Below, piece after piece: positions 1 to 64,000 of a DNA stretch of 64,000 nucleotides (within the stretch, counting starts at the first letter, position 1; each line of letters begins with the position of its first letter). The DNA lies in contig NC_087254.1 in assembly GCF_037042905.1 (NCBI RefSeq), positions 22,692,001 through 22,756,000 of the forward strand. The letters are read 5' to 3'. The translations under genes and the position numbers were made by a program. The notes below the pieces were generated by a model that saw only the letters and a program-made list of their open reading frames with translations, made no database searches and had not been told where the DNA came from. Source of the stretch: Lytechinus pictus. Taxonomy: Eukaryota.

Positions 1-316
1 CGTTCGACCACACCCAAGTAAGAATGTTGATATAATGTAGCAGTGGAATATCTTCTTTTTTTTTGGGGGGGGGGGCATCCGGGAGGAGAAAATCTGGGCC
101 TTTTCAAAATCTGACACCTTGTCTAGTGCTGGAAATGTACCCAGTCCAAATGTCCCTTGTTGCATCTTAAGTTTCTGTTCATAAAAAAAAACTTAAAAAC
201 ATATATACGGTCAATTGCCCTGTTATACGCCCCTTGAAATTGCACACGGGCACCCTTACCCCCATCCCCCACCCCTGGATACGCCTCTGAAAAGAAATGT
301 TAAAGATTGTAATTAC

Positions 317-3225
317 CTTGGTAGCATGGCTTCGTATATGAGTGCTACTGATAGATTGATGAGGGCTGCAGCTGTAGCCCAGGTAGCATAGATAGCTAGG
401 CCGTTATGCACCAAGACTCTATAGGCCCAAAGATCAGATCTAACCACCAAAAATGAAATTATTAAAATAATTGAAAATGAAATAAGAATATATTTATATA
501 TCGGAAATAAATTTGTGGTTTATTGTAATCATGGAAAGGAAAGAGTAGGAGGGGAGTTCCAATGTCCAGAGACTCGGGACACTTAAGCAGATGAAAACGT
601 TGTCTTTCGCTCTGATTATCTCATAATATATGCATTAAATATCACAAATAATCGTGAATGTTTGTGACTTGTTTTATTATCTTAAATTTACTTCCAAACA
701 ATTTATGAAATATTGCATGCTAATCATTGAAATTTCCGTCCGAAAATACAACTGGGTAAACTGTCGACAAACGTGGCTAATCATTTACTCTCAAGTGATC
801 GACTGATCGAGAATGATGAAAGAGGGCGAAGACCAAACGACAATGTTTCCGGACCCCACTCCCCCCCCCCCCCGCAACGTGATTGTCCCATGTCTAGGTG
901 AATACGTGCCCCACCCTCAATCTCATCCTACACTTTCTCTCCCCCTCCCCCTCTCTCTCTCTCATTAAACTACGTTTCTTTTCTGTGCATATCCATACCT
1001 TTATTTTTCTTAGGTAAGTCCTCCAATTTCCCCTTTTTACACATCAATCGCTATAAGATGAACTTTGGTCCTTCTTATCCCGCCGATCTATACCACAGTA
1101 ATGGATGTAACGGCGAATAATTATTCATTAAAATAAATGTCTTTAATAAATTAGTTTCATAACGATTTGCAAAACGTTAGCCTTGCACCTAGTCATTGAA
1201 TTAAATTTTATGGACTTGTAAAATTAAAGTTGATTAGTCTTAAAGTTAATAGTGCCCTCTTTAATATTTTCTGTTTCATATTTATTTTTGTCGTTTTCAA
1301 TAAAGGCGTTTACTTTAGAATCTATAAGTGCTTCATTATTTTTTTTAGTACTCATTTCGTTACTTTTCCATTGTATTAGGTATAATACGTTTTCCATACA
1401 TTTCGGTTGCTAACTTTTATCGTTTTAATTCATTTGTCAAATTGTGACATTTCGGTTGGTACCTCAACTCCTACTAATCTGCTTTTCTTATTTTTACCGC
1501 AAGGTGGCACAGTTTTCCTCTTTTTGTTTTGTTTGAACAAAAAAATAATAAATAAACATTTTAGTAGTGATAGTCAGTCATTTATTTTCTATTGTCAATT
1601 TTGTTGGCGACTATTACATCATTTTTTGCAAGTTGTAGAACATGCATTGCTTTTTGAAAATTGCCAAACAAAATGAACAGGGGTTTTTCCTTTGGTCCTT
1701 CCTGTTATGAAATTCGTGGTTTGTCACTTTCCCCAACCCCATTACCCTCTGTTAGTACTGTAGATCATAAGTTATTTTGGCAATCTTTTTGTGTCTTTTA
1801 CGATTATTGAAACCAATCTTCTTCACGTTCACTAAAATAAAACATAAAAAACATGAAGTTAAGTTTAAAGTTACTCTGAGGTTATTCTCAGAGACTATCG
1901 AACCGCATCATTTATGGTTTATAAGATACAGCAAACCTACTCTGCATAGTCTTTGAAGTCGGTCAGATACTGGTAGACATTGGTGAGGCTGATGTACAAC
2001 CCTACGTAGATGGTTAGTGCGATCAGAAAGAGAGCTAACGTAGATCTAGTTAGGTACTCCCGATCCCACAAGAATAGCCACAGGATGTTGGCAACATTGT
2101 TGATCATGTAGCTGTTGAGGAACATGACCGTTGTCGCAGGTGGGTTGAGGTAGACTGGTCCACGGCTGTTTGATCGACATAAGGTCGTCAGGATGTAGAT
2201 GATCCAGGCAAAGTTCCAGAGGTAGATGAGACCCCATATGCTGAAGGTGTACCCGGCGGGGGTGACCGGGGTGGGGTACTTGCTCGAGATTACCTCATGA
2301 GTGCTCTTGAACCATCCTTAGTGGTGAAGATAAAGGGGGAAATATCGAAACACATTCTTATTTGCTTAGGTTAATCAACAACACGAAAGTATGATGGTTG
2401 CCTTTACTTCACATGATTTCCCTGATTGTCCAGTCTGATTCGCCCAACCAGTCTGAGCTAGGCAAGCATGCATCGCCATAACTCTGTCTATAAGCATATG
2501 GATTTATCTCTTTGGAAGCAATAACTTCACAATAATTACCGTTGCTTTGGCCAACCAACGTGCTTCTGATTGCTTACAAAAGTCAGTGTATACACCTTGA
2601 ATATTACCATGATTACGCCTGTTGCTTTCCGTAGTTGTGTTCGATTTGATCAACTGTAACGCTGTAAAAAGAGGATATTGCTGATTTTGGTATGCGTTCA
2701 GTCTATTCTCTTAGGCTCTGTTGCTGCAGCAACGATGTAATACTTCTCTCTGCCTGTTGAATTTTGAGACAAATTCGATAGAGGTGACGAGGCAACACAA
2801 ATCTAGTCTACCTTGATTGCCAAGATTGCATGCGGGAAATTAGCACTTTATTCATTACTTGTATGTGTATAGTAATTAACTTCTATTATAGTATTTAATG
2901 CTCTCGGGAAAGGCCCCGTCCTGGAAACTTAAAGCCCTGATTAAGTTTTCAGTTGCGTTCTAAACTAACGTCGTTGGTAAATTGCTTTTCAAAACGCCTC
3001 TTTTTTCAACGTTTCGCGTTTACGTTTCGAAAAACATTTATTTATACAACTGAGAAAAATCGATTGGGCGGAATTATGATTAGACAGAAACGCTTTGAAA
3101 ACATTGAACGAATCTTTACCAATTGACAACGGACTCTCAGGTCCAATAGATGCCTGAAAGGTGACAAACTGAAGAAACAGGAAGAGAATGAGGGTGCAAA
3201 CCGATGCTACCACCACGGATTCCAT
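317..3225 (-). CDS. TspO/TSPO-like multi-pass membrane protein, paralog 1 (3' partial). Coding exons complement(3120..3225, 1941..2316, 317..439); last exon lies left of the window
   Basis: GT-AG introns in phases 1, 2, 2. Exon lengths of 106/376/123 nt equal those of paralogs 2 and 3. The translation contains YPTPVTPAGYTFSIWGLIY, GPVYLNPP, NNVANILWLFLW and HNGLAIYATWATAAALIN (TSPO TM2/TM3/TM5-like). A possible 5' UTR intron lies at 3237..3338 and a TATATAAG at 3423..3430. Confidence 0.88.
760..1228 (+). repeat. About 465-bp dispersed direct repeat, copy 1 (intron 2 of paralog 1)
   Basis: Near-identical to 5744..6205. Confidence 0.9.
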
Positions 3226-3465
3226 CTTGAACTCAGCTCGTTACAAAAGGAGAAAGAAAAGTCAAGGTCCTATACAAAAAAAGAGAACGAAAGAGGGGAA
3301 AACGATTAATAGAAAGCAACTTCTGATGGATGACTTACTGTGTTATAATGGGCGAACCGAGTAGATTTATCATTATCGAAAATTAACAAATTTGCCATAA
3401 TTAAAGCAGTACTACTGTTGTTCTTATATAGGGGTATACGCACCTGTCTCACTGGAACAAATCAA

Positions 3466-3720
3466 CACTGTAAAAAATTATTGGGTAAAAATTTAACCAA
3501 AACGAGGGTAATTATGTGTCCAACCAATTTGGGGCAGAAGTTTACCAATGCGGGAAGCATATTGTCCAATAAGGTTTAAAAAATAAGCAGCAATTACTTT
3601 AGAATTGGCAAGATTTTCATCACACCGGATAAATAAAAAAGCCCAAAAGAAATGCCTGATGTTGGTTGGACACATAATTACCATCATGGAGCATTTTTAC
3701 CAAATATTTTTTTTAGAGTG
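3466..3720. mobile_element. About 250-bp MITE with CACT..AGTG termini (CACTA/EnSpm-like); other copies at 10747..10975 and 12740..12990
   Basis: CACTGTAAAAAA / TTTTTAGAGTG TIRs, 2-bp flanking duplications (AA, TA, TA), and shared internal sequence in the three copies. Confidence 0.7.
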
Positions 3721-4863
3721 AACGACATTTTTTTTAAATTTGCGAGGCATGATTTCATCCAATTATTTTTTGGTAAGGCACAACATTTCCATAGTGTCAA
3801 AATGATGGTTACTGATAATTGAGTACCGTTAAATTGCGAGCAAGATATATTGCTCTATGTACAAAGGGTATCATGCTTTGATGTGCGGATGGTGTGAAAT
3901 AGTAGCTGGGATGGTTTTAATCTTCCATTACAGTTTTCTGTAAAAAAAAAGTTTCGGAGAGGACAAAATAGAACATTAATTGTCTTCGAAATGGGTGGAT
4001 AAACATGTGTTCTTTTAGACATTTATTATCAAATCAAGTAATATGTAATTATGCGTTAAGATACCGATTCAGAGACAATACTTCTGGAGAGAATTAGCAG
4101 CCCATTTTTTGTTAACATCCCCCCCCCCCCAGGAATTATCTGTACTTCTGCAGTTTTCATTAAATCGCATTTCAATGATAAACTCTGATAAAGATGTGTG
4201 GGCTCAAACTTGCTACAAAAAGACGAAATGAGACAGTAATGTTGGCTTATTATGCCAGACACGGTCATATTTCTAGAAGAGCGCTTGTATTTCAAAGTTG
4301 TTTCCTTGAAATGTTGCTCTAACAGTGTCAATAGCTCGCCATCTTAGATTTGCATCTTTTTATATTTCTTTTTAATGATGAAGAGAAAGCCTTGTATATA
4401 TACACAGATTGTAAAACAACCGTTAGTGAAATACAAAACATGTTCATAATTGTTATCAAAATACTCCTGAAAAATATTCAATTTTCGGGTCAATATATCA
4501 AAATATTCAGCTCGCGATTCGGACTTGCATCAATTATTTTACGAATTACGTCCCGGGGATATGTTTTATGTTAACGATTATAAATTGTGCTTCAAATATC
4601 ACTTTTCAAGTCAATATAGCACAAATTTCAGCTGCCGCACCTTATTTGCTGAATGAGACATGTTTACGGCTACAAAATGTACCTAATTTTTATTTTTCAG
4701 GTTAAATATAAATTTGAGTTCGCGCTTGGCGCACACATTATTTATTATTCTAATGTTTAATGTTCTGGAGATTCGTTCCATGTTCACGATTACAAAATTT
4801 TCCGTTTTCAAGTTAATGTATCCAAAAAACTTCAGCTCGGGTTTCGTTCTCACATTTTTCATT

Positions 4864-5090
4864 TAATAATAATAATAATAATATAGGGTATTTATATTGC
4901 GCACATATCCACCTTGTTAGGTGCTCAAGGCGCTCCTATATTACCCGGCTAAGCTAGGCGTTCATAGCGCACACAGCTTTTTAAGGAATTACTTCCTACC
5001 GGTACCCATTTACCTCACCTGGGTTGAGTGCAGCACATTGTGGATCAGTTTCTTGCCGAAGGAAATTACGCCATGGCTGGGATTCGAACC
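4864..5090 (-). mobile_element. 5'-truncated tRNA-derived SINE (a decayed relative lies at about 15070..15330)
   Basis: The minus strand starts at B-box GGTTCGAATCCC, has a central AACCCAGGTG..AAATGGGTACC core, and ends in a (TAT)n tail. Confidence 0.7.
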
Positions 5091-5743
5091 CATTTAGTGA
5101 GATACGTACCATTTTAATAAATTTCGGTAATAGTCCTAAAAATGTCAATTTTTATTTCAGTGTATTTCAAATTTCAGCTCGCGCTTCGCGCTTTCATTAT
5201 TTCTTTCCTGGAGACAGAGGTGTCAATCATGGGGAATAACCGCCCCCATAAAATATTTGGATAGGCAAATAACCCTTTGAAAGTGGTTTTGTTCTTCTTT
5301 AGAAATCCCAAGTTATGGCAGCCATGAGTTCAAGTTGACGTATCTATATGAATTTGCTGCCTATCGTGCAATATATTAAACAAAGTTAGCCATAGAGCAT
5401 GGTACGATGCGGCACATAGTTCACTGCTATTGTAATCAGGGACAACAATCGAGTTTAGAAAACAAATTTGTCTGAATTTCACATTTCAGTTAAATTTTTT
5501 AGGACCCCGGATGGGACTCACTGTATACAGAACAAACAACTACTGTATTTCGTGTGCAAAAGGTGATGATTACTATGGTGATGGTACCAGTCAAGAGCTG
5601 AAAAAAATCTTACCTGTTTATTGATTGACTCGGGGCAGACAACAGGATTACAATGCCGTTAATCTTTGACTTGGTGCATGAACAGTATATCGAGAACTAA
5701 TATTCTTGATCCTTTGTTTGCTAATAGACAATGACCGCACGTG

Positions 5744-6205
5744 ACTGTCGACAAACGTGGCTAATCATTTACTCTCAAGTGATCGACTGATCGAGAATGA
5801 TGAAAGAGGGCGAAGACCAAACAACAATGTTTCCGGACCCCGCTCCCCCTCGCAACGTGATTGTCCCATGTCTAGGTGAATACGTGCCCCACCCCCAATC
5901 TCATCCTACACTTTCTCTCCCCCTCCCCCTCTCTCTCTCATTAAACTACGTTTCTTTTCTGTGCATATCCATACCTTTATTTTTCTTAGGTAAGTCCTCC
6001 AATTTCCCTTTTTTACACCTCAATCGCTATAAGATGAACTTTGGTCCTTCTTATCCCGCCGATCTATACCACAGTACTGGATGTAACGGCGAATAATTAT
6101 TTCATTAAAATAAATGTCTTTAATAAATTAGTTTCATAACGATTTGCAAAACGTTAGCCTTGCACCTAGTCATTGAATTAAATTTTATGGACTTGTGAAA
6201 TTAAA
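5744..6205 (+). repeat. About 465-bp dispersed direct repeat, copy 2 (intergenic)
   Basis: Near-identical to 760..1228. Confidence 0.9.
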
Positions 6206-7439
6206 TGAACTGCCGTTCGTCGGGTAAAATAAAAATTTACAATCCAGCTTTGGTTCGGAGTTAAATTCTGTATCAAAGCCCCCGTCTATTATTATTGTTT
6301 TTTTTAATTTTTATTGATTACGTATGCCTACTTGTAAATACGAAAATAAACTTCGAAGTAAACTTCAGAAGTATAAGAACTTTCTCTTCCGATTTAGGAG
6401 GATTAATTTTTATTATTATCATTATATATCACACTAAGTATGAATTTAATACTAAAAAAAAATTGATGGCAAAAAGAAGCTGCTGAAAACTGCTTATCTA
6501 ATAAAAGAGAGCCAATGGAGTAAATTAGAAAGTCAAAAGGGGCCTAAGCTTTCGATCCTAGCAGAATCTTCGTCGGAAGCAAAAAAATTAACAAATACGC
6601 ATGGATGTAATATACTGGTTGTTAAAAAGGAATCCGAAAAGTCACATTTTGGGACAGAAATATTAAATTCGATACTTCTTTTTTTTGTCAGTCTAATGCT
6701 TTTTGCATGTAAATTATAGCATTGCAGAACCACTCATCACTAAATATCATTGTTCTGAACACTATTTTGGAAAGTTCACCTTGCATAGAGAACAAATGTC
6801 AGTTCAGAAATAAGATAAATCAGAAAATGAATAAATAATAAGAATTATGAGCACTTGTTCATTGGAATGTATTTTTCTAGTTAAGAGCCTTTTTTTTAAA
6901 GAACATATTGATTATATATTTCATTAAACACACATTTCAATAAAGAGTTTTTTTATATATTTTCATTAGCCGAGCATATTCGTGTCCCGAGAAGGTTACC
7001 GACCAACTAGCTATTCTTTTAGAACATGATATGCAAACTACAGTGGTCCTTGAATCCGAATCAAAGTGTCTTTGGAACTTTGTGCTTCAAGGTCATTATA
7101 AAGGTGATAATTGCCTGCGCTTTCAAATATTTTTGTTAAAAATCTCTCTTTCCTTTCTTTTATAGGATGTAGTATCTCAAAGATTTATTCATTGTCTTGT
7201 GGAAAGTTTGAAAGTAATTCTAACAAAAACAACAGCATCAACCAACAAAAAGTGCAATTAAGCAAATATTAAACATTTATATAAAATATGACTGCTCTCC
7301 CTGTATACTTCTTGCTTTCCCGATCTCTGTACTTCTCTTATAGTATGTTGTTTTCGATGGTTTCTTCTGAGTCATTGATACACATAAGTTATTGTCAAGC
7401 AATCAGACTTAATTCTTTAATTTTGTAGATACAACTCCA

Positions 7440-7637
7440 TGTTTAATCGCGGCTAAGCACCAAGCTTAAGATAAAGGAATTAACTCGGAGTTAAGGCACT
7501 ACCTTGTACAGAAGGAGATCGAAGCATAATTTGAAACAAGTTAGTTTTTCTACCGTCTTTGCAGCGTCTGCAGTAAATACCTTTGCCTACCTCTGATAAA
7601 GCTGTGGAATAGTTCTGGTGCATGTTATAGCGTGAGT
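7440..7637 (+). promoter_or_regulatory. Conserved promoter/non-coding first exon of paralog 2 (homologous block at about 16040..16242 for paralog 3)
   Basis: Alignable non-coding sequence in both paralogs (AGATAAA..GAATTAAC, TAGTTCTGGTGCAT). Both blocks end in a GTGAGT donor (7632 and 16237). Confidence 0.6.
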
Positions 7638-7799
7638 ATATTGATGTAGATTTTTGAAATATATATAAATAATAAAAAATCGTCTTCAAATAAGAAATTT
7701 TTTCTTGAACATCATCATCAGCGTTATCATGCATGAATCAGCCACTATTTTAAATTTATCTCCTTTCCTTTTCCTCCAGGTAATAACATATCGAGTAAG

Positions 7800-10700
7800 A
7801 TGGATGTCGTACCACAGTTGACCGTCCTAGTACTTATTGGATTCCTTTTAACTCTCTTCTTCAACTTTCAAGCCGGTATTGGCCCAAATTCCGACTTATC
7901 ATTAGGTAAGGAGCTTTACAATAATATAAGTCAGAGGCTATGCAAGGGTGTTTTAGGAGGGACTGGGAAGAACTTAAATGGGTAGAGGCTGGATATGATA
8001 TAATTTGAACATATTCAAAATCAGACAAACAGAGCATAGAAGATTTCATTACAAAATCGGACAAGGAATAACAAAGTTATTACATTTTCGAGTTTTGCAT
8101 TTCTTCGGTAAAACATTTCGATCTTGATGAATATGCAATGAACGAGCTGATGATATCATCCCCCAACTTATTATTTTGCCATGTTTTTATTTTATTACAT
8201 GAAATCAAAATTATTCTAACTTTGTCGTCCAAGAATGTAGACATGGAAATTTAATATTGATTTAATATGTATGATAATAATTGCTGCAACCTACTTGCTA
8301 CAAGTAAGACACGTTCTGAGACATGTTAGTTCCACGACCAGATCCCTCTTTTCATTATTCTTTTTCCACATTTTCCTAAAAAAAAGATTTCTGTCAAAAT
8401 TTGATTTTATTACTAGAAACCATCTCGTAGTCATCGGTTTAACATGTTGCCATCAAATTCAATATCATTTTTTTTTAAGATGACTGGTAAAGTTAATCAG
8501 GTATAGTGGGTGACGAAAAAACTACTCTCATCAAAGAGGAGGCAATACCGAGCGAGTAATCGAATTCACAACCTTATGATCATGAGTCCAATGCTCTATG
8601 CACTAGACCATACGACCCAGTGGTCTATCTAATAATGATTATTAAGCCTTTAAAAAATAAAATGTGACCCATTTTGTTCCTTTAATAAAACACCTTATTT
8701 TCTAAAGATTCTACATTCTTTATCATGTTGATGAAAGAATTTTCCCTTTTCATTATATTTTTATTACAAATAGGAATTTTTCGAAACTCGATCGGGAACC
8801 TGTCCAACTTCTACCCGACGCCCGTCACCCCGGCCGGTTACACCTTCGCAATCTGGGGTCTGATCTACTCCTGGTTTGGCGCTTGGGTGATCTATGTCAT
8901 CACAACTCTCTTCAGGACCAATGATAAGGGTCCTGTATATCTTAACCCTCCTACAACCAGTCCTGAGTTTCTCATTGCAGTATGGCTGAATCTTACCCTA
9001 AATGTTACCTGGTTATTCGCATTCGACAGGACCACTTTTTACCTTAGTTTTGCAGCCCTGGCTGGCATAACAACAACGCTCTACATAGCGATCTCCATAC
9101 ATATAAGCAGGGTTTATGATTATCTTTTTGTTTTCAAAGAATATGGAGTGTAAGTTTCCTTTGATTATGTTTCCTCTAATCATCTTTCATTGGTTATTTT
9201 GGGGTTTTGTTAGTTTGTTTGCTTGTAGTAATTGTTTCTGTTGGGTTTAATTTTTTCTAATTATTATTACTGAGGCTTGCAATCATCACCTTGTATAGAA
9301 TATTTCCACACCATACTAGTAAGAAGCGGGGAATTATGATTTTATAATCTTGTATGTCCCAGTTGGGAATGACCCCTCTCAACTCTATAAAGATTGACTA
9401 GTCAGAGTGACGGTTATGACATTGAAAATTAATAAGCACATTCGCCCTGACGGAATCTTTGTTTAAAAACAAATTGCTGATACGGCTATCACTCCAATCC
9501 TAACAAATTGTTTCAATCTAAACATGAAGCTTAGTTCGGTACCCAGGTTTTGGAGGCCTTAGCTTCCATGACTCCTCTCCACAAGAGTGGTGATCTTCAG
9601 AGCATTGAAAACCCATTTCAATTTTCAGTGCCTGAACGTAAAATGTGGTGGAGCTCCTATTTACCATGTTTACCCACAAAGCGCACAGTTATAACATTCC
9701 TGAATTTCAATATGGCTTTCTCACAATGTCCATGTAAAACAAAAGTTTTCCCTGTTTTTTCCAATTTGGCAAAAGCTTTAGCCCAGTCCAAGCAATTTTT
9801 GTAATTTTTGGGGACTGTTTCCGCCAAACATTGACAATGTTAATCATTATATATTCAACAAGTACAATGTGGAATTTGAGGCAAACAGCACGTTGGGCTT
9901 GTTTTATTTCATCTCAGATTGGTAACTCTGATAAAGAGTAAAATCGGATAGGATTAGTACGCTACTCCTGGTGTGACACAAGGCTCCATTAATAGACCAA
10001 TTCTGTTTTATCATAAGCTGTTAGCCGATTAAACTAACACATTTTCCTCTCCTCCTCAATGATATAATAATAATAATGATGATGATGATGATACAGATAA
10101 TGATAATTATATAGTTACACTTATATAGCGCTTATACTTTGTGTCTCTAAGCGCTTTACATTGTTATTATTATAATTCCTGTCAATAAGCCGACAGTCTT
10201 TAATTGTGAAATCTATATACCACAAATGCTCTCATTTACTGTAAATAAATGGTCATATTGTCATCTTTTTTGGGGTCTCAATTTGATTGATTTTAGATTC
10301 GATCTGTGGGCCAACCGTGTTCTCATACAGAATGGACTTGCCTTATACGCTACTTGGACGACGGTCGCAACTAAAGTACAGCTTTCTATTGTTCTGCTCT
10401 ACAGGCTTGGACTAGACGAGTGAGTACACACGCACTTTTGTGAGATACTTTATCCTGTTAAAAAACATGGTCTTCTTTAATTGCAGTTTAATTAGTGAAC
10501 AATACATTTGATGTTTATTTTATGTTAATAAAAATTGCATTATGATGACATTAGAATTGAAAGAAGAGGTAGGCCTATACTTTTAAAAATGCCGGAGTGT
10601 TTACTTTACTGAATTATTGACACCTTAAAAAGGTTGGTCAAATTTGTCCGACTGATTAAATTGGTCAAAATCAACCCAGTTCCTGGTACATTTTACCAAC

Positions 10701-11362
10701 AACATTTTCTCGATTTTGACGATTTTTCTCAGTCGGGCACATATTACACTGTCAAAAAATATGGGATAAAATTTTTACCACCACGGGGGTAATCATGTGT
10801 CCAACCAATTTAGGGTAGTCCAGTATTAAGTTAAAAAAATAAGCAGCAATTACTTAAGAATTGGCAAAATTTTCATCACATTGGATAGATAAAAATGCCC
10901 AAAAGAAATGCCCAGTGTTGGTTGGACACATAATTACCCACATGGAGCACTTTTACCCAATATTTTTTTAGAGTGTAACCAAGAGAATGGTTATTCCTGC
11001 CAATCTCTTTTCGGATTGTACATAATTCAATTCATTTAAGCAAATATGAGTATTATGATCACGATAATGTTTTACATTAACTTTTTAATAAACGGTCCCT
11101 GACAGCTTTTCTTTAACATCAAATATTAGACTTTACTTTGTCACTTACCTGTGTTAGAAAAGGTACCGATATTTATAGTTAGGGGCCTATACTAGCTCGG
11201 TGCAGGTTTATCCTGAAACCTCCATTTTTCCTTTTAATTTTCAAATAAAGGATTTCAAATAAAGGATTCCGTACCAGAAAAAAATTGACAAGCAAAAAAA
11301 AAAAAAAAAAAAAGGTCTTCGATCACACAAATAAAGGATTCCGTACCAGAAAAAAAATGACA

Positions 11363-11402
<40 letters not shown>

Positions 11403-12485
11403 TCTTCGATCACACAAATAAAGGATTCCGTACCAGAAAAAAAATTGACAAGCAAAAAAAAAAAAAAAAAAAAAAAAAGGTCTTCAAGCTCGTCAGGGGG
11501 GCAATAAAGGTCTTCGAGCTCGTCAGGGGGGGCAAAAAAGGTTTTTCAAGCCCGTCAGGTGGGGCAAAGATACGTCTTTTGCATTGGTTGTGACTCGTCA
11601 GGTAGGTACGCTAGTGACTGTACCCTTTCTTTGCTTCAATAAATTATTATCACTCTACGCACCATTTTTCAAATCCTAAAACATAAATTGTGAATTATAA
11701 AGACTTAATTTGACATGTTTAGGGAAAGAGTGTCTTCTACAAGTGAATTCTACATTGAAATTACGAACGAGCAGAATATTTTGTACAAAGGAACAATTGA
11801 ACGATCTTCATGTAGCGACGAGGATTCTACATAATGTTCTCAGTGGCGTTATGAGCCAAAAATTTGAGGGGGCTAGATATGGCGTATCGCGTAAAATTTA
11901 TTTTAAAAACAAGTTGCGAGCGACTTATTACAAAATCCAATTATGTAAAAGATTTTGAAATGATATTCATAAAATAATATCATATTTCATCCTCTCTCTT
12001 TCCTGTTCTCCTTTTTTTAAATCTTGGTCAGCAAAAATTTTTTTTTTTTTGGGGGGGGGGGCAAGAGCCCCAAGCCCCCATCTGTACGCCAGTGTATGTT
12101 CTTTGAGTTATCAATAGTTCATGACATACATGGATATTAATTTTCCATTCTTTTGTGCCATTACAGGGAAACTACGACCTACATTTGTTTTGCGGTCCTC
12201 GCTGCCCAACTCATCACTTATTTCCTCCTGGACTGTTTTGTTTACGATCGATACTTTCGATATATTCTCATCGTCTACCCAGCGGCGATGTGGTCGTTGG
12301 GAGGAATCCTTGTCGCTAACGTTCGTGATCCCACCAGTCCACAGGCTGTTATCGGGTCGACACTTTTTGCCCTCGTCTTCGTCTTCTTTGTCATCAAAAC
12401 CATCTTGGTCATCGTTCGCGACCCCGTATACGTCATTGCAAAACAGAGAAAGGCTGATAAAGCCGCTTACACGCAACTGGTTTAG
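7800..12485 (+). CDS. TspO/TSPO-like membrane protein, paralog 2, 307 aa. join(7800..7905, 8774..9149, 10297..10419, 12167..12485)
   Basis: Canonical GT-AG sites give a 924-nt open spliced frame. Motifs TPAGYTFAIWGLIY, NLTLNVTW and NGLALYATWTTVATKVQ; C-terminus AYTQLV. A 5' UTR intron at 7632..7779 is shared with paralog 3. Confidence 0.92.
8440..8618 (-). mobile_element. tRNA-derived SINE head (same family as 40341..40590)
   Basis: Minus strand GGGTCGTATGGTCTAGTGCATAGAGCATTGGACTCATGATC matches the head at 40341. Confidence 0.65.
10747..10975. mobile_element. CACT-type MITE, copy 2
   Basis: Similar to 3466..3720; TA flanks. Confidence 0.7.
11257..11490 (+). repeat. Three tandem copies of a poly(A)-containing unit (CAAATAAAGGATTCCGTACCAG...GACAAGC(A)nGGTCTTC) in intron 3 of paralog 2
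   Basis: Direct repetition. A related non-tandem element is at about 34110..34357. Confidence 0.8.
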
Positions 12486-12739
12486 TGTTTAGTGAAAGTG
12501 AAAAAATTGAAAAAGGATAATGATAGTATTGTTAATGCCCCATTATATAGGATAATAATAACATAATTTTTGTTAATGATATCTGCCAATGAAGTTATTA
12601 CATTTTGATTTAGATTTCAGATTATCTTGAAATAATGATAATGGCTAGGTTTGATAATCACTTTCCCTGTGAATATATAGCACTTTTATGGTTTGTAAAT
12701 ATTATTTTAGATACCTTTCAAATAGTGTTCATTACTGTA

Positions 12740-12990
12740 CACTGTAAAAAATATTGGGTAAAATTTTAACCAGCACGAGGGTAATTATGTGTCCAACCAA
12801 TCTTGAGCAGTATTTTACCCAATTCGGGCAAGCATATTGTCCAGTAAGGTTAATAAATAAGCAGCAGTTACTTTAGAATGGGCAACATTTTCATCACACT
12901 GGATAAATAAAACTCCCCAAAGAAATGCCTAATGGTGGTTGGACACATAATTACCCTCATGGAGCATTTTACCCAATATTTTTTAGAATG
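12740..12990. mobile_element. CACT-type MITE, copy 3
   Basis: Similar to 3466..3720; TA flanks. Confidence 0.7.
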
Positions 12991-15900
12991 TATTTCATTT
13001 ACCAATGGTCTCTCACTAGTACTTTGGGATACCAAACAAATTGTTACTAATGATTGTACTTCTAAGAATTGTTTTGACGTTTGTTTCTTTCTTTTTAATA
13101 TAGATATATTTTTCCTGGCATGTTCATTCATTTTATGAAGAGATCTGTGAGGCAACCTGTTTTATTATTTCATTTACGGCAATATAAATTACTGATGTAT
13201 TTTGCTCCAGGAAATGATAATTTTTTACTTTATTTTGAGAATTTAGAAAAGACTAAGTTTAAAGAAAATAAATCTGGACTTCTTTATTTTATATCTGTTA
13301 TCACCGGTATTTACCCTTCTTAAAATATAAATTAGTGTTTTTAAAAACAATGACAATTTTGATTATACCATTTTTTTCTTTCAGAGTTAAAATAAGATTT
13401 ACGCATGAGTGACATCATCTGAGTTGATATTACATTCGAGCAACTTGGATTTAAATTTCCTTATCATATTAAATTTACATGTAGGGCATGATTTCTTAGA
13501 GTGATACGAGAAAACGACGAGATAAAGTTGGAAAGTTGACTTGAAAAAGTCAATTTTGTAATAAGAGGACAAATAGGCAAGATGAATAGGAGAGAGTGGC
13601 TTTATGAAAACTACCATCCGTATGCAAATGGTTATAGGCTATAAAATCACTTGAGATAAAAATCAATTGGAGAAGAAAATAAACAATATAGAATTCATGT
13701 GATATCAAATCAAAATTCAAATAATCATTTACCTAGGTTTATTTAAACATAACAATTATCTCTCTTTTTAAATGACAAGTTACTGTCCTTAAAAATGATC
13801 AAATTATTCAGCAGATGTCAGTACCACATGGTAAAAAGTAACCAATTGCTGTAATAAAAAGAAAAATCGCTTGTATTGATTACGTGACATTCGAGTGGAA
13901 TTTATTCTTCGTCAAGAATAAAAAGCATGAAAATTAATTTCCCATTCAGGAATTCTTGCACGTTTTTTTTTCTTTTCTTCAAGTAATGTCTCTATACAGA
14001 TATAGCAAATCAAGTTACAATGTGATACAATAACATTGATAGTAATTAGAAAATATATCTATGTATGCTAAACTGGTGAAAAACAAGGATGGTAATTTTT
14101 TTAATGAGAAAAATAATGAATAATGACAGTATTTTCCCCGTTATATCTATCTATTCTCGACCCATGCATAATTTAACACCTGAATACCATCATTCTGAGA
14201 GCACTATGCAGCATTACATGAGTTCACTCTCAACAACCATGATAATCATCATTCAAAAATGAAAAAAAAAAGAATATAAGAATCTCAGTATTAGTTCATT
14301 TGAATATTTTTGTTTTCTCTAAAGGCAATATCAACCCCAACAAAAGTTTATTTGGACATCAAACGAACTTAAAGTTCAAGTCCACTCAAGAAAAAATGTT
14401 GATAAGAATCAACAACAAAATCATAAACCATAATGCTGAAAAATTTCATCAAAGTCAGATGTAAAATAAAAAAGGTTTTGCTAATTTTTCCACAAAACAG
14501 TTAAATGGACAAGTGAGTGATATTCAAATGAGAAAGTCGATGATGTCCCTCACTCACTTTTTCTTTCTTTTTTATTATTTGAATCATAAAATATTTCAAT
14601 TTTCATACATTTGACAATTAGGACCAACTTGACTGAACCACAAATTGTTAAACCAATGATAATTCATTATGCTCAGGGTGGAATGTTTTTTTTTTATTTC
14701 GCATGACAATAAGGAGATAATGTTTGATATAATCAAATGCAAAAGTAATAGTGAGTGGGTGATGTCATCAGTCTCCTAATTTTTCTAATGACCATAATAT
14801 GAATATAACTTTTGTGAAATTAAGCGAAACTTTAAATAGTGATAAATTTTCTAATTTTACATCAAATTATGATGAAACTTTTATGGTATGCTTGTTTGAT
14901 TTTTCTCTTTTTATTCAAATAAATGTTTTTTTTATTACTGCAAATGTAATTAAAATGCCGGATATAGCAATGACATCTTAAAATTTCGGGTAATTTTACA
15001 AAACAGTGACATGCAAATCATGGTCGGTATGTAAAATTAGAGAGGCGATGACGTAACACACGTGTGATATTATTTATGATAATAGTTACACTTATACATA
15101 GCGCCTCATATTACTGGTTCTAAGCGTTTTACACTGCAATTATTATTTTCCCGGTCATAGGATCCATTACTGTTCCACACATAAAATGCGCCATATCCAC
15201 TCCCTGGGGAGTATCCTGACCAGGCAACCGTTTAACGATGCACACGGGTACTCATTTAACACCTGGGTGGAGAGTGATAAACGTGGATAAGTGCTTGCCC
15301 AATGAAATTTGCACCTGGTGGGATTCTAATCCTTATAAATATGAAATATAAAATATGTCAATGATTCGCTTTTGTAAGCACCATTATTAAAAATTAAATC
15401 ATTCGATTACAAACTCTTTAATTTGCAAATCTAAAAAAGGGGAAATGTTAGGCATTGTCTTGATTATATTTGTGTGGTTTTTCTCTCTATATTTAAAATT
15501 ACGCTGGGTGCATTTCACCTGTAAAACATCCTACTCTCAACTTGAGGGAATTCCAATTAAACTACAAGAAAAACTGTTCTTGGTGCAATGGCAATGAATT
15601 GGCACACCTTTTTATGAGCAATAAAAGTGAACTAAATTGTTTTTATCATGATAATCAGTAATGTATGGTCCTTGAAGCAAAACGATAAATGTTTGAATGT
15701 TTGGAATATTTATATATTAATTTAAGGTGATTTAACGTCAAGAATCATTAATTCACTATTTTGTTCTCCACAATTTTTATATGCAATATTTAATAAGTTC
15801 ATCTTGACCCCTATGGAAGGGGAAATTAATAAAAAGAGTGTATGAAACAAAACAAAAATAACGACAATGTGATAGCAAAATAGTACTATTATAGTCAGAC

Positions 15901-16459
15901 CTCATCTTCGATTCCAATTTATATATGACCCCATCGAAATAAAAGTACTTGGAATTAGACGGGTTACTCTGTGTCACTGCATTAAAAGCATGGATTGTTT
16001 TAAAGTAATTAATCTTAATTCTGTCTTTGTATTCAACAGTATTTTTATCTTAAACACCCAGCTTAATTAGATAAAAGAATTAACCCAAAGTTAATCTTCA
16101 AACTCAGACGATATTACCTTTTACAGTATTAGAGCGCGGCGAAACAAATTAGTTTTCCTCCGATCTTTTGTAGCGTTTGTGGTAACCTGTGCCTATACCT
16201 GACAACGTTGTGGGGTAGTTCTGGTGCATATTTGGCGTGAGTAATCATTATTGTTTTTCTAATCTGAAAATTCATCTTCAAACGGGTTATATTTCTTGAA
16301 CTACATCATCACTGATCATTTAACCAGTCACCATTTTTCACCTGACAAAGCCTATTTTGAAATAAGTTACCTTGCAATGCAGACTAGTAGCTCACTAATT
16401 TAGGCAGTACCGACACATACCGACACACGTACGGATATTTATCATTTATATTTTTGGAT

Positions 16460-16927
16460 TTTTGGATGATCGATTTTCCTTTTCCTCTTTTTTCACCCTT
16501 CTCCTGATGAAAACCTTTCCATTATCCTCCTCTTCCTACTCATCTTCCCCTCATCACATCCCTCCTTCTCTCTATTTTCTTCCCCAACTTCTTTTGCCAA
16601 CCAATCTCATATTCTTTCCACATTTCTCACAGTCGAAACCTTTTTTCCTCAATTCCCCTTTGTTATCCTCCCTTTCATACCTTCACCATTTATCTTTCAC
16701 ATTTCCTTCTCCGCAATCTTCTCCATCTCCTTTTTATAATTTTGCTACCAATCCCTCTTTCTCCTCACTTATTCGATTAAATCTTTTTCACTTAACATAC
16801 CTCTATTTTTCTACCTTTCTTTCCATATTATTTTCTCCTTATCCAGACCTTTCTCCTCAACCTTCCCTCCTCCTTTCCATTCCCTCATCCTCTCCACCCC
16901 CTTCTCATTCGATTCCCCTTCCTCCAG
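16460..16927 (+). repeat. About 470-bp low-complexity polypyrimidine (CT-rich) tract in the 5' UTR intron of paralog 3
   Basis: Almost G-free sequence that ends at the acceptor. Confidence 0.8.
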
Positions 16928-16947
16928 GTTTTAACATATCGAGTAAG

Positions 16948-19484
16948 ATGGATGTGGTGCCTCCGTTGACCCTCCTAGTAACTACTGCATTCATCTTAAG
17001 TATCTTCTTCACCTTTCAAGCTGGTGTTGGTCCAGATTCCGAGTATTCATTAGGTAATCAACTATACAACCAAAGAGTCGTGTGTTGCGCCAGTGTATTT
17101 ATTCATGTATTTATCATCTATTCATTCATTCATTCATTTGGGGGCCAAGACGCCCTCATTGTTATGTCACTTGGTCTCACTGAAAATGATTGTGGGTATA
17201 TGATAGTTCCACGACCAAACCTCTCGAGTTCATGATCTTTTTTCTATCCACCTCTTTTTCTTCCTCTTTGATTTTATCATTTTAAACTTAAACTTTACCA
17301 TGCCATGTTTCTTCGGTGTCATTTTGATATAGATTTTTCCTTGATGACTTTCAAAAGATCGAGACAACCAGAGGAAAAATTGAAATAAGTCGTGTCCAAG
17401 GAATGTAGAAAAATGTTAAAGTTTAGTATTGTATTCACACAAATTTTGACATTATTATGTTGTCGTAAGACTTGCGACATTTATGTATTAAATTATTCAT
17501 GCCTCAATCATGTCAATCGAAAGTGGCTGTTCCCATTTAAAATGTATTATTATGTTTATATCTACCTTTTTTATTTTTATGATTTATAAGTTGAATCAGA
17601 AATATATAAAGCCATTTATATCTTGCGATGTGGCATATGTTAAAATTTACAGTGAAATTATTGGTCTTGTCATGTAAATTTATGATCACAGGATTTTTTC
17701 GAAACTCAATTTTCAACCTCTCTAACAACGTCCCGACTCCCATAACTCCGGCCGGTTACACCTTCTCAATCTGGGGTCTGATATACCCCTGGTTTGGTGC
17801 TTGGTTGATCTACGTCATCACAACTCTCTTCAGGACCAATGATAAGGGTCCTGTATATCTTAACCCTCCTACAACCAGTCCCGAGTTTCTCATTGCAGTA
17901 TGGCTGAATCTTACACTCAGTGTGACATGGTTATTTGCCATCGATAGAAGGGCCTTTTTTCTGGGCTTAGCGACCTTGTCTGGAATGGCAACGACGCTCT
18001 ACGTAGCAATATCCATAGCAACGACCAGGGTTTATCAATATCTCTTTGTCTTCAAGGAATATGGAATGTAAGAGTTCTTTGTTTTTACTCCTGCCGTTGC
18101 CACATAATCTTTATTGTCATTTGGATTTGTTTATTTTTGTAACAATAACAACAACAATGATAATTAAAATTAATAATAATAATATTGATGATGATAATGA
18201 TGATGGTGATGATATTGTTATTATTATCAGTATCATTAATATTATAATTATGTACGTTATCATAATCATTTTCAGAATCATCATTATCATAATTATCATC
18301 CGTTAAAAATCATGGTTGCCAGTCAGCACTGGGCCTGAAACTTGGCAAAATATATCAGACCCTCATTAGTTCTGGGAAATGTAAATCTTGAGAAAGACTG
18401 ACATTTGATGTTCTAGGGTCTGAAATAGGGCCCCAAAAATAAGACTGGCATGTTATGGTCAATATTTTCAATGACGATGGAGCATGGTCTCATTATCTTT
18501 TTTCTGTGATTCATTCCAGATTCGATTTGTGGGCCAACCGTATTTTGATACAGAATGGACTTGCTATATATGCTACTTATATTACAGAAGCAACAAGAGT
18601 CCAGTTCGCCATTATTCTAATATATACGTTTGGAATAGACGAGTAAGTAGAATGTACATGGAGTATTTAACAATATTAAAGAAGGAGTAACCATGGTGAC
18701 ATAAAACAATTGAATGATATTCATGTAGGGATAAGGCATGGCCCTGGGAACGATTTTATTTGTGGGGGTGCCGATGTAAACTTGAAAAGAAAAAAAAAGT
18801 TTTCACTACAAAATGGAAGTCAAATTAGCCCCGAGAAAAATCTGAAAGGCAAAAAAAAAGGAGGGGGTTACTACAACATTAAGGTGAACTTGGTCTCCAA
18901 CAAATATGAAAAGCAAAAAAAAAAAAAAAAGAGGGTTTCACTACAAAATGAGGGTCATTTTGGTAATCTTTTTCATTTCTTAAACATGTTCCAGAATACC
19001 GGGGGACCTGCCTATGGAGGAATATACACCGCACCCCAAAGGAAAATTTTAGCACCCCCGCTTCCCAGGGCCATGGGATAAGGCTACCACATAATATTTT
19101 TCAAGTCATTTTTTACATTGCTAAATGCTCGTTTTATGAATATATTTTTGGTGTGTTTATTATAGGGACACTACAACCTACATTTGTTATGCGGTCCTCG
19201 CTACCCAACTTATCACTTATTTCTTCCTGGACTGTTTCGTTTACGATCGATACTTCCGATACATTCTTATCGTCTACCCGACAGTTATGTGGAATTTGGG
19301 CGGAATCCTTGTCGCTAACGTTCGTGATCCAACCAGTCCTCAAGCGGTCATCGGATCGACACTCTTTGCACTCGTCTTCGTCTTTTTCGTCATCAAAACC
19401 ATCTTGGTTATCATTCGCGACCCCGTATACGTCATCGCTAAACAGAGAAAGGCTGATAAGGCCGCTTACACGCAACTCACTTAG
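16948..19484 (+). CDS. TspO/TSPO-like membrane protein, paralog 3, 307 aa. join(16948..17053, 17692..18067, 18520..18642, 19166..19484)
   Basis: Same exon lengths (106/376/123/319) and phases as paralog 2, with a highly similar translation ending AYTQLT. 5' UTR intron at 16237..16927. Confidence 0.92.
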
Positions 19485-19794
19485 TTATAACATGTTTCGT
19501 GATCTGAAGATATTATTTTAGATACTAACAGAGCTTAATTGCTCTAAACTCCGACATAGTAAAAATAATTAAATAATGCTCTGAGTAATGATATAATCTA
19601 TAATATTTTGCCTTTTCATGTCTGTGTCTTTTTTAATCAATGGCATTACACATAATATTAATTTTTTGTCGGGATTATAATTTCGTAATTCATTTGGTCA
19701 ATTTAGAGAACACTAAGTTTAAAAAAAAAAGGAAATTATTTTTATTCACGTAGTGTATATTATTCGTTGTCTTTTGTGTTGTTTTTGTTGATTG

Positions 19795-20350
19795 TGGTGG
19801 TGGTGATGATAATGATGATGATAATGATTATCATGCGACAGCGATGATGATGAGGAGGAGAAGGAGGCGGGGAATGATGAGGATTAGAGTAATGGTAATG
19901 ATGGTGGCAACGATGTTAATGTCTTTTCTACTGCTGTTGATGACGATGATTTTGTAGTTGATCATGATGATGGTGATGGTGATGATGGTGATGATGATGA
20001 TGATGATGATAGTGATGATGACTATTTTGATATTTTCCTGCCGTTGATGATACCAACAATATTGTTCTTGTTGATGATGATGATAATGACGACGACGATG
20101 ATTAGTCTGTAAGCACAGACTTTTTTCTCACAATTCACATAGTTTACAATGCAGAGTCTGATGTAGTGAGACTAGATTCATTATGTATTGTGGCTGCATC
20201 TACCAAATTACAGACAGAGTCTGGAACGTAGTTTTACCTGTAGGAAGGTATAATTTTTTTAAGAGTCAAATTTTGATCTGTGCTTGCAGACAACATGATG
20301 GTGGTGATTATGGTGATGATGATGATGACGACGACGATGGTGATGATCCT
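19795..20350. repeat. Degenerate (GAT/AAT)n microsatellite region (similar tract at 18140..18300)
   Basis: Visible trinucleotide runs. Confidence 0.8.
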
Positions 20351-20899
20351 GCATGTAGATCTAACATCTTTGTTTTATCTGTCAAGAAGAAATAGCACAG
20401 CCCATAAACAAATAAATATTCAATGCATCAGTGCGGTAAGATAATAATTGTTTTTAATACATTTTTCTATGCATATTTTACACCAGTTTTCTTTCAGCAA
20501 AATGAGGAAATAAAGAATACATATGTTTTGTCAGATAAAATTTATCAATAACACATATAAATACAACAGTGGTGGTCAAGTTAAATTGCCGTGTTGATTG
20601 TCAATATTTTGAAATCAAGTTTGGATTAGGTGTGTTGATATATGCCGAAGACCATGCTAGATCCATATAGAATAATCCCATCTAGTAATGAGATAAATTA
20701 CTAATTCTCAAACCAAACAGAAAACCTGCAGATGAACTATTCAACATGGTAGGAGCAAACCGTTTGCAAATTGTAAACTTGGTAGTAATTATGCCATATA
20801 GTTATTTTTCGAGGGTAACGGGTTGGATTACGAGGTTGATATGTAGGGTTATTTAACAAAAAGAGTGACAAAATGGAAAACGAGAATAGTAAGAAGAGC

Positions 20900-23800
20900 G
20901 CCAAGTTGATGAAGACATGGATAACAACAAGGGCAACAAGAAGAATGACAAGGGTGATTATGAGAGTAATACGAAGGGAAACAACGAGGGGGACGAAGAT
21001 GAATATGTGGGTAGTAAGAAAGGCAACAGCGAGGGTGACGAAGATGATTATGAGGTTTATAAGACGGCAAACAACAAGGGTGACGAAGACGATTATGAAG
21101 GTAACAAGAAGGTCAACAATGAGGGTGACGAAGATGATTATGTGGGTAATAAGGAAGACAACAATAAGGGTGACGAAGATGATTATGAGGGTGATAAGAA
21201 GGACAACAATGAGGGTGACGAAGATGATTATGAGGGTAATAAGAAGGACAACATTGAGGGTGACGAAGATAATTATGAGGGTCATAAGAAGGTCAACAAT
21301 GAGGGTGACGAAGATGATTATGAGGGTAATAAGGAGGACAACAATGAGGGTGACGAAGATGATTATGAGGGTAACAAGGAGGTCAACAATGAGGGTGACG
21401 AAGATGATTATGAGGGTAATAAGAAGGACAACAATGAGGGTGACGAAGATGATTATGAGGGTAACAAGAAGGTCAACAATGAGGGCGACCAAAATGATTA
21501 TGAGGGTTATAAGACGGGAAGCAACAAGGGTGACGAAGATAATTATGAGGGTATTAAGACGGCAAACAACAAGGGTGACGAAGATTATTATGAGGGTAAC
21601 AAGAAGGTCAACAATGAGGGTATCGAAGATGAATATGTGGGTTGTAAGAAAGGCAACAGCGAGGGTGACGAAGATGATTATGAGGTTTATAAGACGGCAA
21701 ACAACAAGGGTGACGAAGACGATTATGAAGGTAACAATAAGGTCAACAATGAGGGTGACGAAGATGATTATGTGGGTAATAAGGAATACAACAATAAGGG
21801 TGACGAAGATGATTATGAGGGTAATAAGAAGGACAACAATGAGGGTGACGAAGATGATTATGAGGCTAATAAGAAGGACAACATTGAGGGTGACGAAGAT
21901 AATTATGAGGGTAATAAGAAGGTCAACAATGAGGGTGACGAAGATGATTATGAGGGTAATAAGAAGGACAACAATGAGGGTGACGAAGATGATTATGAGC
22001 GTAATAAGGAGGACAACAATAAGTGTGACGAAGATGATTATGAGGGTAATAAGGAGGACAATAATGAGGGTGACGAAGATGATTATAAGGGTAGTAAGAA
22101 AGACAACAATGAGGGTGACGAAAATGATTATGAGGGTTATAAGACGGGAAACAACAAGGGTGACGAAGATAATTATGAGGGTATTAAGACGGCAAACAAC
22201 AAGGGTGACGAAGATGATTATGAGGGTAACAAGAAGGTCAACAATGAGGGTGACGAAGATGAATATGTGGGTAGTAAGAAAGGCAACAGCGAGGGTGACG
22301 AAGATCATTATGAGGGTATTAAGACGGCAAACAACAAGGGTGACGAAGACGATTATTAAGGTAACAAGAAGGTCAACAATGAGGGTGACGAAGATGATTG
22401 TGAGGGTAATAAGTAGGTCAACAATAAGAGTGACGAAGATGATTATGAGGGTAATAAGAAGGACAACAATGAGGGTGACGGAGATGATTATGAGGATAAT
22501 AAGACGGCAAACAACAAGGGTGACGAAGATGATTATGAGGGTAATAAGAAGGTCGACAATGAGAGTGACGAAGATTATTATGAGGGTAGTAAGAAAGACA
22601 ACAATGAGGGTGACGAAGATGATTATGAGGGTTATAAGAAGGACAACAATGAGGGTGACAAAGATGATTATGAGGGTTATAAGAAGGACAACAATGAGAG
22701 TGACAAAGATGATCATGAGGGTTATAAGAAGGACAACAATCAGGGTGACAAAGATGATTATGAGGGTTATAAGAAGGACAACAATGAGGGTGACAAAGAT
22801 GATCATGAGGGTTATAAGAAGGACAACAATGAGGGTGACAAAGATGATTATGAGGGTTATAAGAAGGACAACAATGAGGGTGACAAAGATGATTATGAGG
22901 GTTATAAGAAGGACAACAATGAGGGTGACAAAGATGATTATGAGGGTAGTAAGAAAGACAACAATGAGGGTGACAAAGATGATCATGAGGGTTATAAGAA
23001 GGACAACAATGAGGGTGACAAAGATGATAATGAGGGTTATAAGAAGGTCGACAATGAAAGTGACGAAGATGATTATGAGGGTAATAAGAAGGACACCAAT
23101 AAGGGTGACGAAGATGATTATGAGGGTATTAAGACGGCAAACAACAAGGGTGACGAAGACGATTATTAAGGTAACAAGAAGGTCAACAATGAGGGTGACG
23201 AAGATGATTGTGAGGGTAATAAGTAGGTCAACAATAAGAGTGACGAAGATGATTATGAGGGTAATAAGAAGGACAACAATGAGGGTGACGGAGATGATTA
23301 TGAGGATAATAAGACGGCAAACAACAAGGGTGACGAAGATGATTATGAGGGTAATAAGAAGGTCGACAATGAGAGTGACGAAGATTATTATGAGGGTAGT
23401 AAGAAAGACAACAATGAGGGTGACGAAGATGATTATGAGGGTTATAAGAAGGACAACAATGAGGGTGACAAAGATGATTATGAGGGTTATAAGAAGGACA
23501 ACAATGAGAGTGACAAAGATGATCATGAGGGTTATAAGAAGGACAACAATCAGGGTGACAAAGATGATTATGAGGGTTATAAGAAGGACAACAATGAGGG
23601 TGACAAAGATGATCATGAGGGTTATAAGAAGGACAACAATGAGGGTGACAAAGATGATTATGAGGGTTATAAGAAGGACAACAATGAGGGTGACAAAGAT
23701 GATTATGAGGGTTATAAGAAGGACAACAATGAGGGTGACAAAGATGATTATGAGGGTAGTAAGAAAGACAACAATGAGGGTGACAAAGATGATCATGAGG

Positions 23801-24382
23801 GTTATAAGAAGGACAACAATGAGGGTGACAAAGATGATAATGAGGGTTATAAGAAGGTCGACAATGAAAGTGACGAAGATGATTATGAGGGTAATAAGAA
23901 GGACACCAATAAGGGTGACGAAGATGATTATGAGGGTTATAAGAAGGACAACAATGAGGGTGACGAAGATGATTATGAGGGTAATAAGAAGGTCGACAAT
24001 GAGGGTGACGAAGATGATTATGAGGGTAACAAGAAAGACAACAATGAAGGTGACGAAGATGATTATGAGGGTTATAAGAAAGACAACAATAAGGGTGACA
24101 AAGATGATTATGAGGGTTATAAGAAGGACAACAATGAGGGTGACAAAGATGATCATGAGGGTTATAAGAAGGACAACAATCAGGGTGACAAAGATGATTA
24201 TGAGGGTTATAAGAAAGACAACAATGAGGGTGACAAAGATGATCATGAGGGTTATAAGAAGGACAACAATGAGGGTGACAAAAATGATCATGAGGGTTAT
24301 AAGAAGGTCGACAATGAGAGTGACGAAGATGATTATGAGGGTAATAAGAAGGACACCAATAAGGGTGACGAAGATGATTATG
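20900..24382. repeat. 45-bp minisatellite, left arm (about 76 units; consensus GAGGGTGACGAAGATGATTATGAGGGTAATAAGAAGGACAACAAT) with higher-order repeats
   Basis: Strict 45-nt period. Diagnostic variants recur at 630-bp (21001/21631/22261) and 810-bp (22321/23131) intervals. Confidence 0.95.
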
Positions 24383-25024
24383 TTATTCCCTAATTCGACT
24401 CTCAATCGTGAATAAATTATTTTCAGTCACGCCTCACTATCCTTAAGCACAACCAGTGCAACAACATCAACACCTGAAATAGAAAACATTTATATATACT
24501 TTACAAAAAACATACCTGTTTCGAGGGGAGCACCAAGCTTCGACGGCAAGACAGCACGAACGGTACTTACTGACGAATGTACTTGCTCACTCTGAGGCCT
24601 CCCACTGAGTTCAGATCTCGTAGAACTCATCAATGTACTGTATATGCTGTAAGGCCTATCCATCCATCAGAATTCTCTTTGCTCTATCTTCTTGCATCCA
24701 GTCAATCGTCCACATATCCATCCCGAATAAGACGTCCGTACTGTGCAGTGTCGAACTCGGTCAGTGAATTCCGAATCGTTTAGGAATTCAGACACTCCTC
24801 ACGCAAGCATTGTTATGCTAATCGGATACTTCTGCTAAGAAAAGAAAATGTATTTATTCCCTAATTCGACTCTCAATCGTGAATAAATTATTTTCAGTCA
24901 CGCCTCACTATCCTTAAGCACAACCAGTGCAACAACATCAACACCTGAAATAGAAAACATTTATATATACTTTACAAAAAACATACCTGTTTCGAGGGGA
25001 GCACCAAGCTTCGACGGCAAGACA
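24383..25024 (-). repeat. 3' split direct repeats B2 (24383..24553), A2 (24729..24853) and B1 (24854..25024)
   Basis: The two B copies (171 bp) read identical. A2 and A1 (125 bp) differ at one position (CTGTGCAGTG vs CTGTGCTGTG). Confidence 0.93.
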
Positions 25025-25239
25025 AGCTAAACATATAGCTCCCCCTCTCAGTCAATCAAAGAACGGGTAAACAAGAAAATTAGTTACACAACGCAATCAT
25101 TTCAATTTAACCAACTTTAAAGTATAATGAGAATAATACATGTCTCATTCAACAATCTCATCGTACACCTACAATCCATCTTTAACAAAGTTATACGTAT
25201 AATCATACTGAGGCTAATTTACCCGGTATAAAAATAATT

Positions 25240-26214
25240 CTAAAGCCCCAAAGTCATAGAAACTGAAAGACAATCCGTCATATTGTCTTTCATATATCCA
25301 TCCTTAGCAGTCTCCGACCTCCACCTACCATGTTTCTTAAACAACCTGTCTGGAACACCAAAGTTCGCTGCTGCTGTGGCTCCGCCCCTTCGGAGGCTAT
25401 GCATGCCAAAACTCTTTGGATTCAACCCTACTTTCACCAACGCCTCTCTCAATAATTATAAACATCTAGTATAAGACAACTGTCCACGTCTTAACTTGTA
25501 ACTATTACTGGATTTACAGTAATTTAGAGGCCTAAAATGAAATTCTTCATCAGAGGCATCGTTAAGCCCCGCTGCAATCAAATATTTCCTCAAAGCTAAT
25601 ACTGGGCAGGTGGGGGAATCTGTATATAGCACCTATAGAAACCCATGCTCCTTGCCCGTAAATATCGGTTTTACTTTTCATGATGAAAATATTCACATGA
25701 GACAAAATACAAGTCTAAATCACATCTATGAATATGTATCATTTCATCAAATCGTAGAAAGCCTGCGTATGAAATCAAAATCATAGCACATAATCGAATA
25801 TCTAATAGACTCGTTGAAGATCCATACTTCTCAACAACTGCTTTCAAAATGTCTGGGGTTATAACTTCTTTCTTAACGATCGGTTTGTTTAGTAATTTAT
25901 TTAAACCTTGTAAAACAATATGTATGAACTTGCGATCACAGGGATTAACATTCATCCTTGACTTGCAGTCAAAATGCCACTTAATGGCGTAAAAAAGCCG
26001 ACTCTATCCTCGAATAAGGAGCTTCTCTTTGATACAAATGAATAAGATAGCGACTAATATCTTCTGGTTCTGCTGTGTCAGAATTTACCTTATTTTGCTT
26101 ACACCAATCTCTCCAGATATTCAACGCTCTGTTGTATTTACTCATAGTGTATCAGCTCTCGAAGCTGTCAAGACCTTGTTCAAAGTTATATCATATCCTT
26201 CATGAAGAGAATTT
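25240..26214 (-). pseudogene. Tyrosine recombinase of the PAT-like element (frameshifted)
   Basis: YAGFLRFDE (catalytic R), KTD, HSLRRGGATAA (H-x-x-R) and HGRWRSETAKDGY (H/W..Y), spread over several frames. Confidence 0.9.
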
Positions 26215-26903
26215 CTGGATTTAAGAAAAATTAAAGAAAACTTAAGCTTGTATATATATTTATCTCAATACAATATATTCAATTTGTGATAAATTCTAAA
26301 GTTCAGTCATTCTTATCAAATTCTCAAAATTTAATCACTTCTAATACGTTTTACAGCCATGACAGCAAAATTAAATATTAGCTATGCAGCTATCCTCAAA
26401 CCAGATGGTTTTATATTTTCACTAAAATTTCAGTATGAAATTCATTAGATCACAATTCCATATCAGAATTCGTTCCAATCGTCTTGAAGGCTTAGCAAAA
26501 CAATAGCTTTGGGATTCATTTCCTTTGCGAAAATATTTATTTTGCCTTAAAAACACTCGCAAAAAACTTTCTGAAACATTTTATTCTCAAGAATTATGTA
26601 ATTTTGAGACTTTGAATGTTTTCAATCATCACCAATTTCTTCATTCTGAGCTCCGCTGCCAGTAAATTATAACTAATTTGAGAATGAAATCTCATATCAA
26701 TTCCTTATCAACCTTTACGATGGTTATCCTTTTACATAATCACAACATTCTCCAATTTCCATCACCACTTCTTTGCTCTGCAGCATAAGTGGATCCTAGC
26801 TATGCAGCTATCTGCCATGCGGCCGTGTAAAAATTACATGTTGCATTCCAACAGTATAATTTTGAATTAACCTCCATCAAATGGATTTATTACATACCAA
26901 CAT

Positions 26904-27802
26904 TCATGTCAGCCATCTCTCACAAACCGTTAAGGCGTAGACATAAGACCGGGCTTTGGAATTTCTTTGTCCCAAAAATGGATTTTTTTTTTTGTTTTGT
27001 TTATTTCTGCCTTGAACGAAAATTCCTTGAGGATTATCAATTTTGAAGTATTCAGAGATTAAGGAACGAAAATCACTTTGTTCAGAGAAAAGAATCGGCC
27101 AGAAGGGTGCAGACGGCCAGAAGGGAACAACCAAAGTCCCCCTAGCAGAACGAACCTTCAGATGCTTAAGTACTTGTCCTATACATTCGATAGGTGGAAC
27201 CAACCAATTATTCTCGCCCGACCAATCACATGAGAAGGAATCAACATGACCTGTTAGGGGACACCAATATTTAGAATTGAACTTCTTAATTTTGAAATTA
27301 AAATCGTCCGCAAATCTTTCCACAGTGTGAGGGCCCCAGATTTTGTCCAAAAATCCGAAAAATTCATCTGACACACCCCAATCATCAAAATCTATGATGC
27401 GACTTAGTGCATCTGCAAAACGGTTCTCCTCTCTGGGAACCCAATGAACGTGAAGACTAATGTGGTTTCTTTTACACAAATCAAAGATGTGTAAACTCAT
27501 CTCATGCGATTCTGCAATCATATTTCCTTTATTTACAATCGATTCTACTCCTTTATTATCACAGAAGACCTTGACAGTTTTATGTCTCAAGTGAGATGCA
27601 AATGTTCGAAGTGCCATAGTTACTGACTTGAGTTCTCTCCAAGTGGAGCTTTTAACCATTTCAAACTCAATCCAATCTCATCCCATTTCATGCCTGCGCA
27701 CTCAGAAACCCAGACCCCGCAGCCTGATGGACTTGCATCAGAATAGATGAAAGTCTGTGGAACTGAATAAGCAGAAATAATGTTTACGTTAAGAATATGC
27801 AC
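26904..27802 (-). pseudogene. RNase H plus DNA N6-adenine methyltransferase-like domain of the PAT-like element
   Basis: RNase H motifs YSDAS, SSTWREL, CDN and WVPREENRFADALSR. These are followed by WGPHTVERFA..FNSKYWCP..DWSGENNWLVPP..GTLVVPFWPSAPFWP, the DIRS/PAT MT domain. Confidence 0.88.
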
Positions 27803-28810
27803 ATTCTTCTCCAGAAGAAGAACACGAATATTAAATCATCACTATTGATCACATTATGTCCTATCCCAATGTACCCTCCGGATGATTTCGTGATGCATAA
27901 ATCTGGTTTTAAAATGAGTAACTTTGCCAAACACTGGATACAATGTATCTTTCCAACTATAACTACGATCTTTCGTGCTGAAACCTCGGGCAATTCTGCT
28001 TGAAATGAATCTAAACATAACTCAAGATCCTTCATCCTTCTTTCAGTAATCTTTATATAAGCTACTCTGCTTTCCCGTGGTAATCCTAACCAATCCAAAC
28101 ACTGGACAGGAGTCCATTGAGATATTTCTCAACATCTGGTATCAAACCTGCTTCAAGTATGTCATTTTTCACCGTCTTGACCATAGTATCATATGAATCA
28201 AAGGAAGCAGCACGACCCAATCATCTATATACAAAGCAATGAAAATACCATTTCTACGCCAATGATTAACAATAGGCTTGAATCATGTAATGAAAACAAA
28301 GGTAGCTGTTGCCAACCCAATGGCAAAACCTAAAAAGAGAAAAACCTTGTACCACTACCAAAATCCCAACTAAATCCTACAATTGTCCATGCACTTGAAA
28401 AATGTAATAATGATGATAACCTTGCTTAAGTTCAAAGGAAAGCATAAAATCTCCCTTTTTTAAATAAGACATGACTACATTCCATAATAGTGTTCTTCCA
28501 CAAGTGTTAGTTGACATAACGTAAACCAAGAATCAGTCTCTTTTTATATCTGAACTCTGAATTGAATCTGAAAGGGGGTTAACATCATGGGGCGCAGTGG
28601 TGGATTCAACAACCAAACCATTTTTAATAATAATTCGTTAATGGCTTCAGAAACGAAATCGGGATCGATGTCAATGCTGACTTATCATCTTATTATAAGG
28701 TACACTTGTAACCGTGTTCAGTGACATCTACAGCAATTTGAGATGCATCAGTTGATTTCCAAATTGTAAGGAAGCATTCAGTCTACCTTTAACCAAAGGT
28801 TCTGAATTTC
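27784..28810 (-). pseudogene. Reverse transcriptase of the PAT-like element (multiple frameshifts)
   Basis: VKGRL (about 28790), FMLSFELKQGYHH (about 28410-28450), frameshifted LP-GLATA (about 28305-28330), IALYIDD (28221-28241), WLG. Confidence 0.85.
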
Positions 28811-29186
28811 ATTGATCATACTCATAATTTATCAAATAAAATTCTTCCTCCTACCCTGCACATCTTGTCAAATCAACAATAAGTTAACGTTACTCGATGT
28901 TTCCCAACCGAAACAATGCTCTGTTTCTGTATTTCTTAATTTAGAAGGGCCCGCTGACGGACCAGGAGTAGTCAATATATTCCAGATTGTTTGATCTGTG
29001 TCATATCTATGTCTAGGTTCATTAGTTAAAGGTGGAATTTAACCAAAATAACACATCTTTTCTTAACATATAATTATGGACTGGGTAGGATCAAGATAGA
29101 TTGCTTTGCTACGCGCTTCTGATCATTCTACTCTTTAGTTTTCAAATACCACACTTCGTCAAATACAGAACAAAACTGACATTTAC

Positions 29187-30173
29187 CTTGCTCATTTGAC
29201 CATGATCAATGGATCCTTTAACTCTGTTGAGCATTGTTATCTCTGAAGGATGAATCTTGCTTCCTGATACCTGGGCAACTTCTCCACTGCCCGTGTCTAC
29301 CACAGGCAAAACATTCGTCGGTGGTCTGAAGCCACTTGCATACCCGCGCCAACTATTTTGTACATATAAGTTGGCAACACTGCCAAGCGAATATCGATTT
29401 CTTGAGAACCTTGAAAATTTTCAACATTCTTGCCCAATATAACCCTTGTTTGTTGAACGAAATACCTTACGCTTTCTATTTACACAAGCCTGAGCTTGCC
29501 TCATTCTTTTCTCCCTCATCAGAGTCGCATGTTATTAATTAAAACACTCAAGTATTCATCCACTGCGGACCAACCTAAAATATAAAAATTATCTCTTTAT
29601 ATTTATTTGATTAATCTCCCATAATTAAGTCATATAAAGTAATTCCGCTGAAAAACGAACAGCTTCCATTAACAACATTAGGCCATATCTATTATGTACA
29701 ACCGTTCATAAATTTCAAAAGCAATAGCCTAGTTTGGAATTTTCATTCATCTTTATCTCACTAACCTGCTTCAGATTCATCTGCTTTTCTGATATGTTTC
29801 TTCCTTTTTGTTATATCTGCAATACCTTCCTTCAGCAAAGCAAGGGCTAGCCGCGCCCGCTGCTTACCTTACTCTAATAAGGCCAATTTCTTATCCAACT
29901 CCTCCTGGCGTCTAGAATTATATTCATATTGTACCTTATTACCTTTCGAAAGACATCTCCGACGCCCTTTTTTAGTTGTAGAAGCTCCGCTGACCCGGGC
30001 AATGTATCAAGAATCAACATAATCAAACAGCCAGCCCAATCTTTAAACGAGCCAATGCTTCCTTTGTAGCATTGCTTACAAGAAGGCGAAGGGACTCCAG
30101 ATTATTGAGTAGAATTTTCTGAAACTGCCTTTAATTTGTGGCCTAACCCGAGGTTAATTTCTTGATTCGCCAT
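29187..30173 (-). pseudogene. gag-like ORF1 of the PAT-like element, interrupted by a GT-AG intron-like insert (29575..29765)
   Basis: KGNKVQYEYN...GIADITKRKKHIRKADESEAG|WSAVDEY...EKRMRQAQ, plus a degenerate zinc knuckle CFACGRHGQWRSC at about 29275..29313. Confidence 0.75.
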
Positions 30174-30258
30174 TATTTTATATTTAACATCGAATCCAAA
30201 CGTAGATCTATTACGATAAGGCCTATAGAGTTTAACACGTGGAAGAAGCGTTGATAAA

Positions 30259-30383
30259 AAGACGTCCGTACTGTGCTGTGTCGAACTCGGTCAGTGAATT
30301 CCGAATCGTTTAGGAATTCAGACACTCCTCACGCAAGCATTGTTATGCTAATCGGATACTTCTGCTAAGAAAAGAAAATGTAT
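30259..30383 (-). repeat. 5' split direct repeat A1
   Basis: Matches 24729..24853. Confidence 0.93.
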
Positions 30384-30990
30384 AGGGTTATAAGAAGGAC
30401 AACAATGAGGGTGACGAAGATGATTATGAGGGTAATAGGAAGGTCGACAATGAGGGTGACGAAGATGATTATGAGGGTAACAAGAAAGACAACAATGAAG
30501 GTGACGAAGATGATTATGAGGGTTATAAGAAAGACAACAATAAGGGTGACAAAGATGATTATGAGGGTTATAAGAAGGACAACAATGAGGGTGACAAAGA
30601 TGATTATGAGGGTAACAAGAAGGACAACAATGAAGGTGACGAAGATGATTATGAGGATAACAAGAAGAACAACAATGAAGGTGACGAAGATGATTATGAG
30701 GGTTATAAGAAAGACAACCATAAGGGTGACGAAGATGATTATGAGGGTAATAAGAAGGACAACAACGAGGGTGACGAAGATGATTATGAGGGTAACAAAA
30801 AGGACAACAACGAGGGTGACGAAGATGATTATGAGGGTAATAGGAAGGACAACAACGAGGGTGACGAAGATAATTATGAGGGTTATAAGAAGGACAACAA
30901 CGAGGGTGACGAAGATGATTATGAGGGTAATAAGACGGGTAACAATAAGGGTGCTGAAGATGATCATAAACGGGGAGGCAAGGAGGTGAA
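30384..30990. repeat. 45-bp minisatellite, right arm (about 13 units)
   Basis: Same unit; resumes exactly where the left arm was interrupted. Confidence 0.95.
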
Positions 30991-33900
30991 AACAAGAGAT
31001 AATAAGGGAGAGCGCAAGAAAGGACGACGACGAGTTTATGGATCTTGTTCGTCACAACTTTGTTGTCTTCTTATCTGCTTTGTTATTCACTCTGTCAACC
31101 TCATATTCTACCTGTTTATTATCCTTATTATCTTCTTTGTCATCCGTTTTATCTTTCTCCTTATCCCCCTCGCTACCCACTTCGCTGACGTCCTTGTCAT
31201 CATCTTTGTATTTTCTCCCTGTCATACACCTCTCCCCCTTCCTGCATTCATCACATTCTGTTCGCAAACCTGCTTATCATCGTCATCAATGTTTTCATGG
31301 TGATTGGACTCGCCACCCTCATTTTCTAATGAAAATATTTCTTTCCCATTCATCTCGTGGGGCCAATCTTATGAAGTAGGACAGGACCCAGGCCAATTTC
31401 TGCGTAAATGTCATTCTTCTAGCCATCCTTCTTCTTGACATTTCCTCGATTCCCTCCTTATCACACTCATTATCCAGCTCGTCACCCTCCTTGGCTCCTT
31501 CCTTATAATTCTTGTTTTCCTCTTCATATCATCTCCTTCCTTTATTCCTATCTATTATCCCTTTTATTCAATTCGATATCCTCCATGTCTCCTTCCTTAT
31601 CAATATCGTTGAAAATTAGTACGGGGGCAAAATGGCGTAAAGTTGCCAGAAGCGAAGTGAGCGAGGAAAATGTGACGTTTTTAAAATGAAATTGAATTTT
31701 GTGAGAGAAATAATACCCCAAAACTAACTTCACATTTTACCCTTTCCCTTTAATTTCCTCTACTTTCCTTCTTCTTTGTGTCCGTTCTATTTTTTAGGGG
31801 ACATCCAAGTGCCCCATTTGTACGCCAGTGATATGTGTAAGCATTTTCTTTCCAACATTATAGGCGAATATTTAATTCCAATTGTACTATCATACTGTCA
31901 CGGGATTCGGTTCGCAAAGGCTTTTGCAATGACATGACTGGACGTGGGTCTGTACTAGAGGAGGTGATACATGGATGGGGTGATCCCCTTTGTTTTCCAA
32001 GTTGTAGGGGTAAAGAAAATAAGAAATAGAAGAAAGAATAAGAAGGGTATCAAACACAAAGATTTTGGTCATATAACCACGATAAATCAGTAGTACCCTT
32101 GTTATTCAATTGAGAATAATGACGTCAGCCGTGCTTAAATGAATACGTAAATTTCAAAATGCTTCAATAAATATTCAGTTTGTATTATGCATACATTTAC
32201 TTGGTCCGTTGGTATACGTTATATCTATATACAGCTGGATGTTAGCAGTAAATTGAGTCCTGTACATATAAATGGTATGTATTTCAAGACGTAACTTTTG
32301 GCATAAGCCAAGTAACACCATACTTATGTTTGTTTGGGGGACAAACTTTTACAACCATCGGTATTGAATAACCTTTACATAAACTAATTAGTGTAGTGCT
32401 ATTATGTATACGGTCAAAATCCCAATATTTCATAATTATGATGATGGCAATAAAGCATCATTGCGGCTGTTTTATCTCTTGCCAAAACAAATATTGGCAA
32501 ACGATACTGGCCTACTTTATTTCATAAAAGATCCAAGCATTGCGGGTTTTGCATAATTTCCCTATTGTCAAATAGGGGAAAGGTTGTTTATGACAACATT
32601 TGCTCAATTTATCCACAAAACCAAAACCAATTAACTCCAAATTCATGAAATTACAAATATTACATATAAGATGAAATCATATGTCTTGTCAATTGTGATT
32701 CCAGTGTCCTATCTTACAAAGAGTTGCGATAAACTCAAATTATCTTTGATCAAAATTTCTGTAGTGAAGAGATGGGACTTTCAGGTCAATCGCACTTTGT
32801 GTTTGAAATAAAATTGATGTCTCCCAACTGTTTTAGACGGGCTTCTGATCTTCTTTTATACACTGTATAAATACACTGATTGGAATTTTAAACAATGCTG
32901 TTTAAGCCCTTTACTCCAATAACTTATAAAAAAAAACCTTTTTGTTTAAACAACAGTTGTTATAGTGACGACCTAAAACAGCGTTGCTTAAAATTTTAAA
33001 CAATGTTTCTATAATGTACACAAGGCCCCGTATCACATCAATCTTTGCGACAACTTAGAAAATTCAAAGCGATTATGATTGATTGCCATTACAGGTTGGT
33101 TATCAATTTTGAACAAATTGTGCATGTACCAATGATCTTATTGCCAATTTCGTTTTTAACGATTTACTGCTAATTTACTGTGTTTTTATAGTACATAGAA
33201 TGCAAGAATGCAACACATTCGATATGATACTAAACGATTTTCATTGTCCTATTTTTTAAAATTCTAATCTAATAGGGTTCTCATGTGTTTTATCACTTAG
33301 TGTATATTCCTAACCTTATCATTTAAATCGTCGCTAGTAGCCTAAACAAATTTGCAAATTCATATCCCAAATTATTGCAATTATGAAACAAGACAGTTGG
33401 ATAATACAAATCAACAAAAGCCTGATTACTTAACCAATCATAATCACGATGAGCGAATTTGGAAGCCTTGGTCCCTTATCTATCTCAAGTTAGTATAGGC
33501 CTACCTCCCATTCCATGTTTATCGACCAATCAATCGGCTTAATCATTTATGGATCCACTGAGATTTGAGAAGGCTAGTTGGTAAACAAAGATCTATAAAA
33601 ATAGGGTTTTGGGAATAGTTGTGAATTGATATTCATCCGAAGCAGACGGGATAGAAATAATTGGATAGAGGTGAGAGATCGTTTTTTTAATTGCTTTGAT
33701 ATTTTTTTACGATTAAATTCAAACAGAATCATATCTTTAATTATGTCCATGGTGTAGTGCATGGTCATTATTTATTCCGTCATTTGTGTATGAAATGTGA
33801 AAGAGATTTGTACCGTTTCATTTCGGATTTTCATTTCCTTTCTTTTACAATGCAAACATGCATTCGTCAGTAATCTTTGAGGTTTGTTCATTGTAAATAA

Positions 33901-36062
33901 GTTGATAGAATAGATTACACTCAATTGATGCATATGGAAATCATTTATTTTTATATCGTCACCCTGAATATATGTTTATATGCCTTTTAAAGGAGAAATA
34001 TATTTTTGTACATAAAGGGGAATGCTAAATGTATAGGTGTAGAATCGTTCAAAGAACCAGCACTCTAAAAACAATAAGTAAAATTTTACCCAATATTGGG
34101 TAGAAAGCAGCGGCGTACACAGGATTTTCCCAAAGGGGGGTACATTTTTTGGAGGATATTTCGTCCGCGAAAAAATTTGACAAGCAAAAAAAAAAAGGTC
34201 TTCAAGTTCAAAAGAGGGGGCACACATTTGTTCTCATTGCATTTTTACATTACAAATTATTAATTATGCTTCTCAAGGGGGGGGGGGGCACGTCCCCTGG
34301 ATCAGTTGTGACTCGTCAGGGGGCAATCTGCCCCCCCCCCCCCTTAGGTACGCTAGTGGTAGAAAGGGAGCATGCATGTTTGCTGGGCATGTTTTAAAGC
34401 CAATATTGGCCAATTTCAACGCAACATTGAGTCAAATTTAAAAAATAATTTACAACATATCTTTTTACCTAACCAACTTGCATGTTCCCATTTTATTCAA
34501 TATTGGGTAAACCTTTTTAGAGTTAGTTAACAAGCACATAGCGTGCATAAATATGTGCAATTTAGGCCTACTATTGAATTTGTTAAGCAGCTGCACGTCA
34601 CTTTGATTGGTGTGTTCTATGCTCCATTCCCATTCGCCTGAATGACATGGATTGATAATGAAACACGTTGATTTTTTATTAAATATATTTTCATTGTTTA
34701 TTATAGCCCATATTATAGCAGTGAATTGTTAGTGAGATAACGTCTTTGTAAGGAGTGTACATTTAATTTGGTATGTATGAATATTCAAAGATGCCATGGA
34801 ACTTGCATGCCATTACCACATTTCGATTTATATTGATAGGATACCTCCCTTATATCAAATACAACAGCTTTGAATTTGTTTACACTCGTGTCCTTGCGCA
34901 TGAATGTAATTATCGTTAAGGACGATCATCCATAAACTAAATCAACACTATCACGCGGACTGACCGGTGATCTCTGCAGGTCCAGGCTAGAGGGAGACCA
35001 CTAGTTTGATATTAACAAATGATACAATTCATTTAACATGATGTGCATTATTCATCGTTTGAGTTTAAGTGGTGATTGTATTATCAACCAGAGCAATAAA
35101 ACAATAAAATTAAGCATGTTAAGTGAAGTGTGCATGAGTCATTAAAATAGATATTAAAAATACTTACCTAAATTAGTGTGAAACAGATCATTCGCTTAAA
35201 TTGAATAGAAGGATCTGTCGTTGTCGCCCTCTTCGTTTGAAATATGTTGTGTTTTTAAACAATATTTTACCTCGTCCTCACTCCTTCCAGTGCGCACCCA
35301 TCAAAGAAAGTCAGGAAAAACGCTAAAACAGTTTTTCTCTGTCAATCATTTATTCTTCAACATGGTTGTAAATTCATCATTCGAGCATAGAGCTATTAAC
35401 AGATAATAATAGCTCCATGATTCGAGATTAATCAAAATTCAGTTATTTTTTTTTCAATCTCCATCGTAAGTTCGGGCAGATTCAATAAATATATTAGCCA
35501 AGAAAGGTACAAGGTACAATTATCTGTAAATACGTTTTCTTTTCGAAAGCATTTGTCTTTCGTCATATAAAATACCCATAAATCATTTATGGAAAAGCAG
35601 GTCCTTAAATAAATATATAGTATAAGCAATAAGTATATAAACCCTTCTTCACCTTCAGTCATCATGATAATTGTAAATAGATGTCAATTTCAAATACGAA
35701 CAGATCCAGTGCCATAGGATGGCAAGGGGTGAACTCCCCATAGATTTTTAAGTCGTCAAAGTAAAATGAGAAGAAAATTATTATAAAGGGGAAGGCAAGG
35801 GAAGAACATTACTGAAAAGAGGGTACTGTTTCATAGAACAAATACTCCTTTTAAGAGAAAAAAAACTACGCGACCCTTAGGTCCCCTTGTACCAGATTAA
35901 AATACCCTAACGCCCAATGGTTATAATATAGCCTTCAATATCAATTGATGAGTAAATAAGTGCAAAGAATCCAAAACACTTTAATTGTTATAATGCTCTT
36001 TATTTCATTTCTTATTTCAGTATTTTGACTAGAAGGTTGACAAATCGGCTTGATAATCAACC

Positions 36063-37800
36063 ATGGCGTCCGAGCATGATTTCCTCTTCTTATTCTTGGC
36101 GCTCTTCTCGCTCGTCATGTTTATTTTAACACAAGTCCTCAGTGCTCTAGCTACTGTACCTGGGGATCCAGCTGGTAAGTAACCATGGCAACAATACATC
36201 ATCATTATCAAATGGCTATGCTTATCTTAAAATCTGTTATAGGTTTGTTAATCCCTTCAAGAAAGTCATCAAACATAAAACCAATTACGTTTTTTTCTTT
36301 CAGGTTGGTTTCCTAACACCACCGAAGAAGTGTCCGATGCGTACCCGGTCCTGGTTACCCCAGCAGGATGGACCTTCCTAGTCTGGGCTGTCATCTACAT
36401 CTGGATGCTGATCTATGTCATCTACATCCTTACCACCATCTGTCGAAGGAACAAGAACGGACCGGTCTACATGAACCCACCCGTCATCACAGCAAACTTC
36501 CTCGCCTTCTTCACGCTGAACCTCGCCTTCAACATCGTTTGGTTGTTCTTGTTCAGTAGGGGGGAGTTCGCCTGGTCGTTGGCCGATTCGTGCCTGTTGG
36601 CGTTCTCCGCCTATATCTGTCTCTGGATCAGTCATCGCAACGTGGAGAAATATCGTGACGTCATGGAAACTAATCACAAGTAAGATGATAATCATAATGA
36701 CTTGTATTCATATTAAGGTGGAAGTTGTTGAGTGTGTCGCCCTCTTGCTAGTGGCATATCTAGAGGATGACGATGGACTTGTGTGTGGACGATATTTTCT
36801 GGGGCGCACAAAAAAGAAGAGAGAGAGGTATTTAAAACCAAAGTATCCTCAAGAAAGAGGAAGGCCAATCGTCTGATGTGATACCAGAGGCAACATTTTT
36901 AGAAGATGGAACGAGTGCGGCTTGCCACTTTGGATCCACCACTATATCGCTTTAGCCCATGCTCACATCAGCAGTAGATGGGAAGATGTAATGATATGTG
37001 TGTGTGGGAGGGGGGGCACAGTGTGACTATGTAGGGTGATGGTAAAGTGTGCGTAGTCATTTGTGTGTTTGTCACATACCCGTTAAAATGTGTACGTTAA
37101 CTTTGTTAGATTATTTGAGCGACTTAACGATTTATTGTTACAATGTTCTCTAGAGTGGAGATTGTGTTTAAACTGTAGGTCTATGTAGGCAGGTCAGAAT
37201 TCATTGATTCTGTGTAATGAGAGAAGTCATTCCCATATCATAAATGAATTATAAGTGATTCTATGAATTATTTTGTATTTTTCATCTTTCAGGGTAGATC
37301 TGTGGTGCAATCGAATCCTTCTTCAGAATGGTTTAGCTGTATACGCAACGTGGACCACCATCGCAACACTGATCAATCTCTCCATCGCCCTCACCTACCT
37401 TGCTGACGTCAAGAACATATCAGCTAGTCTCATCTCTCTCTCAATCCTCACCGCCGAGGTCGTCGTCTATTTCGTCATCGATACGTTCTACTGGGACCGA
37501 TACCTTCGTTATACATTCACCGTCTACCCCACCGTCATTTGGGCCCTGTCCGGGGTCCTGTCCGAGAATTGGGACCAGGACACGAAGACATCGATCTTCA
37601 ACGCCGTTTTGCTGGCAGTAGGATGTCTATGTTTCGTCATTAAGATAGTCTTGGTGGTGTTTGTTAGGGACCAGTTGGATTCCAAACCTTTTCCACAATC
37701 ATCAGGGAAAGTTAATAAGTACATGCTAAATGACGAGGAAAGTGACGTGCCGAGTATCACAATGACAAATAAGAAGCTTTACGATAATGCAGTTAATTAA
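36063..37800 (+). CDS. TspO/TSPO-like membrane protein, paralog 4, 331 aa. join(36063..36174, 36304..36679, 37293..37800)
   Basis: 996-nt open spliced frame (MASEHDFLFL...; YPVLVTPAGWTFLVWAVIY; GPVYMNPP; NLAFNIVWLFLF; QNGLAVYATWTTIATLIN). The 376-nt middle exon is conserved. The third intron of the other paralogs is absent. Upstream acceptor at 36020. Confidence 0.92.
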
Positions 37801-40340
37801 ACAGAGACATGTAATTGAAAGGAATACTCTTTTTTCTTTGTACAAAGCGGACATTGTTGTACGCAGGGCGACCGGGCAGGAGTCGGGATGCTGTTGTCCT
37901 ACAAATGATAAAAGTGTATAAGAAGAAAAGAAGAGGAAGAAGAAGAAGAAGAAAAAGAAAGAAAAAGAAAAAGAAGAGGAGGAACAGAAGAAGACCTCAT
38001 CCGTGTCTTCATTTTCTTATATGTACTATATATTAGATTTAATTAGTGGGTTAATATAGAATTGCACGACACATACATCTCTTTTGATAATCTTCTTTCT
38101 TCTTTCTATCCTCTTCTTCCTTTTGCTCATTTATTTGTTGTGACTACTAGAAAAATCATAGGGGCGTTTGTTTCTGGCCTCTTGTATATAGCGTCGCACC
38201 AATCTAGAATCTCAACGTCAAATATTATATAACAAACAACCTCTGTAAATGAATAAATGTAACATAAATAATCAATGATTCATTATGAATTTTAAAACTT
38301 GTGTATTTGTTTTGCTTTATTTTCATTTTATTTTTTAGATGCGAAACGATGAGTTTTCTCCCCCCTCCCCCCTCTTTCTCTTTCCACACACATAATTTCG
38401 TTCTCATCAACCACAAATTCGATGGTTGATACCTTTTATCTTTCAACAGACAAGAAGGCATACATGAGTCCCATATACTTTATACAAATAGTCATATTTA
38501 AACCATTTTCGTTTTAGTTATTTTCATTTCATTTATCTTCATAATAACAGCAAAATAAATAAGTTTTTTCACATTTTTAAATCATCAGTAGAAATAAATT
38601 CAAATTAAATGATGAGAATAATTATGTCACTTAATAGCTTATAATGAAGGAAACATCTAAACGCATAGCATGTGAATCAGGTTCCCTATAGCACAAGCCA
38701 ATGGTTTCAATATTCACCAGTTCATATTTTTTACGAAAACAATGTGAAGAAGAAAATACCGTTCAAAACCACACGATTGGTTTAATAATTTTAGAGTAAA
38801 ATTCAATATTAATAATGATATAATCTTTTAATTGGTTTCATTTAAATCATCATTATCGTAACTTGTCGCCGTCGTTTTCATCATCATCATCATTACTCGT
38901 AATCAACAATCACCAGCATCACCATCGGCGCGTTCATCACAGACATTTATCTCTCTTATCATTATCCGCTTATTCATAATTATCTGTAATTACATATCAA
39001 CTCTGCATGTTTATTTTTTGTATAAAAAATCATAGGGCATATGTCTTATGTTGTTATAATTTCAAGCAATATATACTTGCATCTGTGCATTAACAGTGCT
39101 TCTTTCAGAATTGACGAATGTCGATGTAAAATAAAGTATAAATCTTTCAAATAAATATAACAGAATATGAACCTTGGATATCTGATATATGTGACAGCTC
39201 TTACATATTTTGTTAAAAACACAATGCAAGTATATCCACTTATCTACGATGCATTCCCAAATTGCACAAGCCAATGTATTTAAAATTATGCTATATATAT
39301 ATATATATGTATATATAAAATTTTTCATTTTCTTGGAAAAGGAACATAACAACCAAATTCTTAGCGTCGATATTTAACATGTACAAAAATAAATACTGTA
39401 CAAAGTACGAAGCCACGAGTTAATTGACTTTTCTTAACAGATAGCCATGGCCATAGCACTAGGAATCGCGGGTACTGGGGGTGCATCAAAATTTTCTGGG
39501 GGTTCTGCGTATGTTATGCACCATGGCATAGGCATCACCCCCTAAAAAATCATGTTGGTATGCTACTCTGTGGAAATGGAACGAAAACCAATTATTTTCT
39601 GACCAAAAATCCCTTTCCTTTTGGACATCCCCCGAAGACAAACAATGTAAAATACAGGGGGTTCCCTCGGTTCAGAAAACTGCTAATACTATGTCAGGTT
39701 GCAGAGAAACAACAAAAAGACGCCATCCTGATCGCTAGAAATTTGGATGATGAATTACCAGATTTAGTGGCAGATGCCAGCAGGGCGGGCTTTTTTTATT
39801 ATCGGTGGCGTCATCGACAAAAGAGGGCGCATTGTCAAGGGGATGTATAGAATGGAAGGGCAAGTAAATATAATTCCGAACATCGATCTTCTCCGACATG
39901 TCATGTAATTGTCACCTTTGAGCATATAGGCCTACTTGAGATACGGGCTCGAGATTTCTAGGGTATAATTATGTCGTTTCTGTGGGTCAAGTACTAGAGT
40001 TTAATCTTCACTACAAGTTGTTTGAAGAGTGGTTCGACTTTTTTTTTTCTGAGAGACCTAATTAAGCAGCTTTATTTTCTCTTGGTCACCACATATTTCT
40101 TCTCCTCCCGTAATCTATGACACAATGTGTCCCACAAAAAGGAGACCGAGGTTCCCAATTATTTATGGTCTTTCATTACATTGTCATAAAAGTCAATTTT
40201 TCTTAATAATTTTAATACCAATAAAGAGTTTGAAAATTTAATGTCAAAACCAAGTTGCATAAAAAAGTGGGTCCAGATTTGTCTATGACGCTACAACCTA
40301 AGAAAGCTAGTTAGCATATATCTTTTGTTTCATTTGTTAA

Positions 40341-40590
40341 GGGTCGTGTGGTCCAGTGGTTAGAGCATTGGACTCATAATCGCAAGGTTGTGAGTTTGAA
40401 TCCCAACTCTGCCATTGTCTCCACTTTGATAAAAAGGCCCAAGAGTGATATCTGTCGTCTATTACGTCAGCCACTATGACTGATTAACCTAGACGTAAAA
40501 TGTTTCCAAGGTAATTGGTTATATACCAGCTTGGCGTTTACCAGCAAAAAATGCTGTCCTGCCGAGTTCCTACGGGAGTTTACCACAAAC
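40341..40590 (+). mobile_element. tRNA-derived SINE (Met-like head, CAT loop)
   Basis: A box TGGTCCAGTGG and B box GTTTGAATC. No proper acceptor stem. The head continues into a body, and a second copy lies at about 8440..8618. Confidence 0.7.
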
Positions 40591-40616
40591 AGAAGTTTCT
40601 TTACACACTTTCTTAA

Positions 40617-41122
40617 AGGGATAAGTCCACATTTTTAAGTTTCGCTTAATTTCACAAAACAGTTATATGCACATCCTTGTCGGTATGCAGATGAGGGGAC
40701 TGATCATGATGACATCACTCACTCACTATTTCTTTTGTATTTAATTATATGAAATATGAAATATTCGAATTTTCTCCTCAATATACTGTGCAACAAAGTT
40801 TTATTTCTCCCTGAATGTGTGGAATTACCATTGTTTAACATGGTATAGTTCAGTCACTTTGTAAGTCCTTATTTTTAAATCTGTAAAAATTGAAATATTT
40901 TATAATTCAAACAATAAAAAACAAAAGAAATAGTGAGTGAGGGACATCATCCGATTCTCTCATTTGCATGTGACTAAATTGTGCATATAACTATGTCATA
41001 AGTGAAACTTCAAAATGTCATAACTTCCTTATTTTACATCTGATTTTGATGAAATTTTCAGCATGCTTGTCTGATTTTTCTCTATTGATTCAAGTCAACA
41101 TTTTTCGAGTTGGACTTGACCT
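40617..41122. mobile_element. TTAA-flanked AGG..CCT MITE (Kolobok-like); same family as 55568..56167, 56319..56903 and partial 14370..14930
   Basis: TTAA|AGG..AAGTCCAC and GGACTTGACCT|TTAA termini, with shared internal sequence. Confidence 0.7.
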
Positions 41123-41457
41123 TTAAATATGTTAACTAATCTATGAAAAGAGAGTGGATTTAGATTTACACGTATGTCCATGCGCAAATCATTTCTGGTA
41201 TACCTCATAATACATATTGTCTTTACTCAGCAATGTGTGAACAGTTCACTAAGTAATTTGGTCTAGAATCAAAGAAGAGATTCCATTCTTACGATTAATG
41301 TTAATTTCATGAACGAAAATATTCAATTATTGAGATAACTTTCGCTAAAGACGGGTTTCCATTTTGTGGGACGCACTGTATGTTAGATTGTAACTTACTG
41401 TACATAAAATACTGTTATTGAAAAGGATAAATAAATTACAATACATGGTTCCGCTTC

Positions 41458-42897
41458 CTAGTCTACGTCTGCTAGTTGATTAGGAGGATGGCTTACAGGT
41501 ACAGTGTCATATGCAGGTGGACTATCACTTTCCCTGCTGGAAACATCCATCCTGTTGACTTCAAGAACTGTGTCATATCCAGGAGGTGGCTCCGCTGTGA
41601 TCCGACCTTGTCCTGACTGACTATCGAATCGGGATAACGAATTGTAGTCAGGCGGATTGTCTACGTCGGTTACCATGGGATCTTCTGTAGGTCTGTCGTA
41701 ATGCTCATTCAAAATATAGGCATGAAAGGAATCATCTTGATTTATCTCCGGCGAGAAATTTTCCACGAGCGAATGGTCCGTGGGATCATTAGGAAAGTCC
41801 AGAGCGCGATCGTATTCTGGAGGCGAGATATTCGGTTGGCTGGAGTGTTCATCACCTTCACGGGGGCTTTCTCGGTATGCCCTCCATGTACCGGCATCAC
41901 AATACATCACACCCGGTAATTCTGGTTCGCGATCGCTCGATTCCTCATCCGGAGTACAGTATCCCAAACTCAGAAGAACGCAGTAAAGGAGGAGAAAACA
42001 TATTGACATCCCAAACGGGAGAACGAGAAAATACATCACACTAAGATAGGGATCGTATCTGTAACATACCACGCGTGTCCAAGAGCTATATGCATAAGTT
42101 GAGTTGATGGAATGCTGTAATACGAGATAGACATCGTTTCCTGTAGGTGCATCAAGTTCACAGTAAGTGTCAGTATAAGCCGTGCAATTACCTATCGGAT
42201 TCGGTATTTCTAATTGACGTTTGGTGAACTGGAGGTCCAGGGAGGCCGAGAAGACATCCTCATCGTTTTGACGTCCAACTCCCAAAAGGAAATACCATCT
42301 TTGATCCAAGAATCCACTCGTATTGAACGAGACTGTGGTCACTGACGGGCAGGGAGGGAACTGGGCGTAGAGGAAGACATCTGAAGATTCTGGATCTTGA
42401 TCCTTCGAATTCGACCATCTCTTCATTTTCCCGTGATCACTGAAAATAGGAATAGTTAACGTTGCGTCCTCACCGCGCAACCTCTGACCACAGCTTGTGA
42501 CGTCAACACGTGATGAACTTGGGAGAAAATAGGACAGGTTTCTGAGTTTTGGTCCTTGGAGGTAAATGTCTTCTGTGAAAGAATAAGTAGATGTATGGTT
42601 GGAGTATACTGGACGTTCACGCGATGTTGTTGCATGAGTGATGATGCCATCATAAGCACCATCCAATAGAAGAAGCACCCGGAATCCTCTGCAAAAATGA
42701 GGAAGATTTTCAGGTCGCTGATTGTACAATATGTAAGGTTCTTGTTTCTCCATCATTATTTGATCTCCTTTACTTGAAACATATACTGGATAATGAAAGA
42801 AAATCGCAAGCAGCGCGAAAAGAAAGCTGAACGCTATAAATCCAAAGCTAATAGTGTAAATGATCACATAATGTAAACGATTTTTACAACAGGTCAT
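41458..42897 (-). CDS. Intronless 479-aa two-TM membrane protein: luminal Cys-containing domain (APD1-4 N/middle-like by recollection) and a cytosolic tail with four PPxY motifs
   Basis: 1,440-nt ORF of normal complexity. First ATG at 42897 (the ORF track starts at a GTG), with an in-frame stop upstream. Two hydrophobic segments, N-x-S/T sites between them, and PPEY/PPDY/PPGY/PPAY in the tail. Confidence 0.88.
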   Translation of the reverse strand: MTCCKNRLHYVIIYTISFGFIAFSFLFALLAIFFHYPVYVSSKGDQIMMEKQEPYILYNQRPENLPHFCRGFRVLLLLDGAYDGIITHATTSRERPVYSNHTSTYSFTEDIYLQGPKLRNLSYFLPSSSRVDVTSCGQRLRGEDATLTIPIFSDHGKMKRWSNSKDQDPESSDVFLYAQFPPCPSVTTVSFNTSGFLDQRWYFLLGVGRQNDEDVFSASLDLQFTKRQLEIPNPIGNCTAYTDTYCELDAPTGNDVYLVLQHSINSTYAYSSWTRVVCYRYDPYLSVMYFLVLPFGMSICFLLLYCVLLSLGYCTPDEESSDREPELPGVMYCDAGTWRAYRESPREGDEHSSQPNISPPEYDRALDFPNDPTDHSLVENFSPEINQDDSFHAYILNEHYDRPTEDPMVTDVDNPPDYNSLSRFDSQSGQGRITAEPPPGYDTVLEVNRMDVSSRESDSPPAYDTVPVSHPPNQLADVD

Positions 42898-43098
42898 TAT
42901 TGCAGTAGACACAAGTTCATAAAATGTGTTTAAAAACGATTCATTCTATGATTATATCTCAAAGAAAACTCACGACCTTGATAATGGATATTGTGCAAGC
43001 AGCATTCTTAGATATAGTTATTTTGCTTGGTTGTTTTTTTCAGTGGAAATTTTGTGTGGACTTTGGAGTCTGATATCATCTGCCGCAAATATAGACTC

Positions 43099-43196
43099 GT
43101 CACGTGACATCTTATCAACTGGATACTGACGTCATGGACAATAAAATACAGTTCGATGGAAAGGTACAAAAGCTACTGAGCGATCAATGATTGGTG
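43099..43196 (-). promoter_or_regulatory. Promoter motifs of the PPxY gene: CLEAR/E-box GTCACGTGAC (43099..43108), CRE TGACGTCA (43127..43134), CCAAT (about 43190..43194)
   Basis: Three consensus sites clustered 200-300 bp upstream of the ATG. Confidence 0.55.
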
Positions 43197-43651
43197 ATCA
43201 ATAAAACAATAAAATAAAAAAACATCCTCGTTTCACATTGGAACATCCAGGGATGGAGCTAGAATTACTGAATTGTGGGGGGGGGCACAGAAATTTGTTC
43301 CAATTATTGGGTCTTTACTCTGATAACAACAATAATAATAATGAAAATAATATTAATGATAATCAATGAAAATAATAACAATAATAATTCTAATAGTAAC
43401 ATATAATAATGATGATTAATATGGCCATTTATATAGGGACATAGTTTCACCCACCCTTCCAAAAGGGGAAGTGGTATGATAAAAGGGGCAATTATTTCAA
43501 ATGACATAGGTGCCAAGAGAGAAGGGCGCGGAAGGGGGGAGCAGTCAACTAACTCCCTGTCTAAAAGTGGAAGAGGAAACGCAGTTTTTTTTCTAAAGTC
43601 AAAAAGTATTAATGAATTCGAACTCCGAAGTCCACGAGATCGATCGCTTAA

Positions 43652-44164
43652 CCCTAAAAGGACTGGGCTATTTGAGATGTATGGATGACTGGAGGGGTGG
43701 GGGGGGGGGGGCATCATGCCCCTTTTGATCTCGGCCGCCGTTCGCGCCGAAATTCGGCACTCACATTTTTTTTACCATATAAACTACAAGCCAGTATAAA
43801 AACAATTTTTTTTTTGTTATGAATGAAATATGCAAATTTATTAATGAAAAACATTATTTGCATATCTAACAACCAATGTAATAAAGCAGACTAATAAGAA
43901 CAAAAATAATCACCTTTTTATGAATTTCATCCCTCATAGACTTCGTACACAAATTATAAAAACGTATAATTTTCGGTATGACATTGCCTTGTAAAAAGTC
44001 ATGTGGCGTCGCGATACTATAACCGTATGTCGCGCATTTGGTCTCGGAAGTTGCGCAAGACTTCAAAGGAAAGTCATAAAATTTTGCGGCGCTGTCTTTT
44101 TGCGTTTCGAAATATCGTGCGAAGCGTTGAGGGGGGGGGCATGATGCCCCCAGTCCTTTCAGGG
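43652..44164. mobile_element. piggyBac-type MITE
   Basis: TTAA|CCCTAAAAGGACTGGG ... CCCAGTCCTTTCAGGG|TTAA (15/16 TIR match). Confidence 0.85.
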
Positions 44165-44212
44165 TTAACCCACTTGGACTCGGCACCTTCTCCTAGCCTT
44201 GGTTGATGAAAC

Positions 44213-44966
44213 CAGGGATGTGTTAGAAAGGATAGGAAACTCAGACACAATGCATTTGAAAATCTATCGGAATACAAAGGAATTCCGATCACTGACAAAG
44301 CATTCCACGTGGGTTTGATACCCCATGTGGCGTGCCGATGTTAACCCTTCGGAGACGACTGGCTTCTGCAGAAGCAAAATATAAGTATTTACTACTTTTG
44401 TCTCTAGAAGCATTGGTTTGGATCAATTTCTTTTGCAAATTTCAAATAAGTTATGGACAACAAAAAGAAAAGCCCATGTGATATTTGCATGCCAAAATAA
44501 TACAAAAGATTCGTTAAAAAAAAGAAGACTTATACAATTTTTAAACTGCTTATAAAATTGACTAATATCAGCATCTTCCGACAATTTGCGCTATTTCAGA
44601 GCTCACTCATAATGAAAGATGTATAATTATGAACATAATTTGTACAGTAATTTATGCGTGTTCTTGCGTGAATCTGGGATAATTAACTTTTAATATTACT
44701 CGAATTATGGTTCTTTCTGTTCGCTGATACCGGCCCATTATGCCCACAAAAAGTAATGATGCATCAGAACTGGACAAGCCAAATGGAATCTGACTTTATC
44801 TTGTTGCTCCGAGAAACTGTCGCCTGAAATAAAAAAAAATGTTCGTATTATTGACATTTGTATGTCATTGTTAAAACATCTGTTTGATACACATTATCTT
44901 GTCGTCGGCTCGTCACATGGGGTTAAAGCAGGCTGGTACATTCCTATCCTTTCTGACACATCCCTG
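44213..44966. mobile_element. Non-autonomous DNA transposon with 26-bp TIRs and a 7-bp TSD (P/hAT-like), containing a nested element at 44321..44922
   Basis: ATGAAAC|CAGGGATGTGTTAGAAAGGATAGGAA ... TTCCTATCCTTTCTGACACATCCCTG|ATGAAAC. Inner TIR CCCCATGTG(G/A)CG(T/A)GCCGA. Confidence 0.8.
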
Positions 44967-46661
44967 ATGAAACAGAGCTTTTGCATTTCGGCATTGCAGA
45001 GATAACGAATCTCATATGGTAACTGGTCATTTGGTCTAGTAATAGCATCCTTTCTCATGCTAGTTTGGTATCATTCTACACATAACGTACTGTGATGGGA
45101 AAAGGGGATGTTTCATGATGCTGTTATTTAAAGTTAAGACAATTTTACAAATTACCACCTTATGCACAACTGGCAAACTCTTCTTGCGTGCTCAATTAGA
45201 TTATCCATCTTTTTAAAATTCATCAGCTAAAGTAAAAATCGGATGGTTTGTAGGTTGTATTCTATCTGATTGCAAAGTGAAAATATATCAAAATACTTTT
45301 ATTAGTGTTGGAGGAAATTAAACCCCACTCATTTACACAAGAACGGGTCCCTTGAAGTGTGCAATGTATGAACAGCTTTATCACATATAACCATGGTCTA
45401 ATCCAATTACTTCTGGAACCTGTATGTTAAAGTGATAAAGGTGATTTGATTAGATTCTGATTTAGACTGTGTATTGAAATGGTTATGATTGAACCAAGTG
45501 GTAACATGACCCGACATGCTTTTGACGTAGGTTCAAATGAATGAAGAAATACATACTATTGGAAAAGATGGTTACAAACCTTGGCCCGACCATGGATTCC
45601 TAACCATTTGAATAAGGTAGAAAAGGATGTATCTGCTTCATTGACAGTTTGGTCACCATCAACATAACCACCATCACTGTTATCACCATCACAAACCTTA
45701 TCTTCAACATCCCCGATATCATGACCATGACCATCAGTCCATCACCATCATGATAACCGCCATAATCTCCATAACCAGAGCTACCAACCTGTACAAGAGC
45801 ATTCCAGTATTTTTAAAGCTGAAAATCAGTATTTTTTTCTGAGTATATCGGTATTTTCAGAGAAATACCATACAACTAATGAAAATGACCTTCAGGAATC
45901 GGTATTCTGCAAGAAACCGACAGTATTCTTCTCATTTCTAGGAATGACTGAAAACCAGGGCCCGTCGTACAAAGAGTAGAGATTTGTTTGGATCACTTTT
46001 ATGGAGGGACAGCAACATCAACATGTAATTATGCATGCTTGTTCAAAATATTTTCTAGTTATGATGTATATTCATGCATTGTCTCTTAAATTTACTGTGC
46101 TTCTCTTTGTTTACAAAGGACATTGTGCAAATTTCCTGTAGAAAAATTTATGACACTGATGGATTTCCATTGAGTTACGATTGATTGGATCAATCGCAAC
46201 TCTTTTTAAGACAGGCCCCAGTACTACTTGGCAGCTATTTATAACCATCAAAATAACCATCACTATCATCATCAGTTATCATCATACCTATATGTGCATT
46301 TTATCATCTACTTCCACAATCATAAGCGTACAGTCGCACATTTTTTTTATTAGGGTTAGAGGAAATTCAATCCCACTCATTTACACAAGGACAGGTCCTG
46401 GAGTCAGTGTGCAATGTATGACAGCTTAATCATATATTACCATGGTCTAAACTCTAATCCGATTACTTCTGGAACATTTATTTATTTTTTATTTTTGTGG
46501 GGGTGGGGGGCATTAATCGATAACTACCCCACTTCAAAATTATGAAAATACTTTGTCATTAAATGTCATATATCAGTAACATTTGTATTTCATTTGCCTG
46601 AAACCACATTTAAAAAGCATATTATTGAATAATTGTGCGACTCAAGGCATTACTTGAAACC

Positions 46662-46828
46662 TGTACTAACCGCACAGAAACGTTGTTAGCACTAACAGAG
46701 GCCATGTTACAACCGGCAATGTGGCAGCGATGCCTAACGTTACAACAATGCATTACTTGCACACTGAAGATGTGACTGGGCTTAATGTTAGCGCTCTGTT
46801 AGGCTAACGTTTCTGTGCGGCGGGCACA
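46662..46828. mobile_element. Palindromic MITE-like element
   Basis: CCGCACAGAAACGTT..CTAACAGAG / CTCTGTTAG..AACGTTTCTGTGCGG inverted arms. Confidence 0.55.
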
Positions 46829-47579
46829 GAATATGCAAAGTAAGTGCTCATAACATCAAGTTAAATTTTGCCCAAATCAAACAGATTTCTGTGGTGCGAA
46901 AAGATTTGACTTAGGCAGTCATCTGTGTAAGTTTCATGTCAATGTCCATATATTTTTGGAACAGAAATACATGTACATCAAATTGAAATCAATTCTCAAC
47001 ACTATCTATGCATCACCAACACCATTCAAAGGAGGCAAGAGTACAAATAATTTAAGTTTCACATGAAACCTCTTCGTGGGTTATTTATTTTGACTGGAGA
47101 ACGATGTGCAGATATTCAAGCTAGCATTATGGCAAAAAGGACTAAGGTATCAAATGGATCATAATTAATTTTAATAATTTTTTCATTTGTAATTTTTTTT
47201 TCAGCTCACAATTATTACCAGGGTATTATACTAACCTTGAACAATGGATATGCTTTATTATGGTGATTAAGTTCTAGGCAATGCCAATACTTGTACCACA
47301 GCAACATGGGTTTCCCTATGACATTTGCAAGCACAAGAAATTACATGTGCTGCTTATGGCAATGGCCTCCTAATTGACCCTTCTTATGTGTTTTTTTTTG
47401 TAATTCATGATATATTGATAATGAAAGTTGATATTTGTGAGCTGTAGAAAGAATTGATCCAATGACATGAAAAAATGCTTCATCATATTCCAATTTGCCA
47501 CAACGCAGATTGGTTTTTCGAATCACATTAGCTTCTACCCAATACTGGTCATCCAACAGCAAGGGATGTGATGTTGATC

Positions 47580-50500
47580 TTATGAGCTGATGGCCCAGTC
47601 ATTAGAAGCAGCACCACCCCAGTCATCAGTACCAGTGTAATCCTGGCTGGGTGCAGCAGGAGCAGGAGCTGCAGCAGCAGCGGCAGCAGCAGCAGCTGGA
47701 GCAGCAGGGGTTGCATCAGCAACGGCCCAGTCTTCTGAGGGGCCACCATAGGTGCCGATTCCTCCGGGAGCCACAGGAACCTTGGCGGAATCAGCGGCCC
47801 ACTGTAACAATGAAAATATCCAAGAATCAATCTTACATCTTGCAATCAGATGAAATGCAATCAAGAGGAAAATTTGTATCAATTAGTGGTCTCCTCACAA
47901 GAAAATGAACAAATCAATTTGTTGGAGCTAAAATCATTCCAAATGTGTAATAGGTTTCTTGCAATATTTTCCAAGACTTATCAATTCTTAGTTCAATCTC
48001 AGTCACTTTTTTATCTCAAAAGTCAAGTAGGACCTATAAATTCAAAATAATTTCATTTACTAGTTATCTAGTCTGGTTTGGTATCTAATTTTCTTCCAGC
48101 ATGTGGAGGAAAGAGACTTTATCCATCTTTCAAACATTTTTGCTACTCATGATAGCACTATCAGTCACCAGTGGTGATAGATCACATGTGTGAACGTTCC
48201 TTTATCACGACTGGTGACCAATTACCACTCGCTGTCTGCCACCATTTGAGATGTTTGTGCCATGAATAAAAAGAAACAATAAATTCTGAATAGACATAAC
48301 ATCAAATACCTAATATAATTGGACAGAGCTCAGACCATTGATAATACTTCATAATATACATTGACCCCCTGGTTGATTGAGGGGAAACTGCATATTCTTT
48401 GACTTTTAACCAAATGACCCTGAAATAATCAAGATCATCGGCACTACATATACATGCACTAGCCTCGTTTGAGGTTGATCTGGGGCCCGTTGCAGAAAGA
48501 GTTGCAATCAATCGCAACTTTAAAAATCATGCGCAACTCGATTTTCAACCAATCAACAGCGTGCATTTGGGACTTGCGATTGATTTTTTGACTTGCGTTT
48601 AAACGCAACTCTTTCTGCAACGGACCCCTGTACACATGGATGGCTCAAAAGAAAAATTGAAATATGCTTCCCTGGGTGATAGGTCAGGACAACTAAAATT
48701 AACCTATAAAAATTCCAGCTCTGTTCATCACCCTGTTCACTTTTACAAAGTATATGCTTTGATAAGCATGTATATATGCATGGGAGAGTAGATTGACGAT
48801 GTGCAATGCCAGGGTACTTACATCAGTTACTTCTCCCACAACTTGTCCTGCTGGTGGTACAGCTACAGGCTCAGCACTCCATTGTTCAGCGTAGGGCTGA
48901 GCTGGCTCCTCCTTCACGGCGGTAGCACGGTCGCGGGCTTCTTGTTCTTCCTTCTCAGCCTGAAAAACATTAAAAAAACAGATACATTGAGTTTCTAGAA
49001 GGAAAGTAATCAGACAAAGTTCTGAATTCAACCAGGAGTTTTATGCTCTTCTTTCTCAGTCTGAAAGACAAGACTACACCTGAAATGTCATTGATTAGGT
49101 GTGATTAAATACCCCTACTGTATCACAAACTTCTTTTTTGAAAAAACATTTAAAAATGAAAATAGCATTTTTCACCAATTCATTTCCACTTACCATTGAT
49201 AATATGCTTCATGAAATAAGGACTAATTTTAATCACATCACATTGGCATAGATTTAGAATCATAGCTCTATGAGGAACCCATGTGTGTCTTACATGGTGC
49301 AAATTGGAGCTACATGATAAACCAGCTGTGAAAAAAACATCGCAATACATTGTCCTTAGAGTTAATGGTTCACAACCATTTTTATTTCATAAAAAGATGT
49401 GGAGATAGGGGAATAAAATATAGGATGTGGATGACATTTTCATTACCCTTTTCTTAGGTTCCTGGTAGGTTTGGATTGAGGTAACTGGGATAACATGTGT
49501 ATGATAGCATATCAAGGCAGATTTCTTGTCAGAAGCACATCAAAACCTCATATATTTATAATATAGCGATAAGTGACATATCATGGACCCAACTTCATCC
49601 ATTTCTTCACTGAAATTTTGATATCACAATATGTTGTTAATATCATATCTTGCAGCCCTATTGGTGACATCAAAAGCATTAAAGATTTAAGAGGTTCAAT
49701 TTTTACCTCTTCTGGATCTCTGAAGAAGTAAAGATCGCACATGATCTCCCAAGTGACATCACGGCTGATAGCTCCACGGAGACGGAGTACCTCACGGGAC
49801 AACATCCACCACATCAGACCAATAGAATGGATGCTCTGGTAGGAGTTAATAATAATAATAATTGTGAATTCATGAAGCACAATACAACACACAGGAATGC
49901 CAGTCAGTTTTACTCATTGGTCCTGAAAAGAAGCTAAAACATGTTACAGCCCCATACATATGTGCTGTACAATGATGAAGACTGGCATCCCCAAATACAA
50001 AGTTAGTAAAACCATGAGAAACTCACATGGCAACAAGATAGATAAATAGTTTTCACTAAAGGCAAACCAAGGAAGCTTACTTCTTTATAAAAATGCATTT
50101 TCAGGTTGGCTTAGAACAGTGTATTTAACAATGAAGACTATTCCAGAGTTTGGGTTCAGCACTAACAAAGGCATGGTCACCTTGTAGTGTAATCTTTGTT
50201 TTACAAGGTGGAATACTGAGCACAGTGGATGGGAGAATAAGAAATCAGCATTGCACTTATTGATAATGATATCAATAATAATTCAAATCATCTTACTTGT
50301 AGGGTCTTTGATCTAAAATTAAGGGGGATAAATGGAAGGATGAATGTTTGATATTTGATGCATTGGACCTGGAAAACATTGATCACATCTTTCAAGAATG
50401 AAGTTGGAAGCACAGATACTTGGTAAAAAATCATGGAAAAAATAGACAATTTGAAAGATCTGAAGTATTGTGCTACTTACCTTGTTGTTGCATGGGATAG

Positions 50501-52165
50501 CAATATCGACGTAGCGAAGAGGCGAGTCAGTGTTGCAGAGAGCAATGACTGGGATGTTAACGTAGGATGCCTCAGTGACCGGCTGATGATCAGAGCGTGG
50601 GTCAGTCACAATCAAGATACGAGGCTCACGGAAAGCAGCTTGGATCTGATTGGTGAATGTACCGGGTGTGTAACGGCCAGCGATAGGGGTGGCACCAGTG
50701 TGGGCACCAAACTTGAGCACAGCACGCTAAGAAGGGACAAAAAAGTAGAAGTGTAATACTTGACACCACAGTTACAAAAGATCTGGTAAAAAAAATCAAA
50801 ACACAGATTGGAAATGTGACATTTAGCAAGGCCTTGGCCTTCACAGATTAATATACATATCACCATTTCTCCCAAACCAAAGGCAAGGGTGCTGTGAATC
50901 TCATTGGGCAGCATATCTTGAGCTTTTACAAAGGGGTAAATTGCCAATTTGTCTATTGTCTACCTTAATTTAGTCTGCCATTCTGTCCATCATCATTTCG
51001 TTTAACAACCATTTGGCCCAATAACCATTTCGTCCAGTCATCACTTCGTCTAATCACCAGTTCGTCTATGACCATTTTGTCTCTAAACCAGTTGGTCTAA
51101 TACCAATTTTAATTTCATTTATATTGCCCAATTAACACTATGTCCAATTAGCCCAAATGGTATATGGACCAAATGGCTATTGGACCAACTGTTTATTAGA
51201 ACTGGTGAGTAAACGAAATGGCAATTAGACCATATGAATAGTGGACAGACTGATGGTAGACCAAATAGAAGAAAAGTTGGTAATTGGACAAATTGGCATT
51301 AGACCATTTGAAAATAAACCAAAGAAGGCATGTTAAAAGCATGAAATAAATTCCTTTCACATTGTGCTTGGGAGCATGCCAATTGCATTCTGCTTGAGTA
51401 AAAAGCCTCATGTCTATCTGTGGATGTAAGACCATTTCTTGCACTCAACGCCAATGTAACAAGAAAAACAAAGGATATAACTTACGGACCCATCGTCTCA
51501 TCAAAATTTTCTCTTTTTCGAAAATTTAATAATCACAATTTAAAGCATGCTCAAACGCAATGCAAATGAACAGATCTAACATGAAGAATGATAGAGAGGG
51601 AGTAGACTTACCTGACCATATGGTCTAGATGAGATGACACAGACATCAGCTGGGTTCTCAACAGCTACAATGATACGTGCAGCCAACACAAGCTTCTCCC
51701 AGGTCTTCCTCAGGTTGATGATGTAACTCCCTGTCAAAAGTGAAAAAATATTGAATTATTTAGAGTGTTCTATGACACAAGTGGTTAGTCGTTTCCACAA
51801 TTTCACATTTCTTGGCAACCATTTCCCTTCCAATTGTATGGATTCACGCAAGAAGTTTGGTTATATAAAAAAAAGGTTAAAAAAATCATTAAAATATCTG
51901 ACAGAGTATACTTTTTATTTGATATTTCCAATGGCTAAATGAATTCATTATACAATAATGACTCTGAAAAGAGAATTCAGTGAAACAAAACAAATAAAGT
52001 TACAATGAAATTGTGGAATGGCTTATTCTTACCATCTGGTTTTCGTTTGTAGACATACTGCTCCATCTGGTAATCCAGGTTGCCAGAGCCAATGTGAGCT
52101 CCGCTAGCAAGAAACTTCTGCACATCCTCCTCCTTGAGGGCGAGACAATCCAAACCTCCGGACAT
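47580..52165 (-). CDS. RPSA: 40S ribosomal protein SA (uS2, laminin receptor p40), 328 aa. complement(join(52033..52165, 51612..51730, 50481..50726, 49707..49835, 48822..48959, 47580..47801))
   Basis: [95 protein letters not shown] and C-terminal (D/E)W repeats. All introns are GT-AG and the spliced frame is 987 nt. Confidence 0.97.
48483..48627. mobile_element. PIF/Harbinger-type MITE in RPSA intron 6 (relative at about 45959..46219)
   Basis: 23-bp TIR GGG(C/T)CCGTTGCAGAAAGAGTTGC with a 3-bp TSD (CTG). Confidence 0.8.
50080..50200 (-). mobile_element. Decayed CR1/L2-type LINE 3' fragment in RPSA intron 4
   Basis: The minus strand translates to [15 protein letters not shown], resembling the RAFS.AAP.LWNSLP C-terminal motif of L2/CR1 ORF2. 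Confidence 0.45.
50934..51320. mobile_element. Foldback-like element built of short inverted sub-repeats (TTCGTCTA / TAGACCA) in RPSA intron 3
   Basis: The left half has ..TTCGTCTA/CCATTT repeats and the right half has their complements. Confidence 0.55.
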
Positions 52166-54632
52166 GGTTCTGCTGATCTAGTTAACGATGGTGATCAACC
52201 TGTCAAATCAACAATCAGAAAGCCCTTTATAAATTTCAATATTTTTTTTACGACAAGGCAAGATTTTCTAATCGAGAATATTTCTACATCAAATCACAAA
52301 TGGGAATAATTCAAAAGGGCACAATCAAGGCCAATGAGGAGCATTGAGGCCAATTAATAGGCATCCAAGCCCATACGTGTAGATTCATTTAAGCCCTGCA
52401 TTAATTTGTGACAAGATTTCTTATGGGAATTTTAATTACATATTCCCGTTAGCGTATACCTTGAATATTTTGTTGCATTTTCTGGTAAGGCATTGAAGGC
52501 AAAGTGGATGAAAAGGAAATAAAAAATAAAATCACAAAAATATGCTTGTAAATTTCAAAGCAACATCAGTATGTAATATTTGCAAAATATATGGCACTTC
52601 CAGAAGTCTTGGTAGATGATACAGATAATAATGGATAATATCTTAACATCATTCTCCTTATTGATTAAATGGCATAACACTTAAAATTCATCAAAAACTT
52701 TAATATCAAATACAAAACGTTGAAACATCTCACTATTTTTTCCCAAAATAAATCCCCTAGGCTTTAGGCCTATATGCATAACACAGTGGTAAAAATAGTC
52801 ATTTTCTATTTCTTTTATATTGTATTGCAGGCTTAAATTGAACAATATTTCATTTTTTGCAGATGTGAAAATAACGAAACTCATCATTTAACTAGCATGA
52901 AATCAGATCTATGGTAATGATGATATATTCAGGGAGGAATCTGTTTTCCATTCTGGGTATGAAAAAAATTTCATGAAATAAATACCAAAGAGCAAGTGGC
53001 CAACATCACAGGTTCCCTCATTTACCTACCGTACTAAGATACCAATATATACAATTGAACATATATTGTAACTGTTTTGTTTAATTAATGAAAACATTAT
53101 TTCACACTTCCTTATGAAGAGAAATTTTCAAATTTTCAAAAAATAGTTCACTTAAATAGCACTTCATAGGTTGTGTTTCTAAACACTTTACATCCTTCCC
53201 AAGGAAATGGAATAGAAAGATGATGAAAAGGACAAAATGCACTTTTCAAAGTCCCTATTCCCCGGCAGCCATTTTGTGAATTTCAAAACTTTTCCCACAG
53301 AAAACATGTCTGGTTTTAAGTGACCAAAATATTTCACATGCGAAAAGGGGTGCAACTGGCAGCTGATATCGAGAAAAAACTGTTCTCCGCAAAAATTAAA
53401 TCTTTATTATTTGGAAGTATTTCTGTATTCAAATTTGTTGAATGCATTTGATAATATGACTGAATGAAGAGTTCAGAAATATGATCCACTAATGATGCAG
53501 GGCACAAGATATGCAGGCGCTAATGCAGTTTCGCACCAACCAACTTTGAGCAAATTTCCCAGCAGTATTGTTTATGAATGACATAGTAAGTCCCTCTATC
53601 ATATTTCAAGGTCAATATGCCCACTGGCACTTTTCTGAATATCACGATCAGGAACGTTTGTATATTTCGGCTTTGATCTTGATGTCATCGTTCAAAATCA
53701 AAGTCACGCATCACTTTGCTGCACATTAATTTAGCTATGGACTGAAGTTAGCGACCAAAATAATGCTGCCTAACACTACAGGTAAGCTGAAGCAGGCAAA
53801 TCTTTTGGTCGATAACTTCAGTCTATATCAAAGTTACTACGGCGATGCCAAGTCTGACTGAGTCTGAGTCGACAGACTGAGTTCGAACGATATACGATAA
53901 TCGCATCGAGATCGGCAAGAGCCAAAATAAAGTCGACTACAATTACAACTGTTCCCGATCACGATATTTGGCAAAATATAAAATATAAGCGAATCTGACC
54001 GAGACTTGCTATGAGTATGAGTGACATTTGCGAATTGTGGCAGGGATATCCTACCTTCCTGGGGGAAAGTCGGCCAGTGCATATTTACTTAAGTTTGCAA
54101 TGAATGATTTAACGTTAGGCCTAGATCTTTGTAATTGTATTGTAATTAAGTTAGACTTTAGGCTTTAGCATCACAATGCAATGCCGAGAGTAGGTACCTA
54201 ACCTAGCCATGTGCACACAAATTGTCAACACTAACAGTCAACACAGACACAGTGATGATTCCCACACTCACAGCCCAGGCAGGGAATGATTTTGCTTTAC
54301 AAATTTGAATAACATTTTTGGTCATTAGACTTAGAGACATCGGCCCCGCGCCAAACTCACACGCCACAGCCACAGGCCATCGTCATCGACCGCGGCCACG
54401 TGTGTCGCTCACTCAACTGCTCGCGTCTTCCCTGTACAATTCATGGCAATGTCAATTAATTAGTTGTCGGAGCAAAATATTAATCTTAATTTCTGCAAGG
54501 CATACAAATAAAACAACAATTGCATTCTTAATAGATGGGGAAAATATTATTGTTTCATGATATTAACTTGCTTGATTACAAAATAGTATACATTTTTCTA
54601 AAATTGGGATTATTTCAGGAAGAAAATCTTAC

Positions 54633-54690
54633 ACTTCGTTCAAGCCGTATGGAGCTTTGGTGAAAAGGATGTGCTATGTATCGATCGAGC
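54633..54690 (-). promoter_or_regulatory. RPSA: RPSA non-coding exon 1 (54633..about 54667) with TCT initiator/5'TOP and an upstream DRE-like site
   Basis: Minus strand TC-C(+1)TTTTC, then a GTAAGA donor at 54632. TATCGATC at 54679..54686. The exon 2 acceptor is at 52200. Confidence 0.8.
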
Positions 54691-54787
54691 GCGCGGCGAC
54701 GGACGACGTGCATGGGTCGAAATTGAACGAACGTCTGCAATATTTACAATGCTAATTGTAAAAGTGCTAAAATACATACATGTACCG

Positions 54788-55056
54788 TAGATATAGGGAG
54801 ATAGATAGATAGATAGATAGATAGGGATGGATGGGTGGACAGATAGATAGGGATGGATAGATTTATTTTAATAGAGAGGGGGAGAGACAGACAGGCAGAT
54901 AGACAAATAGATAGATAGAAAGATTGATAGAGGGGAGAGACAGACAGATAGATAGATAGGTAGATAGATATATTGATAGAGAGAGGATGGGGAGAGGGAG
55001 AGACAGACAGACAAAAAGATAAATAGATAGATAGGGATGAATGGATAGATAGATAG
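54788..55056. repeat. (GATA/GACA/GA)n compound microsatellite just upstream of the RPSA promoter
   Basis: Visible tetranucleotide runs. Confidence 0.9.
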
Positions 55057-55567
55057 AATGTACAAATTTAATGCAAAGTTGACAAATGAAAATTGTGCTC
55101 TAACTCTTGCAGCGTCACATGCTCATCACAAGCTCCCATTATTCATTTAGGCCTACTGGGGAATGCAGGAATTTTTCTCACCGTGCTTTGCACCTGAAAA
55201 CTCGTGTTTGCAGCAAAGCATTTTGACTCGATTCTGAGAGTCACATTTACTGCTTACAGATAACCATGTAAGGTATTGGAGTACACTAAGGTGTTTGTTA
55301 TATATTGAATGCAAGCCAAGGTCATTTGAATTTCTAGCAGAGTACCATTTTTTCATATTATTCCTAGATATCATGTCAAGAAATAAATAAATAGCTCACA
55401 GCAATTATTTCCATTTTTTTCACCCAATCTTTGGAATGCAATCCCCGGATGCAATCCTTAGTGTTATGATAGATGGTCAAACTAGATGTAGATGTGATCT
55501 TCCTCTCTTTTTTTTTGACTTGATAAAAAGCACATTCAAACAAAGAGGGTAAGAACCAAACATTTAA

Positions 55568-56167
55568 AGGTCAAGTCCACCCCAGGAAAATGCTGACTTG
55601 AATAAATAGAGAAAAATCAAACTAGCATAGTGCTGAAAATTTCATCAAAATCGGATGTATAATAAGATATAAGAAAGTTATGACATTTTAAAGTTTTGCT
55701 TATTTTTCACAAAACAGTGATATGCACAACTAGGTGAGTCAGTCGATGATGTCCATCACTCACTATTTCTTTTGTTTTTTATTGTTTGAATTATACAATA
55801 TTTCATTTCTTTTATAGATTTGACAATAAGGACCAACTTGACTGAACTATATAGTATCAAACAATGCTAATTCCACATGTTCAGGGAGGAATTAATCATT
55901 GTATCACTGGACAATGAGGAGAAAATGAGAATATTTCATATTTCATATAATAGAATACAAAAGAAATAGTGAGTGGATGACGTCATAGTCTCCTCATTTG
56001 CATATCAGCCAGGATGTGCTTATAACTGTTTTGTGAAATTTAGAGAAACTTTAAAATGTCATAACTTTCTTATTTTACATCCGAATTTGATGAAATTTTC
56101 AGTGTTATGTTTGTTGGATTTTTCTCTTTTTATTCAAATCAACTTTTTTGGGGGGTGGACTTGTCCT
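55568..56167. mobile_element. TTAA-flanked Kolobok-like MITE with long imperfect TIRs
   Basis: TTAA|AGGTCAAGTCCACCCC ... GGGGTGGACTTGTCCT|TTAA. Confidence 0.8.
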
Positions 56168-56318
56168 TTAAGGCCAGTTGCACAAATACTTGCTGCATTT
56201 CAATATTACTGAAAAAAACACTAACAAAAGTAACATGATGTTCAACCTATCAAAGAAACGCATCAGGGATTTGCATTAGTTTACTTTTGTTCGTTTTCCA
56301 GTAACATCTATAACTTAA

Positions 56319-56903
56319 AGGACAGGTCCACCCCAACAAAAAGTTTATTTGAATATAAAGAGAAAAATCTAACAAGCATAACACTGAAAATTTCATCAAA
56401 ATCGGATGTAAAATAAGAAATGACATTTTAAAGTTTCGCTTAATTTCACATAACAGTTATATGCACATCCTGGTCTGTATGCAAATGACGAGACTGATAT
56501 GACGTCATCCACTCACTATTTCTGTTGTATTTCAATATATGAGATAATATTCTAATTTTCTCCTTAATGTCAAGTGGAACAACGATTAATTCCTCCCTGA
56601 ACATGTGGAAGGAGCATTATTTAATACTTTACGGTTCAGTCAACTTGGCCCTTACTGTCAAATATGTAAAAAAATGTATTGTATAAATCAAATAAAAAAC
56701 AAAAGAGTGGTTGGACATCATCGAATGACTCATTTGCAAACCACTGAGTTGTGCATATCACTGTTTTGTGAAAAATAAGAGATACTTAAAAATGCCATAA
56801 CTTTCTTATTTTACATCCGATTTTGATGAAATTTTAAGCTTTATACTAATTTGATATTCCTCTATTTATTCAAATCAACATTTTTCTGGGGTGGACTTGA
56901 CCT
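56319..56903. mobile_element. TTAA-flanked Kolobok-like MITE, opposite orientation to its neighbour
   Basis: TTAA|AGGACAGGTCCACCCC ... GGGGTGGACTTGACCT|TTAA. Confidence 0.8.
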
Positions 56904-57179
56904 TTAAAACACTACAATTTATGCAACGGGCCAAATGGGAATGGGAGACAAAAGGAACATCATTTACATGAGTTTTTTTTTCTACAAGTGAATAGAACTT
57001 TTATTGATCCCTCATATACTTTTTCTACAAATAATTGTTGAAGAAATTATTATTATACAAAATATATAAATAAGTGTATTTAATCGTAGCTATTGAAATG
57101 AAAGATATCTGAATACAATGATTGTACTTTACAATTCGCTGTACAATTTTTAACAGATATTTCATCATATTGCAAACAT

Positions 57180-57595
57180 CGCATACATTCGTAATTCAGA
57201 AGCTTCGTTATTCCGAAGGTTCGGTTATTCCGAAGGTTCGTATTTCCAAAGGTTCGTAATTCCAAAGGTTCGTTAATCCAAAAACGAAATAAGGTTCGTT
57301 AGTCCGAAAACGAAATGATTAACGAACCTTATTTCGTTTTCGGACTAACGAACCTTCGGAACAACGAACCTTATTTCGTTTTCGGATTAACGAACCTTCG
57401 GAACAACGAACCTTATTTCGTTTTCGGATTATCGAACCTTCGGAAAAACGAACCTTCGGAATAACGCCACAAATGTTCGGATTAACAAACCCTTTTACGT
57501 TTTCGGATTAACGTACATCGAGGTATAGGCAATTTACGTGTTTCGGAATTACGAACCTTCAGAATAAAGAACCTTCGGAATTACGAAGTGTAACC
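57180..57595. mobile_element. Foldback (Mutator-like) element with arms made of about 16-bp tandem repeats (TTCGTTATTCCGAAGG)
   Basis: Inverted repeat arrays flanked by a 9-bp direct duplication TGCAAACAT (57171..57179 and 57596..57604). Confidence 0.8.
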
Positions 57596-58309
57596 TGCAA
57601 ACATTACTGTAATGCTTTTTTTCATCAGTCATATTTCAATGCTGGCTTGGCTTTGAAATCATGATTACAAGGTTGGCTGGGATACAAATAACCATTTTTG
57701 TAAATACATGTATTTACACTTCATGTAGTTAATACATTGATTAACGTCCTATCATACATGCTATGTGAATTGTTCATTATGAAATATACATGGATATCAT
57801 ATCTTTCATTTATTTATTCATAATAAACTTTTTACATCAGTTATATATTCATGTTATAGAGAACTTTAGCATATTACATATCTATGAATTACAATTTAGG
57901 GTTACGGTACTTTACAATTTATTAAAGACCCATCATTACAATAAAACAGAAACTTTATTCAATTCAGATGTTTGAAGTCAGACCTTCAACATAAAACCCC
58001 CACATAACTGACATACAAATCATTTATTAAAAACAATGAAAATACAACTTCCAGACCACAAGGTATTTTCAAAGAACCAAAATCACTTTTAAACAATATT
58101 TTAAAATATCAAATTCGCATCACTTGCCCGAAAGAACTTAAACTTTTAATTTAGAATAACATGCAACACTCAAAACATACATTTTTTCTGAGTATATAAA
58201 TTTTCTAAACATTTGCACTTGATTCAGTTTCTAAATGTAATTTAATTCATTCAACTTGAAATGTGTACTTTCTCAGCACTCATTCTTCTCCTAAACAAAT
58301 ACAATTTAA

Positions 58310-59036
58310 AAACTAGAAATATCACTGAAGGCTGTATGCGGTTACCATGGCAACAGTTTCCAACACATGGAAAATATGTCTTGCCTAGTATGACCCCAGG
58401 ACCAATGTGTGAGCTGAATATGAGAATTGGTTAAAAACAGATGAAGTAGTTCCAACTGCAAGATTTTTGCCTAATTTTTTGACATACATGTTATTACCAT
58501 GGCAACACAATTTCCAACACATGAAAAATATGCCCTGCACATGTTTACCTAAAGACCAATGTGTGAGCCAAATTTCATGAGAAGTGGTTGAAAACTGATG
58601 TAGTACAAACCACAAGATTTTTACATAATTTGGGGCATATAATGTTGTTACCATGGCAACTCGATTTTCGACATACACAAAATATGTGTCTCAGATATCT
58701 TTACCTCAAAATCAATGCGTCAGGCAAGTTTCATGAGAATTGGTTAAAAACTGAAGAAGTAGTTCGAACTGCAAGATGTTTACTTAATTTTTCCCATCAT
58801 ATACTGTTACCATGGCAACCCAATATCTGAGACATACAAAAAAAAGTGTCTTGCACATCTTTACCCCAAAACCAATATGAGTGCCAGCCAAGTTTCATGA
58901 GAATTGGTTAAAATCTGAGGATAGTTCGATGCACAAGATTTGCAACGGACCGACCGCCAGACCAACCAACTGCCCATCCGTAAACTGATTTCAATCAATA
59001 TACCCCTTTCAAATTTCCGTTTGGCGGGAGTATAAT
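58310..59036 (+). mobile_element. Helentron/HINE-like non-autonomous element with about 155-bp internal tandem repeats
   Basis: AACTAGAAAT start, four units each with (G/A)TTACCATGGCAAC (58341, 58493, 58647, 58806), and a terminal hairpin followed by GGGAGTATAA. Confidence 0.5.
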
Positions 59037-61194
59037 TATAGTCGTGTCATTTCCAAAATTGGAAGAATGTGTTGGAAGTCTACAAATTTGATACAAAGAA
59101 ATGCCAGGCCTATTTCAATAGGTCTTATGATTTATATTTGGCATTTGGTAACTGAAGAAGTTACCATTATCATAAGTACTCTATGAAACAGACCAAATAA
59201 ATACTATTCTTAATATAAGGTAAGTTTGAATATCAACAATGCTCTCATAGATTCAAATTTACATTTCAAATATATCTTTCTATTATGTAAATTCTAGGCA
59301 AAATTTCAATTGCTGGCAAACAAGAAAACTTGTGCAAATGCATGAAACTGCAGCTTCTTGAAAACTGGTTGGAAACATATGAACATGCTTGTTTAAAAAA
59401 AATAAAATGTATGGTGTGTATTATATCTTAATTAATAGATAGAACATTTTGTTGGCACATGAAAAAGTTTTGTTCCAAGCACATCAATGAAACATATCTT
59501 CAAAACATTATAACCAATAACTTAAATACAATGATTTGATGGGATATAATGGAATGACTTAACAATTACTTACTAATACAAATGCTATACACAATGATAA
59601 GCAACATAAATAAGACTCCTTCGTATAGAAAACTTACTAGAAAACAAATACCAAATATACATATCAAAAAGTTGTTAAACCTAAAGGCAATATCAATATT
59701 ATGACAATTTAAAATTATAAGTAAAAAAAAAATCATACTTAATAAAAACAAAATAAAATAGACTTGGACATGTTGATCAAAGACTGTAAATATAAATAAT
59801 AAATTCTTCTAACATTAAGTTCTGGTTACATATTCCATGGAATGGTATTTATATCATTTTAAATAGCTACATCAGCAAATATTATCAAATTTCTTAAAAG
59901 AAAATCCAACCTACATAGAAAATTGCTTTAAAGCAATGAGAAAACATCAGATAAGTACACAGGTGTAAGTTTGAATGAAATCAGAAGAAAAATAAAGTGT
60001 TTACTTTCTTAAAGTTAATAAAAAAACTGTAATCACTATAAAGTATACCTATGGAGATCTTAAATTGGCCACAAAGGTGATGCCATTGTGATGTAGGGTA
60101 AGGACTACTACTTTATTTAATCTAATACACAAAATGTCTAGAATGTCATCTTTTTAAAAACTTACTTGAAATTATATGTTCCTTTATTTTCATTATTTAC
60201 ATCAATACATTATGTAATCTATGCTACACTTCATTATCGCCGGGGGGGGGGGGGGGGGGGGAGTAATACTTCAAGGAAAATACTAGAATTTCCTTATACT
60301 TATAATAAAGTACATGACAAATAAGAAAGTAGGTCCTACCACTTGTCACAATCTAGTCACAAAGTTCAAATTGTTCTGTTAGTTTGTTAGCTGAATCTAG
60401 CACTTGTTCCCTTTTTTTATAACTCAGATGCCTATATCATTGCTTTACTTGTATGGGTGTTCCTTGGTCATTGTTCTATACCTTTAAGATTTGAAATTGA
60501 TTTATCATTTATTTATCTATTTATTCATATTCATAGGAACAAATGAAAATATGAACTCAACTGATACAAGTAATCTTATTTCTTAATGAATAGACTAATT
60601 CATTATGAAATTAATGTAGAGGTGCCCAAATAAAATGTGGCTAAATGTGACACTTTGAAATCAAATAACAGAGATACTAACAAATGGAATTCACTTTGCT
60701 GTCTTACAGCACTGAAGGCCAAGCCAGATAGGGGTAGGTGAAGGGAGGGGGGGGGGGGACATTGGTTCAACATTGCTCTCAGAATTAATGTCTCACAATT
60801 GATCTGCCACCAATTATTATACTACAAGTGACCTAATTTCAAAAACCTGCAAGTCAACAATTTCTTTTTTCTTTGAAGTATGAGAAAAATATTGTGCAAC
60901 TTCATGATAAAAGAGTACTTGGATGGGTACCATGTCACCAGATCCTCATAGAAAATCAAAATGATATACTAAAAGTCTATGAGCAGCGGATAGCAGGGTG
61001 ATAACTCACAAGACTTCACTTAAAGAAAAAAAAGTGTCAGAGAGAAAAGTTGCTGAAACATATTTAATAAATACAGTGCTAAGTGACTGTCAAAACTTAA
61101 CCGATAATGATGCAAGGACTGAGGAAGAAAAGATTTGGTCTGTATGAGACTGATGCACTTCCTTCTCTTGAGATTACCATGAGATACCTGCCCC

Positions 61195-61273
61195 TCATTT
61201 TATATCCTCCCCTTCACTCTCAGTGGTCAGTTCCTTCATGTCCACTGCACTAACTTCCTGGAAGCTGCTACCA
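61195..61273 (-). CDS. Probable terminal coding exon (..GSSFQEVSAVDMKELTTESEGEDIK*) of a gene whose upstream exons lie beyond the window
   Basis: Strong acceptor CCCCTTTTCTTTTAG, a GC-richer stretch with a coding-like acidic peptide, then about 4 kb of AT-rich sequence with AATAAA near 57000. Confidence 0.45.
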
Positions 61274-62103
61274 CTAAAAGAAAAGGGGTGTTAGAAAAAG
61301 AAGAAGAACAATCTTTTAGACAACAGTATAGACATATTACAATTTCATAATGCTTTGAGTTAAGAAGAAATAAATAAAGCACAATGAATTCCAGGCAAGT
61401 CTGCTTTAGTAAATGCTTTTGGGACCAAGTAAATCTGTTTAACTTAGCTTGAAATTCGACTTGGAAGACATAACTAATACATAATTTTCATTACCTGGTC
61501 TGAAAAACTACTTTTAATTGGGTGACTATTCAACTTTATGCAGACTTAACTACACTTTCTAAATAAAAGTCACTGCAAATTTTCCTGAATGTATTATCAA
61601 AGCGTGAAATGGGGATGTTCAATAACTAATGGATCTACTTAGGTCTGACTATTTAACAGATCATATAGCATGGCAGGGGGTACCTGTACATGTTGACTGA
61701 ACATCAGTTGCCAACCTTTACAAGTAAAAAGTAGTAATCCAGCAGCTCAAAAGTCACAATTTTAAGATAAAAAGTCATAATTTCATACGTGCCATGCAGT
61801 ACTATAAATTTCTTAGAAGAGGTAATATATATGTATATAGAACAGATGCACAATGTTCATAAATGCCAAGTTTGCCAACCTTACATGATGGGTTATCATG
61901 TATATTCATCCAGGGTGCTAGATGTACATTACTCATGTGATGCACTAGCTTGCCTAGTCGGGCGTGTAAATTTTACAACTGCGCAATGTATTACTAGGTG
62001 TATTTAATGTGTACATACCTATTCTACCTCAAAAGCATAATAATAATTCTGGTCAAAAGCATAATGGCATAATTTGGCATGAAAATCATAAAAAAATTAT
62101 GCT

Positions 62104-64000
62104 CTTCTACTAGGTGCTCTGTGACAAACTTGAGTAAACACAATGGCCTGTATTCTCAGAAGAGGTTTGAAGCGTACCCTGGTACAAAAACATGGACTGT
62201 GCAGATTTTCGTACATTATTACGCACATTCCATTGCGTACACAAGAGAAATCCAATGAAATGTGTGCTTTTGACAAGGGCTCTAAAAGGGAAGAGCGGTA
62301 ATACGTGAAATCTGCACAATCCATGATTTGGTACCATGATACAATTGAAACCCTTCTGATAATACAGGCCAAAGTGACTACAAACAAAGAGGAGTTCAAT
62401 TGCTAGAGCTGAGAAATCATAATTGATAAACAAAGACAGGGGTACAGAATGAACTGGCAGGAAAAAAACCCACAAGAATATATATTATTCTATAAGGTGC
62501 TCCAGTAAAAAGCTTGTGTACACATGAAGTGATGACAAGCAAACAAGTTCAATTGCTAGAGATATTGCTAAACTGAGTTTGGGATATGGAATGACCTGGC
62601 AGGGAAGAAACAATGTTATATTATTCTATAAGGTGCTCCAGTAAAAAGCTTGTGTACACATGAAGTGATGACAAGCAAACAAGTTCAATCGCTAGAGATA
62701 TTGCTAAACTGAGTTTGGGATATGGAATGACCTGGCAGGGAAGAAACAATGTTATATTGTTCTATAAGGTGCTCCAGTAAAAAGCTTGTGTACACATGAA
62801 GTGATGACAAGCAAACAAGTTCAATTGCTAGAGATATTGCTAAACTGAGTTTGGGATATGGAATGACCTGGCAGGGAAGAAACAATGTTATATTGTTCTA
62901 TAAGGTGCTACAGTAAAAAGCTTGTGTACACATGAAGTGATGACAAGCAAACAAGTTCAATTGCTAGAGATATTGCTAAACTGAGTTTGGGATATGGAAT
63001 GACCTGGCAGGGAAGAAACAATGTTATATTGTTCTATAAGGTGCTCCAGTAAAAAGCTTGTGTACACATGAAGTGATGACAAGCAAACAAGTTCAATTGC
63101 TAGAGATATTGCTAAACTGAGTTTGGGATATGGAATGATCTGGCAGGGAAGAAACAATGTTATATTATTCTATAAGGTGCCACAGTAAAAAGCTTGTGTA
63201 CACATAAGTGATGACAAGCAAACAAGTTCAATTGCTAGAGATATTGCTAAACTGAGTTTGGGATATGGAATGACCTGGCAGGGAAGAAACAATGTTATAT
63301 TGTTCTATAAGGTGCTCCAGTAAAATGCTTGTGTACACATAAAGTGATGACAACCAACAAGGAGTTCAAATGCTAGAGATCTTGCTAAACTGAGACATGG
63401 ATATAGAATGACCTGGCAAGGGGAAAAACAAATATCATATTGCTCTTTAAGGTGTTCCAGTAAAAAGCTTGAGTAAACATTAAGTGACGATAAGCAAAAG
63501 GAGTACAATTACTAGAGATCTACTAAGGTCTATTTAATATAGACTGATCTGGCAGGAGGACACCTCATATTATATTGTTCTATGAGGTGATCCAGCAAAA
63601 AGCTTGTGTAAACATAAAGTGACGATAAGCAAACAGATTTCAATTGCTAGAGATCTTGCTATTGAGTTAGGGATATAGAATGACCTGGCAACAGGGGGGG
63701 GGGGGCAATATCATATTGTTCTATGAGGTGCTCCAGTAAAAAGCTCGAGTAAACAAAAAGTGACACCAAGCAACAAGGAGTTCACTTGCTAGACATCTCG
63801 TTAAACTGAGACAGGGGCACAGAAAGACCAAACACAAGAAAAACAACATGACAATTGTTCAATTGCTAGAGATCTTGTTAAACTTAGACAGAGGCACAGA
63901 AAGACCAAACAAGAGAAAAACAACATCACAATGTTCTATAAGGTATTCCAGTAAAAATCTTCAGTGAACATAAAGTTACTACAGTAACAAATGGAGTTCA
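62104..64000. repeat. 136-bp tandem satellite (about 12 or more units, runs off the window)
   Basis: CTATAAGGTGC recurs at 62490, 62626, 62762, 62898, 63034 and 63170. The core is homogeneous and the flanks are diverged. Confidence 0.93.
62145..62370. mobile_element. MITE inserted in the first degenerate satellite unit
   Basis: TIR GGCCTGTATTCTCAGAAG / CTTCTGATAATACAGGCC. Confidence 0.65.

What the first reader, a model, noticed from the sequence alone, without database searches (positions are those of the whole stretch)
29575..29765. Sense-strand spliceosomal intron retained inside the gag ORF of a retrotransposon
Seen: on the minus strand gag reads ...ATC AGA AAA GCA GAT GAA TCT GAA GCA G|GTTAGT [191 nt, AT-rich, stop-containing] TTTTTATATTTTAG|GT TGG TCC GCA GTG GAT GAA TAC. 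Removing the GT..AG segment joins KHIRKADESEAG to WSAVDEY, which I recall as the AD-x-S-x-x-GW-x-x-V-x-EY motif of DIRS/PAT gag proteins. Established: reverse transcription normally purges sense introns, and intron-bearing retroelements are rare (Penelope/Athena, a few YR elements). Inference: this family copies unspliced RNA while splicing it to make Gag. AGGTT occurs at both junctions, so the intron may instead have been gained by an insertion with target duplication.
Basis: partly seen in the sequence, partly recalled or inferred. Interest (0 to 1): 0.75.

Follow-up and report, generated by a model that had tools for sequence, protein, structure and literature searches.

The report
Intron kept inside a jumping gene's gag
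A sea-urchin retrotransposon of the tyrosine-recombinase (Pat1-like) kind carries a 177-237-base intron-like segment in the most conserved motif of its coat-protein gene; all about 65 genomic copies keep it, which is unusual because copying through RNA normally removes introns, but splicing itself was not shown.

Summary
The sequence is as described. On the minus strand, ...KADESEA-G is followed by a 191-nt, 27% G+C segment (29765..29575) running from CAG|GTTAGT to TTTTAG|GT, then WSAVDEY.

The recalled motif is real. It is the invariant core of this Gag family and is contiguous in 66 of 84 public homologues, in two related elements read as DNA, and in other Pat-like families of this genome. 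Cutting at GT..AG restores it with no residue gained or lost.

About 65 copies in the genome carry the segment. I found none without it, and the segment occurs nowhere else.

The window copy is not a gag ORF. It belongs to a family of about 59 copies with stops and frameshifts in gag and RT that all examined copies share. That family cannot make Gag and was probably moved in trans.

The case for a working intron rests on one relative, C16:6765454-6770395. Its gag exons (181 and 139 aa), pol (729 aa) and recombinase (331 aa) frames are open. A 177-nt segment with the same splice ends and a TAG at the junction is the only break in its gag.

Segment ends are conserved between lineages. Interior and length are not.

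No RNA evidence was available. My verdict is a probable true intron (about 0.6), a new variant of the known intron-retaining retroelements.

The parts
29575..29765 (-). The 191-nt GT..AG segment (candidate phase-1 spliceosomal intron). 5' CAG|GTTAGT, 3' TTTTTATATTTTAG|GT, candidate branch point TTAAT about 35 nt upstream of the AG, 27% G+C.
   Evidence: Present in 30/30 aligned copies. Junctions found 64 and 65 times in the genome.
29764..29868 (-). Last open piece of gag 'exon 1' (GKQRARLALALLKEGIADITKRKKHIRKADESEAG). It is preceded by an in-frame TAA (29869-29871) present in every family copy examined.
29522..29574 (-). Start of gag 'exon 2': (G)WSAVDEYLSVLINNMRL, then a stop. Gag continues in another frame (a +1 frameshift in this subfamily).
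29221..30173 (-). Decayed gag as a whole, from the ATG of MANQEINL... to the degenerate CCHC zinc knuckle (CFACGRHGQWRSC, 29221-29352). It matches Gag profile positions 76-95, 107-135, 135-144, 154-174 and 219-253 in shifting frames.
24383..30383 (-). Whole Pat1-like tyrosine-recombinase retrotransposon copy, 6001 bp, defective.
30259..30383 (-). Split direct repeat A1 (5' end)
24854..25024 (-). Split direct repeat B1
24726..24855 (-). Split direct repeat A2
24383..24553 (-). Split direct repeat B2 (3' end)
28089..29150 (-). Reverse-transcriptase remnants, several frameshifts. Collinear with RVT_1-bearing relatives, so these are frameshifts and not introns.
26907..27677 (-). RNase H plus methyltransferase-like region, 257 codons open.
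   Evidence: RVT_3; homologues carry PF05869 Dam
25243..26151 (-). Tyrosine-recombinase remnants in several frames.
20955..24382 (.). 45-bp minisatellite, left part of the array into which the element inserted.
30384..30964 (.). Same 45-bp minisatellite, right part. The repeat phase continues across the insertion, so there is no target duplication.

Best explanation
The segment is a genuine U2-type spliceosomal intron. It was gained at a CAG|GT site in the invariant Gly codon of the ...ADxSxxG|WxxVxEY motif of Gag, in the ancestor of one sea-urchin Pat1-like clade. In complete elements of the clade, unspliced RNA can give only a 181-aa N-terminal Gag, because a TAG lies at the 5' splice site. 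Spliced RNA would give full Gag with the zinc knuckle. Only unspliced RNA is reverse-transcribed, so every new copy keeps the intron. The window copy is a dead, trans-mobilised member that merely inherits it. Shown: the anatomy, absence from relatives, presence in about 65 copies with none found lacking it, open exons in one complete relative, and conserved ends with a variable interior. Inferred: that splicing occurs, and that spliced RNA is excluded as a template.
For: Removal restores the invariant motif exactly. An Amphiura element (L050) and a metagenome contig (L049) read ADKSAAGWGAVDEY and ADKSEGGWKVVDEY without interruption in DNA. At least 15 other Pat-like loci in this genome are contiguous across profile position 152. 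The 5' site matches MAG|GTRAGT at 8 of 9 positions, there is a pyrimidine tract and a TAG|G 3' site, and the segment is AT-rich. 64 exon-1 hits correspond to 64 exon1-segment junctions, with none lacking the segment. The C16 relative has an exact 5' junction (GCA GGT TAG), a TTTAG|GTTGG 3' junction, a 177-nt segment, exon frames of 181 and 139 aa, pol of 729 aa and recombinase of 331 aa, all open. Its exons score 116 and 120 bits against the Gag profile. Segment length differs between lineages (177; 187-193; 235 and 237). Two interior 24-mers match only the family, while junction 24-mers match C16/C14 with 0-3 mismatches. The segment occurs nowhere else in the genome.
Against: There is no transcript evidence. 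The 5' site has T at +3, which is uncommon. Inside the defective family the segment is as conserved as the exons, so there is no selection signal there. Their intactness rests on frame lengths and pattern matches, and one tool output (369-aa frame) conflicts with later ones. Only one fully open relative was seen. If splicing happened, intron-less copies might be expected, and none exist.
Confidence: 0.6

Rival explanations
1. A dead-on-arrival insertion. About 190 nt of filler or foreign DNA landed in gag of the clade's ancestor and is never spliced. The whole clade lacks its own full Gag and is moved by Gag from other Pat-like families. GT..AG is a by-product of an AGGT(T) target duplication or microhomology.
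For: AGGTT at both junctions. The ~59-copy family is plainly non-autonomous yet amplified recently, at 98-99.4% identity, so trans-mobilisation does occur here. Other intact Pat-like families exist in the genome. No intron-less copy exists.
Against: In C16 both gag exons stay open and score highly against the Gag profile, although the lineages have diverged (87-89% RNase H identity, different segment lengths). The splice-site-like ends are kept in about 65 copies while the interior diverges. No source copy, terminal inverted repeats or other copies of the segment were found.
Confidence: 0.27
2. A split Gag without splicing. The 181-aa N-terminal product and a separately initiated C-terminal, zinc-knuckle product are made from unspliced RNA and work as two chains.
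For: Two separate open frames of 181 and 139 aa in C16.
Against: The break falls inside the most invariant motif of the family. The exon-2 frame opens at most about 10 codons before the junction, so a start codon there is unlikely. I know of no precedent.
Confidence: 0.05
3. A transposon-derived intron (introner-like, or an antisense SINE or MITE) that brought its own splice signals.
For: A 5-nt direct repeat at the ends, and a T-rich 3' end that would be an A-rich tail on the other strand.
Against: All matches to the segment lie inside copies of this clade. No terminal inverted repeats. No Rfam family.
Confidence: 0.05

Closest known systems
Echinoderm-form Pat1-like elements (SpPat1 of Strongylocentrotus purpuratus), PAT group of the DIRS order (PMC4157794; Goodwin and Poulter 2001, from my own knowledge)
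   Same: RT, RNase H, methyltransferase-like domain and tyrosine recombinase. Split direct repeats A1...B1 A2...B2. Gag with a CCHC zinc knuckle. Insertion without target duplication.
   Different: In the papers I could search, no intron in gag is described for this group. Here one clade carries it in every copy.
Penelope-like elements that keep introns (Arkhipova et al. 2003, Nat Genet 33:123, as cited in PMC3846280)
   Same: Sense-strand spliceosomal introns survive retrotransposition.
   Different: A different class: GIY-YIG endonuclease, target-primed, no Gag. For those elements an antisense template has been proposed (PMC3846280). Here the intron splits gag of a recombinase element.
Retroviruses and some LTR retrotransposons with spliced mRNAs (copia gag mRNA, Ogre intron; my own knowledge)
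   Same: Unspliced RNA is the template, and spliced RNA is a message only.
   Different: There Gag comes from unspliced RNA, or splicing removes pol. Here full Gag would need the splice.
Introners and other transposon-born introns (my own knowledge)
   Same: A short direct repeat containing AG|GT at both ends.
   Different: No other copies of the segment in the genome, and no inverted repeats.

Membership tests
Pat1-like (PAT) tyrosine-recombinase retrotransposon | Reverse transcriptase and RNase H | tested here: met
   RVT_3 match, E 1.2e-7. Collinear translated matches to relatives whose genes carry RVT_1. A YIDD motif in family copy L042. RT is frameshifted in this copy.
Pat1-like (PAT) tyrosine-recombinase retrotransposon | Methyltransferase-like domain after RNase H | tested here: inconclusive
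   The direct Pfam scan listed only RVT_3. Homologues covering 87-91% of the 251-aa frame at 55-59% identity carry PF05869 Dam.
Pat1-like (PAT) tyrosine-recombinase retrotransposon | Tyrosine recombinase | tested here: met
   Phage_integrase matches on two fragments, below Pfam's cut-off (16.9 and 20 bits against 27.1). Collinear with a PF00589 gene in L049. A 331-aa open frame in the C16 relative.
Pat1-like (PAT) tyrosine-recombinase retrotransposon | Split direct repeats A1 ... B1 A2 ... B2 | tested here: met
   In L031, 1066-1195 equals 6602-6731 and 6435-6603 equals 6894-7062. The same layout holds in the window copy.
Pat1-like (PAT) tyrosine-recombinase retrotransposon | Gag with a zinc knuckle | tested here: met
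   CFACGRHGQWRSC in the window (H to Q change) and CGRHGHWRSC in L031. Aligns to profile positions 217-253.
Pat1-like (PAT) tyrosine-recombinase retrotransposon | No target-site duplication | tested here: met
   The phase of the 45-bp minisatellite continues across the 6001-bp insertion.
U2-type spliceosomal intron | GT...AG ends with extended consensus, pyrimidine tract and branch-point candidate | tested here: met
   CAG|GTTAGT (8 of 9 positions), TTTTTATATTTTAG|G, TTAAT about 35 nt upstream. Judged by eye against the general metazoan consensus, not a sea-urchin model.
U2-type spliceosomal intron | Removal restores a conserved reading frame; homologues lack the segment at that site | tested here: met
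U2-type spliceosomal intron | Flanking exons open and conserved in functional copies; read-through blocked | tested here: met
   C16: frames of 181 and 139 aa, and a TAG at the junction. Taken from coordinates and pattern matches; the sequence was not read.
U2-type spliceosomal intron | Spliced transcripts exist | not testable with these tools
   No RNA data. A search of the protein representatives with a 57-aa exon-1 piece found only a spurious bacterial repeat protein.
Introner / transposon-derived intron | The same unit dispersed in many unrelated sites | tested here: not met
   Every match to the segment lies in this clade.
Introner / transposon-derived intron | Terminal inverted repeats and a target duplication | tested here: inconclusive
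   No terminal inverted repeats. The AGGTT direct repeat is present, but four of its five bases are expected at any proto-splice-site intron.
Intron-retaining retroelement (functional class) | A sense intron present in retrotransposed copies | tested here: met
   About 65 dispersed copies on at least 20 contigs carry it, and the ~59-copy family is 98-99.4% alike.

The most novel reading that the evidence does not exclude
The intron is a built-in switch. Spliced RNA is the only message for full Gag. Unspliced RNA, marked by sequences in or across the intron, is the only template for reverse transcription and also yields a short Gag. That would be a retrovirus-like division of labour evolved independently in a tyrosine-recombinase retrotransposon. 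It would explain why no intron-less copy exists among about 65.
Probability: 0.2. Interest if true: 0.8.

Novelty: new variant of a known kind. Interest (0 to 1): 0.58.

Why it matters
Retrotransposons are expected to lose sense introns, and the few exceptions have shaped ideas on how their RNA is chosen for copying. A recombinase-type element whose full coat protein needs a splice, yet whose copies all keep the intron, would give a second, independent system for asking how template RNA and messenger RNA are told apart. It would also be a dated, clade-specific case of intron gain at a proto-splice site inside a mobile element. Practically, gene finders will miscall this Gag unless the intron is modelled.

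Tried and rejected
1. 'Many introns' as the cause of the fragmented pol. Rejected: translated matches to relatives are collinear with no extra DNA, so these are frameshifts.

2. An alternative genetic code. Dropped once intact relatives were seen to read normally.

3. A MITE or SINE origin. No inverted repeats and no copies outside the clade.

4. RNA structure or a known RNA family in the segment. z = -1.3 and no Rfam match.

5. A segment open in frame in C16 (369-aa frame). Rejected by the exact TAG-bearing junction and by the 181- and 139-aa frames.

6. Fetching the C16, C14 and outgroup loci. I did not try another route.

7. The search of protein representatives with a 57-aa exon-1 piece. 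The only hit was a chance match to a bacterial repeat protein. The job was wasted, and the third word search was not used because alignment A2 of short pieces would give a poor profile.

8. Intron-less copies were sought exon by exon instead.

9. Literature searches found no report of an intron in a PAT or DIRS gag. The original Goodwin and Poulter papers are not held, so prior description cannot be excluded.

Full report
**What is in the window.** It reads ...AAA GCA GAT GAA TCT GAA GCA G | GTTAGTGAG ... TTTTTATATTTTAG | GT TGG TCC GCA GTG GAT GAA TAC. The segment is 29765..29575, 191 nt, 27% G+C against 43% in the flanks, with stops in all frames. It lies in phase 1 inside a Gly codon.

The 'gag ORF', however, is not open in this copy. 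The exon-1 frame runs only 35 codons back to a TAA. The exon-2 frame stops after WSAVDEYLSVLINNMRL. Gag then continues in another frame.

**The element.** It occupies 24383-30383 on the minus strand, 6001 bp. It sits inside a 45-bp minisatellite whose repeat phase continues across the insertion, so there is no target duplication. It has these features:
- Split direct repeats A1...B1 A2...B2.
- Gag remnants with a degenerate CCHC knuckle.
- Frameshifted RT.
- An open RNase H/methyltransferase-like region. Pfam gives RVT_3, and the closest homologues carry PF05869.
- Tyrosine-recombinase fragments.

This is the echinoderm form of Pat1-like elements as defined in PMC4157794. Earlier notes of this scan call the genome a sea urchin, and one names Lytechinus pictus. 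I did not test that.

**The family.** A 551-nt probe found at least 40 full matches among 66 candidates. Most copies are 98-99.4% alike over 6 kb, and the window belongs to a small sister subfamily. All 30 aligned copies hold the segment. All copies examined share the same stops and frameshifts in gag and RT. Translated comparison with relatives is collinear through pol, so those breaks are frameshifts and not further introns.

**Is the motif real?** Two related elements were fetched through their RNase H proteins. One is from the brittle star Amphiura filiformis (L050), and the other is a metagenome contig (L049). In DNA they read ...HRNKLIRFADKSAAGWGAVDEYESDD... and ...LRNKHIKIADKSEGGWKVVDEYKTEE... 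without interruption.

A word search with the Amphiura Gag returned 84 proteins from echinoderms, corals, molluscs and others. Of these, 66 carry AD.S..GW..V.EY. In a 24-row alignment R146 K148 I150 R151 D154 S156 G159 W160 V163 E165 Y166 are invariant.

With a profile of these proteins, in every local copy the exon-1 piece ends at the profile position where the exon-2 piece begins. Cutting at GT..AG therefore restores the invariant core exactly.

**The wider clade.** The same profile run on the whole genome shows many Pat-like loci that are contiguous across position 152. It also shows a small set broken exactly there: the family, three copies on C14, one on C10 and one on C16.

Exhaustive pattern searches found the following:
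- The 5' junction TCTGAAGCAG|GTTAGTGAGATAAA (up to 3 mismatches) occurs 64 times, with 0 in the control.
- The 3' junction TTTAG|GTTGGTCC... occurs 65 times, with 0 in the control.

The 64 exon-1 protein hits are the same loci as the 5' junction hits, with two exceptions. One copy has a 3-nt insertion (seen), and one extra C10 copy appears in the junction list only. I therefore found no intron-less copy. This comparison was made exon by exon.

**The key relative.** C16 matches the 5' junction exactly, so it reads GCA GGT TAG, a stop at the splice site. It has TTTAG|GTTGGTCTGCAGTAGATGA at the 3' junction, which gives a 177-nt segment. Its exon-1 frame is 181 aa and its exon-2 frame is 139 aa. 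The exons score 116 and 120 bits against the Gag profile. Its pol frame is 729 aa and its recombinase frame 331 aa.

The '369-aa open frame' printed conflicts with these results, and I treat it as an artefact.

These statements therefore rest on coordinates, frame lengths and matched patterns.

**Signature of an intron.** Segment length varies between lineages: 177 nt in C16, 187-193 in the family, and 235 and 237 in C14. The junction-proximal 24-mers match C16 and C14 with 0-3 mismatches. Two interior 24-mers match only family copies. A translated interior piece finds one C14 copy at only 54% identity and not the others. Exon-1 identity to those relatives is 86-90%.

Conserved ends, a drifting interior and conserved open exons are what a working intron shows. 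Inside the dead family the segment and the exons diverge alike, as expected for neutral decay.

**Origin.** All matches to the segment lie inside the clade. There are no terminal inverted repeats, no special fold (z = -1.3) and no Rfam match. The AGGTT repeat is weak evidence for a target duplication, because AG|GT at both ends is what an intron in a proto-splice site shows anyway. Gain by an insertion that was spliceable from the start remains possible.

**Mechanism, with its status.**
- Shown: the segment has passed through retrotransposition in about 65 copies, so the template RNA was unspliced.
- Inferred (about 0.6): in complete elements the segment is spliced to give full Gag. Unspliced RNA would give only the 181-aa product.
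- Speculative (about 0.2): the intron, or sequences across it, mark the RNA that is copied, as the packaging signal does in retroviruses. This would explain why intron-less copies are absent.
- Main rival (about 0.27): the segment is never spliced, and the clade borrows Gag from other families.

**What is known.** Intron retention is documented for Penelope-like elements (PMC3846280, citing Arkhipova et al. 2003). From my own knowledge, spliced messages are known in retroviruses, copia and Ogre. My searches found no description of an intron in a PAT or DIRS gag. The founding papers are not in the library, so a prior report cannot be excluded.

**Verdict.** The window copy itself is dead. This is probably a true intron of a Pat1-like clade, a new variant of a known kind, and RNA evidence is still needed.

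Noticed in passing
window 20955-24382 and 30384-30964: A 45-bp minisatellite (76 + 13 units, 88-90% matches) gives spurious ORFs of up to 1222 aa on both strands. The element inserted into it with the repeat phase preserved.
   Followed up: partly
G000 C26:122326-123097 and C13:29901437-29902233 (coordinates only): Another Pat-like family has its Gag match interrupted a few codons further on (profile positions 156-160) by about 295-326 nt. This may be a second, independent interruption near the same motif.
   Followed up: no
G000 C17:14163950-14163973: One copy has GTAAGT instead of GTTAGT at the 5' junction. The same copy has AG|TT at the 3' junction.
   Followed up: no
L009-L030, just after the ...DEY codons: The major subfamily carries a 30-nt deletion immediately downstream of the junction motif. 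The window subfamily instead has a +1 frameshift there. The divergent copy L048 stays in frame (LSDLIACDSNEGEK...).
   Followed up: partly
G000 C14:13719744-13814587: Three related, partly intact copies lie within about 95 kb on one contig. This may be a local duplication.
   Followed up: no
Genome search output, against 53-54: The 'open_frame_aa' value for the two C16 gag matches (369) disagrees with later calls (181 and 139) and with a TAG seen at the junction. The column can mislead when two matches share a frame.
   Followed up: yes
L031 about 4500-4550 and other family copies: An A-run of variable length (translated as a string of K) lies at the end of the RNase H/methyltransferase region and shifts the frame between copies.
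   Followed up: no
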